Assembly (NCBI GenBank): GCA_963804995.1 | Contig: CAWDSK010000003.1 | Coordinates: forward strand, 1,248,001 to 1,312,000 | Direction of reading: 5' to 3' | Length of the DNA stretch: 64,000 bases | DNA from: an uncultured Acidobacteriota bacterium | Lineage (GTDB): Bacteria; Acidobacteriota; Terriglobia; UBA7540 | Part shown: positions 1 through 64,000 of the stretch, piece after piece | Position numbering within the stretch: the stretch's first letter is position 1 | Layout: the number at the start of each line of letters is the position of its first letter | Notes under the pieces: model-generated | Seen by the model: the letters and a program-made list of their open reading frames with translations, nothing else | Database searches by the model: none | What the model was told of the DNA's origin: nothing | Program-made: the position numbers and the translations under genes

Positions 1-1199
1 CATTGCGCCGTGCTGGTGCAAAGGTTGGCCTGCGCGTTGGGATCATAAAGTGAATAGGGTTCCCCGGGCTGGACGGGGTACCCGAGCTTCTGTGACAGTT
101 GATTGGCCCAGAAGCCGCCATTGACCATGTTGGGGGTAAAGACGAGGCCTCCCGAGGCTCCGCTAATTGATCCGAAGGCGGCTGGCCCGAAGTTCCCGGC
201 ACGGTTGTCCAGCGACGGGACCGCGACGTTGCCGGTGCTCTGGCCAAGCACCTGCCGGGTGCCCTGGTAGTCGGCAAAGATGAATAACTTATCGTGGATG
301 ATCGGCCCGCCGATGGTGCCGCCGAACTGGTTCTGGATAAACATGCCACGGTCAGGGCTGTAGAAGTTTCGGGCGTCGAGGCTCGTGTTGCGCAGGAACT
401 CGAAAACGTCGCCATGAAACTTGTTGGTGCCGGACTTGGTGACGGCATTGATCAGCCCGCCGCTGTAATTGCCGTATTCGGCGTCGAAGTTATTGGTCAG
501 AATCCGGAACTCGGCAATGGAATCCAGATTGGGAATGACCGTGGTGCCCATGCTGAGGGGCTCTTCCACACTGCCGCCGTTCACCATGAAGCCGTTGGCG
601 GATTCGCGTTGTCCACTCACCGAGAGGTTGCCCGCATTGAGGCTGCCTGAAACCGCGGCGCTCGAATACGTTCCGGCGTTTATCGGCACGACTCCCGGTT
701 GCAGCGCCAGGAGGTCGGTATAACTGCGCCCGTTCAACGGAATCACCGTCATCTTGGTCTCGCCAATAACCTCGCCCATTTGCGTGCTGGTGGTTTCCAC
801 CTGAGCTGAAACCGCCCTCACCGTCACTTGCTGCGTCTCTACTCCCAGTTCAAGTGACACGTCAACCAGGAGTGAGGTATTCACATCGATGGTCAGGCCC
901 GTTTGTTTGTAGTCTCTGAATCCCTGCTTGCGCATCTCTAAATCATACAGGCCAACCGGCAGAGCGGGGAAAGCGTAAAAGCCTTGAGCGTCGGTGCGCA
1001 TGGTCTGCCGGAAATCAGTATTTGTGTTCACAACGGTGACGGCGACCTCAGGCACTACGGCGCCTGTGGGGTCCTTTACCGTACCCGATATGCGCCCTGT
1101 GACGCTGCCAAACGCTGCGGTGGAGACCAAGCAAATTAGAAACCCCAAAGCCGCCACCAAGCTCGACAATTTTTTCTGCCCAATGAGTACGCTTCTCAT
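1..1199 (-). CDS. TonB-dependent receptor (carboxypeptidase-regulatory-like N-terminal domain), 3' end outside window
   Basis: Manual translation from ATG at 1199 (GGAGG upstream): MRSVLIGQKK...GRISGTVKDPTGAVVPEVAVTVVN...PLNGRSYTDLLALQPGV; later AEYGNYSGG and RNQFGGTIGGPI-like motifs. The ORF track misses it because it runs off the edge. Confidence 0.9.
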   Translation of the reverse strand, partial: MRSVLIGQKKLSSLVAALGFLICLVSTAAFGSVTGRISGTVKDPTGAVVPEVAVTVVNTNTDFRQTMRTDAQGFYAFPALPVGLYDLEMRKQGFRDYKQTGLTIDVNTSLLVDVSLELGVETQQVTVRAVSAQVETTSTQMGEVIGETKMTVIPLNGRSYTDLLALQPGVVPINAGTYSSAAVSGSLNAGNLSVSGQRESANGFMVNGGSVEEPLSMGTTVIPNLDSIAEFRILTNNFDAEYGNYSGGLINAVTKSGTNKFHGDVFEFLRNTSLDARNFYSPDRGMFIQNQFGGTIGGPIIHDKLFIFADYQGTRQVLGQSTGNVAVPSLDNRAGNFGPAAFGSISGASGGLVFTPNMVNGGFWANQLSQKLGYPVQPGEPYSLYDPNAQANLCTSTAQ

Positions 1200-1342
1200 A
1201 AAATGCCCCTCCACTCATCCGGAATTTTCGTTTTGCTCTTCCGCCCTGCCGGTAATCTACACCCGACCCCCTCGGGATTCAAGGCTGTCCAGCTTAGCGC
1301 GCGACCCTGCCGGCTCCGCCGCTCGCTGTCATGAAAATGCTC

Positions 1343-1540
1343 CCCTCCTCAGATGAGGAGGGGAGCGCTTTTAAGAACTCCCCTCCTGATTTAGGAGGGG
1401 TGGCGCCGTAGGCGACGGGGTGGTTACGCGAGCACCTCGGGCGACGGGGTGGTCATTCCCTCCGCCGGGCGGCCTGCCGCCAGGATCAGCACCACCCCGG
1501 CGCTCGGCGCGCCACCCCTCCTCATCTGAGGAGGGGAGCA
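1343..1540. repeat. REP-like palindrome cluster (CCCCTCCT..AGGAGGGG family)
   Basis: Three CCCTCCTnnnnnAGGAGGG-type hairpins plus ACCACCCC/GGGGTGGT motifs; a related cluster lies at 13583-13795. Confidence 0.75.
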
Positions 1541-1620
1541 TTTTCATGACAAGAGGCGGAGCCGCAGATCATTTCCCGCCCATTGGAACGTATTTTGGAC
1601 ACGCCGGGATTCAAGGACCC

Positions 1621-2937
1621 CTACCACTGCCGCTTTTCGACGCGCGGACGTTCCGCGCGGCTCATGGCTTTGACTTCGATGGCCGGGTGTTCGAGCCCGC
1701 GCAATTCCTCGATGTTTTCCAAAACTTTCAGGACGGCGTCCGCAATGTCGTCGGTATCCTTCTTCGAGCCCAGGAAGATGTGGTGCGGAAGCCATACAGA
1801 CTCTTCGTAAGCCGCGCGCTCCGCCACCGGACAGTGATAACGGGTCTTCAAATCCAGAGGCTCCTTGCGGCCCCAACTGAGCGCGGGCCATTCGGTTGTG
1901 TCCAGCGGGAACAACACGCTCTTGTAAACCGGCTCGTAGAAGAGGCCATCGCAGGGAATGCCTTCCATCTGGAGAGCGCCCAGAAACGAGGCGCGGGGAA
2001 TCCCGCCGAAGTGTTCGGGCGAATACTTAATGACGTATTGGTAGGCCGCAACGCGGGTCTGGCGCTTGTCACGCTCGAGGAAACCCAGGCCCGGGGTCCC
2101 GCGCAGGCGCTTGGCAAAGTGGTCCATGTTCGCCTGGCGGATTTTGGCTTGCTTGGGGAGGCGTTCGAGTTGCGCCGCCAGAATCACGGCCTGGAACTCG
2201 GTGACGCGGTAGTTGAAGCCCATCAGACGGTGCTCATACTTGTCCGTCGAGCTGGCCCGTCCGCAATTGACATAGGATTGCGCGCGTTCGAAGATTTCCA
2301 GGTTGCTGGTGATGACGGCGCCACCTTCGCCGGCCGTCATCAGCTTGCTGGATTGGAAGCTGAAGCAGCCCAGGTCGCCCGTCGCGCCCGCCCCCTTGTC
2401 GCGCCACTTGCCGCCGTGGGAGTGCGCACAGTCTTCGATGACCGCCAGGTGGTGGGCGGCGGCGATGCGCCCGATTTCATCGAGGTCCGCGAAGCGCATC
2501 GCCAGATGCACGGGAAGGATGGCGCGTGTCCGCTCCGTGATGGCAGCCTCAATCAGCTTCGTATCCAGGCAATAAGTGGCAGGGTCGACATCCACAAAAA
2601 CCGGAATGGCGTTGAGAAGCAGGATGGGGCTGACCGTGCCCTCCCAGGTGTAGGCCGGAACGATGACTTCGTCGCCGGGCTTGATGTTGGCGGCCTTCAG
2701 AGCGACCTCAATTGCCACGGTGCCGTTCGATACCACCAGCCCGTACTTGGCGCCATGGAAACGCGCGAACTTCTGGGCGAAAACGCCCGCCTCTTTGTTG
2801 GGGAAGGGATAGCCGCCCCAATTATGACTGGCCAGAACTTTCTGCAGACCGCGTGCTTCCTGCTGACCGTACAGAGGCCAGTCCGAGAACGGTTTCTTGC
2901 GCGCGGGCTTGCCACCGGTGATCGCGAGTTTTCCCAT
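1621..2937 (-). CDS. DegT/DnrJ/EryC1/StrS-family PLP-dependent (amino)sugar/cyclitol aminotransferase
   Basis: NGTVAI, GDEVIVPAYTW, AILPVHL, VIEDCAHSHG, FSFQSSKLMTAGEGG (PLP lysine), GFNYRVTEFQA. Confidence 0.93.
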   Translation of the reverse strand: MGKLAITGGKPARKKPFSDWPLYGQQEARGLQKVLASHNWGGYPFPNKEAGVFAQKFARFHGAKYGLVVSNGTVAIEVALKAANIKPGDEVIVPAYTWEGTVSPILLLNAIPVFVDVDPATYCLDTKLIEAAITERTRAILPVHLAMRFADLDEIGRIAAAHHLAVIEDCAHSHGGKWRDKGAGATGDLGCFSFQSSKLMTAGEGGAVITSNLEIFERAQSYVNCGRASSTDKYEHRLMGFNYRVTEFQAVILAAQLERLPKQAKIRQANMDHFAKRLRGTPGLGFLERDKRQTRVAAYQYVIKYSPEHFGGIPRASFLGALQMEGIPCDGLFYEPVYKSVLFPLDTTEWPALSWGRKEPLDLKTRYHCPVAERAAYEESVWLPHHIFLGSKKDTDDIADAVLKVLENIEELRGLEHPAIEVKAMSRAERPRVEKRQW

Positions 2938-3001
2938 GAAATTTCCTCCTATTCTGTACTACTACCTCCGAGATTCTTCGTGACGCGCGAAGATTTTGTG
3001 C

Positions 3002-3285
3002 CACGGGCGTCCGAAGCTGTGAAAAAATAAACAATTTCACGCAAAGGCGCGAAGGCGCAGAGGTCTGAAAACAAAGAGGCATTTCTCTGCGTCTCAGCGT
3101 CAAAGGCACCTTGGAGTGCGGCGGCTCGAACGCCGCCTTCAATTTACGCCGAGGACGATGCCGAAGGCGGCGTCGAGCCGCCGCACTCCAAGGTGCTTCG
3201 CACATTTTCATGTACAGTGGCGAGCCGAAGGCTCATGGGTATCTGCGGTGAAAATTGCATTTTTTCACACCTTCGGACGCCCGTG
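3002..3285. repeat. MITE-like composite repeat with 27-bp inverted ends and inner GCACTCCAA-type palindrome
   Basis: 3002-3028 and 3259-3285 are reverse complements with 1 mismatch; nested inverted repeat at ~3107-3196. Confidence 0.75.
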
Positions 3286-3319
3286 CCACTTCCAAATGAC
3301 ACCACTACCGGAAGGCTTG

Positions 3320-5113
3320 TTACCTGGCAACGCGCGCAATGTTGGAGTAGGCTGACTCGCCTGCGCCGTTGAGCGCGCGCACCCGATAACTGAGGGCCTG
3401 GCCGGAGGCGGCGCCGGAATCGCGATAGGATTTGGCGCTCGCCGCAAGCTTGGCAATCCGTTCCCACGCGCCGCCGTCACCCTGCCGGCGCTCGACGGCA
3501 ACATTCGTGATGCCCCCACCGTACAGTTCCCAGGAAATCTCCACAGCGCCACCGGCAGCCCGGGCCATCACCCCGCTGGGCGCCTCCGGAAGAACCGCCC
3601 AATCGAAATAATTCTCATCCGCGATGGCCAGCACGCTGTCGCGAATCGGGACGAGCTCCAAGACGTTGTTCGTACCCTTCTTCCATTCCAGGGGCTTGAT
3701 CTCTCCTGAAACGACGTCGATCAGGACGGGGTGTTCAATGCCGGTGTTCTCCAAGGTCAGACTCTCGTAGAAGGGAGTAAACACGTCCCCCGGCAGGCTG
3801 TGGGCCGCCAGCCAATAGGCGACTATCGCCTTACCGTTTTTCCCCCGGAAGCCATACGCCAGGAAGGGGAAGCCGGAATGCCGCCGCAGAGCGGGAATTC
3901 CTGTACCCTCGACCTTAATCGCCGGGTCCAGATGTGTATCCGAGAAAAGGGCATTGGTATTCTCGTAAGCACCGAACACGGGGCGCGGCGTGAAATCGTC
4001 AGGGAGATTGCGCAACCCGTGAATCAGTCCGAAATCGTCGTATTCATTTCCGTCCGTGCCCGCGGCCAGCAGCCAGACAAAGGTCTTTACCCCCGCCGCC
4101 CAGTTGTAAAGCATGCCGCGCGTGACGTACTTGGCCTGCACCGACTCATCCGAACCCGTCCAGGAGGGAATGGAATTGAATTCGTCGTCCCAGAAGGGAA
4201 TGTCCGGACGGATCCCCGGGTAGTGCCGCACCAGGTCGCGCAGTTTCGCCGGGGATTCAGTGCCGTAAGCGCCGTAGTCCATGGACTCCGGGTTCAGGTT
4301 CTGGCCGTAACCCGGATAGGTGTGGTAGGCAAACACATCGATGCCCGCCCCGCAGTCGCAAGCGTCCAGCGCGCGCTTGGCCCAGTCGCTGACGGGGTCA
4401 GCCAAGCCACCGGAAATGACCTTGGCCGCGGGATCAGTTTCGTGCACGGTCTTCACGAACGCTTTGAGCAGGCGGCCGAATTCTTCCGGATTCCCCCAGG
4501 GGTTCCAGTAGCCGATGTCCGGCTCGTTCCAGAGCGCCCAATAATGAATCCGTCCCCGGAAGTGATTCACCATGAAACGCACGTAGTTGTCGAAGGCCTC
4601 GATCTCGCCCGGGGTGCGCGGCGGCCAGAAAACCGAGTAGAGGCTGCGGTCGTCATTATGGAAGGTGCCCGGCTCAGGAGTGATGGCATCGGGCTTGTGG
4701 CCGGAGGGGGACGTATACATGGGGTTGCCGTACATCAACTGGACTTGTACGTCGACGCCATTGTTGAGCAGCGAATTCACGTAGTCGTCCAGGTTCGGAT
4801 CAACTGCATAGACGCCCCGCTTCTGCTCGATGTAGTCCCAGCTTGTGTAGTCGGAGCTGTTCTCATACTGGCCGATGCGGATCCACTTGACCCCGGCATC
4901 GAACATCCGGGTCCACCACCAGCGCTCCCAGGAGAGGTAGGGATCACGAGGCATGTCGGAGTTGATGCCAAATCCATCCGTAATCTGCGAAGAGCGCTTG
5001 GGCGGAACGCGGTCAGGAAATTGACGGTGGGTCGCTTGGGCAAGGAGGTTCGTTGCCCCCGCACACAGAAGAAGCATAAGGGTCCCAACTGCCAGGTAAC
5101 AGGGTTTGTTCAT
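3320..5113 (-). CDS. Secreted clan-A glycoside hydrolase (GH39/GH5-like) with C-terminal fibronectin-III-like domain
   Basis: Signal peptide; WALWNEPD (acid/base Glu), FAYHTYP, FWDDEF (nucleophile); C-terminal YRVRALNGAGESAYSN. Confidence 0.8.
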   Translation of the reverse strand: MNKPCYLAVGTLMLLLCAGATNLLAQATHRQFPDRVPPKRSSQITDGFGINSDMPRDPYLSWERWWWTRMFDAGVKWIRIGQYENSSDYTSWDYIEQKRGVYAVDPNLDDYVNSLLNNGVDVQVQLMYGNPMYTSPSGHKPDAITPEPGTFHNDDRSLYSVFWPPRTPGEIEAFDNYVRFMVNHFRGRIHYWALWNEPDIGYWNPWGNPEEFGRLLKAFVKTVHETDPAAKVISGGLADPVSDWAKRALDACDCGAGIDVFAYHTYPGYGQNLNPESMDYGAYGTESPAKLRDLVRHYPGIRPDIPFWDDEFNSIPSWTGSDESVQAKYVTRGMLYNWAAGVKTFVWLLAAGTDGNEYDDFGLIHGLRNLPDDFTPRPVFGAYENTNALFSDTHLDPAIKVEGTGIPALRRHSGFPFLAYGFRGKNGKAIVAYWLAAHSLPGDVFTPFYESLTLENTGIEHPVLIDVVSGEIKPLEWKKGTNNVLELVPIRDSVLAIADENYFDWAVLPEAPSGVMARAAGGAVEISWELYGGGITNVAVERRQGDGGAWERIAKLAASAKSYRDSGAASGQALSYRVRALNGAGESAYSNIARVAR

Positions 5114-5178
5114 GGCGTAACCTTTTCCCGGTCGTCTGCCGCAGCGGGGTGAGCGCCACGGCCAACCGATGACCTATT

Positions 5179-6006
5179 TTATTCCTGGTTGAATCCTGTC
5201 GATTTGCGAAAGACTTCCACGTAGTGCCCATCCTTCTTCGGCTGCTTGCTGTACAATTCCTTCTCCAGCTTGGCCAAGTCGGAAGGATCCCAGTCCGGGC
5301 GGTACTTGATAATGGCGGGCTCGAACTGGCTCACGTGTTTGGACCCGGCTTCGAGCTTCAACTTCATCACCGAGTCGATGTTGACCCAGGTGTTCGCCTC
5401 CTGCGGAGTGGTGTAATAAAAGTACAACACCGGCACCAGGTAGGCATCCAGGTGCTGCTCGAGGCGCTGGTTGGGAAAATAGAGCCAGAACTCCGCGGCG
5501 CGGACGGCGTCCACGGTATTATTCGCGGCCATGCGGTGGTCGGTCTTATGCCAGCGTACGTACCATTCGCCGGGATCGGGACACAGCAGCACATCGGGGC
5601 GAATCCGCCGGATGATCGCCGTCGCCTCCTCCACGAGTTTGGGCTGGGGAGCGTATTCCAGCATGCCGTCGTCATAACCCATCCAGGAGAGGTTCGCTTG
5701 AGGGGTTCCCAGGACAGCTTCCGCAGCTTCTTCCTCTGCCTTGCGAATCCGCGCCAGCCGCTGCGAGCTCATCTCCGTGTCATAAGAGCCCTTGTCGTCG
5801 TTGGTATATAGGACGATGTACACCTTGTTGTGGTGCTGGTTGAGCAGTGCAATCGTGCCCCCCGCCCCCCACAGTTCATCGTCCGGATGGGGTGTGAAGA
5901 TCAGCACCGTCTTGCCGGTCATCGTATCCAACCCCGCCTCCTGGCCCCGCACCACGGAGGGTGCCACCCAGAATATCAGCGCCATTAGCCAAACCATGTA
6001 CTTCAT
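5179..6006 (-). CDS. PIG-L family deacetylase (secreted)
   Basis: PHPDDE, RKAEEEAA, HKTDH and HVSQF motifs; N-terminal signal peptide. Confidence 0.9.
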   Translation of the reverse strand: MKYMVWLMALIFWVAPSVVRGQEAGLDTMTGKTVLIFTPHPDDELWGAGGTIALLNQHHNKVYIVLYTNDDKGSYDTEMSSQRLARIRKAEEEAAEAVLGTPQANLSWMGYDDGMLEYAPQPKLVEEATAIIRRIRPDVLLCPDPGEWYVRWHKTDHRMAANNTVDAVRAAEFWLYFPNQRLEQHLDAYLVPVLYFYYTTPQEANTWVNIDSVMKLKLEAGSKHVSQFEPAIIKYRPDWDPSDLAKLEKELYSKQPKKDGHYVEVFRKSTGFNQE

Positions 6007-6124
6007 GGGTCACCTCGTCTTCTTGAATAGCCGCCCGACGGCAAAAGATCACCTTCCGGGCGACCTGGATTTCACCTTGCGCAAAGGACCCTGCACCACC
6101 GTCACGACGGTGTGCGGACCTATT

Positions 6125-6179
6125 AAATCGAAACAATAAATCGAATAAAAAAAATACGCCTGCAGGGGGGTGCTGTCAA
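6125..6179 (-). promoter_or_regulatory. Sigma70-type promoter for the deacetylase/GH/aminotransferase operon, with possible operator sites
   Basis: Minus strand TTGACA (6179-6174), 17 nt, TATTTT (6156-6151); two AAATCGAA motifs at ~6125-6145 immediately downstream. Confidence 0.65.
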
Positions 6180-6244
6180 GGACAATATGTTGCTGTTGGA
6201 CGGACTCGTCAAAAATGTACACTTTCCATGTCTTATCGTCTTCT

Positions 6245-6485
6245 TACCGCAGAGACGCTGAGGCGCAGAGGGGCGGCGCCGCAACCAAACAAGAATCATA
6301 TCCCTCTCCGGGGGGAGAGGGTGGACCGCGGCCGGCGTTTTCACCAGCCGGCGCGGGACGGGTGAGGGGTCACTTTCGGGAAGTAGCACAATAATGCGTG
6401 CGAAAAAAACGAGAATTTACGGTTTTGCAATGCAGAGGAATGAAATAAACGTCCTTTTCTCTGCGCCTCAGCGCCTCGGCGGTAA
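6245..6485. repeat. Nested REP-like cassette
   Basis: CCGCAGAGACGCTGAGGCGCAGAG ... CTCTGCGCCTCAGCGCCTCGGCGG inverted ends around a CCCTCTCC..GGAGAGGG / GGGTGAGGGG unit that recurs at ~8000-8125 and ~40325-40390. Confidence 0.7.
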
Positions 6486-6700
6486 GGATACTATTTCTTC
6501 ACACCTTCTTGCGCCCTGGGCTACGATCTCACGCCCCTGACGGGGCTGCCGATCGGCCTCCCAGCGGACTCGCTTCATAGTATTATTGAAGGGGCGGCAG
6601 CCTTACTTTACGGATTTAATGAAACAGAGTAGATTAACTCCTGCGCCCCGGTGTTCGTGACGGCCGGACCGAACAGGCCAGCAAGGGGAGAGATAAAGCG

Positions 6701-7780
6701 ATGACGCAACCCTCAGCAGAAATCAGTGCTGCGGTTACGATTCGAGATGTCGCAAGGGAGTGCCAGTTCTCGCCCACTACGGTGTCCATGGTGCTCAATC
6801 ATGCTCCCTTGGCACGTTACATTCCGGCCACAACCAAGAAGAGCGTCATCCAAGCCGCCGAAAGGCTGGGCTATCAACCTAATCCCTTTGCGCGAGCTCT
6901 GCGCAGCGATCGCAGCCATACCATCGGCGTGATGGTGCCCGACATTGCGGATCCGTACTGCACCCAGATCCTGCGTGGGATTGAGTCCAGCCTTTCGCGC
7001 TCGAGCTACCTCCCGCTCCTGGTGGATATCCAAAACAACCGCTTGCGCTTCAAAAATTACCTGAATGCTCTGCTGGGACGGCGCGTCGATGGGCTGATCA
7101 TTCTCGCCAACTCGCTTTACTTTGAGACCGAGCTGTTGAGCGCTTTGGAAAGCCGCAAGATCCCTTCCGTTATTCTGGGCCGGCAGTCGGAGGCCAGCGC
7201 CTTGAGCTGGGTCGCCACGGACAACGATGCCGGCGCTCAGCAGGCGCTTGAGCACCTCTGTGGGCTGGGCCACCGCAAGATCGCATTTATTCGAGGGCCC
7301 AAAATGATTTCCGACAGCCGCCACCAATGGGCGGGAATCTGCTCCTTCGCTAAGGCCGCAGGCTGGGAGCTGGATCCCAGGCTCGTCGTAACCTTGCGTA
7401 ACACGTTCTCAACCTGTGAGGGCGGCTATGAATGCACCAAAGAGTTGCTCGCCCTCAAACTCCCATTCACCGCACTGGCGGCCTTCGATGATTTGACCGC
7501 TTTCGGCGCGATCCGGGCCCTCACCAGCGCGGGCCTGCGTGTGCCTGCGGATTGTTCGGTGATAGGGTTTGATGACATTCCCGCCGCCGCCTTTTACAAT
7601 CCCGCTCTGACCACCGTTCGGGAAGGTATGGAAAGCTTGGGTTCAACCGGAGCGGAAATTCTTATCGACGCCATCCGCGCCCATCGCAAGAACCAGACAT
7701 TTCGTCCTGTTCACCGCAAGGTCAAGCCGGAACTGATTGTCAGAGAGTCAACCGCTGCGCCCGCTGAGCAGCATCTATAA
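6701..7780 (+). CDS. LacI-family transcriptional regulator
   Basis: VTIRDVARECQFSPTTVSMVLN HTH, LGYQPNPFARAL, SVIGFDD, PALTTV, LIVRESTA. Confidence 0.95.
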   Translation: MTQPSAEISAAVTIRDVARECQFSPTTVSMVLNHAPLARYIPATTKKSVIQAAERLGYQPNPFARALRSDRSHTIGVMVPDIADPYCTQILRGIESSLSRSSYLPLLVDIQNNRLRFKNYLNALLGRRVDGLIILANSLYFETELLSALESRKIPSVILGRQSEASALSWVATDNDAGAQQALEHLCGLGHRKIAFIRGPKMISDSRHQWAGICSFAKAAGWELDPRLVVTLRNTFSTCEGGYECTKELLALKLPFTALAAFDDLTAFGAIRALTSAGLRVPADCSVIGFDDIPAAAFYNPALTTVREGMESLGSTGAEILIDAIRAHRKNQTFRPVHRKVKPELIVRESTAAPAEQHL

Positions 7781-7842
7781 CCTTAATGGAATCAACCACC
7801 TGCTAGAGCAGATGCCGCCCCCGACGGCGCCAAACCCTCATA

Positions 7843-8167
7843 CTAGGAGCCCGTCGGAGATAGATTTCGTTGTACGTAGAATTAATAACTTAGCGAGATT
7901 CGAGTGTCTGTAAGTTGTTGATTCTTCGTTGACGAATTATTATTTCCGACACACTCCTAGTGTGGTGTCCCGTGCTAGAGTTGACAATAGGTAGAACCCC
8001 CTCACCCGTCTGGCATCGGCTGATGAGAACGCCTCGGCCAGCCACCCTCTCCCCCAAAGGGGCGAGGGCAAGAGAATTAACTCTCCCCTCGCCCCTTTGG
8101 GGGAGAGGGGCTGGGGGGTGAGGGGGTCGGACAGCCTTGTCAAATATTAACCGGGACACCGCACTAG
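7843..8167. repeat. Two adjacent MITE-like elements bounded by CTAG
   Basis: 7843-7960 has imperfect inverted ends CTAGGAGcccGTCGGA / TCCGACacaCTCCTAG; 7957-8167 has CTAGTGTGGTGTCCCG / CGGGACACCGCACTAG (1 mismatch); the two share the CTAG at 7957-7960. Confidence 0.65.
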
Positions 8168-8286
8168 CAACGCCTGGAAACACCTCCCCCCGAGCAGCCA
8201 AGCTTAGCGCGCCTCATACAACCCTATTACAGCCTTGTAAAGCAATGAGATGCGGGCGGGGGGCTAGCGTCCATGTTTTCAACGAC

Positions 8287-9123
8287 TTAGTGTGCCTCCA
8301 CCGTACCAACTTGCTGGGCGGCATCGGGCGAAGGCGTAGCAGGTTTTGCGGTCGAAACCGTTGGCGCCGGGGCTCGTGTTGCAGGCCCGGAGGAAGCGGC
8401 ATTCGTTGGCATTAGGGTCGTAGTCGCATCCGCCGCCGAGGGCGCCTGCGGTACCACACCCGTGGGTCGCTGCGGAGCAGGTGCGGTGCTTGGGGCAACG
8501 GGGTTGGGGCTTGCGGGGCTGACTGCCCGCTCTTTGGGTCGTACGGCTCCGGCTCCAGGTCCTTGCGGTCGAGGGGCCTGGCGAACTACTGGGCGGAACA
8601 GGATTTCGAACTGTACCTTATCCAGATCTCCATCCTGAAATTCCAGGACTTGGTCAAAGCCTTCTTCCCGAATCACGGCTTTGGTCAGGTCGAAACCCTG
8701 GTGATGGCGCTCAATCACCATCCGCCCCACGGAGCGCTCGCGTTTCTCGTCCCGCTCAACACAGGTTTCAAGTGGCACATCGAATAGCACCGCCACAGCC
8801 GGAACCTGGAATTTCTTTGCCAAGTCGAGCAGATCCTTGCGCGCTGGGGCGGTCAACGCTGTTGAATCCACTACGCAGAGGCGGTTGAGGGTGAGACGCT
8901 GTGCAATCAGGAAATGTACCAAGGCGAAGGCCTGCGCATTAAAGCGCTGATCCCGGTCGTCGTCGCACACACACGCGCGTGCCCAATCCGAGGAGATGAT
9001 TTGCGTGGGGCGGAAATGGCGCGCCGCAAAGGTGGATTTTCCACACGCCGCGGGTCCACAGAGGACCACGATCGAAGGCCTAAGAATTCGGACAGACTTG
9101 GAGGAGTTGGATTCAGAGGTCAT
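8287..9123 (-). CDS. P-loop kinase (AAA_33 / polynucleotide-kinase-like) with Pro/Ala-rich tail
   Basis: GPAACGKST Walker A, ISSDWAR, CVVDST, ERDEKRER lid region. Confidence 0.8.
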   Translation of the reverse strand: MTSESNSSKSVRILRPSIVVLCGPAACGKSTFAARHFRPTQIISSDWARACVCDDDRDQRFNAQAFALVHFLIAQRLTLNRLCVVDSTALTAPARKDLLDLAKKFQVPAVAVLFDVPLETCVERDEKRERSVGRMVIERHHQGFDLTKAVIREEGFDQVLEFQDGDLDKVQFEILFRPVVRQAPRPQGPGAGAVRPKERAVSPASPNPVAPSTAPAPQRPTGVVPQAPSAADATTTLMPTNAASSGPATRAPAPTVSTAKPATPSPDAAQQVGTVEAH

Positions 9124-9357
9124 AAAAGCTTGAGAACGTCCCGCACCCTTTTGAGGTTACGTCCCTGATTCCGCCGTATTGGGGCAATATCCCGGATTTC
9201 TCACCAGGGAGGGGAGGGGCTGTCGTGTCAAATCCTCATCACCCCGGCTGGACCTGCGGTATATTCGATTGGCGCCTGCGCCGGTTTTGTTGTCTACGTC
9301 GAGCGAAACGGTGCTGGCAGGTGTCCATTCTTACTGAGGACGCCATCTGGAGAGTAT

Positions 9358-9747
9358 GTGGCCGCTACCGTTGTGGCTTTAGTCGACAACCTCTTCTTTC
9401 TCTCGCGGATTCGCGAAACGGCGAAGGCGGCCGGCGTGACGGTCATCACCGCCGACCCGAAACGCGGCGCTGCATGCGTCTCCGAGGCCCGACCCCAAGC
9501 CGTTTACCTTGACCTCAACTCACGCGGCTTCCCTGCCCTGGAATGGATCCAAGGCCTCAAGGCTGACCCGGCGACCCGCCAGATTCCGATTGTGGGTTTC
9601 GTATCGCACGTTCAATCGGACCTCATTTCAGCAGCGCGCGCGGCGGGCTGCGACGTGGTGCTGGCGCGCTCGGCCTTCAGCCAACAACTTCCGGGCCTGC
9701 TCCGCCGGCTCGTTTCAGAAGCTTCGGCAGACCATCCGCAAGAATAA
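9358..9747 (+). CDS. Single-domain CheY-like response regulator (atypical)
   Basis: VVALVDN, PQAVYLDL, LKADPATRQIPIVGF, ARAAGCDVVL; the usual beta5 Lys appears to be Arg. Confidence 0.8.
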   Translation: MAATVVALVDNLFFLSRIRETAKAAGVTVITADPKRGAACVSEARPQAVYLDLNSRGFPALEWIQGLKADPATRQIPIVGFVSHVQSDLISAARAAGCDVVLARSAFSQQLPGLLRRLVSEASADHPQE

Positions 9748-10339
9748 GCGGCGCGGGGCGTACATCGTGGCACGCGGCCTCTCCGGTGATGGGGCCGGTT
9801 GGCGCAGGGCGAGCGCAGCCCTGCGAGTCTAGTGTGGTCTGATGACGTGAATCGCAGAGCTGGGCTCGCTCTGCGCCAACCTGCCTGGTGAAGCGGGTAG
9901 CCATCTCTGAAACCGCGATGCCGTGTCAAGCGGATTTTAGGTGCCGATTGACAGAAGTCTGCACCTAGTTTCAGAATGGCAGTCAGCCGGCGAAGCGGAA
10001 GCGGGCTCTGCTGGCGAGCAACCCGCCGAGGAATAGCCGGTGGGAGGCTCATCGTAACGACGAGCAGGGGGGCGATGGGATGATCGCTCCTCCTCCTGGT
10101 GGTTACGATAGCTTCCCCATGCCTGAGAAAACGCCCGGCCGATTACGATCCTCGCCGAGTTCGCCACTCCGAAACTTGCACGGCTAAGTTAAAACACCTC
10201 CCTGGGGTAGGGCCAGGTTCTCACCCTGGCCTGCCGGTGGTGCGGTGGCCCAAGAGAAATCCCCAGGCCACGCACCCCCGACCGCGGCCGAGGAGAAGAA
10301 TTCTCGCTCGGCCCTTTCTGAAACTCGGAGCCCAGGACG

Positions 10340-10497
10340 TGGGCGCTTGTCGCTTGCCACGATGTCGCCGGCGGATGCGCCGATTCCAGTCATCTCTACA
10401 GGATCACTGCGGGGGTCTCCCGCAGGCCTCAGTCTGTTGTTCGAGGGGCAGTTCCTCATCACGGTTCGGGTTTGGTTTCCCCATGGCTACCTCAGGC
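10340..10497 (-). ncRNA. Putative seekRNA/bridge RNA of the IS1111-type element (ends approximate)
   Basis: Two 9-nt segments (10483-10491, 10457-10465) match the two flanks of the insertion site on opposite strands; 10391-10397 matches the element end; hairpins lie between the segments. Confidence 0.75.
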
Positions 10498-11538
10498 TTA
10501 CTGCCCCAGCTTGCCGGCTCTCCGGCCCCAACGTTCGGCCTGGAAAGGTGCTCCGTGTTTCAAAACTCCGTAAACGCAGCGGGCGACCGAACCCGCCACC
10601 GCCGTCTTGGCCACATTGGGGTGCTTGTGGCAGCGCCGCAGGTGCCAGTAACGCTGGCCGAGCGGGCTCTTGCTGCGCGTCAGGGCGTTGGCGGCGGTGA
10701 TCAAGGCCCAGCGCAACCAGACCGGACCTTGGCGGGTGATCGGACCATGAATCGAAACCTCGCCACTATCGTAGGAACTGGGCACCAAGCCGGTATAGTT
10801 CAACAGCGCGTCGGCGGAGTCGAAACGCGCCAGGTCTCCGATCTCGCTCCAGATGACCGCCGCCAGCATGTGCCCGAGGCCGGGGATGGTCTGCAGGAGC
10901 GCCACCTGGGGGAAAGCCGCGGCGGCCGCCAGCAGTTCCGCCTCGCTGGTTTCGCGCTCGGCGCTGAGAAAATCGTACAGGCGAAACATCCGCTCGAAAC
11001 ACAACTGCGCCGCCGACGAGAGCGCTTGCTGCTGGATCCAGGCTCGCCCCTTGGCGGTGAAGACGCACCGCTGCGGTCGCAGCCCGTGCATCTCCAGCAG
11101 GCTATTGACGCGGTTCTTCGTCTGGGCCCGCAGCCGCGCCAGGCCGCACCGCTGCCGCGCCAGCAGGCGTAATTCCCGGATGGAAGGGGGCGGAAACCAA
11201 GCCTCCGGTAGCGGCTCCACGTCGTGCACCGCCAGTTTCTTCACCAAGCGCCGAGTGTCCAGCCGGTCCGACTTCTGCTTGCGCAAGCTGTCGATCCCCG
11301 CCGTGTGCACCCAGTGCGCCCGATCCCGCCACCCCGCCTCTTCCAGCACACTCATCACAAAATAACCGCTGGTGGAAACTTCCAGAGCGATCTCCGCATC
11401 CGGCGGCAGCTCCGCCAAGCGCTGCCGCCACGCTTCCCGCGTGCACTCGATCGGCTCCAGCATTTTTACGTCTTCCCCGGGCGGAATCATCGCCATCCAA
11501 CAACGTCCCTTGTGAACGTCCGACGCAACCGGTATCAT
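10498..11538 (-). CDS. IS110-family DEDD transposase/recombinase
   Basis: SDVHK (D), ALEVS (E), KSDRLD (D..D); C-terminal LLQTIPGLG..SEIGDLARF..YTGLVPSSYDSG with the conserved Ser. Confidence 0.95.
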   Translation of the reverse strand: MIPVASDVHKGRCWMAMIPPGEDVKMLEPIECTREAWRQRLAELPPDAEIALEVSTSGYFVMSVLEEAGWRDRAHWVHTAGIDSLRKQKSDRLDTRRLVKKLAVHDVEPLPEAWFPPPSIRELRLLARQRCGLARLRAQTKNRVNSLLEMHGLRPQRCVFTAKGRAWIQQQALSSAAQLCFERMFRLYDFLSAERETSEAELLAAAAAFPQVALLQTIPGLGHMLAAVIWSEIGDLARFDSADALLNYTGLVPSSYDSGEVSIHGPITRQGPVWLRWALITAANALTRSKSPLGQRYWHLRRCHKHPNVAKTAVAGSVARCVYGVLKHGAPFQAERWGRRAGKLGQ

Positions 11539-11930
11539 CGTCTTGCCTCCTCGTTGAATTTCTTTCCCAGGTCCAGTCTACCTGGACCCGAGGAGGCATC
11601 GCCGTTTCATAACATCACGGTCAGCGATTTTCTGACCGTGGGCTTTTCCCACGCCAAGCATGCTACACCCAATCCCGAAGACCATACAGCGCTCGTGCGG
11701 CATTGATGAAAGACCCACGGGGGCTGGCGCATCAGGGCGAGCCCAGCCCTGGGATTTCTCGAACTCGAAAAGGCGCAGATAAATCCAGAATACGGGGGAT
11801 GAACAGAGACGTGAATCGCCCCGACGCTTCGGGGCGCCCGCCCTTAGAAAAGCCCAGAATTGTACCGTCCTGGACGACTACCCGCTGGCTGTTTGCGCCC
11901 CCGTCTTACTTGCAGTAAAGTAGACTCATC

Positions 11931-12221
11931 ATGGCGAAGAAGGATAATCCTATGACCATCACCCTCAGTCCAGACCAGGAGCAGGCGGTCCGCGACGCCA
12001 TTCGCGCCGGCAAGGTCACCTCGGTTGACGAACTAATCGCGCGGGCGATTGCCAGCTTGCCCAAGGATGACGAAACTCCGCCCGTAAGCTCATCCTCCAG
12101 TGTCTTTGCGCAGGGCCTGGGTTTGTTTGGCAGTCCGGAAGACGCTTCTCTGCTTGACGAGGTGGTATCCATCGCCTACCAGGAGAGACGCCGGCCGAGC
12201 AAAAGGGAAGCGACACTCTAA
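11931..12221 (+). CDS. Putative antitoxin (VapB-like)
   Basis: Small ORF (MTITLSPDQEQAVRDAIRAG...) ending just before a PIN toxin. Confidence 0.65.
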   Translation: MAKKDNPMTITLSPDQEQAVRDAIRAGKVTSVDELIARAIASLPKDDETPPVSSSSSVFAQGLGLFGSPEDASLLDEVVSIAYQERRRPSKREATL

Positions 12222-12222
12222 G

Positions 12223-12642
12223 ATGACGGTCAAGGCGATCCTGGACACTGACATCCTTTCCGAATACTTCAAGGGACACAATGCTTCCGTGGCCAGTCGA
12301 GCCGAGAGCTACGCCAAGGACCATGGCTTTTTCACCTTTACGAGCGTTACTGTCTACGAGATCGTTTATGGCCTTGAGCTGAAGGGAGCTTCGAGCCAAT
12401 TGAAAAAGGTTCTGGCTTGGCTGAAGCAGAACGAAGAGATTACACCCTCCGACGCGGACTACCTTGCGGCGGCCACCATCAAGGCAACAGCAAGAAAGCA
12501 AGGCTATGTTGTCGAACTCCCGGATTGTTTGATTGCCGCAATTGCCGTGCGGCTGAACCGGCCACTCGTCACCGGCAATACCGACGATTTCGTGACGATT
12601 CAAAGAACCGGCATCAATCTCATTATCGAAAACTGGCGATAA
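12223..12642 (+). CDS. vapC: PIN-domain toxin (VapC-like)
   Basis: ILDTDILSE, TVYEI, DCLIAAIA, LVTGNTDDF; start moved to the ATG at 12223. Confidence 0.9.
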   Translation: MTVKAILDTDILSEYFKGHNASVASRAESYAKDHGFFTFTSVTVYEIVYGLELKGASSQLKKVLAWLKQNEEITPSDADYLAAATIKATARKQGYVVELPDCLIAAIAVRLNRPLVTGNTDDFVTIQRTGINLIIENWR

Positions 12643-13005
12643 CTCCGCACCCGGTGCAAGCAAGCGTAGCGGGTAGCCGCGGTGTCGCTGCGGCGACACC
12701 GTGGCTACCCCATCTCTCAACACCTCGCCCTATCAGAAATAATCCACATTGACGATATACGGCCTAACCGCGGGAGTGGTCGGGCGGGATCGCTGGCTAT
12801 TCGGATTCCCCGTCGGACCGGTTCCACCAGGGTCGCTGCCCGCTCGGAAACTGCCAAAGCTTGCGCCCTTGCCCCTTCCACCTATAGCCTGCTTCCCTTC
12901 CCCTTCCCCCTCCCGCCCCCAGCCTGAAGGCCATGTTAGAATGAAGCTTCGGTAACACGCGCGGGCCATTTTCTCGTTTGGAAGTGCACCCGGCAGGAAC
13001 AGGTC

Positions 13006-13497
13006 ATGGCAACCCACAAAATCCTGCCTCTCGAGCAGGCTTACCAGGTCGTTGAAGACCTGAAGCGCCGCGGCCAGCGGGTGGTCTTTACCAATGGATG
13101 TTTCGACCTGCTGCATCCTGGCCACACGCGTTGCCTGGAAGGAGCGCGCAAGCTTGGCGACGTCCTCCTGGTGGCCATCAACAGTGACCGCAGCGTGCGC
13201 GCCCTCAAGGGACCGGACCGGCCGCTGCAACCCGAAGCGGAGCGTGCGGAGATTCTTGCCGCTATGGCTGCCGTGGACTACGTGACGATCTTTGACGATC
13301 CGTCGATCCTGGGAGTGGTGGCGCGGATGCGGCCTGATGTGCTCGTTAAGGGCGGCGACTGGGGGCCAGACCAAGTAGTTGGCCGCGCTGAAGTCGAAGT
13401 CGCCGGCGGGCGCGTAGTCCAAGTTCCCGTCGTCGGGGGCTTCTCCACCAGCGCCATCATTGAAGCAGCGCGAAGAGCAGTAGGCGGAAGGCAGTAG
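13006..13497 (+). CDS. rfaE2: D-glycero-beta-D-manno-heptose 1-phosphate adenylyltransferase
   Basis: [47 protein letters not shown]. Confidence 0.93.
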
Positions 13498-13967
13498 GCA
13501 GAAGGCGGCAAGCACGTTGTGCGCGTCCCGACAGAGTCGGGACAGGCAGCGAGGGGTGCGGGAAAACGCTCCCTTGCGGACAACCACCCCGTCGCCTCTG
13601 GTAACCACCCCGTCGCCTCCGGCGCCACCCCTCCTGAATCAGGAGGGGAGTTAGTCAAAGAACTCCCCGCCTCAGATGAGGAGGGGTGGCGCGCTGAGCG
13701 ACGGGGTGGTGCTGATAAGTTAAAGGGGTGGCGCGCCGAGCCCCGATAGCGCGTTCTTTCCAAATTGATCATCGGGGCCGAACGCCGGGGTGGTGTTGAC
13801 AAGCGGAGTAGCGCAGACCTGTCATGTAATTCTGCTATTTGTCCATTGCCGACTGTCGATTGCGGATTAGCTCAATCGACAATCAGCAATCGAAAATAAC
13901 CATTGCGAAAAGCCGCGGACCTAGCGAACAGGCGCTGCCCCTCGTTGTCACTGGTCACTGTAACTCC

Positions 13968-15377
13968 ATGCCGGATCTCCAATCCCTACTCCAGCCTCTT
14001 CTCAACCACGCCACCCTGCGTGCCGTGTGCGCGGCGATCCCTGCCAGCGGTCCACCCACCCCGGGGGTTCAACCGTTCGCTATCTCCGGCCTGACCCCTT
14101 CGGCGAAGGCATGGGTGGTGGCAGTTGTGGCGCACAAGATTCGGCGGCCCGTCGTGGTCGTGACCAAAGACAACGAGGCGGCGCAAGCCTATCGCCAGGC
14201 TACCTCCACTTTTCTCGATTGGCTGGAGCCTGCCGCCGGGGCCGCGGTTCGTATCTTGCCGGCCCTTGATTGTTCACCCTACGAGGGCCGCTCGCCCCAC
14301 GCCGAGATTCAGGAGCAGCGCGCCGTAGGGCTCTGGAACCTGGCGCGGGGTGGCGCGCGAGTGATTTACGCGCCCGTCAGCGCGGCCCTGGGGCGCTTCC
14401 GCGAGCGAGCCTTTTATTCTTCCCTGGCGCTGGAGCTAAAGATTGGCGACGAGCTGAATCTTGACAACCTGGTTGAGCAGTTGCGCAGCGTAGGTTATGA
14501 ACCCACGGAGCCGGTCGCGGCGGTTGGCCAATACTCCGTGCGGGGCGGAATCATGGACGTTTTCCCGCCCGAAGCTGAGTGGCCGTTTCGCCTGGAATTC
14601 TTCGGCGACCAGATCGAATCACTACGGGAGTTCGATCCCTCATCGCAACGCTCACGCAAGCCCGCACCCCAAGCGCTCCTGCTGCCGCTTTCGGAAGCGC
14701 AGCGCTCACCCAAGTTTTTTGACCGATTGGTGCGCCTGCTCACTCTTCGCGCCCATGAACACGCCCAGGCGCGAGGATCAAAGCTGCCCGAACGCGAACC
14801 CGACTGGGCAGCCGAGCATTCCAACCCTTTCCCCGGGTGGGAATTCTTCGTTCCCCTCGTCGAGCCGCACCCGCACACATTGTTCTCCTTGCTGGAACAG
14901 CCCGTGTTGGTCTGGGATGAACCTTTGGACCGCCATGAGCAGATCCGCGGCACGATCGAAGGCCTGGCCGCGAGCTTTGATGAAGTCCGGGATATCGTAC
15001 CGCCCCGCCCCACGCCGCAGGAAATCCTTCTGACGGAACGTGAATTCGAGCAGGCCCTCGGGAATATCCCGCAGATCGCGCTGAAAGAGTTGGCCCTCGA
15101 AGGCGTGGGGGACGGGGCTGGGGATTTGGGATTAGGAATTGGGAACTCGGAATTGGGAATGCGGAATTCGGATTTCACGGCTGGAGACGGGGGACCAGGG
15201 ATTCGGGATGCGGAGATCAGCGATGGAGTTCATGCAGGTTCGGCGGCGGTCGTTATTGGTGGCGACTTGTATTTCCCACCCCAGATCGGAAGCCCGAAGT
15301 CCGAGGCCCTAGGTCCGAAGCCTGAAGAGACAAGCCCTAGGTCCGAAGTCCGACGTTCCAACGTCCCTAGCGCCTGA
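13968..15377 (+). CDS. mfd: Transcription-repair coupling factor Mfd, N-terminal part (frameshifted relative to the C-terminal part)
   Basis: UvrB-homology motif GQYSVRGGIMDVFPP..RLEFFGDQIESLREFDPSSQRS; ends in repeat-derived low-complexity sequence. Confidence 0.85.
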   Translation: MPDLQSLLQPLLNHATLRAVCAAIPASGPPTPGVQPFAISGLTPSAKAWVVAVVAHKIRRPVVVVTKDNEAAQAYRQATSTFLDWLEPAAGAAVRILPALDCSPYEGRSPHAEIQEQRAVGLWNLARGGARVIYAPVSAALGRFRERAFYSSLALELKIGDELNLDNLVEQLRSVGYEPTEPVAAVGQYSVRGGIMDVFPPEAEWPFRLEFFGDQIESLREFDPSSQRSRKPAPQALLLPLSEAQRSPKFFDRLVRLLTLRAHEHAQARGSKLPEREPDWAAEHSNPFPGWEFFVPLVEPHPHTLFSLLEQPVLVWDEPLDRHEQIRGTIEGLAASFDEVRDIVPPRPTPQEILLTEREFEQALGNIPQIALKELALEGVGDGAGDLGLGIGNSELGMRNSDFTAGDGGPGIRDAEISDGVHAGSAAVVIGGDLYFPPQIGSPKSEALGPKPEETSPRSEVRRSNVPSA

Positions 15378-18000
15378 TCCAGAACCCCTACCCCCGAGTC
15401 CCGAGCCCGTTGGCCCATATCCCGAATCCCTGGTTCCCACCACCCTGTCCCCACCCGAAAGCCCCACGTCCCATGTCCCATATGTTGACCCTAAGCGGGG
15501 CTACGCGACCGTCGTCCCACACCTTTTGCCCCAGATTCTGAGTTCAAAGCACCTGCTCTTGAGCCAACCGCCCCCCAAATATCACGGAGGTGTTAAAGCC
15601 CTGGTAGAGGATTTGCGGGGTCGTTTGAAGCAGGGTGAAGCCGTCCTCTTCGTCATTCCCACCACTGGCAAGGTCGATCGCCTGCGCGAAATCCTGAAGG
15701 AGTACGAAATTCCTTATGATCGGGTGAAGAATGCCGAAACTCGAAATTCGAAACTCGAAACTCGCGAGCCACCCATCGAATCTCAAGCTTCGGCTTTCGA
15801 GCTTCGATCATCGGATCTCCCGATCACCCGATCGCCCGATCCTTCCGGCGTGCTGATCGTCCAAGGTGAAATTCGTGAGGGCGTGGCCTTTCCCGAACTG
15901 CGCCAGTTATGGCTGGCTGATTCCGACCTGTTCGGAGGCTTTGATTGGGCGGCGCGCGGGCGGCGCGAGCATTCGGGAATTTCCAGCTTTATCTCCGACC
16001 TCAGCGACCTCAAGGTCGGCGACTACGTGGTGCATATCGATCACGGCATCGGCATTTATCAGGGTTTGCGGCAACTGTCGGTGGCAAGCGCCACGCGCGA
16101 CTTCATGCTGCTGACTTACCAGGAAGAGGCCAAGCTTTACGTGCCGCTCGAGCGCCTTGACCTGGTGGAAAAGTACCGCTCCGGCGAAGGCGCCAAGCCC
16201 GTGCTGGATCGCCTGGGCGGAACAAGTTGGGAACGCACCAAAACTCGCGTCAAACGCGCCCTCCGCGATATGGCCCAGGAACTCCTGCAACTTTATGCGG
16301 AGCGCAAGATGCGCGGAGGTGTGGCTGCCTCCTCGGACACACCCTGGCAGCGCGAATTCGAGGCCGCATTTGAATTCGAGGAGACGCCGGACCAGCTTAC
16401 CGCCTTCGCCGACATTAAGCGGGACCTGGAAAGTCCCGAGCCTATGGACCGCCTGCTCTGTGGCGACGTTGGGTACGGCAAAACCGAGCTCGCCATGCGC
16501 GCCGCCTTCAAGGTAATTCAGGATGGCCGCCAAGTGGCCGTGCTCGCGCCCACCACGGTGCTGGCGTTCCAGCACTTCACGACCTTTCGCCAGCGCATGG
16601 CAGCGTTCCCGGTACGGGTTGAAATGCTCAGCCGCTTCCGCTCTGCCGCCGAGCAGAAGAAAGTTGTGGCCGATGCGGCAACAGGTAGCGTGGATATCCT
16701 CATCGGCACGCACCGGTTGCTCTCCAAAGACGTTCAGCTCCACGACCTGGGATTGCTGATCGTGGATGAGGAACAACGCTTCGGGGTGGCAGCGAAAGAA
16801 AAACTGAAGAAGATAAAGTCCGGTGTGGATGTCCTGACCATGTCCGCCACACCCATCCCGCGCACTTTGCACATGTCGTTGGGCGGACTGCGTGACCTCT
16901 CAGTGATTGAAACGCCCCCGCGCGGCCGCCTGGCCATTCAGACCACGGTAGCGCCCTTTAATCAGGCCCTCATCCAGTCGGCCATCCTGCAGGAGATGCA
17001 GCGGCAGGGTCAGGTCTTCTTCGTTCATAACCGCGTGGAGTCGATTTTCCAGATCGCTGCACTCCTCCAGCGCCTGGTGCCCACGGCGCGGATGGGCGTG
17101 GCGCACGGCCAGATGGGTGAAAAGGATCTCGAGCGGGCCATGCTGAAGTTCATGCAAGGCGAATATGAGGTTCTGGTGGCCACGGCTCTTATCGAGAACG
17201 GCCTCGACATCCCCCGCGCCAACACCATCATCGTGAATCACGCGGACCGCTTCGGGCTGGCGGACCTTTACCAGCTTCGCGGGCGCGTGGGGCGCTCGAA
17301 TCGCCGCGCCTATGCCTATTTCCTGATTGCCTCGGAAGACACGCTGACGCCCATTGCGCGCCGGCGGCTGGCGGCGCTCAAGGAATTCTCCGACCTTGGC
17401 GCAGGCTTCCGTCTGGCGGCGCTCGATCTGGAGCTGCGGGGGGCGGGCAATCTGCTGGGCGCCGAGCAACATGGCCACTTGAATGCCATCGGGATCGACC
17501 TTTACCTTAAGATGCTGGAGCAGTCGGTGGAAGAGCTGAAAGGCGCGCCTGCAAAAATTGAAGTGCGCACCGCCATCAACCTGGGGCTCGATATCAAGAT
17601 TCCTGACCAATACATTCCAGACGAAAACCAGCGGCTGCGCATGTACAAACGGATCTCAGGCGTGGCCACTCCCACCGAGCGCGCCGACCTCGAATCCGAA
17701 CTTGCTGACCGCTTCGGTCCCATTCCGCCCTCCGTCTCGAACCTGCTCGATTATGCGCTGCTCAAGACCGCCGCGGAACAGTTGCTGGTGCAGACCGTAG
17801 AACGTAAAGCCGAGGAGGTCTGGGTAAAGTTCCACGCGGAGGCTCCCGTAGATCCCCAAGCGCTGGCCCAGTTTGTGCGCCGCCGGCGTGAGGCCAGCTT
17901 CCGTCCTGACCGCGTTCTACGCTTCCGCGTGCGCGAAAGCGATGGCAACCTGATGGCGCAAGTCCAAAACGTCTTGCAGGAACTGCACCTGCGGCCTTAA
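15313..18000 (+). CDS. mfd: Mfd C-terminal part (RID, SF2 translocase, TRCF domains)
   Basis: [71 protein letters not shown]; this frame is open from 15313 (first start codon TTG at 15526). Confidence 0.92.
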
Positions 18001-18099
18001 GATGGCAACAGCATAAGTGGGGGGCTGATACAACCCTGGCGCACGTTGCCAGCTCCAAGAAGAGAACCCGGACATAGACAGGAAGGTCGAGAGGTACCC

Positions 18100-19122
18100 A
18101 TGAAGCGAAATTTGGGAATAGCGGCAAGCACTATCATGGCCGTGGCTTTTGCAGCAGGGACACTCCCCGCCGCCCACGTGTTGGAGCGCATCATCGCGCG
18201 TGTCAACAGTGAAATCATCACCCAGCGCCAGTATGAACAAGAGAAGACCAAGCTGCACGATCAGCTTGCCCAGCAGTATTCCGGCGCAGAGCTCGACGCC
18301 AAATTCAAGGACGAGAGCAAGAACCTTTTGCGCGACCTGATTGACCAATCGCTGATGGTCCAGAAAGCCAAAGACCTGGACTTGAACGTCGATACGGATG
18401 TAATCAAGCGGCTGGACGAAATGCGCAAGCAGTACAACCTGGCCACCATCGAAGACTTGCAGAAGGACGTCGAACAACAGGGCATCATCTGGGAGGACTT
18501 CAAGGAACAGATCAAGCGGCAGCTCCTGATGCGCGAAGTGATCGGGCGCCAGGTGGGCTCCCGTATCATGGTCTCGCGGGAAGATTCCCGGAAGTATTAC
18601 GAAACCCACAAGAACGAATTCCAGTCGGAGGGCATGATTCACCTGTCGGAAATCCTGATTTCCACGGAAAAGTACAAGCCCGACGAGGCAAAAAAGCGCG
18701 CGGACGCGGCGTTGGCGGAGCTCAAGGGGGGCGCCCGCTATGCAGATGTGGTGAAGAAATATTCCGACGGTCCCAACCTCGACCAGGCCGGGGACATCGG
18801 CCTTATGAAAAGCGGATCCGTGGCCCCTTCCATTGCTGCGGCCATCAACAAGCTCGAAATCAACGACACCACCGACTTGATTCAGACCAAGAACGGTTAC
18901 CTGATTCTGAAGCTGCTGGAGCGCTTCAGCCCCGGCATCCCCAAGTTCGAGGAAGTTGAGTCACGGGTGAATGAGACCCTGTACAACCAGCAAATGCAGC
19001 CCAAGCTGCGCGAATTCCTGACCCAGCTCCGTGCCGACAGTTACCGGTGGGAGGCGCCGGGATACATCGATACTGGCGAGGTAACCCCGGGCTCAGCCTT
19101 GCTCACCGAAAAGGCGCAATGA
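18100..19122 (+). CDS. SurA/PrsA-like peptidyl-prolyl isomerase
   Basis: Signal peptide, ERIIARVNSEII, HLSEILI, KKYSDGP..GDIG parvulin motif; follows mfd. Confidence 0.88.
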   Translation: MKRNLGIAASTIMAVAFAAGTLPAAHVLERIIARVNSEIITQRQYEQEKTKLHDQLAQQYSGAELDAKFKDESKNLLRDLIDQSLMVQKAKDLDLNVDTDVIKRLDEMRKQYNLATIEDLQKDVEQQGIIWEDFKEQIKRQLLMREVIGRQVGSRIMVSREDSRKYYETHKNEFQSEGMIHLSEILISTEKYKPDEAKKRADAALAELKGGARYADVVKKYSDGPNLDQAGDIGLMKSGSVAPSIAAAINKLEINDTTDLIQTKNGYLILKLLERFSPGIPKFEEVESRVNETLYNQQMQPKLREFLTQLRADSYRWEAPGYIDTGEVTPGSALLTEKAQ

Positions 19123-20090
19123 AGCAAACCTACGTCCGAGACCTGGTGCCGGACTCTGTGGTGCGCAGCACTTTCCTGGTGCAATCCAAGGAGCGCAAGG
19201 TCGCCAGCAACGGCGCGGCGTATCTCGATCTCACCCTGCAAGACACGACCGGCGCCATTCCCTCCAAACTCTGGGATTACTCTGAGCGAACCACCCCCGC
19301 TTTCGAGGTTGATGACATCGTCCAGGTCGAGGGCCACGTGGAAAGTTACCGTGGCGCAGCCCAGCTCAAAGTACGCAAAATCGCGCCCTGCCCTCCGGAC
19401 GTAGTCGACCTGTTGGATTATCTGCCCCGTACCCAACGTGACCCGGACGCGATGTACGCCGCGCTACTGGAAAGGGTGCAGGCTATGGGCGAGGGCCCCC
19501 TCCGCGCGCTCCTCTTGTTAGTGCTCGAGGATGCTGCGATTGCGGAGCGCTACAAGCTTGCTCCCGCCGCGATGAGTTACCACCATGCCTTTCTCGGAGG
19601 GTTACTGGAACACGTTTCGTCGCTCATCGCGCTCGCCGACCAAGTGGCGGATCATTACCCCTGGCTGCGGCGGGACTTGATCCTGGCCGGCTTGGTGCTC
19701 CACGACATCGGGAAAATCGAAGAGCTGAATTTCCGGAGAGGCTTTCGCTACTCAACGCGCGGGCAACTGGTCGGCCATATTTCGATTGCCCTGGAGATGG
19801 TGCAGGAAAAGATTCGCCAGATTCCCGACTTCCCCGCCGAGTTGAAGGACCAGATCGAACACATCATCCTCTCCCACCATGGCAAGCTTGAGTTCGGCTC
19901 GCCCAAGGAGCCGATGTTTGCTGAGGCCCTGGTGGTCCATTACCTGGACGACCTGGACTCCAAGCTCGAAGCCGTGCGCCAGCAATATGCGATCGATAAG
20001 GACCGCACCGGCGATTGGACAAGCCGCAGCCCGGCACTGAAGCGGGAGCTTTACAAGATCGGGAGATCAGGCGATCCCGTGAGCGAGTGA
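19119..20090 (+). CDS. yhaM: OB-fold + HD-domain 3'-5' exoribonuclease YhaM-like
   Basis: YLDLTLQDTTG OB fold; PAAMSYHHAFLGGLLEH, LHDIGK, GQLVGHI, ILSHHG, DDLDSK. Confidence 0.88.
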   Translation: MKQTYVRDLVPDSVVRSTFLVQSKERKVASNGAAYLDLTLQDTTGAIPSKLWDYSERTTPAFEVDDIVQVEGHVESYRGAAQLKVRKIAPCPPDVVDLLDYLPRTQRDPDAMYAALLERVQAMGEGPLRALLLLVLEDAAIAERYKLAPAAMSYHHAFLGGLLEHVSSLIALADQVADHYPWLRRDLILAGLVLHDIGKIEELNFRRGFRYSTRGQLVGHISIALEMVQEKIRQIPDFPAELKDQIEHIILSHHGKLEFGSPKEPMFAEALVVHYLDDLDSKLEAVRQQYAIDKDRTGDWTSRSPALKRELYKIGRSGDPVSE

Positions 20091-20186
20091 GCAGAACCGA
20101 AACTCGAAAATCGAAATCCGAAGCTCGCTGAACTCAGGCGGCGATTTTCGAATTTCGAGTTTCGATTTTCGTGTTTTAGTAACCCC

Positions 20187-20678
20187 ATGACTCCATATTC
20201 CGTCGAAGCCATTGCGCGCCTCCTCCCCCATCGATTCCCGTTCCTGTTTGTGGACCAGGTCACCGAATTCATTCCCGGCCAGCGCATCGTGGCTGTCAAG
20301 CATTTTTCTGTCAACGATGAGGCGGCGCAGGGGAATTTCCCCGGCCTGGCCATCATTCCCATGGGCGTGATCCTGGAACTGGTCACGCAGGTGGGTGCGG
20401 TGCTGGTGATGGCGCGGCCGGAAATGGAGGGCAAGATTGCGATGATCCTCCAAATCCCTTCCGCACAGATGATAAAGCCCGTAGAGGCTGGCGCCACGCT
20501 ACGAGTGGAGGCGGAAGTTGTGAAGATGAAACCGCTCTTTGGCGAACTGCGTGGTTCGGTTTACTGCGATGGCGAGCTGGTGGCAGCAGGGGACGTGCGC
20601 TTTGCCATCGCCAACGCCGCCGATGTGCTGCCGGCCCCCCAGGCAGTTGACAACCCTCCGCAAACAGCCCAGAATTAA
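20187..20678 (+). CDS. FabZ-like hot-dog fold dehydratase (divergent active site)
   Basis: LLPHRFPFLFVDQV; GNFPG where GHFPG is canonical. Confidence 0.8.
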   Translation: MTPYSVEAIARLLPHRFPFLFVDQVTEFIPGQRIVAVKHFSVNDEAAQGNFPGLAIIPMGVILELVTQVGAVLVMARPEMEGKIAMILQIPSAQMIKPVEAGATLRVEAEVVKMKPLFGELRGSVYCDGELVAAGDVRFAIANAADVLPAPQAVDNPPQTAQN

Positions 20679-20727
20679 AGGAATAGCTGAGGATTTGTTA
20701 CCAGTTTAAAGAAAGTCATTAGTCACC

Positions 20728-21738
20728 ATGGTATTTGAAGAACTTCGCATCCGCAACGTAGCCCTCCGGCCCGCACACATCCTGGCGCCCATGGCGGGAA
20801 TCACCGACACAGTTTTCCGCCGCTTCATCAAGCGTCTGGGCGGCTGCGGCCTGATCATGACTGAGTTTGTTTCGAGTGAAGGCATGCTGCGCAGGAATTT
20901 CCGCTCCCAGCGCTACCTCTACTACACCGAGGAAGAGCGGCCCATCAGCGCGCAGATCTTCGGCGCCGATCCCGGTCATATGGCGGACGCGGCCCGCCAA
21001 ATCGAAGATCTGGGATTCGACCTCGTGGACCTGAACCTGGGTTGCCCGGCCAAAAAAGTGGTGAAGTGTGGCGGCTCCGGACTGTTGCGCGACCTGCCGC
21101 TTTTAGAGAAGATCCTGTGCGCGATCCGCTCCGCCGTAACGATTCCTTTCACCATCAAATTCCGCTCTGGTTGGAGCGACGAGGAGATCGTTGCCGTGGC
21201 CCTGGCGCGTCTGGCCGAGGACTGCGGTGTGGAAGCCCTGGCGGTACATCCGCGCACGCGCCTGCAAGGGTACAGCGGGCGGGCGCGATGGGAAATCATC
21301 CAGCAGGTCAAGCAAGCCGTGCGTATTCCGGTAATCGGGAACGGCAACGTCGTTAAACCCCAGGACGCGCTGGCGCTGCGTGAGCAGACCGGATGCGACG
21401 CGGTGATGATCGGGCGCGCCGCGGCCTCGAACCCCTGGATATTTCGACAGCTCTCTGAGTTCTTCAAAACTGGCGCCTGCCGTGAACCGGCTGACGCAGA
21501 CCGCTACGAGCTGATACGCACCTACTATGCGATGCTCGTGACGGAAGAAATCCCCGGGGCGCTCGGCAAGATGAAGCAGTTCGCGAGCTGGTTCACGCAC
21601 GGGGTACGTAACGGAACGGAGTTGCGGCGGCAGGTGCAAAGCGCGCGCGAAACCCACGAGGTCCTGGATCGCGTCAACGTCTTCTTCGCCGCGCTTGGCG
21701 CGAACCCCGGCAGAACGGAAGCTCCGGTCGCCGTCTGA
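20728..21738 (+). CDS. dusB: tRNA-dihydrouridine synthase B
   Basis: LAPMAGITD, DLNLGCPAKKV, AVHPRT, PVIGNG, VMIGRA..NPWIF. Confidence 0.92.
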   Translation: MVFEELRIRNVALRPAHILAPMAGITDTVFRRFIKRLGGCGLIMTEFVSSEGMLRRNFRSQRYLYYTEEERPISAQIFGADPGHMADAARQIEDLGFDLVDLNLGCPAKKVVKCGGSGLLRDLPLLEKILCAIRSAVTIPFTIKFRSGWSDEEIVAVALARLAEDCGVEALAVHPRTRLQGYSGRARWEIIQQVKQAVRIPVIGNGNVVKPQDALALREQTGCDAVMIGRAAASNPWIFRQLSEFFKTGACREPADADRYELIRTYYAMLVTEEIPGALGKMKQFASWFTHGVRNGTELRRQVQSARETHEVLDRVNVFFAALGANPGRTEAPVAV

Positions 21739-21854
21739 AACAACGACCGAAACTCGAAAATCGATCTTCGAACCTCGTCTTTCATACACCTTGAGCCACT
21801 GTCGATTCTCAAGGTTCGAATTTCGAATTTCGCTCCGGGAGGAAGGTGGTGGTG

Positions 21855-22202
21855 ATGGAACCCTCCGAAACAAATAAGCGGAGTCAACACAGGGTGGAAA
21901 CGACCATCCCCATCCAGGTACGGGGTGTAGACACGGCTGGACTGGAATTTGATGACTCCACCAATGCGGTGGAAGTGAGCCGGCGAGGCCTTTCCTTCCT
22001 GACCAAGCGTGAGCTGGCGATTTTCGCCGTCCTTACCGTAACCATACCTGGCCGCGGCCCCATGCGGCCGGGAGAAGGCGCCAGCGATTTCTTTACGGAG
22101 GCCACCGTGGTCCGTTCCGTAAAGGAAAACGAAGAACACTTCCGCGTAGGAGTCCGCTTCATGGGAGCGACCCTCCCCATGTATAGCGCCGAGACGATCT
22201 GA
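21855..22202 (+). CDS. PilZ-like domain protein
   Basis: KRSQHR (RxxxR) and EVSRRG (D/NxSxxG-like); ends VGVRF. Confidence 0.7.
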   Translation: MEPSETNKRSQHRVETTIPIQVRGVDTAGLEFDDSTNAVEVSRRGLSFLTKRELAIFAVLTVTIPGRGPMRPGEGASDFFTEATVVRSVKENEEHFRVGVRFMGATLPMYSAETI

Positions 22203-22289
22203 CGTGGGTGCAAGGCCCTCCGTGCGCGCCTGCCAGCGCAAAGTCCTCGCCCCAAGCGTTATCTACCTGTTTGATTGGCAATCCCGGGG

Positions 22290-23189
22290 CTAGGGCTTGC
22301 GGGGTTTATCCATTTGCAACTGGCGGTAGGCTTCGCTTCGAGGGATTCCCCGGGCTCGGGCTACGGCTTTCAAGGCGGCTCGCTCATCGAGCTTGCGCTC
22401 CGCCATCGCCTTTTCGATTTCAGCGCGGATGGAAGCCACGGGTGCAGGATTTTCTGAGTCGGCGGGTGAAGCCGGCGCGCCAATCAAGACGGTAATCTCG
22501 CCTTTTGCCGGCCGGCGCTTGAGGTACTCCAGGGTGCTGGAGATGGTCCCGCGCATAAACTCTTCGTGGACCTTCGTCACTTCCCGGGCAACCACCAATT
22601 CCCGGTCGCCGAGGATTTCCCGGACATCTTTCAACATCTCGGCCAGCCGGTGCGGCGCTTCGTAGAAGATCAGGGTTCTGCTGGCCGGTATCAAATCTTC
22701 CAGGGCTTTCCTCCGTTCGCCCTTCTTACTGGGCAAGAAGCCCAGGAAGCGGAATTTATCCACCGGCATCCCAGAAGCTGCCAGCGCGGCCACGAAAGCC
22801 GAGGCCCCGGGGACAGGAATCACCGGAATGCTGTGGCGGACCGCCAAGTGCACCAGCCGAAAGCCGGGGTCAGACACGACGGGCATGCCGGCGTCGGTAA
22901 CCAGGGCGATGCTGCTGCCCTCCTCCATCTCAATGACCAGTTCCGGGGCGCGGGTCATTTCATTGTGTTCGTGGTAACTGATAGTGCGCGTCTGAATCTT
23001 GTAGGCGTTCAGGAGCTTCTGCGTGCGGCGCGTGTCTTCGCAGGCAATAAGGTTAACTTCCTTGAGAATACGAATCGCACGCAATGTAATATCTTCCAGG
23101 TTTCCAATCGGCGTGCCCACGACGTAGAGCCTGCCGTGGTTGCCGTTGGAGGGCTCCAGCGGATCGAGAAAACTAGCTTTTCCTGCCAT
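22290..23189 (-). CDS. rsmI: 16S rRNA (cytidine1402-2'-O)-methyltransferase
   Basis: LYVVGTPIGNLEDIT, ACEDTRRT, DAGMPVVSDPG, FYEAPHR, AREVTKVHEE. Confidence 0.95.
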   Translation of the reverse strand: MAGKASFLDPLEPSNGNHGRLYVVGTPIGNLEDITLRAIRILKEVNLIACEDTRRTQKLLNAYKIQTRTISYHEHNEMTRAPELVIEMEEGSSIALVTDAGMPVVSDPGFRLVHLAVRHSIPVIPVPGASAFVAALAASGMPVDKFRFLGFLPSKKGERRKALEDLIPASRTLIFYEAPHRLAEMLKDVREILGDRELVVAREVTKVHEEFMRGTISSTLEYLKRRPAKGEITVLIGAPASPADSENPAPVASIRAEIEKAMAERKLDERAALKAVARARGIPRSEAYRQLQMDKPRKP

Positions 23190-23596
23190 AGAGGACACAA
23201 CCATCCGTGAATCGAATTTACAGCGAAGCAACAGTTTACCAAGTCGGCGCTTGCTTCTCAACAAAGTAAAGTCAGGGGTGGGATTAAAGAACCGGAGCTT
23301 GATCCCTCTCTTAAGACCCTGCAGCACCTCTCTGGGTTCAGCCTGTCGGAGAATCAGTGGGCGCCGCGGCGACAAGTATGCCCGGCGTCAATCGGCGTGC
23401 CGCGTCCATTAGAAAGGGCCACTTTGGATATTACCTGCAACCTCCGGCTGTGGTAGAATAAAAGAATCGGCAGCGGGCGCGCATTTGAGTCCAGGCCGGA
23501 TGCAACCCTGTTGCAACGTCCGCCATCAGTCTAGAGGGTACAGCGAAAACACAGGCTGGGGCCGCACGCAGGCCCGAGGAATGGGAAAAAATCCTA

Positions 23597-24883
23597 ATGT
23601 CGACCAGCGATCTCCAGGTTGAAGTTGGCCCGGCCAAGATTCCTGCCAAGCACGCGCCCGCTTCTACAGACACCTTCAAGGTTACTTTGGTTGAGACGCC
23701 GACGGTTTTTGTTTCGGCGTTCCGGCAAATTCGTGACTGGATGCGCGAACCCAAGGTGACGGTGCCGGCGCAATACTACCGCGGCAAGGCGACCCTGCCT
23801 GCCACCGACTTGCGCCCCTGGTTCATGGATATTTCCAGCCAGCTCAAGGTCGCTTTCGAAAAGCCTGGCGACCCGATTGGCCTCTACAATTACGCGCAGG
23901 ATAGGAAGCGCGCGCTTTGTGCCGTCTTCTCCGCCGTTGCCCTGGCGGCAGGTGGCTGGTTCTGGGGAGGCAACGTCGGATTGCTGCTCGGTGCGCTGGC
24001 GGGATTCGCGATAGGGGAACTGGTAGGCGGGCTGTCTTTTAAGAAGCGTGATTACCCGCCCGACATCTGGCGCGATTATCGCATGCAGGCAGCCTCCTGG
24101 GTCAATTCCGCCCTGGTCCACACCGTGGCTTTGACCTTGCTCGTGTTGCCTTACATCGCCAGCCGCATGTTGCAGCCCCCCAAGGCTTCCGCGAAATACG
24201 GGGTCGTGGATATTTCCCCCTACCTCGCGCAGTTGCCTCCTGACGTGGCAGGCAAGAAAGCCGGGGGCGGAGGCGGAGGCGGCGATCGCTCTCCCACGCC
24301 CGCTTCCAAAGGCGCGATCCCCAAGTTCGCCAGGCAACAATTGGCGCCGCCTATGGCGGTCATTCCCAACCTCAATCCGCAATTGCAGGTTAACCCCACG
24401 CTGCTCGGCCCCCCCGAGCTGAAGCTCCCCGCCATGGCGGCGAATATGCCCTGGGGTGACCCGCAAGGCGTAGTGGGCCCGCCCTCGAATGGGCCGGGCT
24501 TCGGTGGCGGCATTGGAAGCGGTGAGGGCACCGGCATCGGCTCCGGCAAAGGCCCTGGCCTCGGGCCCGGCGAAGGTGGTGGCGTGGGTGGCGGAGTCTA
24601 CAGCGTGGGCGGCAACGTCAGCGCACCCGTCGCTATCTACAAACCCGAACCGGCTTACTCGGAGGAAGCCCGTAAGGCCAAGTACCAGGGCACGGTGGTC
24701 CTCTGGATCATTGTCGATGCGGTCGGGAACGTAACGGATTGTCGCGTGGTAAAGCCGTTGGGTATGGGCCTGGATGAAAAGGCCGTGGAAACTGTCAAGA
24801 CCTGGAAGTTCAAACCTGCCACACGCAACGGCACGCCGGTGCCGGTGCATGTCAGCGTGGAAGTAAGCTTCCGATTGTTCTAA
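23597..24883 (+). CDS. Energy transducer TonB family protein
   Basis: TM segments, Gly/Pro-rich linker, C-terminal PEPAYSEEARKAKYQGTV..GLDEKAVETVKTWKFKPA..NGTPV. Confidence 0.9.
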   Translation: MSTSDLQVEVGPAKIPAKHAPASTDTFKVTLVETPTVFVSAFRQIRDWMREPKVTVPAQYYRGKATLPATDLRPWFMDISSQLKVAFEKPGDPIGLYNYAQDRKRALCAVFSAVALAAGGWFWGGNVGLLLGALAGFAIGELVGGLSFKKRDYPPDIWRDYRMQAASWVNSALVHTVALTLLVLPYIASRMLQPPKASAKYGVVDISPYLAQLPPDVAGKKAGGGGGGGDRSPTPASKGAIPKFARQQLAPPMAVIPNLNPQLQVNPTLLGPPELKLPAMAANMPWGDPQGVVGPPSNGPGFGGGIGSGEGTGIGSGKGPGLGPGEGGGVGGGVYSVGGNVSAPVAIYKPEPAYSEEARKAKYQGTVVLWIIVDAVGNVTDCRVVKPLGMGLDEKAVETVKTWKFKPATRNGTPVPVHVSVEVSFRLF

Positions 24884-24982
24884 GCACCCCACCTCTCGCC
24901 CGGGCAAGGAGCGTCACGGCGCTTCGAAAAGAAGCCTTGACAAGCGAGTGCCCGGCCAATTAATTCTATCAGTGCGCCCCAC

Positions 24983-25056
24983 TGGGAGGTCGTCTAACGG
25001 TAGGACTGCAGACTCTGGATCTGCGTATCGGGGTTCGAATCCCTGCCTCCCAGCCA
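24983..25056 (+). tRNA. tRNA-Gln (anticodon CTG)
   Basis: TGGGAGG...CCTCCCA acceptor stem, GCAGA-CTCTGGA-TCTGC anticodon arm, GGTTCGAATCC T loop, encoded CCA; TTGACA ~45 nt upstream. Confidence 0.96.
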
Positions 25057-25367
25057 ACCTTTTCAATAAGTTAGCCCTTGTTTCGTACAACTGCTTTTGA
25101 GTCTCCGTATGGGGATTCGGATCCACCACCTCCCAACTCGCGTTTTCAATCAGTTAGGACTTGCCTTCCGCAACTGCTTCTGAAACGCAGCACATTTGGC
25201 AACAATAAGCCGTCAACCTGCGCCATGGCTATGATGTTGGCCGAGTTGGGACACCTGAGTTGTCACTGACTTCCCCCTCAGTACTATCCCCTCAAATCCC
25301 CATTAGACCTGAATTCCGAAGTTGGACTTCGATTCTACCCTCCTAAGTGAAGCCGGAAGACAGCGGT

Positions 25368-26345
25368 TTAGGTGCTGGCGAGCGGTTGAAATTCTAACTT
25401 CGGCGAAGTTGGAATTTCATAGTGCAAGAGTTTATCGAACAGCGCGTTACGCTCATCGAGTCCTCCCCACGCCGCCGACAGGTGGAGGACGGTTCGGCGG
25501 CCGGCACGCCCCAGAATGGCCCCGCACAGAAACACTTGCATGCGCAGGGTGGCAGGCTGTCAATAGCCGCTCATGCCGCTGGCGCGCTGGAATTCTCCGA
25601 GCAGGTTGAACAGCATCAGAATGCCCAGAAAGGCCGCCTCGGTGGCAAAGAACTCGCGCAGGCAAAAATCATCCGCGGCTAAGTCCGACTTCAACTCCTC
25701 AATGCGTTGCTCGATACACGCGCGCTGGTTGTAGTCGCGCCAGATCTCCTCCGGCGCCTCCGCTCGATTGGTCACGAACACCCGAAAGGTGTTACCGGGA
25801 ACTTCCAACAGCTTCCGCCCCAGCCAGCGCTTCGTCTCGCGCAATTGCTCCCGCACCACCACAAAGCGTCGCTCCCGATCCCACCCCAAGAGCTTCAACC
25901 GGAACTCGCCCACCGCGTAGGTCTCGTCCAGGGCCCGCCACATTTGCACCCGCGCCGCCTCCCGCTTCAGCCACTTCGTCAGCCGGGCCACCACGATGTA
26001 GTGCAGCTCCAAACCCTCCAGGTATTGCAACAACTCTTGCGCGAAGAACCCGGAGTCGGCACGGACCACCCGAATCCATTCCCGGCTTTCCAGTTTCGCC
26101 CATGCTTCCTTCAGAGACTTCACCACCCCGCTGTCGGAGCGCGTGTTCCCGCTCCGCAGCCAGCCGTGCAAAATGAAGCCCGCTTCTCCCAACACCGCCA
26201 GCAGCGGATGGTGCGAAGCCCGCCCGTGTTTGTGCGGGTTGTACCCTCGCTTCACTCCCTCCTGTTCCCCGTAGCGCTCGAACACCGTTCGAGTCCAGGT
26301 CCAGACTGTAACCGCCCGTACGTTTCGGCACCCTGGCCAATTGCC
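25368..26345 (-). pseudogene. IS1380-family transposase remnant
   Basis: YSLDLDS / VFERYGEQEG..GYNP..HPLLA, VRADSGFF, YNQRACIEQRIEELK; 5' truncated, frameshift near 26289, in-frame TGA at 25560. Confidence 0.85.
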
Positions 26346-26404
26346 ACGCCCACAGGGCAGGAGGCGTGCCAACTCCAAAGCATCGGATGATTTGTGCCCT
26401 CTCC

Positions 26405-27100
26405 CTATTCCTTGGCTTCCGGACTCACCCCGTCGCATGGTTGGACATGCCAGATCTCGGAGGCGTATTCCTTGATGGTGCGGTCGGCGGAGAACTTTCC
26501 CGCCCGCGCCACATTCAGGATCGCCTTGCGGTCCCAGGCCTCCACATCGCGATAGGCGGCATCGACGCGTTCCTGGGTTTGAATGTAATCCCGCAGGTCG
26601 GCGAGCAGCATGTAATGGTCGCCACCATCCAGAAGGGAGTGCACCAGGGGTCTGAAGATGCCGGGTTCCAACATGCTGAAGAAATCCTGATCGATCAGGC
26701 TAAGCGCTTGCCGAACCTCCGGGTCGCTGTTGTAGATATCCCAGGGATTGTAGGAGGCGCGCCGTGGCTCGACCTCCGCCGCCTTCAAACCGAAGATGAA
26801 GATATTCTCTTCCCCCACCTCTTCCAGGATTTCTACATTCGCCCCATCGAGGGTTCCAATCGTGACCGCCCCATTGAGTTGCATCTTCATGTTGCCGGTC
26901 CCGGAGGCTTCGGTTCCGGCCAAAGAGATTTGTTCGCTCAGATCCGCCGCCGGGATGATCCTCTCCGCCAAGGACACCCGATAATTCGGCAGGAACACGA
27001 CCTTCATTCTTTCGCAAATCTGCGGGTCCCGGTTGATGATCTCCGCAACTTGGTGGATCAGCTTGATAATCAGCTTGGCCATCATGTATCCGGGTGCAGG
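26405..27100 (-). pseudogene. glgP: Glycogen/starch phosphorylase C-terminal fragment
   Basis: [53 protein letters not shown]; most of the N-terminal part is absent. Confidence 0.9.
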
Positions 27101-27191
27101 GAATACCCTTCGACCCCACCTTTACGGTAGGACAGGCTATTACCATTGCGGCGAGTCCTGACGGGAAGGCCCCTCTTTTCTGGACGGACTC

Positions 27192-28022
27192 TCAGGGTCT
27201 TTCGCCGCGCGCCAGGCGTTCATTGATTTCGGTGATAACGGCGGGCAACTGTCTGACTTCCGGAATGACAAAGTGCGCGCCCGCCTGGAGCAGTCGGTCC
27301 GAAGCGGCGTTAAGCCGGGATGTCAACTCGTGCGCCGGCAGTGCCTCCACCTCGGCCTCGGAGAGTCCGAGTTCGTTGCCGGTTTTAGTGATGCCCACGG
27401 TCCACATGCCGGCGTTCAGTCCCTCGGCAATGTCCACGAGCGTATCTCCCACCTTGACGCACGCCTGCATGGGGTAAACACCAAGCTGCATCGCCGACGT
27501 CATTGCCATCCAGGGCGCGGGGCGGCCGGCGGGGACTTCGTCGGCGCACACGTTGGATTCCGGCGAAAAACCTGCAGCGGCGGCTTGCACCAACAGGGAG
27601 GCCATCATGGCACGGGTATATCCGGTGGTGGCGCCGAAAACGATGCCCTGCTGGCGCAGATACTCGACAGCGTGAGCCACGCCGGGGATGACATCCGCGT
27701 GGTGACCGATGACCTCCGCCTGCAAAGGGATGAATTCGCGAAAGAGCGCCTCGATGTCTTCCGCCGAGGCAACGCGGCCGATTCGTTGCTCCCACTGCTG
27801 GGCCACCGGTTCCATGGCCAGGATCAGGCGGACGTGGTCCTTCTTGTACGAGCCCATAGGTTTCCGCGCCTGTTCCGCGGTAACTGTCACACCATGGCGG
27901 CGGAAGAGCTCAATAAAGGCATCCACCGGAGCCCTGCTGCCATAGTCGACCGTGGTCCCTGCCCAGTCAAAGATAACGGCGCGCACCGGGCCTTGATAAT
28001 GCGAGTGATTCTCAGATGGCAT
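27192..28022 (-). CDS. phnX: Phosphonoacetaldehyde hydrolase (phosphonatase)
   Basis: VIFDWAGTTVDYGS, PMGSYKKDH (Schiff-base Lys region), GRPAPWM, KVGDTLVDIAEGLNAGMW. Confidence 0.95.
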   Translation of the reverse strand: MPSENHSHYQGPVRAVIFDWAGTTVDYGSRAPVDAFIELFRRHGVTVTAEQARKPMGSYKKDHVRLILAMEPVAQQWEQRIGRVASAEDIEALFREFIPLQAEVIGHHADVIPGVAHAVEYLRQQGIVFGATTGYTRAMMASLLVQAAAAGFSPESNVCADEVPAGRPAPWMAMTSAMQLGVYPMQACVKVGDTLVDIAEGLNAGMWTVGITKTGNELGLSEAEVEALPAHELTSRLNAASDRLLQAGAHFVIPEVRQLPAVITEINERLARGERP

Positions 28023-28024
28023 TC

Positions 28025-29167
28025 CTATGTTCCTCCCGTCGTTCGGTCCCCTGCCCGTGGGGAGCGTGGAGAGTCGATCTGCATGGCTTCCAGTGTCCGG
28101 CGGATGGCCTCCACCAGGGATTGCATGTCGTCCGGAAACAATTGTCCGATGGTCCCGATGCGGAAGCAATTTGCATTGCTGACCTTGCCGGGATAAATCA
28201 CCAACCCCTGTTCGCTCAGCCGTTGATAAAACTGCCGGAAGTCGAAATTCGGGTGGGCGGGATAGAGAAAGGAAGTAATGATGCTGCTCTGGTGCTCAGG
28301 CTCCAGGTAGGCGTCAAATCCCAGCGCGGTCATGCCTGCCAGGAGGGCCTGATGGTTGGCGGCGTAGCGGGCCGCCCGAGCCGTAACTCCACCTTCCGCC
28401 TCGAGGTCTTCCAAAGCTTGCCAGAAGGCAAGGATAACGTGCGTGGGTGGTGTAAAGCGGAATTGTCCGTCCGACTCCAGACCCCTCCACTGAGCCACGA
28501 GGTCGAGGCTGAGACTGCGGGCGCGGCCCTCGGCAGCGATTAAGAGATCGCGCCGGGCAAGCGCAAACCCAAAACCCGGAACCCCCTGGATGCATTTATT
28601 CGCCGAAGAAACCAGAAAGTCGACGCCGCACGCGGCAAGGTCCATGGGCATGCCCCCGAAGCTGCTCATAGCGTCCACAAAGAAGACGCGGCCGCATTCC
28701 TTGACGACCCCGCCAATCTCTGCCAAGGGGTTCAGGATTCCTGTGGTGGTCTCGCAGTGGATAAGCCCGACGTGGGTGATCGCTCCATCGCGCCTCAGCG
28801 CTTGGCGGACGGCGACGGGATCGACGGGGCGCGATTCGGGAAAGACGAGAGTTTCAGTGGCGATGCCCAAGGTCCGCGCGATTTTGGCCATGCGGTGTCC
28901 GTAAGCGCCATTGATCAGGACCAGCAGTTTCCCGTCCCGGGGCAGCACGGAAGAAATGACGGACTCAACCGCGAAGGTGCCGGAGCCCTGCATCAAAACG
29001 GCCGTATAATCGCCGCCCGCAACCTGGCCCAGTTCCAGCAAACGCTGGCGGATTTTCCGCACGACTTCAAGAAATTCCGAGTCCCGTGAACCCAGGTCCC
29101 GCAGCATGGCCCGCTTGACGGCTTCGCTGGTGTTCAAGGGGCCGGGCGTGAAGAGAATTTTTTGCAT
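28025..29167 (-). CDS. phnW: 2-aminoethylphosphonate--pyruvate transaminase
   Basis: [60 protein letters not shown]. Confidence 0.95.
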
Positions 29168-29254
29168 TTCTTATGTTGGATCAATCTCCCAGGTTGAGGG
29201 AAGCGGCGCCGGCGGCCTGAATGCCACCGGCGCCATAGATGCCTCCCCTACGCG

Positions 29255-32200
29255 CTAGAACTGGAAGCGCAGTGACATCTGGATGGTACGCGGCCCAGCC
29301 TGTGAAGTGGCCTGGGCGTTGGAGATGTGCCCGAAGCTGCCGGTGATGTTCATGTTCGGCTCCCCCCAGTTGACGATGTTGAACAGGTTGGAGAATTGCG
29401 CCTCGTACCTAAAAGCGAAGCGCTCGGTAATGTGGAATGTTTTACCGGTCGACATCGAGAAGGTCACCGCCCCCGGTCCCTCCAGAACGCCGACGCCGCA
29501 ATTGCCGAAGCGTCCGATGGGCTCCGCCGTCCCGGCCGCGTCCACAGGATGCGCGGGCACGTTGTAAGCCGCCACGTTGAAGAAGGCTGAGGTGGTGGGA
29601 TTCGAAAGATAACCGCTCCCTCCGCCGCAGTCCGGGCGCTGCACGGCCACCGAACGCTGGCTGGGGTTCGTGCCCGATGAGTCATATACGCTGCTGGGGT
29701 AGTAAGGAGTCTCCCAGAAGCCCGAACGCAGGTAGGTGATTCCGGTCACATTCCAGCCGCCGACTGCGAGGTCAGCGGCACGGCTGGAGTTACCCAAGTA
29801 GGTCTTGCCGCGTCCGAACGGTAGCTCGTAGACAAAGGTGCTGATAAAGGCGTTGCGGGGATCGAAGTAGGCATTTCCGTTGTCTGGAGTGATGTTGTAA
29901 ATGTTGTTGACGTTCGCCCCGTTGTCACCTTGTCCTTTGTAGGGAATGGCCGAATTCGGAGCCGGGCCCAAGACATTGGTCTTGTTTGAAGACAGGGTAT
30001 AGCTGTTGGTGAAGCTCAGCCCGTGCCCGAAGCGCCGATTCAATTCGATGATGAACGCGTCATACCTGGCGCTCGGCCCGTTGTTGCGGGTCAGAACCTC
30101 GGCGAAGTGGGGGAACTTCAGGTTCTGCTGGCGCAGCGCGAGGGTGGCGGTCAGAGCGGCATATCCGTACACGGTGTTGCCGGTCATGGGATCGGTGTAG
30201 GACGCCGTATTCGGCGCCACCTGGTTCAGGTCCGGACTATAGATCAGGTCCACGGTGTGCGAGCCCACATAGCTGAGCCGCAGCAACGTCTGGAAGCCGA
30301 TGTTTTGTTCAAACGCCGCATTCCACTGATAGACTCGCGGATCCTTCAGATCCCACTGGTTGGCGCGGCGATAGCCTGGGAACGAAGTAACGCCGGGCGC
30401 TCCGGAGAAAACGTTGTTGAAATTCAAGATGGGAGTGGCAGGGGTTGGGGTATAGGTCCCATAGTAGCTGGTATCGATGCCCAGCAAGGAATAGAGCACC
30501 GCCCCCAGGACCGGCACTGAGTAAACCCCTGCGGAAGCGCGCACCACGGTTTCACGACGGGGCATCCAAGCGAAGCCCAAGCGTGGTTGGATGTTAGTCC
30601 AATAGGTATTACGCATCCCAGCCCCCAAGCCGACCGCGCTGCCGAGCACAAAAGGAGTGCTGCCGACCGCCTCCTTCCAAAGAGGATTGATATTCTCATT
30701 CGGGTTCACCACCAACTGACCACCCGGAACCTTGTAATTGAAGTTGCCGAGTTGGTTGGTGGCATCCTGGAAGGGGGTGTTGAGCTCGTAGCGGAGGCCT
30801 GCGGTCAAGGTCAAATCGCGCCGGACCTTCCACTCCGTCTGGCCGAAGCCGGAGTAGTGGTATCCATAGGGCTTGCCGTCGGGTCCGTTCTGCGCTTGTA
30901 GTCCGAATGTCACATCCCCTTGGAGCAATTGCGCCACCGAGCAGGCGTCGGGGTAAGTGGAAATCTCCGCCCCGGAACAAGTGTATGCGCCGGTGATGAA
31001 GTAGTCCCCGTATTCGTCGCCGAGGTTAAAGGTGATGTTATCCCGGTAGTTCAGACGCCGGAAATCGAAGCCGAACTTGGAGGTAAAGCGGCCGCGTATC
31101 CAAGTCAGGTTATCCCCCAATTCAAAGACGCCGTTCCCTTCTACGCGCGGATGACCGAATGCGTTCGTTTGGCCGCCCAGCAGGTTCCCGACGTAGAAGA
31201 CGGGCACGCCTCCCAGCCCGTTCTTGGGCGAGCCGGGAAGGCCGGTGATGCCCAGTGACTGAATGATCGAGTCACCCTGCTTCGCCTGCGGATAGGTGTA
31301 ACTGAAGTTCGCGCGCGTCCACCCGCCCCGCAGCTCGTTCATCAGGTCCGGCCGGATGACCCAATTATAGGAGACAGCCAGGTTGGTGGCGTCCAGGGTG
31401 GTGCCGAACGTCCCCATGAGGGGGTTGTAGTTGTTGTCGCTACTGGTGCCCAGCGCGCCGATTGCTGCCGTGGGGTCCGTACCGGTGTCCGTGGGGCTCT
31501 TCTGCGTGATACGGAAATAGATGCGATGGTTAGCATTGAAAACGTGGTCGAGGCGCCCGTCGTAGCCATCCACTGAGTACTTGCCCGGCATGGTCGAGAT
31601 CAAATTGTTGCCGGTCGAGTCGATGTTCGTGCTGCCGTTGGTAGGCGTGGGGAAAAACTGCGGGAGAATCTTGGCAGCCGTCGGATCGATGCTGGTGATT
31701 TTGTTGCCGGCGAAGGGGTGCCCGGTGAGTGGGTTGGTCAGGGTCAGACCCGGAACCCCGGAGAAGTCCCCACTGGCCCATGCCGCGGGGATGGTTTGGG
31801 TGGCGATCAGGGTATTCTCGTTCAAACGCACACCTTCATAATCAAAGTAGAAGAAGGTGTGATCTTTGATGATCGGACCGCCAATGGAGCCACCGTAGGT
31901 GTTGGCGTCCAGCGACGGGTTGTAACTGGCGATCGGGTCCATGGAGTTCCAACTCTTGCGCTGCAGGAACCAGAAGGCGCTGCCGTGAAATTGATTGGTG
32001 CCGCTTTTGGTGACCACGGTCAGGTCCGTGGGCTGCGCGTATTCCGCGTCGTTGCCCGCGGTGTTGACGCGGAATTCCGCGATCCCCTCGACGGACGGAA
32101 ACAGGTCTTTAGTCGGGCCACCATAACGGACCAACTGTATCGAAGTGCCATCCAGAGTGAACGACGTCGCCGTCGGCAACTGGCCGGAGAAGGTCAGGTT

Positions 32201-32746
32201 ACCGCCCGGGTCTTCGTTGACCCCGGCGGTCAGCGCCGCAGTGAAGATGGGGCTGGGATTATTGGTGGCACGGAAGTTGAGGGCTAACGAGTCAATCTCC
32301 TTCCCCGACATCGAGCTGGACTGGGTAAGGTCTTCACTGACCACTTCTTGGTGGGAGGTGACCACGACTTGCTGGCTCGCGCCCTGAATTTGCAGCTTGA
32401 AATCTGAGCGTACGGATTCGCGGGCGGGCAGAATGACTCCTTCGTTCCTCACGGTCGTAAATTTCGGGGCGGAAGCAGTGATCGTGTAGGTGCCCGGATC
32501 CATGTTCACAAAAAGGTAATCGCCGCCGTTATCGGTGCGGGCCGTCTGCTCAACGCCGGTCGCCTGGTTTTGCGCGGCAACCTGCGCATTAGGCATCACC
32601 GCTCCGCTGGAATCGGTGACAGTGCCGAGGATGGTGCCGTAAGTAGACTGGCCGAACGCCGGCAAGTTGCCGAGAAACAGCACGGCCACGAGCCCCCAGG
32701 CAGCCGCTTGCCAGAAATGTTTCACGGTTGAGAAATGTGTCTTCAT
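29255..32746 (-). CDS. TonB-dependent receptor (Oar-like)
   Basis: Signal peptide, GTILGTVTDSSGAV, TKSGTNQFHG, GGPIIKD..FFYFDYEG, PRLGFAW, C-terminal IQMSLRFQF. Confidence 0.92.
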   Translation of the reverse strand: MKTHFSTVKHFWQAAAWGLVAVLFLGNLPAFGQSTYGTILGTVTDSSGAVMPNAQVAAQNQATGVEQTARTDNGGDYLFVNMDPGTYTITASAPKFTTVRNEGVILPARESVRSDFKLQIQGASQQVVVTSHQEVVSEDLTQSSSMSGKEIDSLALNFRATNNPSPIFTAALTAGVNEDPGGNLTFSGQLPTATSFTLDGTSIQLVRYGGPTKDLFPSVEGIAEFRVNTAGNDAEYAQPTDLTVVTKSGTNQFHGSAFWFLQRKSWNSMDPIASYNPSLDANTYGGSIGGPIIKDHTFFYFDYEGVRLNENTLIATQTIPAAWASGDFSGVPGLTLTNPLTGHPFAGNKITSIDPTAAKILPQFFPTPTNGSTNIDSTGNNLISTMPGKYSVDGYDGRLDHVFNANHRIYFRITQKSPTDTGTDPTAAIGALGTSSDNNYNPLMGTFGTTLDATNLAVSYNWVIRPDLMNELRGGWTRANFSYTYPQAKQGDSIIQSLGITGLPGSPKNGLGGVPVFYVGNLLGGQTNAFGHPRVEGNGVFELGDNLTWIRGRFTSKFGFDFRRLNYRDNITFNLGDEYGDYFITGAYTCSGAEISTYPDACSVAQLLQGDVTFGLQAQNGPDGKPYGYHYSGFGQTEWKVRRDLTLTAGLRYELNTPFQDATNQLGNFNYKVPGGQLVVNPNENINPLWKEAVGSTPFVLGSAVGLGAGMRNTYWTNIQPRLGFAWMPRRETVVRASAGVYSVPVLGAVLYSLLGIDTSYYGTYTPTPATPILNFNNVFSGAPGVTSFPGYRRANQWDLKDPRVYQWNAAFEQNIGFQTLLRLSYVGSHTVDLIYSPDLNQVAPNTASYTDPMTGNTVYGYAALTATLALRQQNLKFPHFAEVLTRNNGPSARYDAFIIELNRRFGHGLSFTNSYTLSSNKTNVLGPAPNSAIPYKGQGDNGANVNNIYNITPDNGNAYFDPRNAFISTFVYELPFGRGKTYLGNSSRAADLAVGGWNVTGITYLRSGFWETPYYPSSVYDSSGTNPSQRSVAVQRPDCGGGSGYLSNPTTSAFFNVAAYNVPAHPVDAAGTAEPIGRFGNCGVGVLEGPGAVTFSMSTGKTFHITERFAFRYEAQFSNLFNIVNWGEPNMNITGSFGHISNAQATSQAGPRTIQMSLRFQF

Positions 32747-33339
32747 TTTCCCTCCATATGATTGTCGTTAGACTTCCGTTGCACAGGAACATGCCGGTCG
32801 CGGGATACGGTACGGTTTCCCGGCCGGATATTGACTTCCTCAAGATTTGCCCCCGAGGGGGTCCACGGCTTCTTTGGCAAATCGTGCCGTTTGTTTTCTT
32901 GTCACGGCGGTCGCAACCTGCCGATTCCGGCGCTACATTCCCGCGTCAGGGCAGCCTCCTACGTCCGCCACAGCAAACCACACCACCACCCTGGGCTTGA
33001 AAGGGCTGGCATTAGCCCCGCCCTCACCGTTAGCCCTTGATTGTGTCCAAGCGCTGTGAAGAATCCTGACTCTGCTTATCGGTCAGGGTAAGTATGGTTA
33101 CGGCAGGTTATTCCAAGATGAAGCCACCATGATTTAGATGTAACAATATCGCCTGGCGCACGGAGGCCCTTTCCAGATGGCCTGCTTCACTCCCCCTCGG
33201 GGGCCACCTCCCTGCGCCGGGGGCAGCGCTGATTTCCGCACCGGCTTGAAGCTTCATCTGCGGCTCACATTCCCGTAACAACCGCGACTTAGCATCTGTC
33301 TCCGCAGGCAAACAATACAAAACTTAAAAGGGGGCGACC

Positions 33340-33564
33340 ATGTCAAAGGAAGCGGCCAAACACGATCACAACGCAGCAGCACACCACGAGCACGCGGCGA
33401 AGCACCATCGCGAAGCCGCCCGGCATCATGAGGCGGGTGACCACGAGGCAGCCGCCCACCACGCCCACACGGCGCAAGGACACGCGCACCACGCAACCCA
33501 TCATGCCGCCGAAGCCGCAAAACTGCACGTCGAGCATCATGGGCACAAGGCAGGGGGCAAATGA
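33340..33564 (+). CDS. Small His/Ala-rich protein
   Basis: 74 aa with 22 His; AAGGGGG RBS upstream. Confidence 0.8.
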   Translation: MSKEAAKHDHNAAAHHEHAAKHHREAARHHEAGDHEAAAHHAHTAQGHAHHATHHAAEAAKLHVEHHGHKAGGK

Positions 33565-33676
33565 ACTGCATTGGAATTGGATAGTAGTTGCAAGGAGAGC
33601 GGGTTCCTCCCTTAGCGAGGAACCCGTTTCTCATCTGGGGCTCACTCGATCCGGGAGAACGCCTCCGAGAGGTCCC

Positions 33677-35020
33677 ATGGACCCTTCCACCGCTGAAGTC
33701 ATGCCCAACCTGCATGCCGACTCCGCCCCTTCCAGTCGAGCTGCCAGATACTGGCGCTGGCGTATTTTCATCATCACCTGGATCACCTATGCAGGGTTTT
33801 ACCTCTGCCGCAAGAACATCAGCGTGGTGATGCCGCTGCTCCAGCAAGATCGTGGGTACACCAACGCCCAGTTAGCAAAATTTGTCTTCGGTTACAGTCT
33901 GTTTTACACCGTCGGCCAGTTTGTTTGCGGGCTTCTTTCCGACCGTTTCGGGACACGCGTGGTAGTCGGCACTGGGCTCTTCGTGGTGGTTGGCTCGAAC
34001 CTGCTTCTGGGCTTTGGGTCTTCGCTCGGCTGGCTGATCCTTCTGGCTTGCCTGGCTGGCGCGGGACAATCCACCGGTTGGTCGGGACTGGTAAAGACCA
34101 TGGCCTGCTGGTTTCGCCCTACGGAACGGGGTGTGGTCATGGCGTGGTGGTGCACCAATTACGTGCTGGGCGGATTCCTCGCCACGGTATTTGCCACGTA
34201 CGTCGCCACCAGCGTTTGGTTGGTTCCGCGCTGGGGTTGGCGGCGCGGATTCTGGCTGCCCGCCTTACTGCTGTTGGTCATCGCCCTGGTCTATGTGTTC
34301 TTCGTGCGGAACAACCCCTCCGACGTCGGCCTCCCGGAGGTGGAAGACAACCCGGTTAAACCGGTCTCTGGCGTGGCCGCCCCCGCAACGTCCAGCACTG
34401 CCGGCGCGCCTCGATCGGCCGTGCGTCAGGTGCTCGCGGAGCCTACCTTGTGGCTCATTGGGTCCATGTATTTCTTCCTCATCCTCACCCGCTACGCGTT
34501 CCTCTTCTGGCTGCCGCTTTACATGACCCAGCATTTGAAGTATTCCGCGCAAGATGCGGGTTACACCTCATCGCTTTACGAACTGGTGGGTTTTCTCGGG
34601 GCTCTCATCGCCGGCTACGCTTCTGAGAAGCTTTTCGATTCCCGCCGCTTTCCGGTAGGAGCGCTGATGCTCTGGGGACTCGCCCTGACCAGTCTGATCC
34701 TGCCGAAACTCAGCGCCATGGGGCACCTCTGGAACGCGGTCGGCATTTCGTTGGTCGGCATCATGACCTACGGTCCTGACACGCTGATGTCGGGCGCGGC
34801 CGCTCAGGACGTCGGCTCCAAAGAAGGCGCCGCCACCGCTTCGGGTTTCATCGACGGCATCGGACACCTGGGCATGATCCTGTCCCCCTTCGTCGTGGCT
34901 TTCGTAACGGCACGCTATAGTTGGGATGTTCTCTTCTACCTCTTCGTGGTGCTTTCCTTGATCGCGGGTGGGATGCTGGCAACGCGCTGGAATTACAAGC
35001 GGGTAGCGCAGCAGAATTAG
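33677..35020 (+). CDS. MFS transporter, GlpT/UhpT (organophosphate:Pi antiporter)-like
   Basis: YAGFYLCRKN, GQFVCGLLSDRFG, QSTGW, WFRPTERG, ATASGFIDGIG. Confidence 0.85.
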   Translation: MDPSTAEVMPNLHADSAPSSRAARYWRWRIFIITWITYAGFYLCRKNISVVMPLLQQDRGYTNAQLAKFVFGYSLFYTVGQFVCGLLSDRFGTRVVVGTGLFVVVGSNLLLGFGSSLGWLILLACLAGAGQSTGWSGLVKTMACWFRPTERGVVMAWWCTNYVLGGFLATVFATYVATSVWLVPRWGWRRGFWLPALLLLVIALVYVFFVRNNPSDVGLPEVEDNPVKPVSGVAAPATSSTAGAPRSAVRQVLAEPTLWLIGSMYFFLILTRYAFLFWLPLYMTQHLKYSAQDAGYTSSLYELVGFLGALIAGYASEKLFDSRRFPVGALMLWGLALTSLILPKLSAMGHLWNAVGISLVGIMTYGPDTLMSGAAAQDVGSKEGAATASGFIDGIGHLGMILSPFVVAFVTARYSWDVLFYLFVVLSLIAGGMLATRWNYKRVAQQN

Positions 35021-35067
35021 GCGCGCAGGGACCTACCCTGCGGCCCGTCGATGCGTGGGAGCGGCCG

Positions 35068-35340
35068 CCTCTGTTCCCTGTTCCCTATTCCCTGTTACCT
35101 GCACTTCCGTTCCCTGTTCCCTGTCACCTGTTCCCTGTTGCCTGTTCCCTAGTCCTTCCGCTCCTCGCTGGTGACTGTCCTGCTGTTCCCTGTAACCTGT
35201 TCCCTGTTCCCTGTACTTCCGTTCCCTATTCCCTATTCCCTAGTCCCTGTTCCCTAGTCCTTCAGCTCCTCGCTGGTGACTGTCCTGCTGTTCCCTGTAA
35301 CCTGTTCCCTGTTACCTGCACTTCCGTTCCCTAGTCCTTC
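35068..35340. repeat. Pyrimidine-rich heptamer tandem repeat (CCCTGTT-like) with a higher-order duplication
   Basis: Many CCCTGTT/CCCTATT units; the block CCCTAGTCCTTC..CTCCTCGCTGGTGACTGTCCTGCTGTTCCCTGTAACCTG occurs twice, about 105 bp apart. Confidence 0.85.
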
Positions 35341-35685
35341 CGCTCGTCGCTACCACGCTTCACCGCCTTCCGTCGTCAAGAACATCAGCAGAAATCGGCG
35401 CCTCGGTGATGGTCTGCGGATGACCGCAAGAAGAATCTTAGCGCGCCAGCTTGCATGATGACCCCGGCCCGTCCGTAAACAATATGCTGTGGGTAAGGGA
35501 CTATGGCGCTGCTGCTGCCTCCATGCTCGCGCCGTGGCGAGGCACTTCCGCGGCAAGGCGACTTGCGGCCATGTGGTTACAGGCTGCGGAAGGTAGTTCC
35601 CCTTCTTCGCGCTACCCCCCAACGTTGAGTGGTCAATCTGACTGTTTTTTGTCTATAGCGACCGACTGGGAGGGGTCAAATCTTT

Positions 35686-36585
35686 TTACGACCAACCGTT
35701 CCACAGCTTGATTACGGCATCTATAAACGCTGATCCGTTTGCCTTGGGCCAACAGACAGGCGAGCCATCAAGCAGCAAATAGTACTGCTCATTCGCGCAA
35801 CGAAACTTGCTCCGGTCCTTTGTGTCGTCGAGCCACTTCAAGATGTTGTACACCCTCTCTGATTCATCGGACACAAAGTTCGGGTTGGGGACGTTATAGA
35901 GAAGTCCTTCGATGTAGTAGGACGGTGCGGTGCCATCTGCGATAACGCGATCCTCAACCAATTTCGACCGCATATTCTTGAACATTCGAACTGTCGGCTT
36001 GAAGCGGTTATTGATTGCCTGATGCTTCGTCGTGAGGTTCTCGCTGTGCTGATCCGGATAGTTGGCGATGAGGTTTCCGGTCGAATTTAAAAAACCTATT
36101 CCCAGGGTATAGCTTTCGTCCCACATGGAAATAAATTTGTTATAGCGGCGGTATTCATACGCGACCACTACGTCAGCACTTCGGCGAGAGTTATTCGCGT
36201 CGATCTTTATTGCCTTCGTGCCGGGCCTGACGGAATTACCAAAGGCAGTCTTGAGCGCTGATTGGACATGACTCTTGAAATTGTCATAGGGATAGTCGGC
36301 AGGGCCCGAATAATGATTATTGTAAGCGGCCAACTGATCGGGAGGCAGAGAGCTAAGGTCCCGAAAAAACGCGCCGTCATATCGAATGACAACATCCACA
36401 TCACTTTCCGCATAGATATTCGTGTCGTTGCCGTACGAGCCCTGCAGAAAGACTTTGAAGTTGCGGTCCTTATAGGAGGCAGTCGCTGCTTCCAGAGCGT
36501 TCTTCACGGTCGCATAGGTTTGCTTCGATTGAGTGACTGAGCCCTGGTGCGACCATCTTTCGAGTTGGTTCGCGGGAATGGCCAT
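35686..36585 (-). CDS. cGAS/DncV-like nucleotidyltransferase (CD-NTase, CdnE-like), CBASS synthase
   Basis: FLQGSYGNDTNIYAESDVDVVI, ADVVVA third acidic residue, NYPDQH, FKPTVRMFKN, APSYYIEGLLYNVP; adjacent to a patatin gene. Confidence 0.9.
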   Translation of the reverse strand: MAIPANQLERWSHQGSVTQSKQTYATVKNALEAATASYKDRNFKVFLQGSYGNDTNIYAESDVDVVIRYDGAFFRDLSSLPPDQLAAYNNHYSGPADYPYDNFKSHVQSALKTAFGNSVRPGTKAIKIDANNSRRSADVVVAYEYRRYNKFISMWDESYTLGIGFLNSTGNLIANYPDQHSENLTTKHQAINNRFKPTVRMFKNMRSKLVEDRVIADGTAPSYYIEGLLYNVPNPNFVSDESERVYNILKWLDDTKDRSKFRCANEQYYLLLDGSPVCWPKANGSAFIDAVIKLWNGWS

Positions 36586-36586
36586 C

Positions 36587-37594
36587 TTACGCGTGGACTC
36601 CTCCTTGCGCGGGAAGATCTAGCAATTCTCTAAGCCGGGCTTCGTGCTTTGCGAATGAGTCTCCGCCGCGTTGGTAAAGCGTATTCAATTTCGAGAGATC
36701 GGATTCCATAAGGTCCGTCGCCATCTCAGGCTGCTGATACGTGTCATTAATTCGGACAGCTCGAATATCCCCAAACAGAATGCAACGCAATTGCTCCATC
36801 GATTCGGTGTTCACGTTGAGGGTTTTTTGGAGCAACTCAACGCCCGTGAAGCCAATCAAACATTTTGCAACGAGCGTGAAAAAATATTTTGGCGTGTACC
36901 AACGTTTCGGTTCCGGGTAAACCCCGACACCGACGCTGACAACTCGGAGATCGGCGGGGTCTTTTTGGAGGGCTCGAACCGCATCGGCGATTGCATACAA
37001 AGTCGGATTGTTGGCACAATACCCGCCGTCGATGAGTTCAACGTCGTTCCCTGCAATTGTCCTTATTGTGCATTTCTGAAAATAGGGATATGCCGAGCAA
37101 GAAGCACGCACTGCATCAGCTATGGTACAGCCGAAACCGGGCACGAATGTGTCTTTGCGACCATGGGCTTGTTGTTTGTCACCCTTAAAGATCATCGGCC
37201 GTTCCTCTTGCCAACGTGTTGCCACGATTCCGACGCTAGTCTTAACCTGATTGAAATTATTTTCCCCGAAGACCTGGCTGGCGAGCACGGCTAATGCTTT
37301 AGATTTTCTGCGTCGGGTCCAGCGCTTCATGACGGTAGGAACGTGCTCGCGGTAAAGCTTGTGAACCTCAGCGACCGTATATCCAAGTGCCAAAAGCGCG
37401 GCTATGATCGCGCCGGTGCTGGTTCCGAAAATAAGGTCGAAATGTTCGCACAGGCGTTGAGGCGCAACCATCGCCTCGATCTCGTTCAGAACTCCGAGCG
37501 TATAAAATCCCTTGGCGCCGCCACCGTCGAGCGAGAGCACGCGGCAAGGAGTACCAGTTATGGGCGACTCCGCTGTTTTGTGCATGCCTTCCAT
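36587..37594 (-). CDS. Patatin-like phospholipase, CBASS effector (CapE/CapV-like)
   Basis: LSLDGGGAKG, GTSTG nucleophile, ASCSAYPYF, IDGGYCANNP; stop is 1 nt before the CD-NTase start. Confidence 0.9.
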   Translation of the reverse strand: MEGMHKTAESPITGTPCRVLSLDGGGAKGFYTLGVLNEIEAMVAPQRLCEHFDLIFGTSTGAIIAALLALGYTVAEVHKLYREHVPTVMKRWTRRRKSKALAVLASQVFGENNFNQVKTSVGIVATRWQEERPMIFKGDKQQAHGRKDTFVPGFGCTIADAVRASCSAYPYFQKCTIRTIAGNDVELIDGGYCANNPTLYAIADAVRALQKDPADLRVVSVGVGVYPEPKRWYTPKYFFTLVAKCLIGFTGVELLQKTLNVNTESMEQLRCILFGDIRAVRINDTYQQPEMATDLMESDLSKLNTLYQRGGDSFAKHEARLRELLDLPAQGGVHA

Positions 37595-37665
37595 TGACTC
37601 TCCCCCTGCTACTAGACCGACAGCGGCATTCAATTGCAATGGGACACAGTAAGTTTAGCACCGCA

Positions 37666-39415
37666 TTACTCGGTGACAAAATATGTGTCGTCAAGTCGTG
37701 GATCTGGCTCAAACCTTTCTGTCATAATGACAATTCTACCCACTTCCCGATGGAGGGCTTCGATCCTGTCGAGCGCCTGATTGACTCGGTCGCATTGCTC
37801 GAACGTTAAGGTAAAAACGATGCGCATCTAGCCACATTCTAGATTTGTGATAAGTGTCAAGAGTAGCAGACGCGAGTTCGCCGATTTCCCGTTCAATTTC
37901 ACCGCGTTTAATTTGAGGCCTCAACATCGGAATAACATCAACTGTCCGATCGTCAGATACAACAATTGCAAGTCTGCGCCGTTTGCTGGAAAGTACATAA
38001 CGCAGAGCTGAATTGTACCGTGACCCCCGGGACGGAGTGCACTCAGGCGCCGCTTCTCCGTCAAGTATCACGCCCACCGCATGACAGAAACCATGCTGAT
38101 CAATAATGATGGTTCCGTCGATCCAACTCACACGTTCCAGCAGCATCGGCGTCATCAGCACTGGACTAATCCCCATTCCCTGCCGAGCGAGGCGTTCCGA
38201 TTCATCCTGCGCGTCCTCCGCGACGACAATCATACTCCCGTGATGCTGATGTGCGACAGTTTTGAAAAGTGTCCAAGAATGGACACAGTCGTTGGTGGAT
38301 GCGTCTGGGAAGAGACGCTTGTAGTTGGCAGTAAATTGATCTTGGCTGATTGATTCCTGTGGCAGGCGGGGTTCGCGGTAACGGCTATACATGAGTACCT
38401 GGGTCCCGCATTGGAGTTCCCAGTGGTAATGGTCCAAGAAATTAATCGTGAAGGCATCTAGAGCTCCCTCATCGTGACCGTCCTTAAGCTTTCCTAAACC
38501 AAAAATCTCTTCCGAGTTTGCAATAAGCGCGACGTTTGAAGTCGCCATCTGGAGAACCTTTCGAGCCCATCTTGGCTGTCGAAAGGGAACCGGTACTTTG
38601 AAACGCACAAAATATTCGACCGATTCACTCTCCGGGTCGACAAGTACTAGGTGACCGGTTCCCCGTATGCCTTCGTAAAGCAGAGAGGAAATGATATTAA
38701 ATCTTTCGAATAGGTTATCATATGAGTACTTGTCGCCTATGAGGAGGGCTGGAATTCGCATGAAACCGTCGGCGGCATTATGGACGATTTCAGCAGGGCT
38801 CCGCATATCCGGGATTATGAATCTGCCAGGCTCGGGAGTCAGGAGTTCTTTACTAGCTTCCTCTAAAACGATCGAAATCGATGAATGAATTAGGCTCCTA
38901 TCGCCCTGTGGAAAATGCGGATCATTGGTAGCGGGAATTTTGAGGGGCGGGAATTGCGAGAAGATCGACTCAGGAACTTGGATCACCGGCACCACGTAGT
39001 AATCACCAACGGGGCGAGCTGAACCGCAGAACGACTGCACGCCATTCTTAACATCGTAGGGCTTCAATGCGTCGTGTACGGCGGTCGTAACGGAATCACG
39101 CCGAATGTTTTCAGGTTTGTCGCGCATAGACGGTTCATCACCGTAGAACATATTCTGCAATCGATGATTCTTGACGGTGTTTTCGATTGAGTCCAACAGA
39201 TTGTTAAATAAAGACAGCTGCCATTTTTCATCTTCTGGCTCAACGCAGATAGGATTGTTATTGATGCTTTGCGGCTTTCTGGCTCCGACCACAAGAACGT
39301 CCGGTTTAAGGCGGATTCCCAATTCATCGAATACATGCTCCGCAAGGAATTGAACGGACAACCTGAAGTGCGGTTGATATCCCCACATGAATAGCATAAT
39401 TCTGTGCTCTCTCAT
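37666..39415 (-). CDS. Diadenylate cyclase (DisA_N/DAC) domain protein with long N-terminal extension; 1-nt frameshift near the 3' end
   Basis: HGSMIVV..IDGTIII..GVILDG..RGSRYNSA..IVVSDD DAC-fold motifs; the ORF as given stops at 37736, but removing one base at ~37802 reads on as EQCDRVNQALDRIE...DDTYFVTE to TAA at 37666. Confidence 0.8.
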
Positions 39416-40615
39416 ATGTTTTAACTCTAAGTGATGGCGCCCGGTCGTTGCCTCGGACGCATGGTCACTATGCTACATCTGTTTTACACGTTTCCGTGCG
39501 GTGATTTATTCCACTGTGAGTGACGGTGCTCTCTGAAACAATCCACTTGGTCGTATTATGGCCTTGTCGGAAACTGGCCGCTGCCGTGTATACGTGACTC
39601 CTCAATAAGGAATTGGACCTGCCTCGTCTCCTTGAGTGTACGAACGCCGGGTTGCGGTTCAAATTACACTGACACACGAAATCTGTAGAGTCTGCTCTAG
39701 AGTTTTTGCCGCATCCCTGAGACTCTCAAGACCTGGCTCCCCTCAAACTGATGATTTCGGCGCCATTTTATCCCGGCGCTGACACGCCATCTGCTCACGG
39801 ACACCCGCTCCTCTGGGCGACGGGGGATTTCATTTCGCCAGAATTCGGTGCTTGACTTTGTTTACTTGTGAGGTATAATCTTAATCGTACCGTGCGGTCC
39901 GGCTCGGCAGGAAGACTCGGAGCGCGCGAGGCAGAGCCGGGCAATTGGGCAGGAAGGGAGTTATGTAGCCGCGGCGACACGAGGATTTCGCAGCGCCTTT
40001 ATGTCCGACCATGACGTTTTTCTCCCAAAGCCGAGAACATACTGAAAACAAAGGGCGGGGAGAGACAAATTTCGTTTCCCAAAGCCGAGAACATCCAGAA
40101 AACAAACCCACTTACCAGGCCTACCAAAAACGGGATATCGACCTGACAAAATGTCCTACAGAAAAAGACCTCCTTCCTCGCCCCAGGCCCACCGTTAAGC
40201 CGCTTTCAACTATCTAACTGGGCTACATTGGTTCGCCCCGCCGCAGCGGGTTCTCCCATATCGGTTATCGGTAGGATCGACACCAAGAATGAAGCATATT
40301 GAGTGGCCCGTAACAAGCGGTTTAACCCCTCACCCGCCCCGGCTGGTGAAAACGCCGGCTGCGGTCCACCCTCTCCCCTCGGAGAGGGCTATGCGTTTTC
40401 GGCTTGGTCCGATGAGGCCTTGACCCGATGGCCCATGCCCCCCACCGACCTCCCCCCGCCGTGACACACTTTCCCATATCGGTTATCGGTAGGTTGACAT
40501 CCAAACCTGAACCAAAATTCGGCTGGAAGTTTGACAATCACCAATTCACCCAATCGCGAAATCACTCAATGACCCGATGATCCGATGACTCAATGGCCCG
40601 ATCTGGATCGATCGC

Positions 40616-41666
40616 TTGTTGGCGGCTGCCTTGGGCCTGCGGGGAGATTTCGTTCCAGACTTCCGCCTGATCGATTATCCGGTGGCGCTGATGAGCACTG
40701 ACCGGAGTCCGGCCCTGGACGGGACGCTCGGCAACACGGACCGTCTCAAGAGCGACCTGGCCGACCTGGGCGTCTTCGATGCGCGCATGTCAATGTACTT
40801 GCCTTTCCGCTTGCGCACCGCTGCGGTCATGGGATTTTCCGGCTATGAGGGGCGTCATTACAGTGTCTTCGAGCGTTTTGAAGCTGATATGGGACCGGCC
40901 GTGGACCTACAAAATCTCGTTGTGGCCCTGGCCCACAAATACGTGGCGTTAGGCCTGCTCTCCCACCAGCACATTCCCGATGACCCCTGCCTGGAAAGCG
41001 AGCGTCGCCAGATATTCTTCGGAGCAGCGATCGGCCTTCCCACTTTCTACGTGCGGCGCGAATCACCCAACGCCTTCCTGCGCCACATCGTGGAACGGAC
41101 CCACGGCGTGCGGGCCAGTCACCGTTATCCGGGTTACTTGCGAGTCCGCAACTTGGAATGTCAAAAGAGTCTCCTCACCATTCTGAAGGAAGACGCGGCC
41201 GACTTGATCGAGGCCTTGCAACTTCAAGAGATGATCCGCGACCTCGAGAACCGGCTGGATCACCCGGCGGAATGTTCATCGGCGGGCCGACTTACCCGCG
41301 GCATCCTACAGGTGGCCAGCGAGCGTTTTCCACTCAACACAGAGGCGCGGACCTTCAATCAGGCTGCGGAGACTTACTACCGCGGGCCTTTGCGCGAGCA
41401 GCACCTCCGTGAAGCCTTTGAAATTCTGGCCCGGGAATGCTGCGGGATTGAAGTTGAGGACCCTGAAGCGCTTGGCGCCATCCTGGGATCGAATAATCTT
41501 CGAGACTTTCCTTGAGAGGGCTTGTACGCAGGTGTGCCAGGAAACGATCACCCTGGAAGACCTGCGCCGCCTGACGAGCCTCACCCTTCTGAGTATTCAA
41601 CACGAGCAGAGGCTGGCGGAGAAGTACTGGCCTTCCGCCCACGTCCACCCTCTCCTCCGGGCATGA
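40616..41666 (+). pseudogene. 5'-truncated uncharacterised protein, frameshift near 41500
   Basis: Coding-like sequence begins abruptly after a repeat tract; the second frame continues ETFLERAC... to a TGA overlapping the psd ATG. Confidence 0.6.
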
Positions 41667-42700
41667 AAATGACAGCGCACCAATACATAGTTCGGGACAC
41701 GGGCGCCGTCCGCACCGAACAACTCCAGGGTGACCGCCTGGTAGCCTGGCTTTACTCGCCCACGCTAGAGCGCTCACCCGCACTGTTTCGCCTCCTGACT
41801 GGCCGCGTATCTTCCAAGCTGCAGGCGTTCCTGCATTATGACACGGTGCTGGGATCTCATTGGGGCGGTACGCTGGGCTTTTTGCGGCGGCAGGGCATGG
41901 ATTTTGCGGAGTGCGTTGAGCCTGCAGGTAGCTTGCGAACTGCACGTCAGATCTTCGAACGGCAGATCCGCTACTGGCAGTGCCGCCCCATGTCCGATGA
42001 TCCGAAGGTCGTAGCCTCTCCGGCTGACTCCCGCCTACTCGTGGGCTCGCTGGCTGAAGCCTCCGGACTTTGGGTGAAAGGTAAGTTTTTCGACCTGGCA
42101 GAGTTGCTGGGGCGCGACCATCCTCATCGGCGTGCTTTCGAGGGGGGCGACTTCGCTGTGTTCCGGTTGACCCCCGACAAATACCACTACAACCACGTTC
42201 CCGCCGCTGGCGAAGTCGTCGACTTCTACGAGACCCCGGGCCTGTATCACTCGTGCAATCCGGGCGCTGTAGTCAGAGCCATCACACCGTTCTCCAAGAA
42301 CAAGCGGGTGGTGACGATTCTCGATACTGACGTGACCGGCGGCGCCGGGATTGGCTTGGTTGCCATGATCGAAGTGGCCGCCTTGATGATCGGTGAGGTT
42401 GTGCAATGCTACAGTGCTCATCAGTACTGTTCACCCCGGCCGGTTGAGCGCGGCATGTTTCTTGAGAAAGGCCAGCCCAAGAGCCTCTATCGGCCGGGTG
42501 GCAGCACCGACGTGCTGCTCTTCCAACCGAACCGCATCGACTTTGCTGCTGATCTCGTCGCCAACCTTCATCGAACAGATGTTCAAAGCCGCTTCTCACA
42601 GGGTTTCGGCCGCACTCTGGTGGAAACCGACGTGAAGGTGCGGTCGCCGATCGCCACTCGCCAGGCCACAATAGGGGAATGTGACACACCCCTGCTTTGA
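41663..42700 (+). CDS. psd: Phosphatidylserine decarboxylase family protein
   Basis: FERQIR, SPADSR, VKGKFFDL, FRLTPDKYHYNHVP, NKRVV, GGST self-cleavage motif. Confidence 0.85.
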   Translation: MKMTAHQYIVRDTGAVRTEQLQGDRLVAWLYSPTLERSPALFRLLTGRVSSKLQAFLHYDTVLGSHWGGTLGFLRRQGMDFAECVEPAGSLRTARQIFERQIRYWQCRPMSDDPKVVASPADSRLLVGSLAEASGLWVKGKFFDLAELLGRDHPHRRAFEGGDFAVFRLTPDKYHYNHVPAAGEVVDFYETPGLYHSCNPGAVVRAITPFSKNKRVVTILDTDVTGGAGIGLVAMIEVAALMIGEVVQCYSAHQYCSPRPVERGMFLEKGQPKSLYRPGGSTDVLLFQPNRIDFAADLVANLHRTDVQSRFSQGFGRTLVETDVKVRSPIATRQATIGECDTPLL

Positions 42701-42711
42701 GGAGGCCTGTC

Positions 42712-43764
42712 ATGGCGAACTTCCTGTTTGAGGCCGCTCTGGGAGGGTTTTTCACTGCTCTGCTGGGTTGGGGCTTCCGCTTTCTGCCGGGAGAGAACTG
42801 GCAGATTTTCGCCGCCGTGCCCCGAGTGAAAGATGCCACCGGCCACTGGACGGGCCTCAACCTCACTTACTACGGCGTCCTGGTCGCCGCCGCTTACGTG
42901 CTGGGTACAGCCGTGATGTTCGTGCTGATGGGCTCTATCGGCATCCCCCCGTGGGGAACCTTCGCCCTCACGGCTTTCATCATCGCTGTCTGCGCGCCGG
43001 CCGCGCGCCTTATCGCCCGCCTGGTGGAGAAGAAGCGCTATACCTTCACGGTGGGGGGCGCGTCGTTTGTGGGCATCCTGATCCTGCCCTGGGTGATTTC
43101 TGCGCTCAACGCCCTCACCGCATGGCGATGGGGTTTCCGCATTCCACTGGTCGGCGCCTTGGCCGCGGTCTCGATCGCTTACGCCTTTGGTGAGGGTGCG
43201 GGCCGGCTCGCCTGCATAAGCTATGGTTGCTGCTATGGCAAGCCTCTTACTCAGATGTCTCCGCTGCTACAAAAGCTTTTCGAACGCGCTCATTTCGTCT
43301 TCGCTGGCAAGACCAAGAAAATCGCTTACGAAGCCGGGCTGGACGGTGAGTGTGTGGTCCCGGTGCAGGCGCTCAGCGCCGTCCTCTCTGTGGCTGCCGG
43401 ACTTGCCGGCACCGCGCTCTTTCTCGCCGGGCATCCCTGGGCAGCTTTGTGTCTCTCGCTGATCTTGACGCAAGCCTGGCGCTCAATTTCCGAGAGCCTG
43501 CGCGCCGACTACCGTGGAAGCGGAAAAACTTCCGCCTATCAGGTTATGGCAATCGCAGGAATTGTCTATCTGCTGCTGGTCGTTGCGCTCCTTCCCACGG
43601 CACCCACTCCTGAGCCGCAAGTTGTGACCGGCCTGCGCACACTTTGGAATCCAATCATGATTCTTTTCCTCGAACTCGCCTGGCTCGGGATGTTCCTCTA
43701 CACGGGGCGCAGCAGCGTGACGGGTTCCTCCCTCGCCTTTTACGTCCACCGAGAGCGTATCTGA
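42712..43764 (+). CDS. Prolipoprotein diacylglyceryl transferase (Lgt)-like membrane protein
   Basis: Multiple TM helices, TYYGVL, GRLACISYGCCYG, ESLRAD. Confidence 0.7.
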   Translation: MANFLFEAALGGFFTALLGWGFRFLPGENWQIFAAVPRVKDATGHWTGLNLTYYGVLVAAAYVLGTAVMFVLMGSIGIPPWGTFALTAFIIAVCAPAARLIARLVEKKRYTFTVGGASFVGILILPWVISALNALTAWRWGFRIPLVGALAAVSIAYAFGEGAGRLACISYGCCYGKPLTQMSPLLQKLFERAHFVFAGKTKKIAYEAGLDGECVVPVQALSAVLSVAAGLAGTALFLAGHPWAALCLSLILTQAWRSISESLRADYRGSGKTSAYQVMAIAGIVYLLLVVALLPTAPTPEPQVVTGLRTLWNPIMILFLELAWLGMFLYTGRSSVTGSSLAFYVHRERI

Positions 43765-43860
43765 TTCCCTGGCTCGTGTCGCGAACACCCAACACAAGAA
43801 TACTATAATCAAGTTTGCCCATAAGTTCACAGGACAGAGATGCCTCTGTAACGAACCGCT

Positions 43861-44733
43861 GTGATACTCGTCCTGCAGGCACGGATCCGGTTGCCTGCGG
43901 TTTCAGCCGTTTTTGATTGCGGAGACTCAATTAGGAGCCATCCTCAGCCGGCGCGGCGAGTTCTGCCGCGCACCTTTGAGGTCGCTTTCCCAACGATGCA
44001 CAGATTTCCCCCGGCGACGCCCAGCACTAATCCCACCTGGGGCTGCCCGCGAATTGCTCAACAGATTGCCTGGGCGTTCGACATCCCCATCGACAAAGAC
44101 GTGGTTCGAAGGATTCTCGCCCGTCACCACCGACCGGGACAGGGCTCTGGTGGTCCATCCTGGCTGACCTTCATTGGACACCTGAAGGACAGCCTCTGGA
44201 GTCTGGATCTGTTCAGGTGCGAATCGGCCACGTTGCGGACCCACTGGGTCCTGGTCGTCATGGATCAGTACACTCGTCGGATCATTGGGTTCGGCGTCCA
44301 TGCCGGAACCGTCGATGGTGTCGGGTTTTGCCGGATGTTCAACCGCGCGATTCGATGGCAACGCTGGATGCCGAAGTACCTTAGCTGCGACCACGATCCC
44401 CTTTATCGGTTTCATCAATGGCAAGCCAATCTGTGCATCCTGGAGGTGGCCGAAATCAAGACCGTGCCCTACGTCCCCTCGTCCCATCCCTTTGTGGAGC
44501 GGTTGGTCGGCACCCTCCGCCGAGAGTGCTTGGATCATACGCTGTTTTGGACAACTGCCGATCTCGAAAGCAAGCTGCTCGATTTCAAAACCTATTTTAA
44601 CCATCATTGCACCCATAACGCACGGGCGGGGAGACCACCAGACAACGTGCCGACTCGGCCGGCCGCGAACCTTCAATCTTCTCGATGGGAATCTCACTGC
44701 CGAGGACTGTATCAAACACCGATGGCGGCTTAA
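43861..44733 (+). pseudogene. Integrase-core (DDE/rve) transposase remnant
   Basis: NPTWGCPRI, WSLDLF, LSCDHD, ERLVGTLRRECLDH, CRGLYQTP; degenerate 5' end. Confidence 0.8.
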
Positions 44734-45177
44734 TCCCCCACAGACTCTGGTCGCTGTCGTAGGCCCGAGAACTTGGCACTGCCAGACTTCCTGATTCCGT
44801 CTCTGGATCAGAGAAGCCCGTTCGCCGATTGGACCGTGTCGCCGCGAGGCATTCCCGTCATTCGAGGTTTCTCAGCTTCCGCCATCGCCTAAGAAACAGG
44901 CTTCAATATCAATTCGCCAGCCCACAGTCCTTTCTCATGTGCGATACCCCTGGCGGCAACCGCACTTCTTCAATCTAGCAACTTCCCACTTTGTGCAACT
45001 CGTTCTCCATCCTGCCCCCGGGGGACCAGCCTATGCGTATGAGTCTTGCCGGAATCGGCGAACTTACCGATGACACGTTATTCTTAATTTACCCTGCTGC
45101 GCACCCTGCCAACCCAAACTTCCTCCGATGGGATTCTGGAGATCCACTCCGCTTAATAGCGTAGTTTGCGGACCGAC

Positions 45178-46569
45178 TCACGCCTTGGCAAGGTAAGATT
45201 CGAATTGCTTCTGCCAAGCTTGGGGTGTGGTGTGAATGGCGCGGCCGAGGAAGGAAGACCGAAGGCGGACGAGCTCGGGCAACTTGCGGCAGGCGATAGC
45301 ATAGCGGCGGAAGCGCGGCTGGATTTGGAGGGAATCGTCAGACAGGTAAATGGGCTCACGGCGGAAGTTGAGGAGGACGATCGCCCGATTCAGTTGACGA
45401 ATGGTGGCTTCGATCAGGGTTGGACCTTTCGAAGGGTCCTGCAACTGCGCTGCTTCGGCCAAAGGCACGAGACGAAAGAAATACGTGGCCCGCCCCGAGC
45501 GCGAGGTAGCCTCCCAGGCCACGAGGTTGCCAGGTGACTTCGCGCCGGGTTTTGCGGCCAGCGGCATGAAGAACCAGTGCAGTATGGGGCTTGCTTCCTC
45601 GTTGTGGCTTGGCTCCGGTTCGGGTTCCACACGAGGCGCGGCTTCCTTTTCGGCGCCCGGGGTTGTCTCTTCTGCCGTTGCTTCAGACGCCCCGGTGGTT
45701 TCGGCATCTTCCTCCTGCTCCGCTTGCTCCTCCTCTTTGCGCAGCAGCTTGAAGCCTGCGTAATAGTTCCCGGCCGGTACGTAAGCGAGCAGGGCGTCGA
45801 AATACGGCTTGAGCTTTGCATCCACGGCGTTGGTCCAAAGTGCTTGCTCCGTCTTGGGATGGATGGCGCGAAGCGACGCAAGCGGCGCAGCGCGGCCTTC
45901 TTGCGAAAGCGTTGCGGTCTGCTGGAACTGATCGGGGCTGAGGAAAGGGAACAGGTTGTGAAGGGTCTCGGCGCCTTGCTGGGCAAGTTCCTCCGTGGCG
46001 GTCGCCAGCCGTTGGCGAAATTCCTCTGTGCGCTTGGCGAGCTTGGTGGCCATAAGGCGCTCGCCCGAAGACTCCACCGTCACAGTCCAGGTGGATTCGT
46101 CAAAACGCACCGCATCGATATCGGCCAGGCGCCATTGCAGACCGGCAGACTGAGTGGGCAACACGGCGAGATTACTTCTATACAAGCGGAATTCCGCAGG
46201 ACTCAAAAAAGTCCGCGCCGGCGATTCCAACTGCGCGCAGCCGTCAAAGCGCGCGATTTCCTCCAGATCCTCCAGCAACATGCACTGGAGTAGACGCTGG
46301 CGGTAGGCTTCTAGCAGGTCGTGGCAGAGGTTCTGGAAGGTCTTACCGAACTGATTGAGGACAATTCTCTTGCCCGTGTAGAGGGTCAGGGTCAGTTCGT
46401 AGTCGCCGGGGAGAAAAACATCGATGTCGCCCAGGTCGAGAGCCAGCGGCGTGCCCGAAGCCGGCGTGAGGATGAAGGTCTCGGCTTCAACCGACACCCG
46501 GCATGGTCCTGCCTGCAGGGCGGCGCCATCGGGACCTGCGTACTGAAACTTACCAGAGAAATTGGGCAT
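45178..46569 (-). CDS. Hypothetical protein with acidic linker
   Basis: Long ORF directly downstream of the zinc-ribbon gene; start placed at MPNFSGKF. Confidence 0.7.
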   Translation of the reverse strand: MPNFSGKFQYAGPDGAALQAGPCRVSVEAETFILTPASGTPLALDLGDIDVFLPGDYELTLTLYTGKRIVLNQFGKTFQNLCHDLLEAYRQRLLQCMLLEDLEEIARFDGCAQLESPARTFLSPAEFRLYRSNLAVLPTQSAGLQWRLADIDAVRFDESTWTVTVESSGERLMATKLAKRTEEFRQRLATATEELAQQGAETLHNLFPFLSPDQFQQTATLSQEGRAAPLASLRAIHPKTEQALWTNAVDAKLKPYFDALLAYVPAGNYYAGFKLLRKEEEQAEQEEDAETTGASEATAEETTPGAEKEAAPRVEPEPEPSHNEEASPILHWFFMPLAAKPGAKSPGNLVAWEATSRSGRATYFFRLVPLAEAAQLQDPSKGPTLIEATIRQLNRAIVLLNFRREPIYLSDDSLQIQPRFRRYAIACRKLPELVRLRSSFLGRAIHTTPQAWQKQFESYLAKA

Positions 46570-46574
46570 GTGCT

Positions 46575-47207
46575 TCAGGCGATCTTCTGGCCGCACTCCG
46601 GGCAGAACTTGGCGCCCGCTTCAACCTTGGTTCCACAGCGCGGACACTCACTCTTGGCGCGCAGCGGCTTGCCGCACTCGGGGCAGAACTTCGCGCCTTG
46701 GGTGCGTGCGCCGCAATTGGGGCAGAGCGCGGCGGCTTCGGAGGTCAGGTCAAGATCTTTGGTCAAATCCTGCTGCCGGAGCTTGTCGTGCATCTGCTCC
46801 ACGGCGATTTGCGACTGTGCCGCAGCAATTTCGGTTTCAATATTGGGGGCGCAGTCGTAGCAAAGGCCGCGCTTCTGGTTCCAGCACATGGTGAGACAGG
46901 CCCACTTGGCGCACTTAGGACACTGACGGAAGTTCGGCTTCGCTTCCTCGACGGCTTCGTGAAAAGCCTTGTCGTGCCCTGGACCCTGGATGGCGCGTTC
47001 AATTTCGTACGCGCCTGAGCTGGCACGGCTGAAGACGCCCCCGAACAGATCGCCGGCAGCACGCAGCGCGCTTTCCGCGTATCCCGTCAAAGCGGGCTTA
47101 AAGGCGCTCATAAATCCGTTCCCGCAGCGGTCGCAGAAAAACTCGAATTGATATCCCTTGTCCGTAGAATGGTCAGAATGGTTCTTTGTGAATTGAATCA
47201 AGGCCAT
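46575..47207 (-). CDS. Zinc-ribbon (double zinc ribbon) domain protein
   Basis: CDRC, CPKC..C..C..CYDC, CPNC..KFCPECG, CPRC..KFCPECG. Confidence 0.85.
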   Translation of the reverse strand: MALIQFTKNHSDHSTDKGYQFEFFCDRCGNGFMSAFKPALTGYAESALRAAGDLFGGVFSRASSGAYEIERAIQGPGHDKAFHEAVEEAKPNFRQCPKCAKWACLTMCWNQKRGLCYDCAPNIETEIAAAQSQIAVEQMHDKLRQQDLTKDLDLTSEAAALCPNCGARTQGAKFCPECGKPLRAKSECPRCGTKVEAGAKFCPECGQKIA

Positions 47208-47386
47208 GGAAAATCTCCGTTGGGTCTCCGAGGTCTCATTGCCACATCACGTGACGGCATTGTAGTTCCATTGACGGTGAGCATTCAACCTCGTTCTGGT
47301 CTTCCAGAGATCAAGCGGCGATCCCGATCAAGAAACTCGGAACAGGTTTTCACATTGCCACCATGACGCTTGCCCGCGCCTTCCCT

Positions 47387-48391
47387 CTATTGCCACCAAT
47401 CGAACTTCCCGCTGCCATCAGCCTCGATTTCTAGTACTAAGACTTTTTCGGGCTTGTCACCACATTTGCAATCAACCTGTCCTGAGTAGACAGGTTGCAA
47501 ATTGCTGCCCGCGGGCGGGTTCGTGACTTTCACCTGCATCACAAACTGTGCCTGGGGATTATCAATGCGCAGAACACCGTCTTTGACTTGCGCAGAAAGA
47601 TCCTGACCACCAATAGCGGGCGCATACTCTTTAAGCGGCGCCATGGTAGCGCTGAGCATGACTCGGAAGATGACGTGGCAGGCGGAGGGCGTGGTCACCC
47701 CTGCACCGCCTGGAGCTGGGGGAGCCGCTCCCGTATCAGGTTTGAAATCCGTCGCTGCGGAGACCAGCTTGGCGACCAAATCATTCAAGGCGTTTTGGGT
47801 TGCCTTACCCAGAGCTGTTTTCTGGAAGTCGCCACCGTCCATGTCCATGGAGCCGTAATTCGTGCTGAGGTTGGGAGAAATCTTTCCTTCGTGGTCTTTT
47901 CCGGTAACACGCAGCGAAGTAAGTTTCACGCCGCGCCCCACATCGACAACGTCCGCCTGCAACCCTACGGTGGCATCCTGGCTTTTGCTTCGGCCGCCCA
48001 GGCTGATGCCGCCAAAGCTCGGGCCGCTCATGCCTCCTTCTTCCTCCTGCACATCCGCCTGCAAGAGTGACCCCATCACTACGAGATCGCTCTTAAAGAA
48101 CTTGCCCAGCTTGACGGCATAAGTAATATCCACATCGGTTTGATCTGGGTTATCACCACCCAACTTCAGCAAGCGGGGCGTAAGATTGGTGCCATTCAGC
48201 AGGGCAGCCTGGAGTTGCTTTGCGAGGACATCTTTCAACTGCCCGCCGTATTCGCTGCCGCTAGTGTCCAGAAAAGGCAGCAGGCCGATCGTGTACCTGG
48301 GCCCAGTGGGCGTCTTATCCTTGGCTGCCAGCGTCACGGCCAGCATCATCACGACAAGCGCCGGACCCACCAAACGAATATTCTTGCTCAT
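47387..48391 (-). CDS. Secreted CsgG/HfaB/FlgT-like protein
   Basis: Signal peptide, TIGLLPFLD, AVKLGK..DLVVMGS, ADVVDVGRG, ALGKATQNAL. Confidence 0.6.
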   Translation of the reverse strand: MSKNIRLVGPALVVMMLAVTLAAKDKTPTGPRYTIGLLPFLDTSGSEYGGQLKDVLAKQLQAALLNGTNLTPRLLKLGGDNPDQTDVDITYAVKLGKFFKSDLVVMGSLLQADVQEEEGGMSGPSFGGISLGGRSKSQDATVGLQADVVDVGRGVKLTSLRVTGKDHEGKISPNLSTNYGSMDMDGGDFQKTALGKATQNALNDLVAKLVSAATDFKPDTGAAPPAPGGAGVTTPSACHVIFRVMLSATMAPLKEYAPAIGGQDLSAQVKDGVLRIDNPQAQFVMQVKVTNPPAGSNLQPVYSGQVDCKCGDKPEKVLVLEIEADGSGKFDWWQ

Positions 48392-48427
48392 GTTACCCTC
48401 CCCAAAGAAATCATTCCGCAATAACGG

Positions 48428-50917
48428 TCAGTCGTCCGTAATGTTGCTACTTGCCCAGGCAGTGCCTTCCACGGACGATTCCTGCGAGCAACCCACACCT
48501 ATCTCTCCCTGTCCTTCTCCCAACTCTTCCTTAGCTGCGGTTGCGACTTCGGCCTTGACCTCCCATTTCATCCCGAACCCGCAATGGCTGTTGACGACGA
48601 GTTGAAACGAAGCCTTCGGTGTTATCTCTCCTCCCGCCGTTTCAGCCTTCGGCCCATTGGCTTCGATAACACCTAGCCCGAAGGTCTCATCCCCGGCAAT
48701 CGGATTACGTTCCATCGAAAACCCGAAATTGAGGACTTTGGCTTGCGCCTGGATGCTGCCGGGTGTTTCTCCCTCTTCACTTCCTCCTTCCTCTCCGGCC
48801 GCAGCGCATCCTGCCTTGGCCTCTGTTTTCATGGCCTCTTCGAGTTCGCCGGGCTTGCCGTAGTTGGCCTCAATCTTGATCTCGCCAATGTCCAAGCCCC
48901 CGGGCGTTGAGATCTTGGCGTTGGCCTCGATGACGCTTCCGTTACCCTTGATCTCAACGGGTCCTGCCGAAACACCACACTTTAGTTTTTCGAACTTCGG
49001 GTCAATCGTCGCGGATGTCGCCTCGGGCTCCTTGCTGCAGTAGATTTTGCACCCCTTCACCATGTTGAACTTGCGGTCGGTCTTGTAAATCAACGTCTCG
49101 TAATTCATATCGCTGACGTTGTTGTGGCTGGTGGCCTCCATGGTCCACTCGTTTCCCCGCTTGCCAATCTTCAAAATGCCGGGTTGGCCGGGATGGTCGG
49201 GGGGAGGCGGAAAAACGTTCCAACCGTAGAGTTTCTGGAGCATGTAAACGTTTAACAGGTACATGGCTTTCTCTGGCCGTCCGCCGATGTACACCGTTCC
49301 GTCGGGGGTGACGGTTCCCTCAATCTTGAACTTGCGGATACGATAACCGCCCTGGAAGGTCGCGAAGAAACCTCCCGGTGGCAGCGGAATCGGTGACATC
49401 ATCATCACCGGGTTGTCCCCCTTCCCGTAGAACACGTAAACGGCTTCACCCTGGCCCTTGATTTTGCCCTTCTCATTGACATCGAAACTGAGCTTCTGCG
49501 CGTAATGGCAGATGTTCTCCTTCACCATGGTCATGGCCATGCCCGAGCCGAACTTGCGCGTGCGGTGGATACAACCGGTTACTTTCTCCCCTTCCCAGTG
49601 ACCCACCCAATCTCCTGCTGTTTTGCTCAGTTCCACCAGGGGCTTGGAGTTCGAGGTGAAGGTGTATGGTTCCGGCGGTTTTTGATCGTGGGCGCGATCG
49701 CGTTTCCCAATCTGCCCGATGATGGTAGCGTCAGGATCAGCGTCAGCAATGTTGTCCTTGCCCTCGTCCTCATTACCTGCCACAGGCTTAAGATCCTCGC
49801 GTGTCTCCGGTGGAATCACGTCCGGGGGAGGTGGCTGATCTTGCGGTGGCTGTTGGCCGGGCGGTTCCTGCTTGGGTGTCTCGGTCGGCTTTGGGGCTTG
49901 GGGGTTCAGAATGAATGTCATGCCTTTATCCGTGGCCGCGGCGCAATAGTTCTTGCCTTCTGCCTCCTTGTGTTCAGCCCACAGGATTTTGCAGAGGCTC
50001 CACAGGTACTCCGGCTCAGGGTTCAGCGCCACCGCTCTCCTTTCCGCCATTTCAGCTTCCTCCAGGTGGCTTGCCTGATAATTGGCGTAGGCGAGATTGT
50101 TCAGAATGAAGTGGTTCTGCGGTGAGAGGAGGCGCGCGGCCAACAGGATGATGCGGGCGTCATCGTAGTCCGCATCGAGGTTCAGCACGTGTCCGAAATT
50201 GTTCAGGATGTGCGGGTCCGGCAACAACTTCGCGGCATGTGCCATCGCCCAAACCGCCTCAGGAACCTGGCCCGCAAAATCCAGGGCGGTGCCCAGCCGC
50301 ATGTATTGGGCGGCTTCGTTTGGTCCCGGAGTAATAGATGTGACCAGGTAGGTCCGAACGGCAGATGGAACGCGCAGATCCATTTGCAGGATAATTCTGT
50401 CGATCAACTGAGTGACTTCCGGCGAGACCTGGGGTGGCGGGGGATGCCAAACCTGCCAGGCCGAAGTTCCCACGCCTCCACTCATCAACTTAAATGGCAG
50501 CGTCAATTGGCTGGAGGTGAGCATTACGGGCTTCGCAGCCACGAACTTCGCCATCCGGGGGAGAACGAAGCGCTCGAGCGTTCCGGCATGAAACTCATAC
50601 GACCCGCGATCCTCGTAAGCCATCTGAGGAGGATCAGAGACCAGAACGACGCTGCCGTTCGAAAACGTCAGCAATATCTTCAAGCCCGTCGGCGGGCTGG
50701 CGCCGTCTGAATCCTTAAGGAACGTGTAAGTGCCGTCGAGTTGGGTCGCTTGGGGGGAAGGTGCGGAGAGCCCAGGTAGGGGCGCTCCGGCGTGAGTGAA
50801 CTCTGCCACCATCATCAGGCAGACAAGTGCACCCCCGGCCCGAAGCCTTGCAAATGGTGTGTTCTGTGGCATCGTAACCCTGGAAAATACGCCGGCTCGA
50901 TAAAAAACTGCGGACAA
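48428..50917 (-). CDS. Secreted TPR-containing protein (start uncertain)
   Basis: ILNNFGHVL / ILNNLAYA TPR-like repeats, Pro-rich linker, Cys-containing C-terminal region. Confidence 0.7.
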   Translation of the reverse strand: MSAVFYRAGVFSRVTMPQNTPFARLRAGGALVCLMMVAEFTHAGAPLPGLSAPSPQATQLDGTYTFLKDSDGASPPTGLKILLTFSNGSVVLVSDPPQMAYEDRGSYEFHAGTLERFVLPRMAKFVAAKPVMLTSSQLTLPFKLMSGGVGTSAWQVWHPPPPQVSPEVTQLIDRIILQMDLRVPSAVRTYLVTSITPGPNEAAQYMRLGTALDFAGQVPEAVWAMAHAAKLLPDPHILNNFGHVLNLDADYDDARIILLAARLLSPQNHFILNNLAYANYQASHLEEAEMAERRAVALNPEPEYLWSLCKILWAEHKEAEGKNYCAAATDKGMTFILNPQAPKPTETPKQEPPGQQPPQDQPPPPDVIPPETREDLKPVAGNEDEGKDNIADADPDATIIGQIGKRDRAHDQKPPEPYTFTSNSKPLVELSKTAGDWVGHWEGEKVTGCIHRTRKFGSGMAMTMVKENICHYAQKLSFDVNEKGKIKGQGEAVYVFYGKGDNPVMMMSPIPLPPGGFFATFQGGYRIRKFKIEGTVTPDGTVYIGGRPEKAMYLLNVYMLQKLYGWNVFPPPPDHPGQPGILKIGKRGNEWTMEATSHNNVSDMNYETLIYKTDRKFNMVKGCKIYCSKEPEATSATIDPKFEKLKCGVSAGPVEIKGNGSVIEANAKISTPGGLDIGEIKIEANYGKPGELEEAMKTEAKAGCAAAGEEGGSEEGETPGSIQAQAKVLNFGFSMERNPIAGDETFGLGVIEANGPKAETAGGEITPKASFQLVVNSHCGFGMKWEVKAEVATAAKEELGEGQGEIGVGCSQESSVEGTAWASSNITDD

Positions 50918-51385
50918 TTTCCTTGGCCAGCTCTGCCCGCATGCATCATTTCGGCCATCGCATTTCTCCTGATCCCCTTGGGGATGACGCCATCAATGCT
51001 TTACTAGATTTCGCGTGTAGGCATTCTAAATCTCACCACGCGCCGAGTCAAAAGGTAAAAAGCGGTGGGTAGCGTAAACACCTTTGTGCAAACCGGCGCT
51101 TTTGCCGTATCCGCGTCAGCGCAATCGCCAACCGCGCCTAATCCCGTCCCTCCGGCTTGTCCCTCCATGGAAGCAATTCCACGGTCACGAAGATGTGGCT
51201 GCCACAAAAGAAAGGGCGGCGCGAAGCATGGATTCGTGGCCCGTACACTCGGGGTCACTGCGGCTCAGTTGCGTTCACGGGAATGGGGGAGTAGGATGGC
51301 CGGGAATCTGTTTCTTCTTGAATTGATCGTCCGAAAACCACAACTGCAAGAACGCGCACCTGGCGAGTCTTGCGGAGGAGGACAC

Positions 51386-52129
51386 ATGTTGAAAACGAAA
51401 AAGTGGCCGACTCTTTTAGAGCGCCGCTGGATTATCGGGATGGCCTGCCTCGCGGTGGCGGGATTGCTAGCGGGCTGCCAGAAAAGTGCCCCGCGCACCG
51501 CCACGACGCAAGCGACCGCGACGCAAGAGGCTTCCCGCCCGACGGTCAACACGGTACCAGAAAGACTGCGCAAGAGCATCAAAATCCTGACGGCTGCGAT
51601 GGAGCACCCCAAAACGCCGTTCCACTATTCCTACAAGGGCCAGCAGAACGTGACCGAGCACTATGCCTTCAACAAGACCCTCAAGCCACAAGTGGGCGCC
51701 GTGACTCTGGAGGCGGACGTCTCTCCCGACGAGATGATCATCACCTCCATGTGGGGAGGAAAGAAGGAAGATCATAACGCCAAGAAGAGCGACGAATTTG
51801 GTTGGGGGGGAGCGCAGTTAAGCCTGATGGCGAACGTGACCGAACCTGCGCAGTGGATCGACGTGCTAGCTGGCTTTGCTACAGAGGCTGGCTCCGACAC
51901 GGTGGGCGGAGTTGCCGCAGACAAGTTCACCTTTGACTCGTCCACCGTCACCGCCGCACAGAAGTTTGAATATGACGCCGTAATGCCCTCACTATGTAAG
52001 GCAATCAAGGTCGCGGCGTGGGTCGCCAAGGACTCCGGCGAGCTCGTGAAATTCAATATCGACGAGTCGATAGCCGATGAGAGAGGCGCTTGGGATGAGC
52101 ACCGCGAAGGAGAAATAACGCCCAAATGA
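51386..52129 (+). CDS. Lipoprotein, unknown function
   Basis: GGAGGAGG RBS; lipobox LLAGC. Confidence 0.75.
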   Translation: MLKTKKWPTLLERRWIIGMACLAVAGLLAGCQKSAPRTATTQATATQEASRPTVNTVPERLRKSIKILTAAMEHPKTPFHYSYKGQQNVTEHYAFNKTLKPQVGAVTLEADVSPDEMIITSMWGGKKEDHNAKKSDEFGWGGAQLSLMANVTEPAQWIDVLAGFATEAGSDTVGGVAADKFTFDSSTVTAAQKFEYDAVMPSLCKAIKVAAWVAKDSGELVKFNIDESIADERGAWDEHREGEITPK

Positions 52130-52234
52130 TTCCTCGCCAACTCTTCGCAGCCGGGGGCGAGAGCCGGATGCGGGAAATCCGCATTTACATGCGCACGGTT
52201 TCTTTCCAGAAGGACGCTAAGAGGAGGAGATAAC

Positions 52235-52831
52235 ATGAAAAGAATAGCCGTATTTCTTGGATTGTGGATGGTCATTAGCGGGTTTTGCACCTTGGCGGCG
52301 CAAAACAAAAAATATGCCATCAAGTCGGGCATCGTCACCTTCAATTCGGCCCAGAAGGTGGGAGATATTGAAAATAAAGAAAAGTACATAGTCTATTTCG
52401 ATGATTTTGGTAAAAAGGAATGCCGGGACACTTACCATGGCGAGACCCTAATAAGCTCGTATTTCAGCGATGGAAAGGAATGGTACATCGTAGATTACGG
52501 GAAAAAAACTGGCACCAAAACCTTTAACAAAGGGCCGTACTCCCCGGGGACAGAGATAAGGTATGATTGGAACAGCGTAGCCGACCGTGATAAACAATCG
52601 GGGAAGGCAAAAAAAATCGCCAACATGACTATTGCCGGTAAGAGCTGTGAAGCTTATGAATTGATCGCCGGCGATACAACCACCCAATATGCCGGATGGA
52701 ATAGTATTCTCCTGTATCTGAATGTGATTTCAAAAAGCGTCACATCCACGACAAAAGCAATCAAGATTGAAGAAAACGCAGCGGTTTCAGCGGATAAATT
52801 TAAGATCCCGGCCGGGTTTACGGTGAAATAG
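52235..52831 (+). CDS. Secreted hypothetical protein (AT-rich gene)
   Basis: GAGGAGGAG RBS, signal peptide, KKYAIKSGIV..YFDDFGKKE..TIAGKSC..KFKIPAG. Confidence 0.8.
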   Translation: MKRIAVFLGLWMVISGFCTLAAQNKKYAIKSGIVTFNSAQKVGDIENKEKYIVYFDDFGKKECRDTYHGETLISSYFSDGKEWYIVDYGKKTGTKTFNKGPYSPGTEIRYDWNSVADRDKQSGKAKKIANMTIAGKSCEAYELIAGDTTTQYAGWNSILLYLNVISKSVTSTTKAIKIEENAAVSADKFKIPAGFTVK

Positions 52832-53059
52832 TTTCAAGCAGGTGACGCGGCGCTATCCGTCGGCTGACGGACAGCTCCGCGGCTTTTCGCCCATGGATGT
52901 TAATGGATATTCCAAGGTCACCATATTAGGAACCGCTGAGTAGGGCAAACTGTGCCTGACACTGACTACCTGTTTAATTGAACGTGGCATCGTTCTTGGA
53001 CAAACTGCGCTCGGAGTATCACTAGAGGTTTTTGAAATTTCCATAAAGGGAGGATTCCC

Positions 53060-53575
53060 ATGACTCGTTTGCGTTTTTCGGTCCTAGCATTCGTTCTCAT
53101 ATGGGCAGGCAGTTTTCTCGCCTGTTCCAAGCCCACGCCTTCTACGTCGCCTAATAGGGCCAAGAGTGCGGCGGCGCCGGCGGCCACCACATCCAGCGGT
53201 CTGCCCCAACCCTGCACGCTCGTGACCGCTAAGGATGGTGAGGAGGTTTTCGGAGCAGGTGCCCAAATCAAACAGAATGGCGATATATCATGCGAGATCG
53301 ACGGACCAAATCTCATGACTGACGGCCTCATCGGGGTGAATATTAAGCTGATCGATCCCAAAGACTGGGATGGCGGCAAGAAAACTGTATTTGCCATGTT
53401 CCCCAAGGAGAAGTCCGTCTCGGGAATTGGAGAAGATGCCTATACCTTCAGCGACGGCATCGTCTTTCATAAGGGGAAGGTGGAAGTGAACGTCATCACC
53501 AGCGGCTATACCGGCCCCAAACCGAAAGCCGATGTCGCCAAGTACATCGCGCAGCAAGTGGCGGCGCGCCTGTAA
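53060..53575 (+). CDS. Lipoprotein, unknown function
   Basis: GGGAGG RBS; lipobox FLAC; PCTLVT and VSGIGEDAY motifs. Confidence 0.8.
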   Translation: MTRLRFSVLAFVLIWAGSFLACSKPTPSTSPNRAKSAAAPAATTSSGLPQPCTLVTAKDGEEVFGAGAQIKQNGDISCEIDGPNLMTDGLIGVNIKLIDPKDWDGGKKTVFAMFPKEKSVSGIGEDAYTFSDGIVFHKGKVEVNVITSGYTGPKPKADVAKYIAQQVAARL

Positions 53576-53741
53576 CGCATCTCCGTCTCACTGCTTCCAC
53601 CGCAGACCTGTGCCGGGGAGGTCCACGGTTTCTCGTCGCCCATAGGAGACGAACCCCAGACCTCACCGACGGAGGTGTGCGCTACGCTTGCTTGTTCGCC
53701 CCCGGGGGCATGGGATCTCGTTCCGTGCCGCGAGTTGATAG

Positions 53742-54983
53742 TCACTGGCCAATCATGTCTGCGACCCGTTGCCAATCCACCTGACTCACAAATTGCCAGA
53801 GCCGGACCAGGCCGAGCGAGTCCCAGTCCGTCAGCGGTGGCTCGCGGAGGTTCTCCGGCACGTCCTCCAGGAAGACGGTGATCAACTGGATGTCGGTGCG
53901 GGGGCGCGAAAGATCAAAGTAGTCGGGATTGAACACGACCACCGGCCGCGCGTCCTTCGTATTCGCAGGGACAAAGGTCGAGGGATAGTCGAAGGCTTTT
54001 CGGGTCCAGGCCTGCGAAGCCCGCTCCGCCGGCGTCATTCCGGCCAGCTCGGCGCGAAGGCGTTCGAGATCGGGATCTGGCGCCACGGGCTCAGCCGTTC
54101 GCTGGACGATTTTCTTCCGCAGCTCCTGGCAGTTGGCTATACCCTGCTTCAACTGGCCCGGGAAGTCAGCCTCCAGCTTCTCCATTCTTGTGCGGAACTC
54201 CTCGGCAGCGGCCGGATCGGTCTTCTTCAGTTTCTGGTATGCTTGCTCGTGGGTCTTAAGCCGTTCCTCCTGACCGGCCATCCAATCTTTGTAGTCTTTA
54301 TCGCACGGGGGCAGTTTCTTGTCCGCTTCGACGCGGCGGGCGCTCTCGCGTTCGCGGTCGGCCCTCTTGCTTTCGTAATCGGCGATAAAGTCCCGCAAGA
54401 ATTGCTCTCGTGTCACCGGAATCCAAAGAGGGCGGTCCTTCTTGGCGAAATAGATGACGGTGGCTACGTCATGGGTTCGTGGATTCGGCGGCCCGGCAAA
54501 GTACAGCGTGACTCCCGCGGTTTGGCCAATTGCCACTGGCAGCCACATCATCTCGTGCCCGTTGTGCTTCTCAAATGTCTGCCCGCGAGTTACCTCATGC
54601 GGATCGTTAAAATGGAAATCGGCCTCTGTCACGGCTTCCCTGTCGGTCTTCGGCTTGCCGCCGGGGCCCTCGGCAAAATAGAGGAATATGATCCACAGAC
54701 GGCCGGAGATGGGGACATTGGCGTTGGAACCAGAAAGATTGATCCAGCCCTCTCCATTGAAGCCCAGCGGTGGATTGAACACCTTCGCGGTATGCAGCCG
54801 CGAGGCGATACCTTGGATTTTCGACAGGAATATCCTGCCCTCGGCCTCGCTGTGACCGGACCACTTCGCGTTGCTGGCAGGCGGGCTGCTTAGCTGCCAA
54901 GTGCCGGGCACGTTGGGGAGGGGCCGCACTTCTTGGCCCGCAGCGGGCAAACACAACAGCAATATTGCGGCGATATATCTCAT
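53742..54983 (-). CDS. Secreted hypothetical protein with coiled-coil segment
   Basis: AGGAGGAG RBS, signal peptide, charged helical middle region. Confidence 0.75.
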   Translation of the reverse strand: MRYIAAILLLCLPAAGQEVRPLPNVPGTWQLSSPPASNAKWSGHSEAEGRIFLSKIQGIASRLHTAKVFNPPLGFNGEGWINLSGSNANVPISGRLWIIFLYFAEGPGGKPKTDREAVTEADFHFNDPHEVTRGQTFEKHNGHEMMWLPVAIGQTAGVTLYFAGPPNPRTHDVATVIYFAKKDRPLWIPVTREQFLRDFIADYESKRADRERESARRVEADKKLPPCDKDYKDWMAGQEERLKTHEQAYQKLKKTDPAAAEEFRTRMEKLEADFPGQLKQGIANCQELRKKIVQRTAEPVAPDPDLERLRAELAGMTPAERASQAWTRKAFDYPSTFVPANTKDARPVVVFNPDYFDLSRPRTDIQLITVFLEDVPENLREPPLTDWDSLGLVRLWQFVSQVDWQRVADMIGQ

Positions 54984-55195
54984 GGCTCCTCCTGTAGCTC
55001 CGGGTCCCAGGGCACCAAAATCAGATGCTTCGCTGCGCTCAGCATGACAGCGGAGAGACTCCTCGCTAGGGCTGGCGCCTGACGACCACGGCAGTCAGGT
55101 TCACGCCATCCACGAGGACCGAGACACCTTCCGCGAAGATGAAATCGGTCCTCGCGATGACCTTGGCATCTTGAACAAGTCCTCCCAAGGGGTGG

Positions 55196-55669
55196 CTACA
55201 TCCCAGCGGCAATCAGTTGAGCCACTTTCTTGACCTGATCGATGGTAAGCAGGGTCCCTGTGAAACCCAAAAAGGTGGACACCGTGCCGGAGCCTTTCCC
55301 TTTCTTAAAGGCGAGAAAGTATGGGTAATTGCCCGGCGGTCCGATAATCGCGGCATCTCCCACCCCTTGGATCTCCTCCTTCACCGCCCCTTTCATGTTT
55401 TTGGTTTGTGAATAGAACATATCGGAAGAAAGGCTCCTATTAACCATCAGGATCAGCTTCCCATCCTTGTTGGCAAAATTCAGGTCGCCCCCTGCCCCTT
55501 TCGATGGGTCCGCGGGGACGAGTTTAACTCCCTGAAGTCCAGTGATCTTCTCAACGTCCTGCACCGTCAGATACTGGGCTCCCGATGCGGGCTTGGGTTG
55601 AGAAAAAGCCATCGACGCATTCAAAACAAGCAGGGTGAATACAAACAGAACCGTCAGCCAGCGATGCAT
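55196..55669 (-). CDS. Secreted hypothetical protein
   Basis: AAGGAGGT RBS, MHRWLTVLFVF signal peptide; YLTVQDVEKITG and IQGVGDAA resemble the 53060 protein. Confidence 0.75.
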   Translation of the reverse strand: MHRWLTVLFVFTLLVLNASMAFSQPKPASGAQYLTVQDVEKITGLQGVKLVPADPSKGAGGDLNFANKDGKLILMVNRSLSSDMFYSQTKNMKGAVKEEIQGVGDAAIIGPPGNYPYFLAFKKGKGSGTVSTFLGFTGTLLTIDQVKKVAQLIAAGM

Positions 55670-56390
55670 AATGACTACCTCCTTTAATTGGAAGGGCCAA
55701 TCTACTAATGAGTGGATGGTTCGAGGAAAACCTCTTTCTTGCTCTGAGTGATGGGAATCACTCCGATTCCCTGTAACTAAGTGTTTAGAGCGAGACGCCG
55801 GGCTGGTTCGCCTGGGCGTTGAGTGTGAACCGCCCAGACCTACATAAGCATTATGGTCAGTTCGTTGATCCAATCGAAGGTCTCCCTTCGCTTGCGGAGA
55901 GTGTAAACCTTTATGGCTGGCTTCGCACCATGAAACCCACACCTCGCAGGCGACTTTCCCGTGCAGGCACCCGCGAGAGTGATGGTTCACTTTGTGCGGC
56001 AACACTTCCGCCCAGACTTGCACGTGGGACTCCGAGAGCGGGCGGTGGGGAGGATCTTCTCCACCAACGGGATTTTCAGTTCGCGCAACGCGCATTTCAT
56101 TCCCTCGTTGTAAGGCGGATAATGCGGTAGCGAGTTCAGCAGGATGACAGATGATGGGCCAGGACCTCAACCCTGCGCGCTTGATGCCAAAGATCGGTAA
56201 GCGGTACGTCCGCTACATCTGCAGGTGGCGCTACGAGCGTGACCTCCTTCCAGGGAGCAGGATGAAGGGGGACACCGCAACCTTTGCATGATCGTTGAGG
56301 GCGATAGTGTTTTGACGAGCGGAAGTCGTCAAGCGGGGAACGCCGCTCAACTCGAATTCGTGGCCGACGGCTTCCAGTTGTCATCGCCGT

Positions 56391-56795
56391 CTACTTCCGG
56401 CAATGGATCTGGAACTCGGCTTTGTCCGAGCGCGTGTTGCCGCTTCCGATCTGCGCCCATCCGTGAAAGTTTTCGCCCGGCGAGCCCAGCCTCCAAGTGA
56501 AATGAACCGGTTTCGATCCTGCGGATGTGAAGTGGAGCGTTTGTCGCCCTTCGCCTGATCCGCCGTCGGACCGAGTAATGCCATAAATAACGGTATTGGG
56601 TCCATCAACTCTGATGAAACCATGGAAGTTGATCGTAACCGGGCAAGCCCCGTGCCAATCATTGGGGGTTGCCTGGATGCGCATCTCTGTCACCTGCCCA
56701 TATCTAGCCGAAATACCAGCTTGAGGGGGCATGAATACCAGGCACGCGCTCAGAACAACCAACGTCAAGAGAATCCTTCTGCTGCGTGGTGACAT
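56391..56795 (-). CDS. Small secreted beta-rich protein
   Basis: GGAGGG RBS, signal peptide, GACPVTINFHG. Confidence 0.7.
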   Translation of the reverse strand: MSPRSRRILLTLVVLSACLVFMPPQAGISARYGQVTEMRIQATPNDWHGACPVTINFHGFIRVDGPNTVIYGITRSDGGSGEGRQTLHFTSAGSKPVHFTWRLGSPGENFHGWAQIGSGNTRSDKAEFQIHCRK

Positions 56796-57497
56796 AGCGG
56801 AATCCCTCCGGGATTGGATTTAATATTTGATTCCTATTACCTCCAGCCCAACCCGACTACCCTCGGATGGCCAGATGGTTCGATGAAGTACAGCAACTGT
56901 GGTTCTACTTGCTCTGTTGCGTACCCGACTTCGAGCGGAGGAGCCGTTCAATTAGTGAAATGACTTATGGCACGGACAGGCGTACCCGACTGTACTCATA
57001 ACCTAGTTGCTTTTCAAGCGGTCTTCTTGCGGCCTTTACTTCTTCCTGCCGAGTCTGGTTCTTGCCTGTCTGCCCACATTTCCGTTCCGCAATCAAGCGA
57101 GTTGCTCGGGGCGGAGATGATCGCATGTAACATCCCACCCTGAGCCCATGCGTATAGATCCGGAATTTCGATTATGAACCTCTGGTCCCACGGCATACGC
57201 CTGACCCCACTTGAATGCAACTGAGGTCGGGTTTGCACTGCCGGGTATGTCCACGGGCCACTGAACGGGCCATTCGTGCTTCTCGCGAGAACCCCGAAGA
57301 CCGCAACTACCCCTCGTTCGACCTGTGTCTGTGACAACTTGCCCTCCCGTCCCTTCCCTCGTCGCTGAAATCCCATCCGCTCGGCGCGTATTTGATACAG
57401 CGACTTGAAGGAAGCCGCCCGCGTTTGCGGCGGGCGCGGAGGATTATGGGTTGTAAATGGCGTTCACCGGCCCCTCGTCTATCATTGGGGCACAAGA

Positions 57498-57654
57498 GTC
57501 ATGACCCGGCATGAGGGCTCAGGCGGTGGTCAGGAATACAATGAAGAAGAGAATTGCGCACGCCCAAGACGGCTTGCCTAAGTCCGTAACGAATGTCCTC
57601 CCTAAAGCCATAAGGCCAGATACCAGCAAAGAAATGGAGCCGTCCCCCTTTGAC
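57498..57654. repeat. ~157-bp direct repeat, copy 1
   Basis: Closely similar to 63843-64000. Confidence 0.92.
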
Positions 57655-57682
57655 CTTCGGTGTGAACCACCCCCGGCTGGCG

Positions 57683-59219
57683 TTATCTCAGTTCCAACGG
57701 ATGCTTCTCCTCGCGATTGAACCCGCGGTAATAGAGGACAAGTTTCGTGGCATTGACCGGCGCCTGGAAAGCTACTTCGAACCGGCCGCGCCCGTGGGCA
57801 GGTACGACACTATTCTCAACGAGAGGGTGTGCAAGCTTTTCCATGGAACTCGTGTCAACGAGAATCTCCTCACCGCCATTCAAGAGCTTTAGCTGCTCTC
57901 CGGTTTGAAACTCGATTCCCTGGTCGACCTTATTCACCAGGGTGAGGTCGAGAACCAGGAAACGTTTCCCCTGCTCAGGCTGTGCACCGCCCAGGTTGGG
58001 CGCAGCGCGCACTCCATGAATCTGCACGTCCAAGGTGTCGCCGTCCGAAATGGTGAACAGGACGGGCGCCTGGCTGGTAGCGGCTGAGGCCGCTGCCCCT
58101 CCAGTGGCAGTGTTGGGAAGGCTCAGTTCCAGGGGAGGATAGCCGGGGAGGTTGAGCACCATGGTCAGCGCCCCATGCTGTGCCGGGACGGAGAAAACCA
58201 GCGAGCCACGCTGGAGAGTGCCCGGCAGGAATTGCACTGTGCCTTTGAACTGGCCAGGGACGCTCACGTCCTTCGCGGGAGTGAAGGTCACGCCCTGCGG
58301 GTCGCGGAGGTATGAGTAGTTCTCGAGCTCGAACTTGCACGAGGCTCCCCTCCGATTTCCCGGTGCAGCCTAATTGCACTACCGCATACATGTCCCCGCC
58401 CGGAGCAGACATATTCCCCAGGCTCGCGACCTGTTGCACGCCATAGGCACTGACCTCCAGAACATCGTTCTTCACGGGGCCGGCGATGGGAGCGGCGGCG
58501 GCAGGCGGCTTGCCATAAAGCGGTACGTCAAAGCTGCCCATAGAGGTGTCAAGGAACCGGAAGAGTACGCTGGAGACGCCGCTGGCGGGGATCTCGTAAA
58601 CGAGCTGCCCCCTGACCTCGGCGTTGAGTTCAGGAACCACGATTTGCTCCACCGAGAGGGGGTGCGCTGCCGCTGATTGCGCCTCGCTGATCACCGCCGT
58701 GTCCTGGCCGTTGATCACCACGAAAGCATGGTTCTTAACGTCGGGAATCACGTAAGGCGTCGGCTTCATCACGAAGTCCTCAGGGTTTGCGTTCTTTTGT
58801 GTTTGCCCGGCGCCGAACCCCACCCCTCCCACACCCCCCGTTACATCCTGCTGATCGGGATGCTTCGGCACTTTGGTGAGTGGGATGATGTTCTTCCAAA
58901 CCGTGTCCATCACCAGAAAAACCTTGCCCGCAGGAACGGGGTGCGAGCCCACCGTGCTGGTGACTGTGAAAGTGGGGATGGAGAACTCCACCGCCTTGTT
59001 CGTGGCGCTTGCCGCCGGGCTGTAGCTCTTCAACTCGATTGCTGGTCCGGCCTGTTCCGCCAAGGCTCCGGTAGGTCCTGCGGTCGCAGTCAGCGCGCCA
59101 CCCGAGGGCGGCGTACCAGCCGCTCCGGATGAGTGCCGGCAGGAACTGCAACCGGAAGAGGAAAGCACGAAGAAAAAGGCAATCAGCCCTGCGACTGCAA
59201 CCCGTGTTGTCTTCGTCAT
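57683..59219 (-). CDS. Secreted/lipoprotein with repeated Ig-like (DUF4352-like) domains; 1-nt frameshift near 58332
   Basis: The ORFs 57975-59219 and 57683-58291 join as ...SLVQV-ELENYSYLRDPQGVTFTP... if one base is removed; repeated GKVFLVMD / GDMYAVVQ / GKRFLVLD motifs. Confidence 0.7.
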
Positions 59220-59365
59220 ATTTACCCCCTGTCAGACGGGGAGGGCTATTCTCCGCTCCCCTCCCGCGCCTTCGTGGCTCCAACACGAACCGATCGTCCT
59301 CGAAGCCCATGCGCACAGCCGACGATTGCGCGTGCGTCATGCGTCCTCGTAGTCAGGTTCGTCGC

Positions 59366-61606
59366 TCACATCTTAACCAGCTCCACGCGCCGATTCTTGG
59401 CGCGGCCCTCGGGCTTGCCATTGTCGTCAATGGGGTTGCTGTCGCCGTATCCCGCCGAACTCAGCCGGTCCGCCGCTATACCCGCTTTCGCCAGCGCATC
59501 CACCACCGCCGCGGCGCGCGCCTGCGAGAGCTTGACGTTGTATTCGTGTGTCCCCACATTGTCGGTGTAGCCGTTGATGGAAAGCTTGAGATCCGGGGAC
59601 TGCTTCATCATGCGGATCACTTCGTTGACGGTGGGCTTACTCTCCGGCTTGATGATCGCCTTGTCGAAGTCGAAATTGATGTAGATCGTCACGCGGCCAT
59701 GCAGATCGATCTCCGCCTTGAGCGCCTCGGCGGTAGTTGGCGGGGGTGCAGGTGAGGCGGAAGTCTCCACGGCGGGCCACGCCAGGCAGAGCGTATTGGA
59801 CTTCCCACTCTCGTCCGTGCCGCGGATGGCAAGAGCATGAGGCGCCGCCAAAGTCTCGTTCGTAGTGCTGACGCTCAGCCGGGTCTTGGAGATTTCTGTA
59901 AGGTTAATGGTGTCCGAATCGAAGTGGAAGCGCAGGCTGGGATCGGGAGGCACGGAAGTGGCACGCATCTGGAGATTTCCCTTATATCCGTGGTTGGCGA
60001 GGAGGATGAGGGGGTAAGTGTAGGATTGGCCACGCGTCACTCCCTGGCTCTTGAGGTTCTCGTCGGTTGCAATAATGAAGTCGCCGATCGGGATGCTACA
60101 GGGAAGCCCGTCCGGGTCGAAGGGGAGGGCCAGCTCGCGAGTCACCAGTTTCTCGTACTCCCGGCTGTCCTTCTGATCTTTATCGAAACCGTCGTAGATG
60201 ATGAGGCCCCGGCCAAAGTGCGCGTAAGCCTCCACGAAGCCGTTCTCATTGTTTACATTCGTGGTAAACAGGTGTCCGCACCAGTGGCTGTCGTATTGGG
60301 TAATGAGGTTGGAATCCCCCAACTCATTATGGTTGCCGTTCTCGCTGGCCAACCACGGTGCGACATTCAGGAAGCCGGCTTCTTTAGGCTGGGCATTGGC
60401 GAGGATATTCTCCTCGACAAAAATGAGCTGGTCGCTGGGCGCGCCCTGCGCGCCGGGATTGTTGGTGGCAAACCGGTAAGGCAGGAAGCCATAGTCCGGC
60501 CCTTTGCCACACGAATCCGCGTCCTGGATGATAAGCTTGTGGCCCTGCGCCACCCAAGCAATCAAGGCCTTTTTGAAGGCGCTCGGCAAGCGCTCACACA
60601 CTTGCGAGAGCACCACCGTGTCAAACCCCTCGGCGCTCAGCAACCTTGCCGGCGCTGCGTATCCCGGGTCTACAAGACTCAGGAACTTCATATGCTTATA
60701 GATTGAACGGCCGGGGCGGTCCTCGGCGGTAGAGGTGGCGTAGGTTAACGGTGGATATACTTCCTCGCCATTGACGACGAGGATGTTTTCACTTCCGCCA
60801 TGCGCGGCGGGGGGCAGGTTGACCACCGCGGGACGGGGTGCGCAACCTTCCCCGGCAGGCGCCTGACGAGCCGCGGTGGCCGTGCCCGGTGCGGCGGGAA
60901 TCGGCAGCTTTACCGGGAATATTCCTTCCAGGGGAGCGCCGCTCAGAAGAGCGGCAAGATCGGGATTGCGCGTGAGCATCGGAACATAGCCAGGGCCGCT
61001 TGCTTCAATGACCTTGACCTTCCCCATCTGGGCCCCTTGATTGTCACCATAGTTAGAGAGCACGCGAATCTTCACGTAGCGCGCCATGACGGGCGGAAAC
61101 GAAATTACTTGATCACCCGGATCGTTGGACAAAGTTTTTTGCGCAACCTTGGTAAATCCCTGGTCGGGACTGTCCTTCGAGACCCAGATTTCGACATCCT
61201 TGGCCCAATTCGGGGGGTCGTTGCGGGTGGCGGTGTTGATGACGACCGTGGCGATCAGCCCGGGCTGGTGGGCGAAAAACGACAGAACAACTTCCTGGGG
61301 AAAGTCCTTTGGAAAATCGAGGTTGGCGGAAGACCACCCGGTGTCTGCAAATTGCTTGCCCGCCAAGAGCGCCCAAGGTGACCACTCCGGTTTAGGATAC
61401 TGCGAGCTGGCCTTATCGGCGCTCCCGCCCATGTCGAGCGAGACGAGGTCCACGCCCCCTGCGGCTGCCACCGCGGGAGCTGAGGGACCCTCAGCGGCGG
61501 TGCTCGGCCCTGTCAGCAGGCACGCTGCGAACACCCCCAACAAGATAGCGATGCCGGAGCCGGCAGGACGCCGCCACTCCGACCACAACCCGTGTGCCGT
61601 GTCCAT
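59366..61606 (-). CDS. OmpA-family protein with N-terminal discoidin (F5/8)-like domain
   Basis: INFDFDKA, INGYTDNVG, NVKLSQARA, KNRRVEL; N-terminal KDVEIWVS..ARYVKIRV. Confidence 0.88.
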   Translation of the reverse strand: MDTAHGLWSEWRRPAGSGIAILLGVFAACLLTGPSTAAEGPSAPAVAAAGGVDLVSLDMGGSADKASSQYPKPEWSPWALLAGKQFADTGWSSANLDFPKDFPQEVVLSFFAHQPGLIATVVINTATRNDPPNWAKDVEIWVSKDSPDQGFTKVAQKTLSNDPGDQVISFPPVMARYVKIRVLSNYGDNQGAQMGKVKVIEASGPGYVPMLTRNPDLAALLSGAPLEGIFPVKLPIPAAPGTATAARQAPAGEGCAPRPAVVNLPPAAHGGSENILVVNGEEVYPPLTYATSTAEDRPGRSIYKHMKFLSLVDPGYAAPARLLSAEGFDTVVLSQVCERLPSAFKKALIAWVAQGHKLIIQDADSCGKGPDYGFLPYRFATNNPGAQGAPSDQLIFVEENILANAQPKEAGFLNVAPWLASENGNHNELGDSNLITQYDSHWCGHLFTTNVNNENGFVEAYAHFGRGLIIYDGFDKDQKDSREYEKLVTRELALPFDPDGLPCSIPIGDFIIATDENLKSQGVTRGQSYTYPLILLANHGYKGNLQMRATSVPPDPSLRFHFDSDTINLTEISKTRLSVSTTNETLAAPHALAIRGTDESGKSNTLCLAWPAVETSASPAPPPTTAEALKAEIDLHGRVTIYINFDFDKAIIKPESKPTVNEVIRMMKQSPDLKLSINGYTDNVGTHEYNVKLSQARAAAVVDALAKAGIAADRLSSAGYGDSNPIDDNGKPEGRAKNRRVELVKM

Positions 61607-61666
61607 GATCCCTCCTCCTTGTAGTGGGCTAATATCAGTCTGCGTCTTCCTCAACAGGTCCGTCGC

Positions 61667-63817
61667 TCACATCCTCACCAATTCCACGCGCCGATTTTTG
61701 GCACGGCCCTCGGGCTTGCCATTGTCGTCAATGGGGTTGCTGTCGCCGTATCCCGCCGAACTCAGCCGGTCAGCCGCGATGCCCGCTTTTGTCAGCGCAT
61801 CCACCACTGCCGCGGCGCGCGCCTGTGAAAGCTTGACGTTGTATTCGTGTGTCCCCACATTGTCGGTGTAGCCGTTGATGGAAAGCTTGAGATCCGGGGA
61901 CTGCTTCATCATGCGGATCACTTCGTTGACGGTGGGCTTACTCTCCGGCTTGATGATGGCCTTGTCGAAGTCGAAGTTGATGTAGATCGTCACGCGGCCA
62001 TGGCGATCGATCTCCGCCTTGAGTTCCTCCGCGGTAGTTGGCGGGGGTGCAACGGAAAGTTCGCCGGGGGTCGGCTGGACGAGTTGCAGGCAGAGCGTGT
62101 TCGTCTTGCCGGCCGCATCCACACCCTTCACCTGGAGCGCCTGGGGAGTGGAAGGTGCGTTGGCGGGCATCGTCAGGGAAAACTTGGCTTCGGCCAGGCC
62201 GTCCACGCCCACGGACGCGGGAGCGAAGCTGGCCTGCATGCCGTCCAGGCCGGGGGAGGCCGTGACCGAGAGGCTGACGGTCCCCTTGTAACCCTGGTTA
62301 GAAAGCAGGGTCAGGGGGTAGTCGTAGCTCCGGCCTGGCAGGAGCGGCCGTTCTATCAAACGCGTTTCGGTGGTGACCACAAAGTCGCCGATGCGCGCGG
62401 CACACGGCAAGTTGTCAGGATCGAATCCCTGGGCGAGTTCGCGGCCGACGAGGGTGTTAAACCCGACCGTACCTGTCATGTCGATGTCGAATCCGTTGTA
62501 GATAATTAACCCGCGGCCATAATGAGCGTAGGTATAAGCAAAGCCAAAAACGTTGTTCACGTTACGCACCACCATCTGACCGCACCAATGAGGGTCCCAG
62601 GCGACCAAGGTGTTCGAGTCGCCGAGCTCGTTGCGGTAATCATCCGTACTATTTTCCCAGGCGGCCACGTCGATGTACCCGGGTTGACCCCGGTGGCCGT
62701 GCGCCATCCAGTTCTCCTCCACGAAACGCAGGAAGTTGCCCGGCGCTCCCTGCGCTCCCGGGTTATTGGTCTTGAAGAGGTACGGCAACCACGAGTAATC
62801 GGGGCCGGCTTGGCACTTGTCCGCATCGTGGATGATCAGTTTGTTGCCTTCGGCAACCCAGGGCGCGAGCACGGGTTTGAACTCCGCCGCGAGCGGTGTG
62901 GGGTTGCCCTCGCAGACCTGCTCCAGCACGACCGTGTCATAACCCTCCTTGGGGGAGAGCATCCAGGGCCGGGCCCGGTTCCCGGGAACAACGGTGTAAT
63001 CCGCGCGCCCCGCTGCTGCCAGGTCAGGCCGCTGTTGGAGATAGTCCGGATGGTTCTTCAGGTAGACCCCCCCGGTGGCTGCGTCTGCATTGGTCCAGGG
63101 CGCCGATCCGAGCACCAGGACGCGTTTGCTTTCACCGTGACCCGGCGGCGGGGGCGTGGGAGGTACGGGCACACAAGCCGGGGGAGTTCCGGCAGCAGGC
63201 ACCGCGGTGCCTGCGCCCGAGGAGGCCCGCGGCCCCATCAGGTCTGGGCGGCGGGCCAGGAGCGGCGTGTAGCCGGACCGCCGTGACTCCAGCACCTTCA
63301 GCTCAGAAATCTGGAACATCTCGCCACCTGCCTGGTTGTGCAGCAGCCGTAACTGAACGTAGCGCGCCTCCACCGGGTCAAAGCGGATAGTGTTCTCACC
63401 CGTCCCGGGCAGCGCGGCGGTGGCGACTCGTGTGAAGCCCTGCTTCGGTCCGGTACTGGATACCCACACCTCCACATCGCGCGCCGTGTTGCTAGGCGGT
63501 GCGCTGGGGTCGACAAAAATCGTGACGCGGTCGATCAGTACGGATTCGTGATCCGCGAACGACAGCACTATCTCCTTGGGCCCGGGATCGTCGGCCGACA
63601 TCCACAAGGTTTCTTTGTCCCCGTCGATGAGGTTCAGCAGGCTGTCTTGCCCGCCCAAGTTGTCATCCGCGGTTCCGGTCGCGCTCTCCACTTTCCCGCC
63701 CCACTCGAGTGCCGCTACGTTTCCATCGAACTGGCGCGCCGCAGCTTGGGCGGCCAGGGCCACGGCCACACTAAGTAAGGCCACTCCCCCGATCGTGAGA
63801 CCAACCAACTTCTTCAT
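61667..63817 (-). CDS. OmpA-family protein with discoidin-like domain, paralogue of 59366-61606
   Basis: Same architecture; NLIDGD..W, RDVEVWVS, ARYVQLRL; near-identical OmpA domain. Confidence 0.88.
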   Translation of the reverse strand: MKKLVGLTIGGVALLSVAVALAAQAAARQFDGNVAALEWGGKVESATGTADDNLGGQDSLLNLIDGDKETLWMSADDPGPKEIVLSFADHESVLIDRVTIFVDPSAPPSNTARDVEVWVSSTGPKQGFTRVATAALPGTGENTIRFDPVEARYVQLRLLHNQAGGEMFQISELKVLESRRSGYTPLLARRPDLMGPRASSGAGTAVPAAGTPPACVPVPPTPPPPGHGESKRVLVLGSAPWTNADAATGGVYLKNHPDYLQQRPDLAAAGRADYTVVPGNRARPWMLSPKEGYDTVVLEQVCEGNPTPLAAEFKPVLAPWVAEGNKLIIHDADKCQAGPDYSWLPYLFKTNNPGAQGAPGNFLRFVEENWMAHGHRGQPGYIDVAAWENSTDDYRNELGDSNTLVAWDPHWCGQMVVRNVNNVFGFAYTYAHYGRGLIIYNGFDIDMTGTVGFNTLVGRELAQGFDPDNLPCAARIGDFVVTTETRLIERPLLPGRSYDYPLTLLSNQGYKGTVSLSVTASPGLDGMQASFAPASVGVDGLAEAKFSLTMPANAPSTPQALQVKGVDAAGKTNTLCLQLVQPTPGELSVAPPPTTAEELKAEIDRHGRVTIYINFDFDKAIIKPESKPTVNEVIRMMKQSPDLKLSINGYTDNVGTHEYNVKLSQARAAAVVDALTKAGIAADRLSSAGYGDSNPIDDNGKPEGRAKNRRVELVRM

Positions 63818-63842
63818 AAGTCCTCCCTGATGCGTGTTCCGG

Positions 63843-64000
63843 GTCACGACCCGGCATGAGGGCTCAGGCGGCGGTCAGGAATACAATGAAGAAGAGAATT
63901 GCGGCACGCCCAAGACGGCTTGCCTGAGTCCGTAATGAATATCCTTCTCAAAGGTATAAGGCCGGATACCAGCAAAGAAATGGAGCCGTCCCCCTTTGAC
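63843..64000. repeat. ~157-bp direct repeat, copy 2 (runs to the window edge)
   Basis: Closely similar to 57498-57654. Confidence 0.92.

Follow-up and report, generated by a model that had tools for sequence, protein, structure and literature searches.

An acidobacterial copy of the DS-2 / CBASS-DAC antiphage system, recognised by sequence, with a permuted gene order

Introduction

Do the diadenylate cyclase (DAC), patatin and CD-NTase genes that lie side by side in an uncultured acidobacterium belong to one antiphage system, has that system been described, and which signal would reach its effector? The locus was found in a window of 64,000 nucleotides, the whole stretch of DNA that was analysed. 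An antiphage system has been published both as DS-2 (DefensePredictor, PMC13092281) and as CBASS-DAC or Liu-DS2 (PMC13069673), and is represented in NCBIfam by NF053870, NF053871 and NF053872. Judged by sequence, the three genes are a copy of this system, because each of the three proteins scores above its NCBIfam DS2 equivalog cut-off and shares 54-62% identity with its E. coli counterpart; reciprocal searches did not put any of them outside the DS-2 families. The initial annotation took the combination of a DAC with CBASS to be undescribed; the two publications show that it was already known.

Locus layout and base composition

All three genes are on the minus strand and co-oriented, the DAC gene being followed by the patatin gene and then by the CD-NTase gene. 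The features are as follows.

37736..39415, minus strand: main frame of the DS-2C / CdaG protein, 559 aa in the assembly (open frame 39415-37736)
37666..37800, minus strand: conserved last 44 residues of DS-2C in the other frame, one base out of step with the main frame (break near 37810-37801)
36587..37594, minus strand: CapE-type patatin phospholipase (DS-2A), 335 aa from ATG
35686..36585, minus strand: clade E CD-NTase of the CdnE type (DS-2B), 299 aa
39526..40615, no strand assigned: repeats dispersed in the genome, lying upstream of the cassette; low-copy as far as 40255, with a high-copy element after that

Three adjacent co-oriented genes are also found in DS-2, the order here being permuted relative to E. 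coli. The gap between the shifted DAC stop and the patatin ATG (37594), which has a GGGGGAG ribosome-binding site, is 71 nt, and that between the patatin stop and the CD-NTase start is 1 nt, in agreement with the ~70 nt and 1 nt given earlier. The G+C content is 49.7% in the DAC gene, 52.4% in the patatin gene and 50.2% in the CD-NTase gene, against 58.7% in the window, and GC3 is 0.51-0.62 in the three genes against 0.65-0.77 in four flanking genes. Strand, G+C and GC3 thus bear out the description of three co-oriented, more AT-rich genes. A promoter scan of the locus gave about as many matches as chance would (5 against 4.9 expected), and a terminator scan likewise stayed at chance level; Rfam gave no match in 33000-41000, and downstream of a strong promoter-like site the folding of the plus strand does not exceed that of its shuffles (z -0.19).

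The repeats upstream of the cassette recur as a 94% copy at C6:1042622-1043704 and as other, partial copies; they are regarded as context, with at most a putative relation to the defence system. Both flanks of the cassette are found again at C3:1366696-1374383, with about 6 kb between them. An element with fixed ends and exchangeable defence cargo was considered and dropped, since the cargo there comprises an aminotransferase and, by a weak match, a probable TonB-dependent receptor, which indicates ordinary dispersed repeats.

The patatin and CD-NTase pair

The patatin scores 477.4 bits against NF053870 (DS2_1; cut-off 400), matches the PADLOC phospholipase effector with E 8.7e-152 and PDB 9IOM, a "cUMP-AMP-activated phospholipase", with E 1.5e-118, and is 62% identical to E. 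coli WP_001593459.1. Its motifs are all present: DGGGAKG (oxyanion), GTSTG (Ser59) and DGG (Asp189). The CD-NTase scores 418.4 bits against NF053871 (DS2_2; cut-off 350), matches the PADLOC cyclase with E 1.8e-121, and shares 54% identity with the enzyme of E. coli DS-2. It keeps the GS motif, D62/D64/D138 and the lid Asn175, which aligns with Asn166 of its best PDB match, 6E0K (RmCdnE, E 1.3e-51), the position being counted along the alignment. The lid Asn of CD-NTases is tied to uracil binding in the available part of PMC10442399, and CdnE makes 3'3'-cUA, which leads to CapE filaments and membrane disruption (as cited in the accessible portion of PMC12804361). The earlier reading of these two genes as a type I CBASS pair is supported by the PADLOC, NCBIfam and motif matches.

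Domains and motifs of the DAC protein

DS-2C consists of a DACNG domain (residues 10-219), a DACNH domain with a degenerate DAC fold (residues 234-336), a catalytic DAC domain (about residues 370-498) and the first part of the C-terminal helices. Pfam matches PF21752 (E 1.4e-59) and PF21750 (E 5.4e-26) correspond to DACNG and DACNH. Even without the shifted tail, the protein scores 684.6 bits against NF053872 (DS2_3; cut-off 630), a cut-off that CBASS-free Bacteroidota proteins also pass, so that this model alone is insufficient to define the system; over 533 aa it shares 56% of its residues with E. coli WP_001593457.1. In a fold search on the predicted structure, residues 371-498 match CdaA (Z 12.2, rmsd 2.9, 113 aligned), which supports, on the model, the C-terminal diadenylate cyclase fold proposed at the outset, and DACNH matches MsDisA (Z 8.6, rmsd 3.4, 106 aligned). 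A wide fold search with DACNG gave just weak roadblock, GAF and solute-binding matches (Z at most 6.5), and no fold was assigned. The Pfam DAC model PF02457 has no match in DS-2C, though the DAC fold is shared; a PDB sequence search gave no relative of the protein, and PADLOC 2.0 has no model for it.

The motifs IDGT, GVILDG, RGSRYNSA and VVSDD are all present, as previously listed. The canonical DAC motif containing RHR is G-T-R-H-R. That RHR is altered here was seen correctly, but not its alignment with SRY: RHR most likely corresponds to RYN, with the first Arg retained, and this is the Arg mutated in E. coli DS-2C. D433 and R466 align with D433 and R466 of WP_001593457.1, to which the primers of PMC13092281 map, the second mutation being labelled R468A in that paper. 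E. coli DS-2C carries the identical DGT and RGSRYNS and the essential residues are kept here, so that DGT and RYN are normal for the family. The suggestion that these changes might leave a mere nucleotide binder is therefore not sustained, both residues being essential in E. coli.

A frame break late in the DAC gene

The conserved DS-2C sequence leaves the main frame after about residue 538 and resumes as 44 aa in the next frame. Read across the break, the gene has about 582 codons, the E. coli protein being 581 aa, and on this reading the initial figure of ~580 aa is correct. The shifted tail is 50% identical to residues 539-580 of E. coli DS-2C. The break is somewhat more likely than not an assembly error, because the only match to leuS, an essential gene, above the cut-off in the genome is also split by a frameshift. 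If the frameshift were real, the DAC arm may be damaged and the CapE-CdnE pair would remain as an ordinary type I CBASS. A recent DAC pseudogene, with the plain CapE-CdnE pair alone at work in the host, is rather unlikely, yet several observations agree with it: the lost tail is kept in relatives (77 of 81 have at least 43 residues beyond the break point), the nearest patatin relative (L104, 77% identity) is without a DAC, the patatin tree shows 14 or more changes between presence and absence of the DAC, some relatives are also broken (L034, L069, L071), and rpoB, rpoC, gyrA, secA and valS are intact in the assembly. They are countered by the split leuS and by a frame switch in 3 of 27 other testable loci of the same assembly, which imply that indel errors occur there, and by the state of the DAC gene itself, which has a single lesion and both catalytic residues. 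The pseudogene question bears on the state of the present copy and not on the identity of the system.

Relatives and linkage

Relatives of the DAC were collected from 80 loci, 47 close (at least 38% identity) and 33 distant, and their neighbourhoods were scored with our own profiles. A CD-NTase lies near the DAC gene in 33/47 close relatives, and a CD-NTase or an effector in 39/47, so that the recurrent linkage looked for among DAC homologues was indeed found. DS-2C also exists without CBASS partners, because 8/47 close and 32/33 distant relatives have no CBASS part nearby by these profiles. Some DS-2C genes stand by themselves next to R-M and BREX genes. The order patatin-CdnE-DAC (15 loci, as in E. 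coli) and the order CdnE-Cap15-DAC (10 loci) indicate that the effector is exchangeable, and the DAC-first order of the window is found in one of the 80 related loci (L055). Four loci (L026, L035, L037, L051) have Cap15 and DAC without a CD-NTase in the ~5 kb flank, which fits a direct signal from DAC to effector; a search for a CdnE-like gene in the four genomes gave 0/4, with controls that also gave no match. No Cap15-like gene was found in the present genome with our own profile.

An alignment scan for patatin relatives yielded 80 CapE-like loci, a single-sequence scan having given just 2. All 80 have a CD-NTase, and only 10 have a DAC, so that the CapE-CdnE pair also stands alone. All 32 full-length CD-NTases of DAC-linked loci belong to clade E and have the lid Asn. 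In the tree, the CBASS-linked DACs form one clade, inside which the present DS-2C falls.

Mechanism and signal

The published genetics come from E. coli. The DAC catalytic Asp and Arg as well as the phospholipase residues that bind the signal are needed for defence, according to the available parts of PMC13092281 and PMC13069673. Against phage Bas1, the -log EOP was 4.0 for the wild type, 0.18 for D433A and -0.37 for "R468A" in one replicate set, the wild type giving 1.6 and 2.2 in two other rows (PMC13092281 supplement). In the accessible text of PMC13069673, mutation of the cGAS (CD-NTase) has minor effects and mutation of the DAC abolishes immunity to T5 and Rao1; Acb1 blocks CBASS-DAC immunity, Tad1, Tad2 and Acb2 are without effect, and the signal is a nucleotide destroyed by Acb1. 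The same portion of that paper presents two synthases that converge on one phospholipase as its model, which the initial annotation had also proposed.

The locus is very probably a horizontally acquired copy of DS-2 / CBASS-DAC that acts by abortive infection, with one effector and two signal makers. DS-2C would sense some phage cue via DACNG/DACNH, and its DAC domain would then make an adenosine-containing cyclic dinucleotide. This product would activate the CapE-type patatin, leading to membrane destruction and death of the infected cell before the phage spreads, and CdnE may respond in parallel to other phages. That the genes are ordered otherwise than in E. coli probably makes no difference to this mechanism.

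Three other readings of the locus can be compared with this one. In a relay, DS-2C or its c-di-AMP would activate the CD-NTase, and only the cUA of the latter would reach the phospholipase. The title of 9IOM (cUMP-AMP-activated), the clade E assignment and lid Asn of all CD-NTases in DAC-linked loci, and the c-di-AMP, not cUA, made in vitro by DS-2C homologues (bioRxiv 10.64898/2026.08.10.743927) are consistent with a relay, which is nevertheless very improbable given the contrast between the two E. coli mutants and the four loci that join DS-2C to an effector without a CD-NTase. The earlier idea that the DAC gates the CD-NTase is likewise disfavoured, the CD-NTase mutant having retained most defence against T5 and Rao1 in the part of PMC13069673 available. 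A predicted complex of DS-2C (residues 1-537) with the CD-NTase scored 0.30 against a mark of 0.32, which speaks neither for nor against contact. A slightly smaller chance attaches to a guard or decoy as in Panoptoo/Panoptes, in which a constitutive DAC product keeps the effector off until phage sponges or nucleases release it, or in which the product soaks up sponges and spares cUA. Minimal DACs act in just this way on S2TM-beta effectors (bioRxiv 10.64898/2026.08.10.743927), and the two-gene Cap15 and DS-2C loci share that outline. Against it, strains with a mutated DAC active site could be made and maintained, and they no longer defended (PMC13092281, available part); Acb1 suppresses CBASS-DAC rather than triggers it, and the sponges Tad1, Tad2 and Acb2 leave it unaffected (PMC13069673, same limit); and 70/80 CapE-CdnE loci are without a DAC, implying that no inhibitor is needed to tolerate CapE. 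Least probable is that unrelated defence genes came to lie together by chance in an island. The unusual gene order and the DS-2C genes found alone beside R-M and BREX genes would fit it, against which stand the recurrent linkage (33/47 here; 15/30 in the accessible part of PMC13092281) and the genetic interdependence in E. coli (PMC13092281 and PMC13069673, as far as their available text goes). For the family, chance adjacency has already been refuted.

CapE has been described as activated by cUA, whereas c-di-AMP is the product reported for DS-2C homologues. Its production was shown only for the Flagellimonas and Hymenobacter proteins, in vitro (bioRxiv 10.64898/2026.08.10.743927, PMC13640721), and these Bacteroidota proteins may fall outside the CBASS-linked clade. 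Because the CD-NTases of CBASS-linked DACs are of the uracil-binding type and these DACs form one clade, c-di-AMP may not be the signal. We tentatively suggest, while holding the opposite to be somewhat likelier, that the CBASS-linked DS-2C clade makes not c-di-AMP but a signal for uracil-type effectors, either 3'3'-cUA or a new adenosine-containing nucleotide that is cut by Acb1 and missed by Tad1, Tad2 and Acb2. The degenerate DACNH fold might keep the enzyme inactive before infection, or it might give the active site an asymmetric shape. On this view DS-2C would act as a phage sensor that can be plugged into any cUA-type effector, and the two-gene loci of DS-2C with S2TM-beta and no CD-NTase (L026, L035, L037, L051) would function as a separate system. 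The suggestion applies to the DS-2C family and is not specific to the present copy.

Comparison with known systems

DS-2 has been named twice, was validated in E. coli and has NCBIfam models, and the present copy adds little as a discovery. It extends DS-2 to an acidobacterium with a rare gene order, and the system was recognised from raw sequence. The comparative point is that the CBASS-linked DS-2C proteins fall into a single clade, which goes with CdnE of the uracil type and with two effectors that can replace each other, a pattern that sharpens a question stated in the published papers, namely the signal and the trigger of DS-2C.

E. coli DS-2 has the same three genes, the same DGT/RGSRYNS and D433/R466, and equal length if the frameshift is read across. 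It differs in its order, patatin-CD-NTase-DAC against DAC-patatin-CD-NTase here, and of the two only the present copy has a frameshift close to the end of its DAC gene. CBASS-DAC was found only in Pseudomonadota in the available part of PMC13069673, where the authors note a likely sampling bias, whereas the present copy is in an acidobacterium, a placement with which its nearest patatin relatives agree. As in type I CBASS of the CdnE-CapE kind (6E0K; 9IOM), a clade E CD-NTase with a uracil-binding lid Asn has a CapE-type phospholipase 1 nt upstream; the locus differs from it by the extra DS-2C gene, present in only 10/80 CapE-like loci.

Panoptoo / PanDA (minimal DAC PanS with S2TM-beta PanE; PMC13640721) also has an antiphage enzyme of the DAC fold with non-canonical motifs, and some of these make 3'3'-cUA. 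PanS, of ~150 aa, is constitutive and inhibitory and lies beside an S2TM-beta effector, whereas DS-2C (~580 aa, 559 or more here) has N-terminal domains, would act positively on the phospholipase and has a patatin as its effector. The housekeeping DACs DisA and CdaA have the canonical DGA and RHR and a Pfam DAC match, in contrast to DS-2C with DGT, RYN and no PF02457 match, and the fold is common to both. The CdaG family of diadenylate cyclases was reportedly named by Galperin in 2023. Its domain order, DACNG-DACNH-DAC, is that of the present DS-2C, which belongs to the CBASS-linked clade, whereas for the 31 entries that fall outside it, 5 of them from Bacteroidota, no CBASS part lies in the neighbourhood.

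Identity of the cassette

The cassette comprises three genes with a G+C content of ~50%, versus 59% for the window:

39415-37736, minus strand, DAC gene (DS-2C), main frame of 559 aa
37594-36587, minus strand, patatin gene, ATG start at 37594
36585-35686, minus strand, CD-NTase gene

Each product exceeds the curated cut-off of an NCBIfam "antiphage" equivalog: DS2_3 for the DAC protein (684.6 bits, cut-off 630), DS2_1 for the patatin (477.4 bits, cut-off 400) and DS2_2 for the CD-NTase (418.4 bits, cut-off 350). The cassette is an already known system, defined as DS-2 (phospholipase, cGAS and DAC) by the DefensePredictor study (PMC13092281) and named CBASS-DAC in PMC13069673. Identities to the E. 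coli products are 56% (DAC), 62% (patatin) and 54% (CD-NTase), the reference being the locus annotated with all three DS2 names, whose DNA was matched in 18 of 5426 complete E. coli genomes. PADLOC calls the patatin a CBASS phospholipase and the CD-NTase a cyclase, and Pfam finds DACNG and DACNH in the DAC protein. The closest solved structure for the patatin is 9IOM, a "cUMP-AMP-activated phospholipase" (E 1.5e-118). For the CD-NTase it is 6E0K, whose Asn166 aligns with Asn175; 6E0K is RmCdnE, a cUA synthase in which Asn166 binds uracil (PMC10442399). A link between CdnE, cUA and CapE filaments appears as a cited statement in the available part of PMC12804361.

The frameshift in the DAC gene

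The conserved sequence of DS-2C leaves the main frame just past residue ~538; a further 44 aa follow in another frame and end at the stop at 37666, which precedes the patatin ATG by 71 nt. This tail shares 50% identity with the end of E. coli DS-2C, and at least 43 residues lie beyond the break in 77 of 81 relatives. The initial annotation, which described three co-oriented genes and implied a frameshift, was thus correct. If the frameshift is real, the DAC domain is whole and the last 44 conserved residues are swapped for ~21 others.

In the same genome, rpoB, rpoC, gyrA, secA and valS each lie in a single frame, and a full-length alaS was not found. The only leuS (contig C3, 18417-20910) is divided between two frames as assembled, which advises caution over every "broken gene" in the genome. 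Among 29 loci testable with homologous open frames, five switch frame: the DAC gene, the patatin/CD-NTase boundary and three of 27 others. The switch at the boundary was rejected as an artefact of the fused query. Given the rate of 3/27 and the split leuS, an assembly artefact seems somewhat likelier than a real lesion.

Catalytic motifs and predicted fold

RHR is the canonical second motif of DisA and CdaA. It most likely pairs with RYN of DS-2C, a placement based on that DisA/CdaA pattern and on a statement about PanS G107-R108 (bioRxiv 10.64898/2026.08.10.743927). The mutagenic primers of PMC13092281 map to D433 (IDGT) and R466 (RGSRYNS) of E. coli DS-2C; the mutant that its supplement lists as R468A (strain and primer tables) corresponds by primer to codon 466 of WP_001593457.1. 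Both residues are kept in the window protein with identical numbering. Among the 80 top-ranked loci of 383, the first motif reads DGA (34 loci), DGT (31) or DGS (13) and is outside the aligned piece in two; 78 loci have [AS]R[YF]N as the second motif. Because of these counts, the motifs that had been read as altered represent the family norm.

The AlphaFold2 model of the 559-aa frame has a pLDDT of 81.4 (92.8 for a model of residues 1-345). Residues 371-498 match CdaA/DisA (Z 12.2, rmsd 2.9, 113 aligned). In the model of residues 1-345, DACNH also adopts a DAC-like fold (Z 8.6, rmsd 3.4, 106 aligned), for which DAC entries hold ranks 1-6 of 48,161 in a fold search. DS-2C belongs to the CdaG family, and DACNH is described as a distant non-catalytic DAC relative (PMC13640721). 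From the Pfam names and these papers, we hypothesize that DACNG is a sensor.

Neighbourhoods of DAC relatives

The linkage to a CD-NTase, which could have been chance adjacency, proved recurrent. Among the best 80 of 383 matches in one-per-species genomes, scored with profiles built from those same loci, a CD-NTase lies within 4.5 kb in 33 of 47 at ≥38% identity, and a CD-NTase or effector in 39 of 47; restricting this group to loci with at least 2.5 kb of sequence on each side leaves 24/37 and 30/37. Of the 33 loci below 38% identity, none has a CD-NTase and one has an effector. None of the 126 closest neighbours of the 47 DAC loci lacking a CD-NTase was a cyclase by PADLOC, and several of these loci adjoin R-M or BREX genes. 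One DS-2C gene (L054:4989-6743, the same locus as L013) sits inside a BREX-1 operon, flanked by pglX and pglZ, and has no CBASS part.

Gene orders were patatin-CdnE-DAC (15), CdnE-Cap15-DAC (10), Cap15-DAC (4), that of the window (1, L055), DAC alone (8) and divergent or mixed (9, in which a few patatin hits are divergent or ~3 kb off and may be unrelated). In a FastTree of 77 DAC rows (five partial loci omitted, two of them CBASS-linked), all linked rows group in a single clade of 46 (support 100). No CBASS part accompanies the other 31 rows, five of which are from Bacteroidota, and five further loci from a Bacteroidota sample likewise lack one within 1.5 kb. The lid Asn occurs in all 32 full-length CD-NTases of DAC-linked loci and in all 71 from DAC-free CapE loci, a count not independent of retrieval, as the CD-NTase profile favours clade E. 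A bolder reading, at family level, is that DS-2C proteins of the CBASS-linked clade might produce cUA or a novel nucleotide.

In four loci (L026:4353-6752, L035:4268-6740, L037:4294-6731, L051:4245-6728), a Cap15-type 2TM-beta gene directly precedes DS-2C, and the ~5 kb of flank holds no CD-NTase. These candidate two-gene systems are found in three distinct parts of the DAC tree, and such DS-2C + S2TM-beta pairs may be a separate system. No description of this form was found in the available literature text, though supplements may cover it.

Spread and genomic surroundings

Conversely, a CD-NTase accompanies all 80 of the best 80 of 506 CapE-like loci, and a DAC 10 of 80 (8 of 55 with sufficient flank). 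The patatin tree requires at least 14 changes of DAC state among 70 scored rows of 92, DAC-positive rows being enriched by sampling, and the sister row of the window patatin (L104) has no DAC. Neither the cassette DNA in 40 relatives nor the patatin in 28 congeners was found, and among 401 genomes of the phylum only the window's own has a DAC match above the cut-off. On this evidence, the DAC is an optional addition, gained or lost repeatedly, and the cassette forms an island acquired by horizontal transfer.

Some loci are more complex. L116:4983-6860 carries a CapE-like patatin and a CdnE-like CD-NTase in a single 626-aa open frame (fusion or assembly artefact); in E. coli (L101:3944-10180) a second CBASS, with CapV-type phospholipase and dncV, directly follows DS-2; and in L039/L167 two CBASS units surround one DS-2C.

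The cassette is flanked by dispersed repeats at 39526-40615 (upstream) and 35369-35559. Copies of the upstream repeat elsewhere in the genome are 89-94% identical, the one on contig C6 preceding a Mre11/Rad50-like pair; the repeat has a sigma-70-like site (11/12, plus strand, 39852-39879). A simple CCTGTTC-type short tandem repeat with many genomic copies lies behind an MFS gene at 35071-35330. Other genes of the window include:

40589-41515, plus strand, ~300-aa open frame without family match, beginning at the repeat edge, 5' part apparently missing
43861-44733, plus strand, integrase-core (rve) transposase-like gene, 4 kb from the cassette
59366-63847, minus strand, two tandem, partly duplicated genes with near-identical C-termini

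The first leads phosphatidylserine-decarboxylase-like and Lgt-like genes. The tandem genes, whose C-termini we take to be OmpA-like, are part of a stretch of genes for predicted secreted proteins (47-64 kb).

Comparison with the published system

CBASS adjoins 15 of 30 DAC homologues, and each of two DAC mutants loses defence, according to the available text of PMC13092281. CBASS-DAC protects against five phages by abortive infection; mutation of the DAC or of the phospholipase signal site abolishes defence, mutation of the cGAS has minor effects, and immunity is suppressed by Acb1 and not by Tad1, Tad2 or Acb2 (PMC13069673, available text). These mutants speak against a relay in which the DAC acts via CdnE, and likewise against a Panoptes-like guard; both are disfavoured. 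Interference by housekeeping c-di-AMP is not indicated, since a Pfam DAC search of the window's genome (92% complete) gave no match, with a model that also misses DS-2C. The DS-2C of Flagellimonas and of Hymenobacter make c-di-AMP, whose role is left open in the available text (bioRxiv 10.64898/2026.08.10.743927).

Most likely, a phage cue would activate DS-2C, which, judging from the published genetics and the Acb1 evidence, would make an adenosine-containing cyclic nucleotide. The authors of PMC13069673 propose the DAC as the signal maker, with cGAS and DAC sensing different phages; we likewise suppose that CdnE, as a second input, may answer other phages. The nucleotide would most likely switch on the CapE-type phospholipase and cause cell death in the window copy, as published for E. 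coli.
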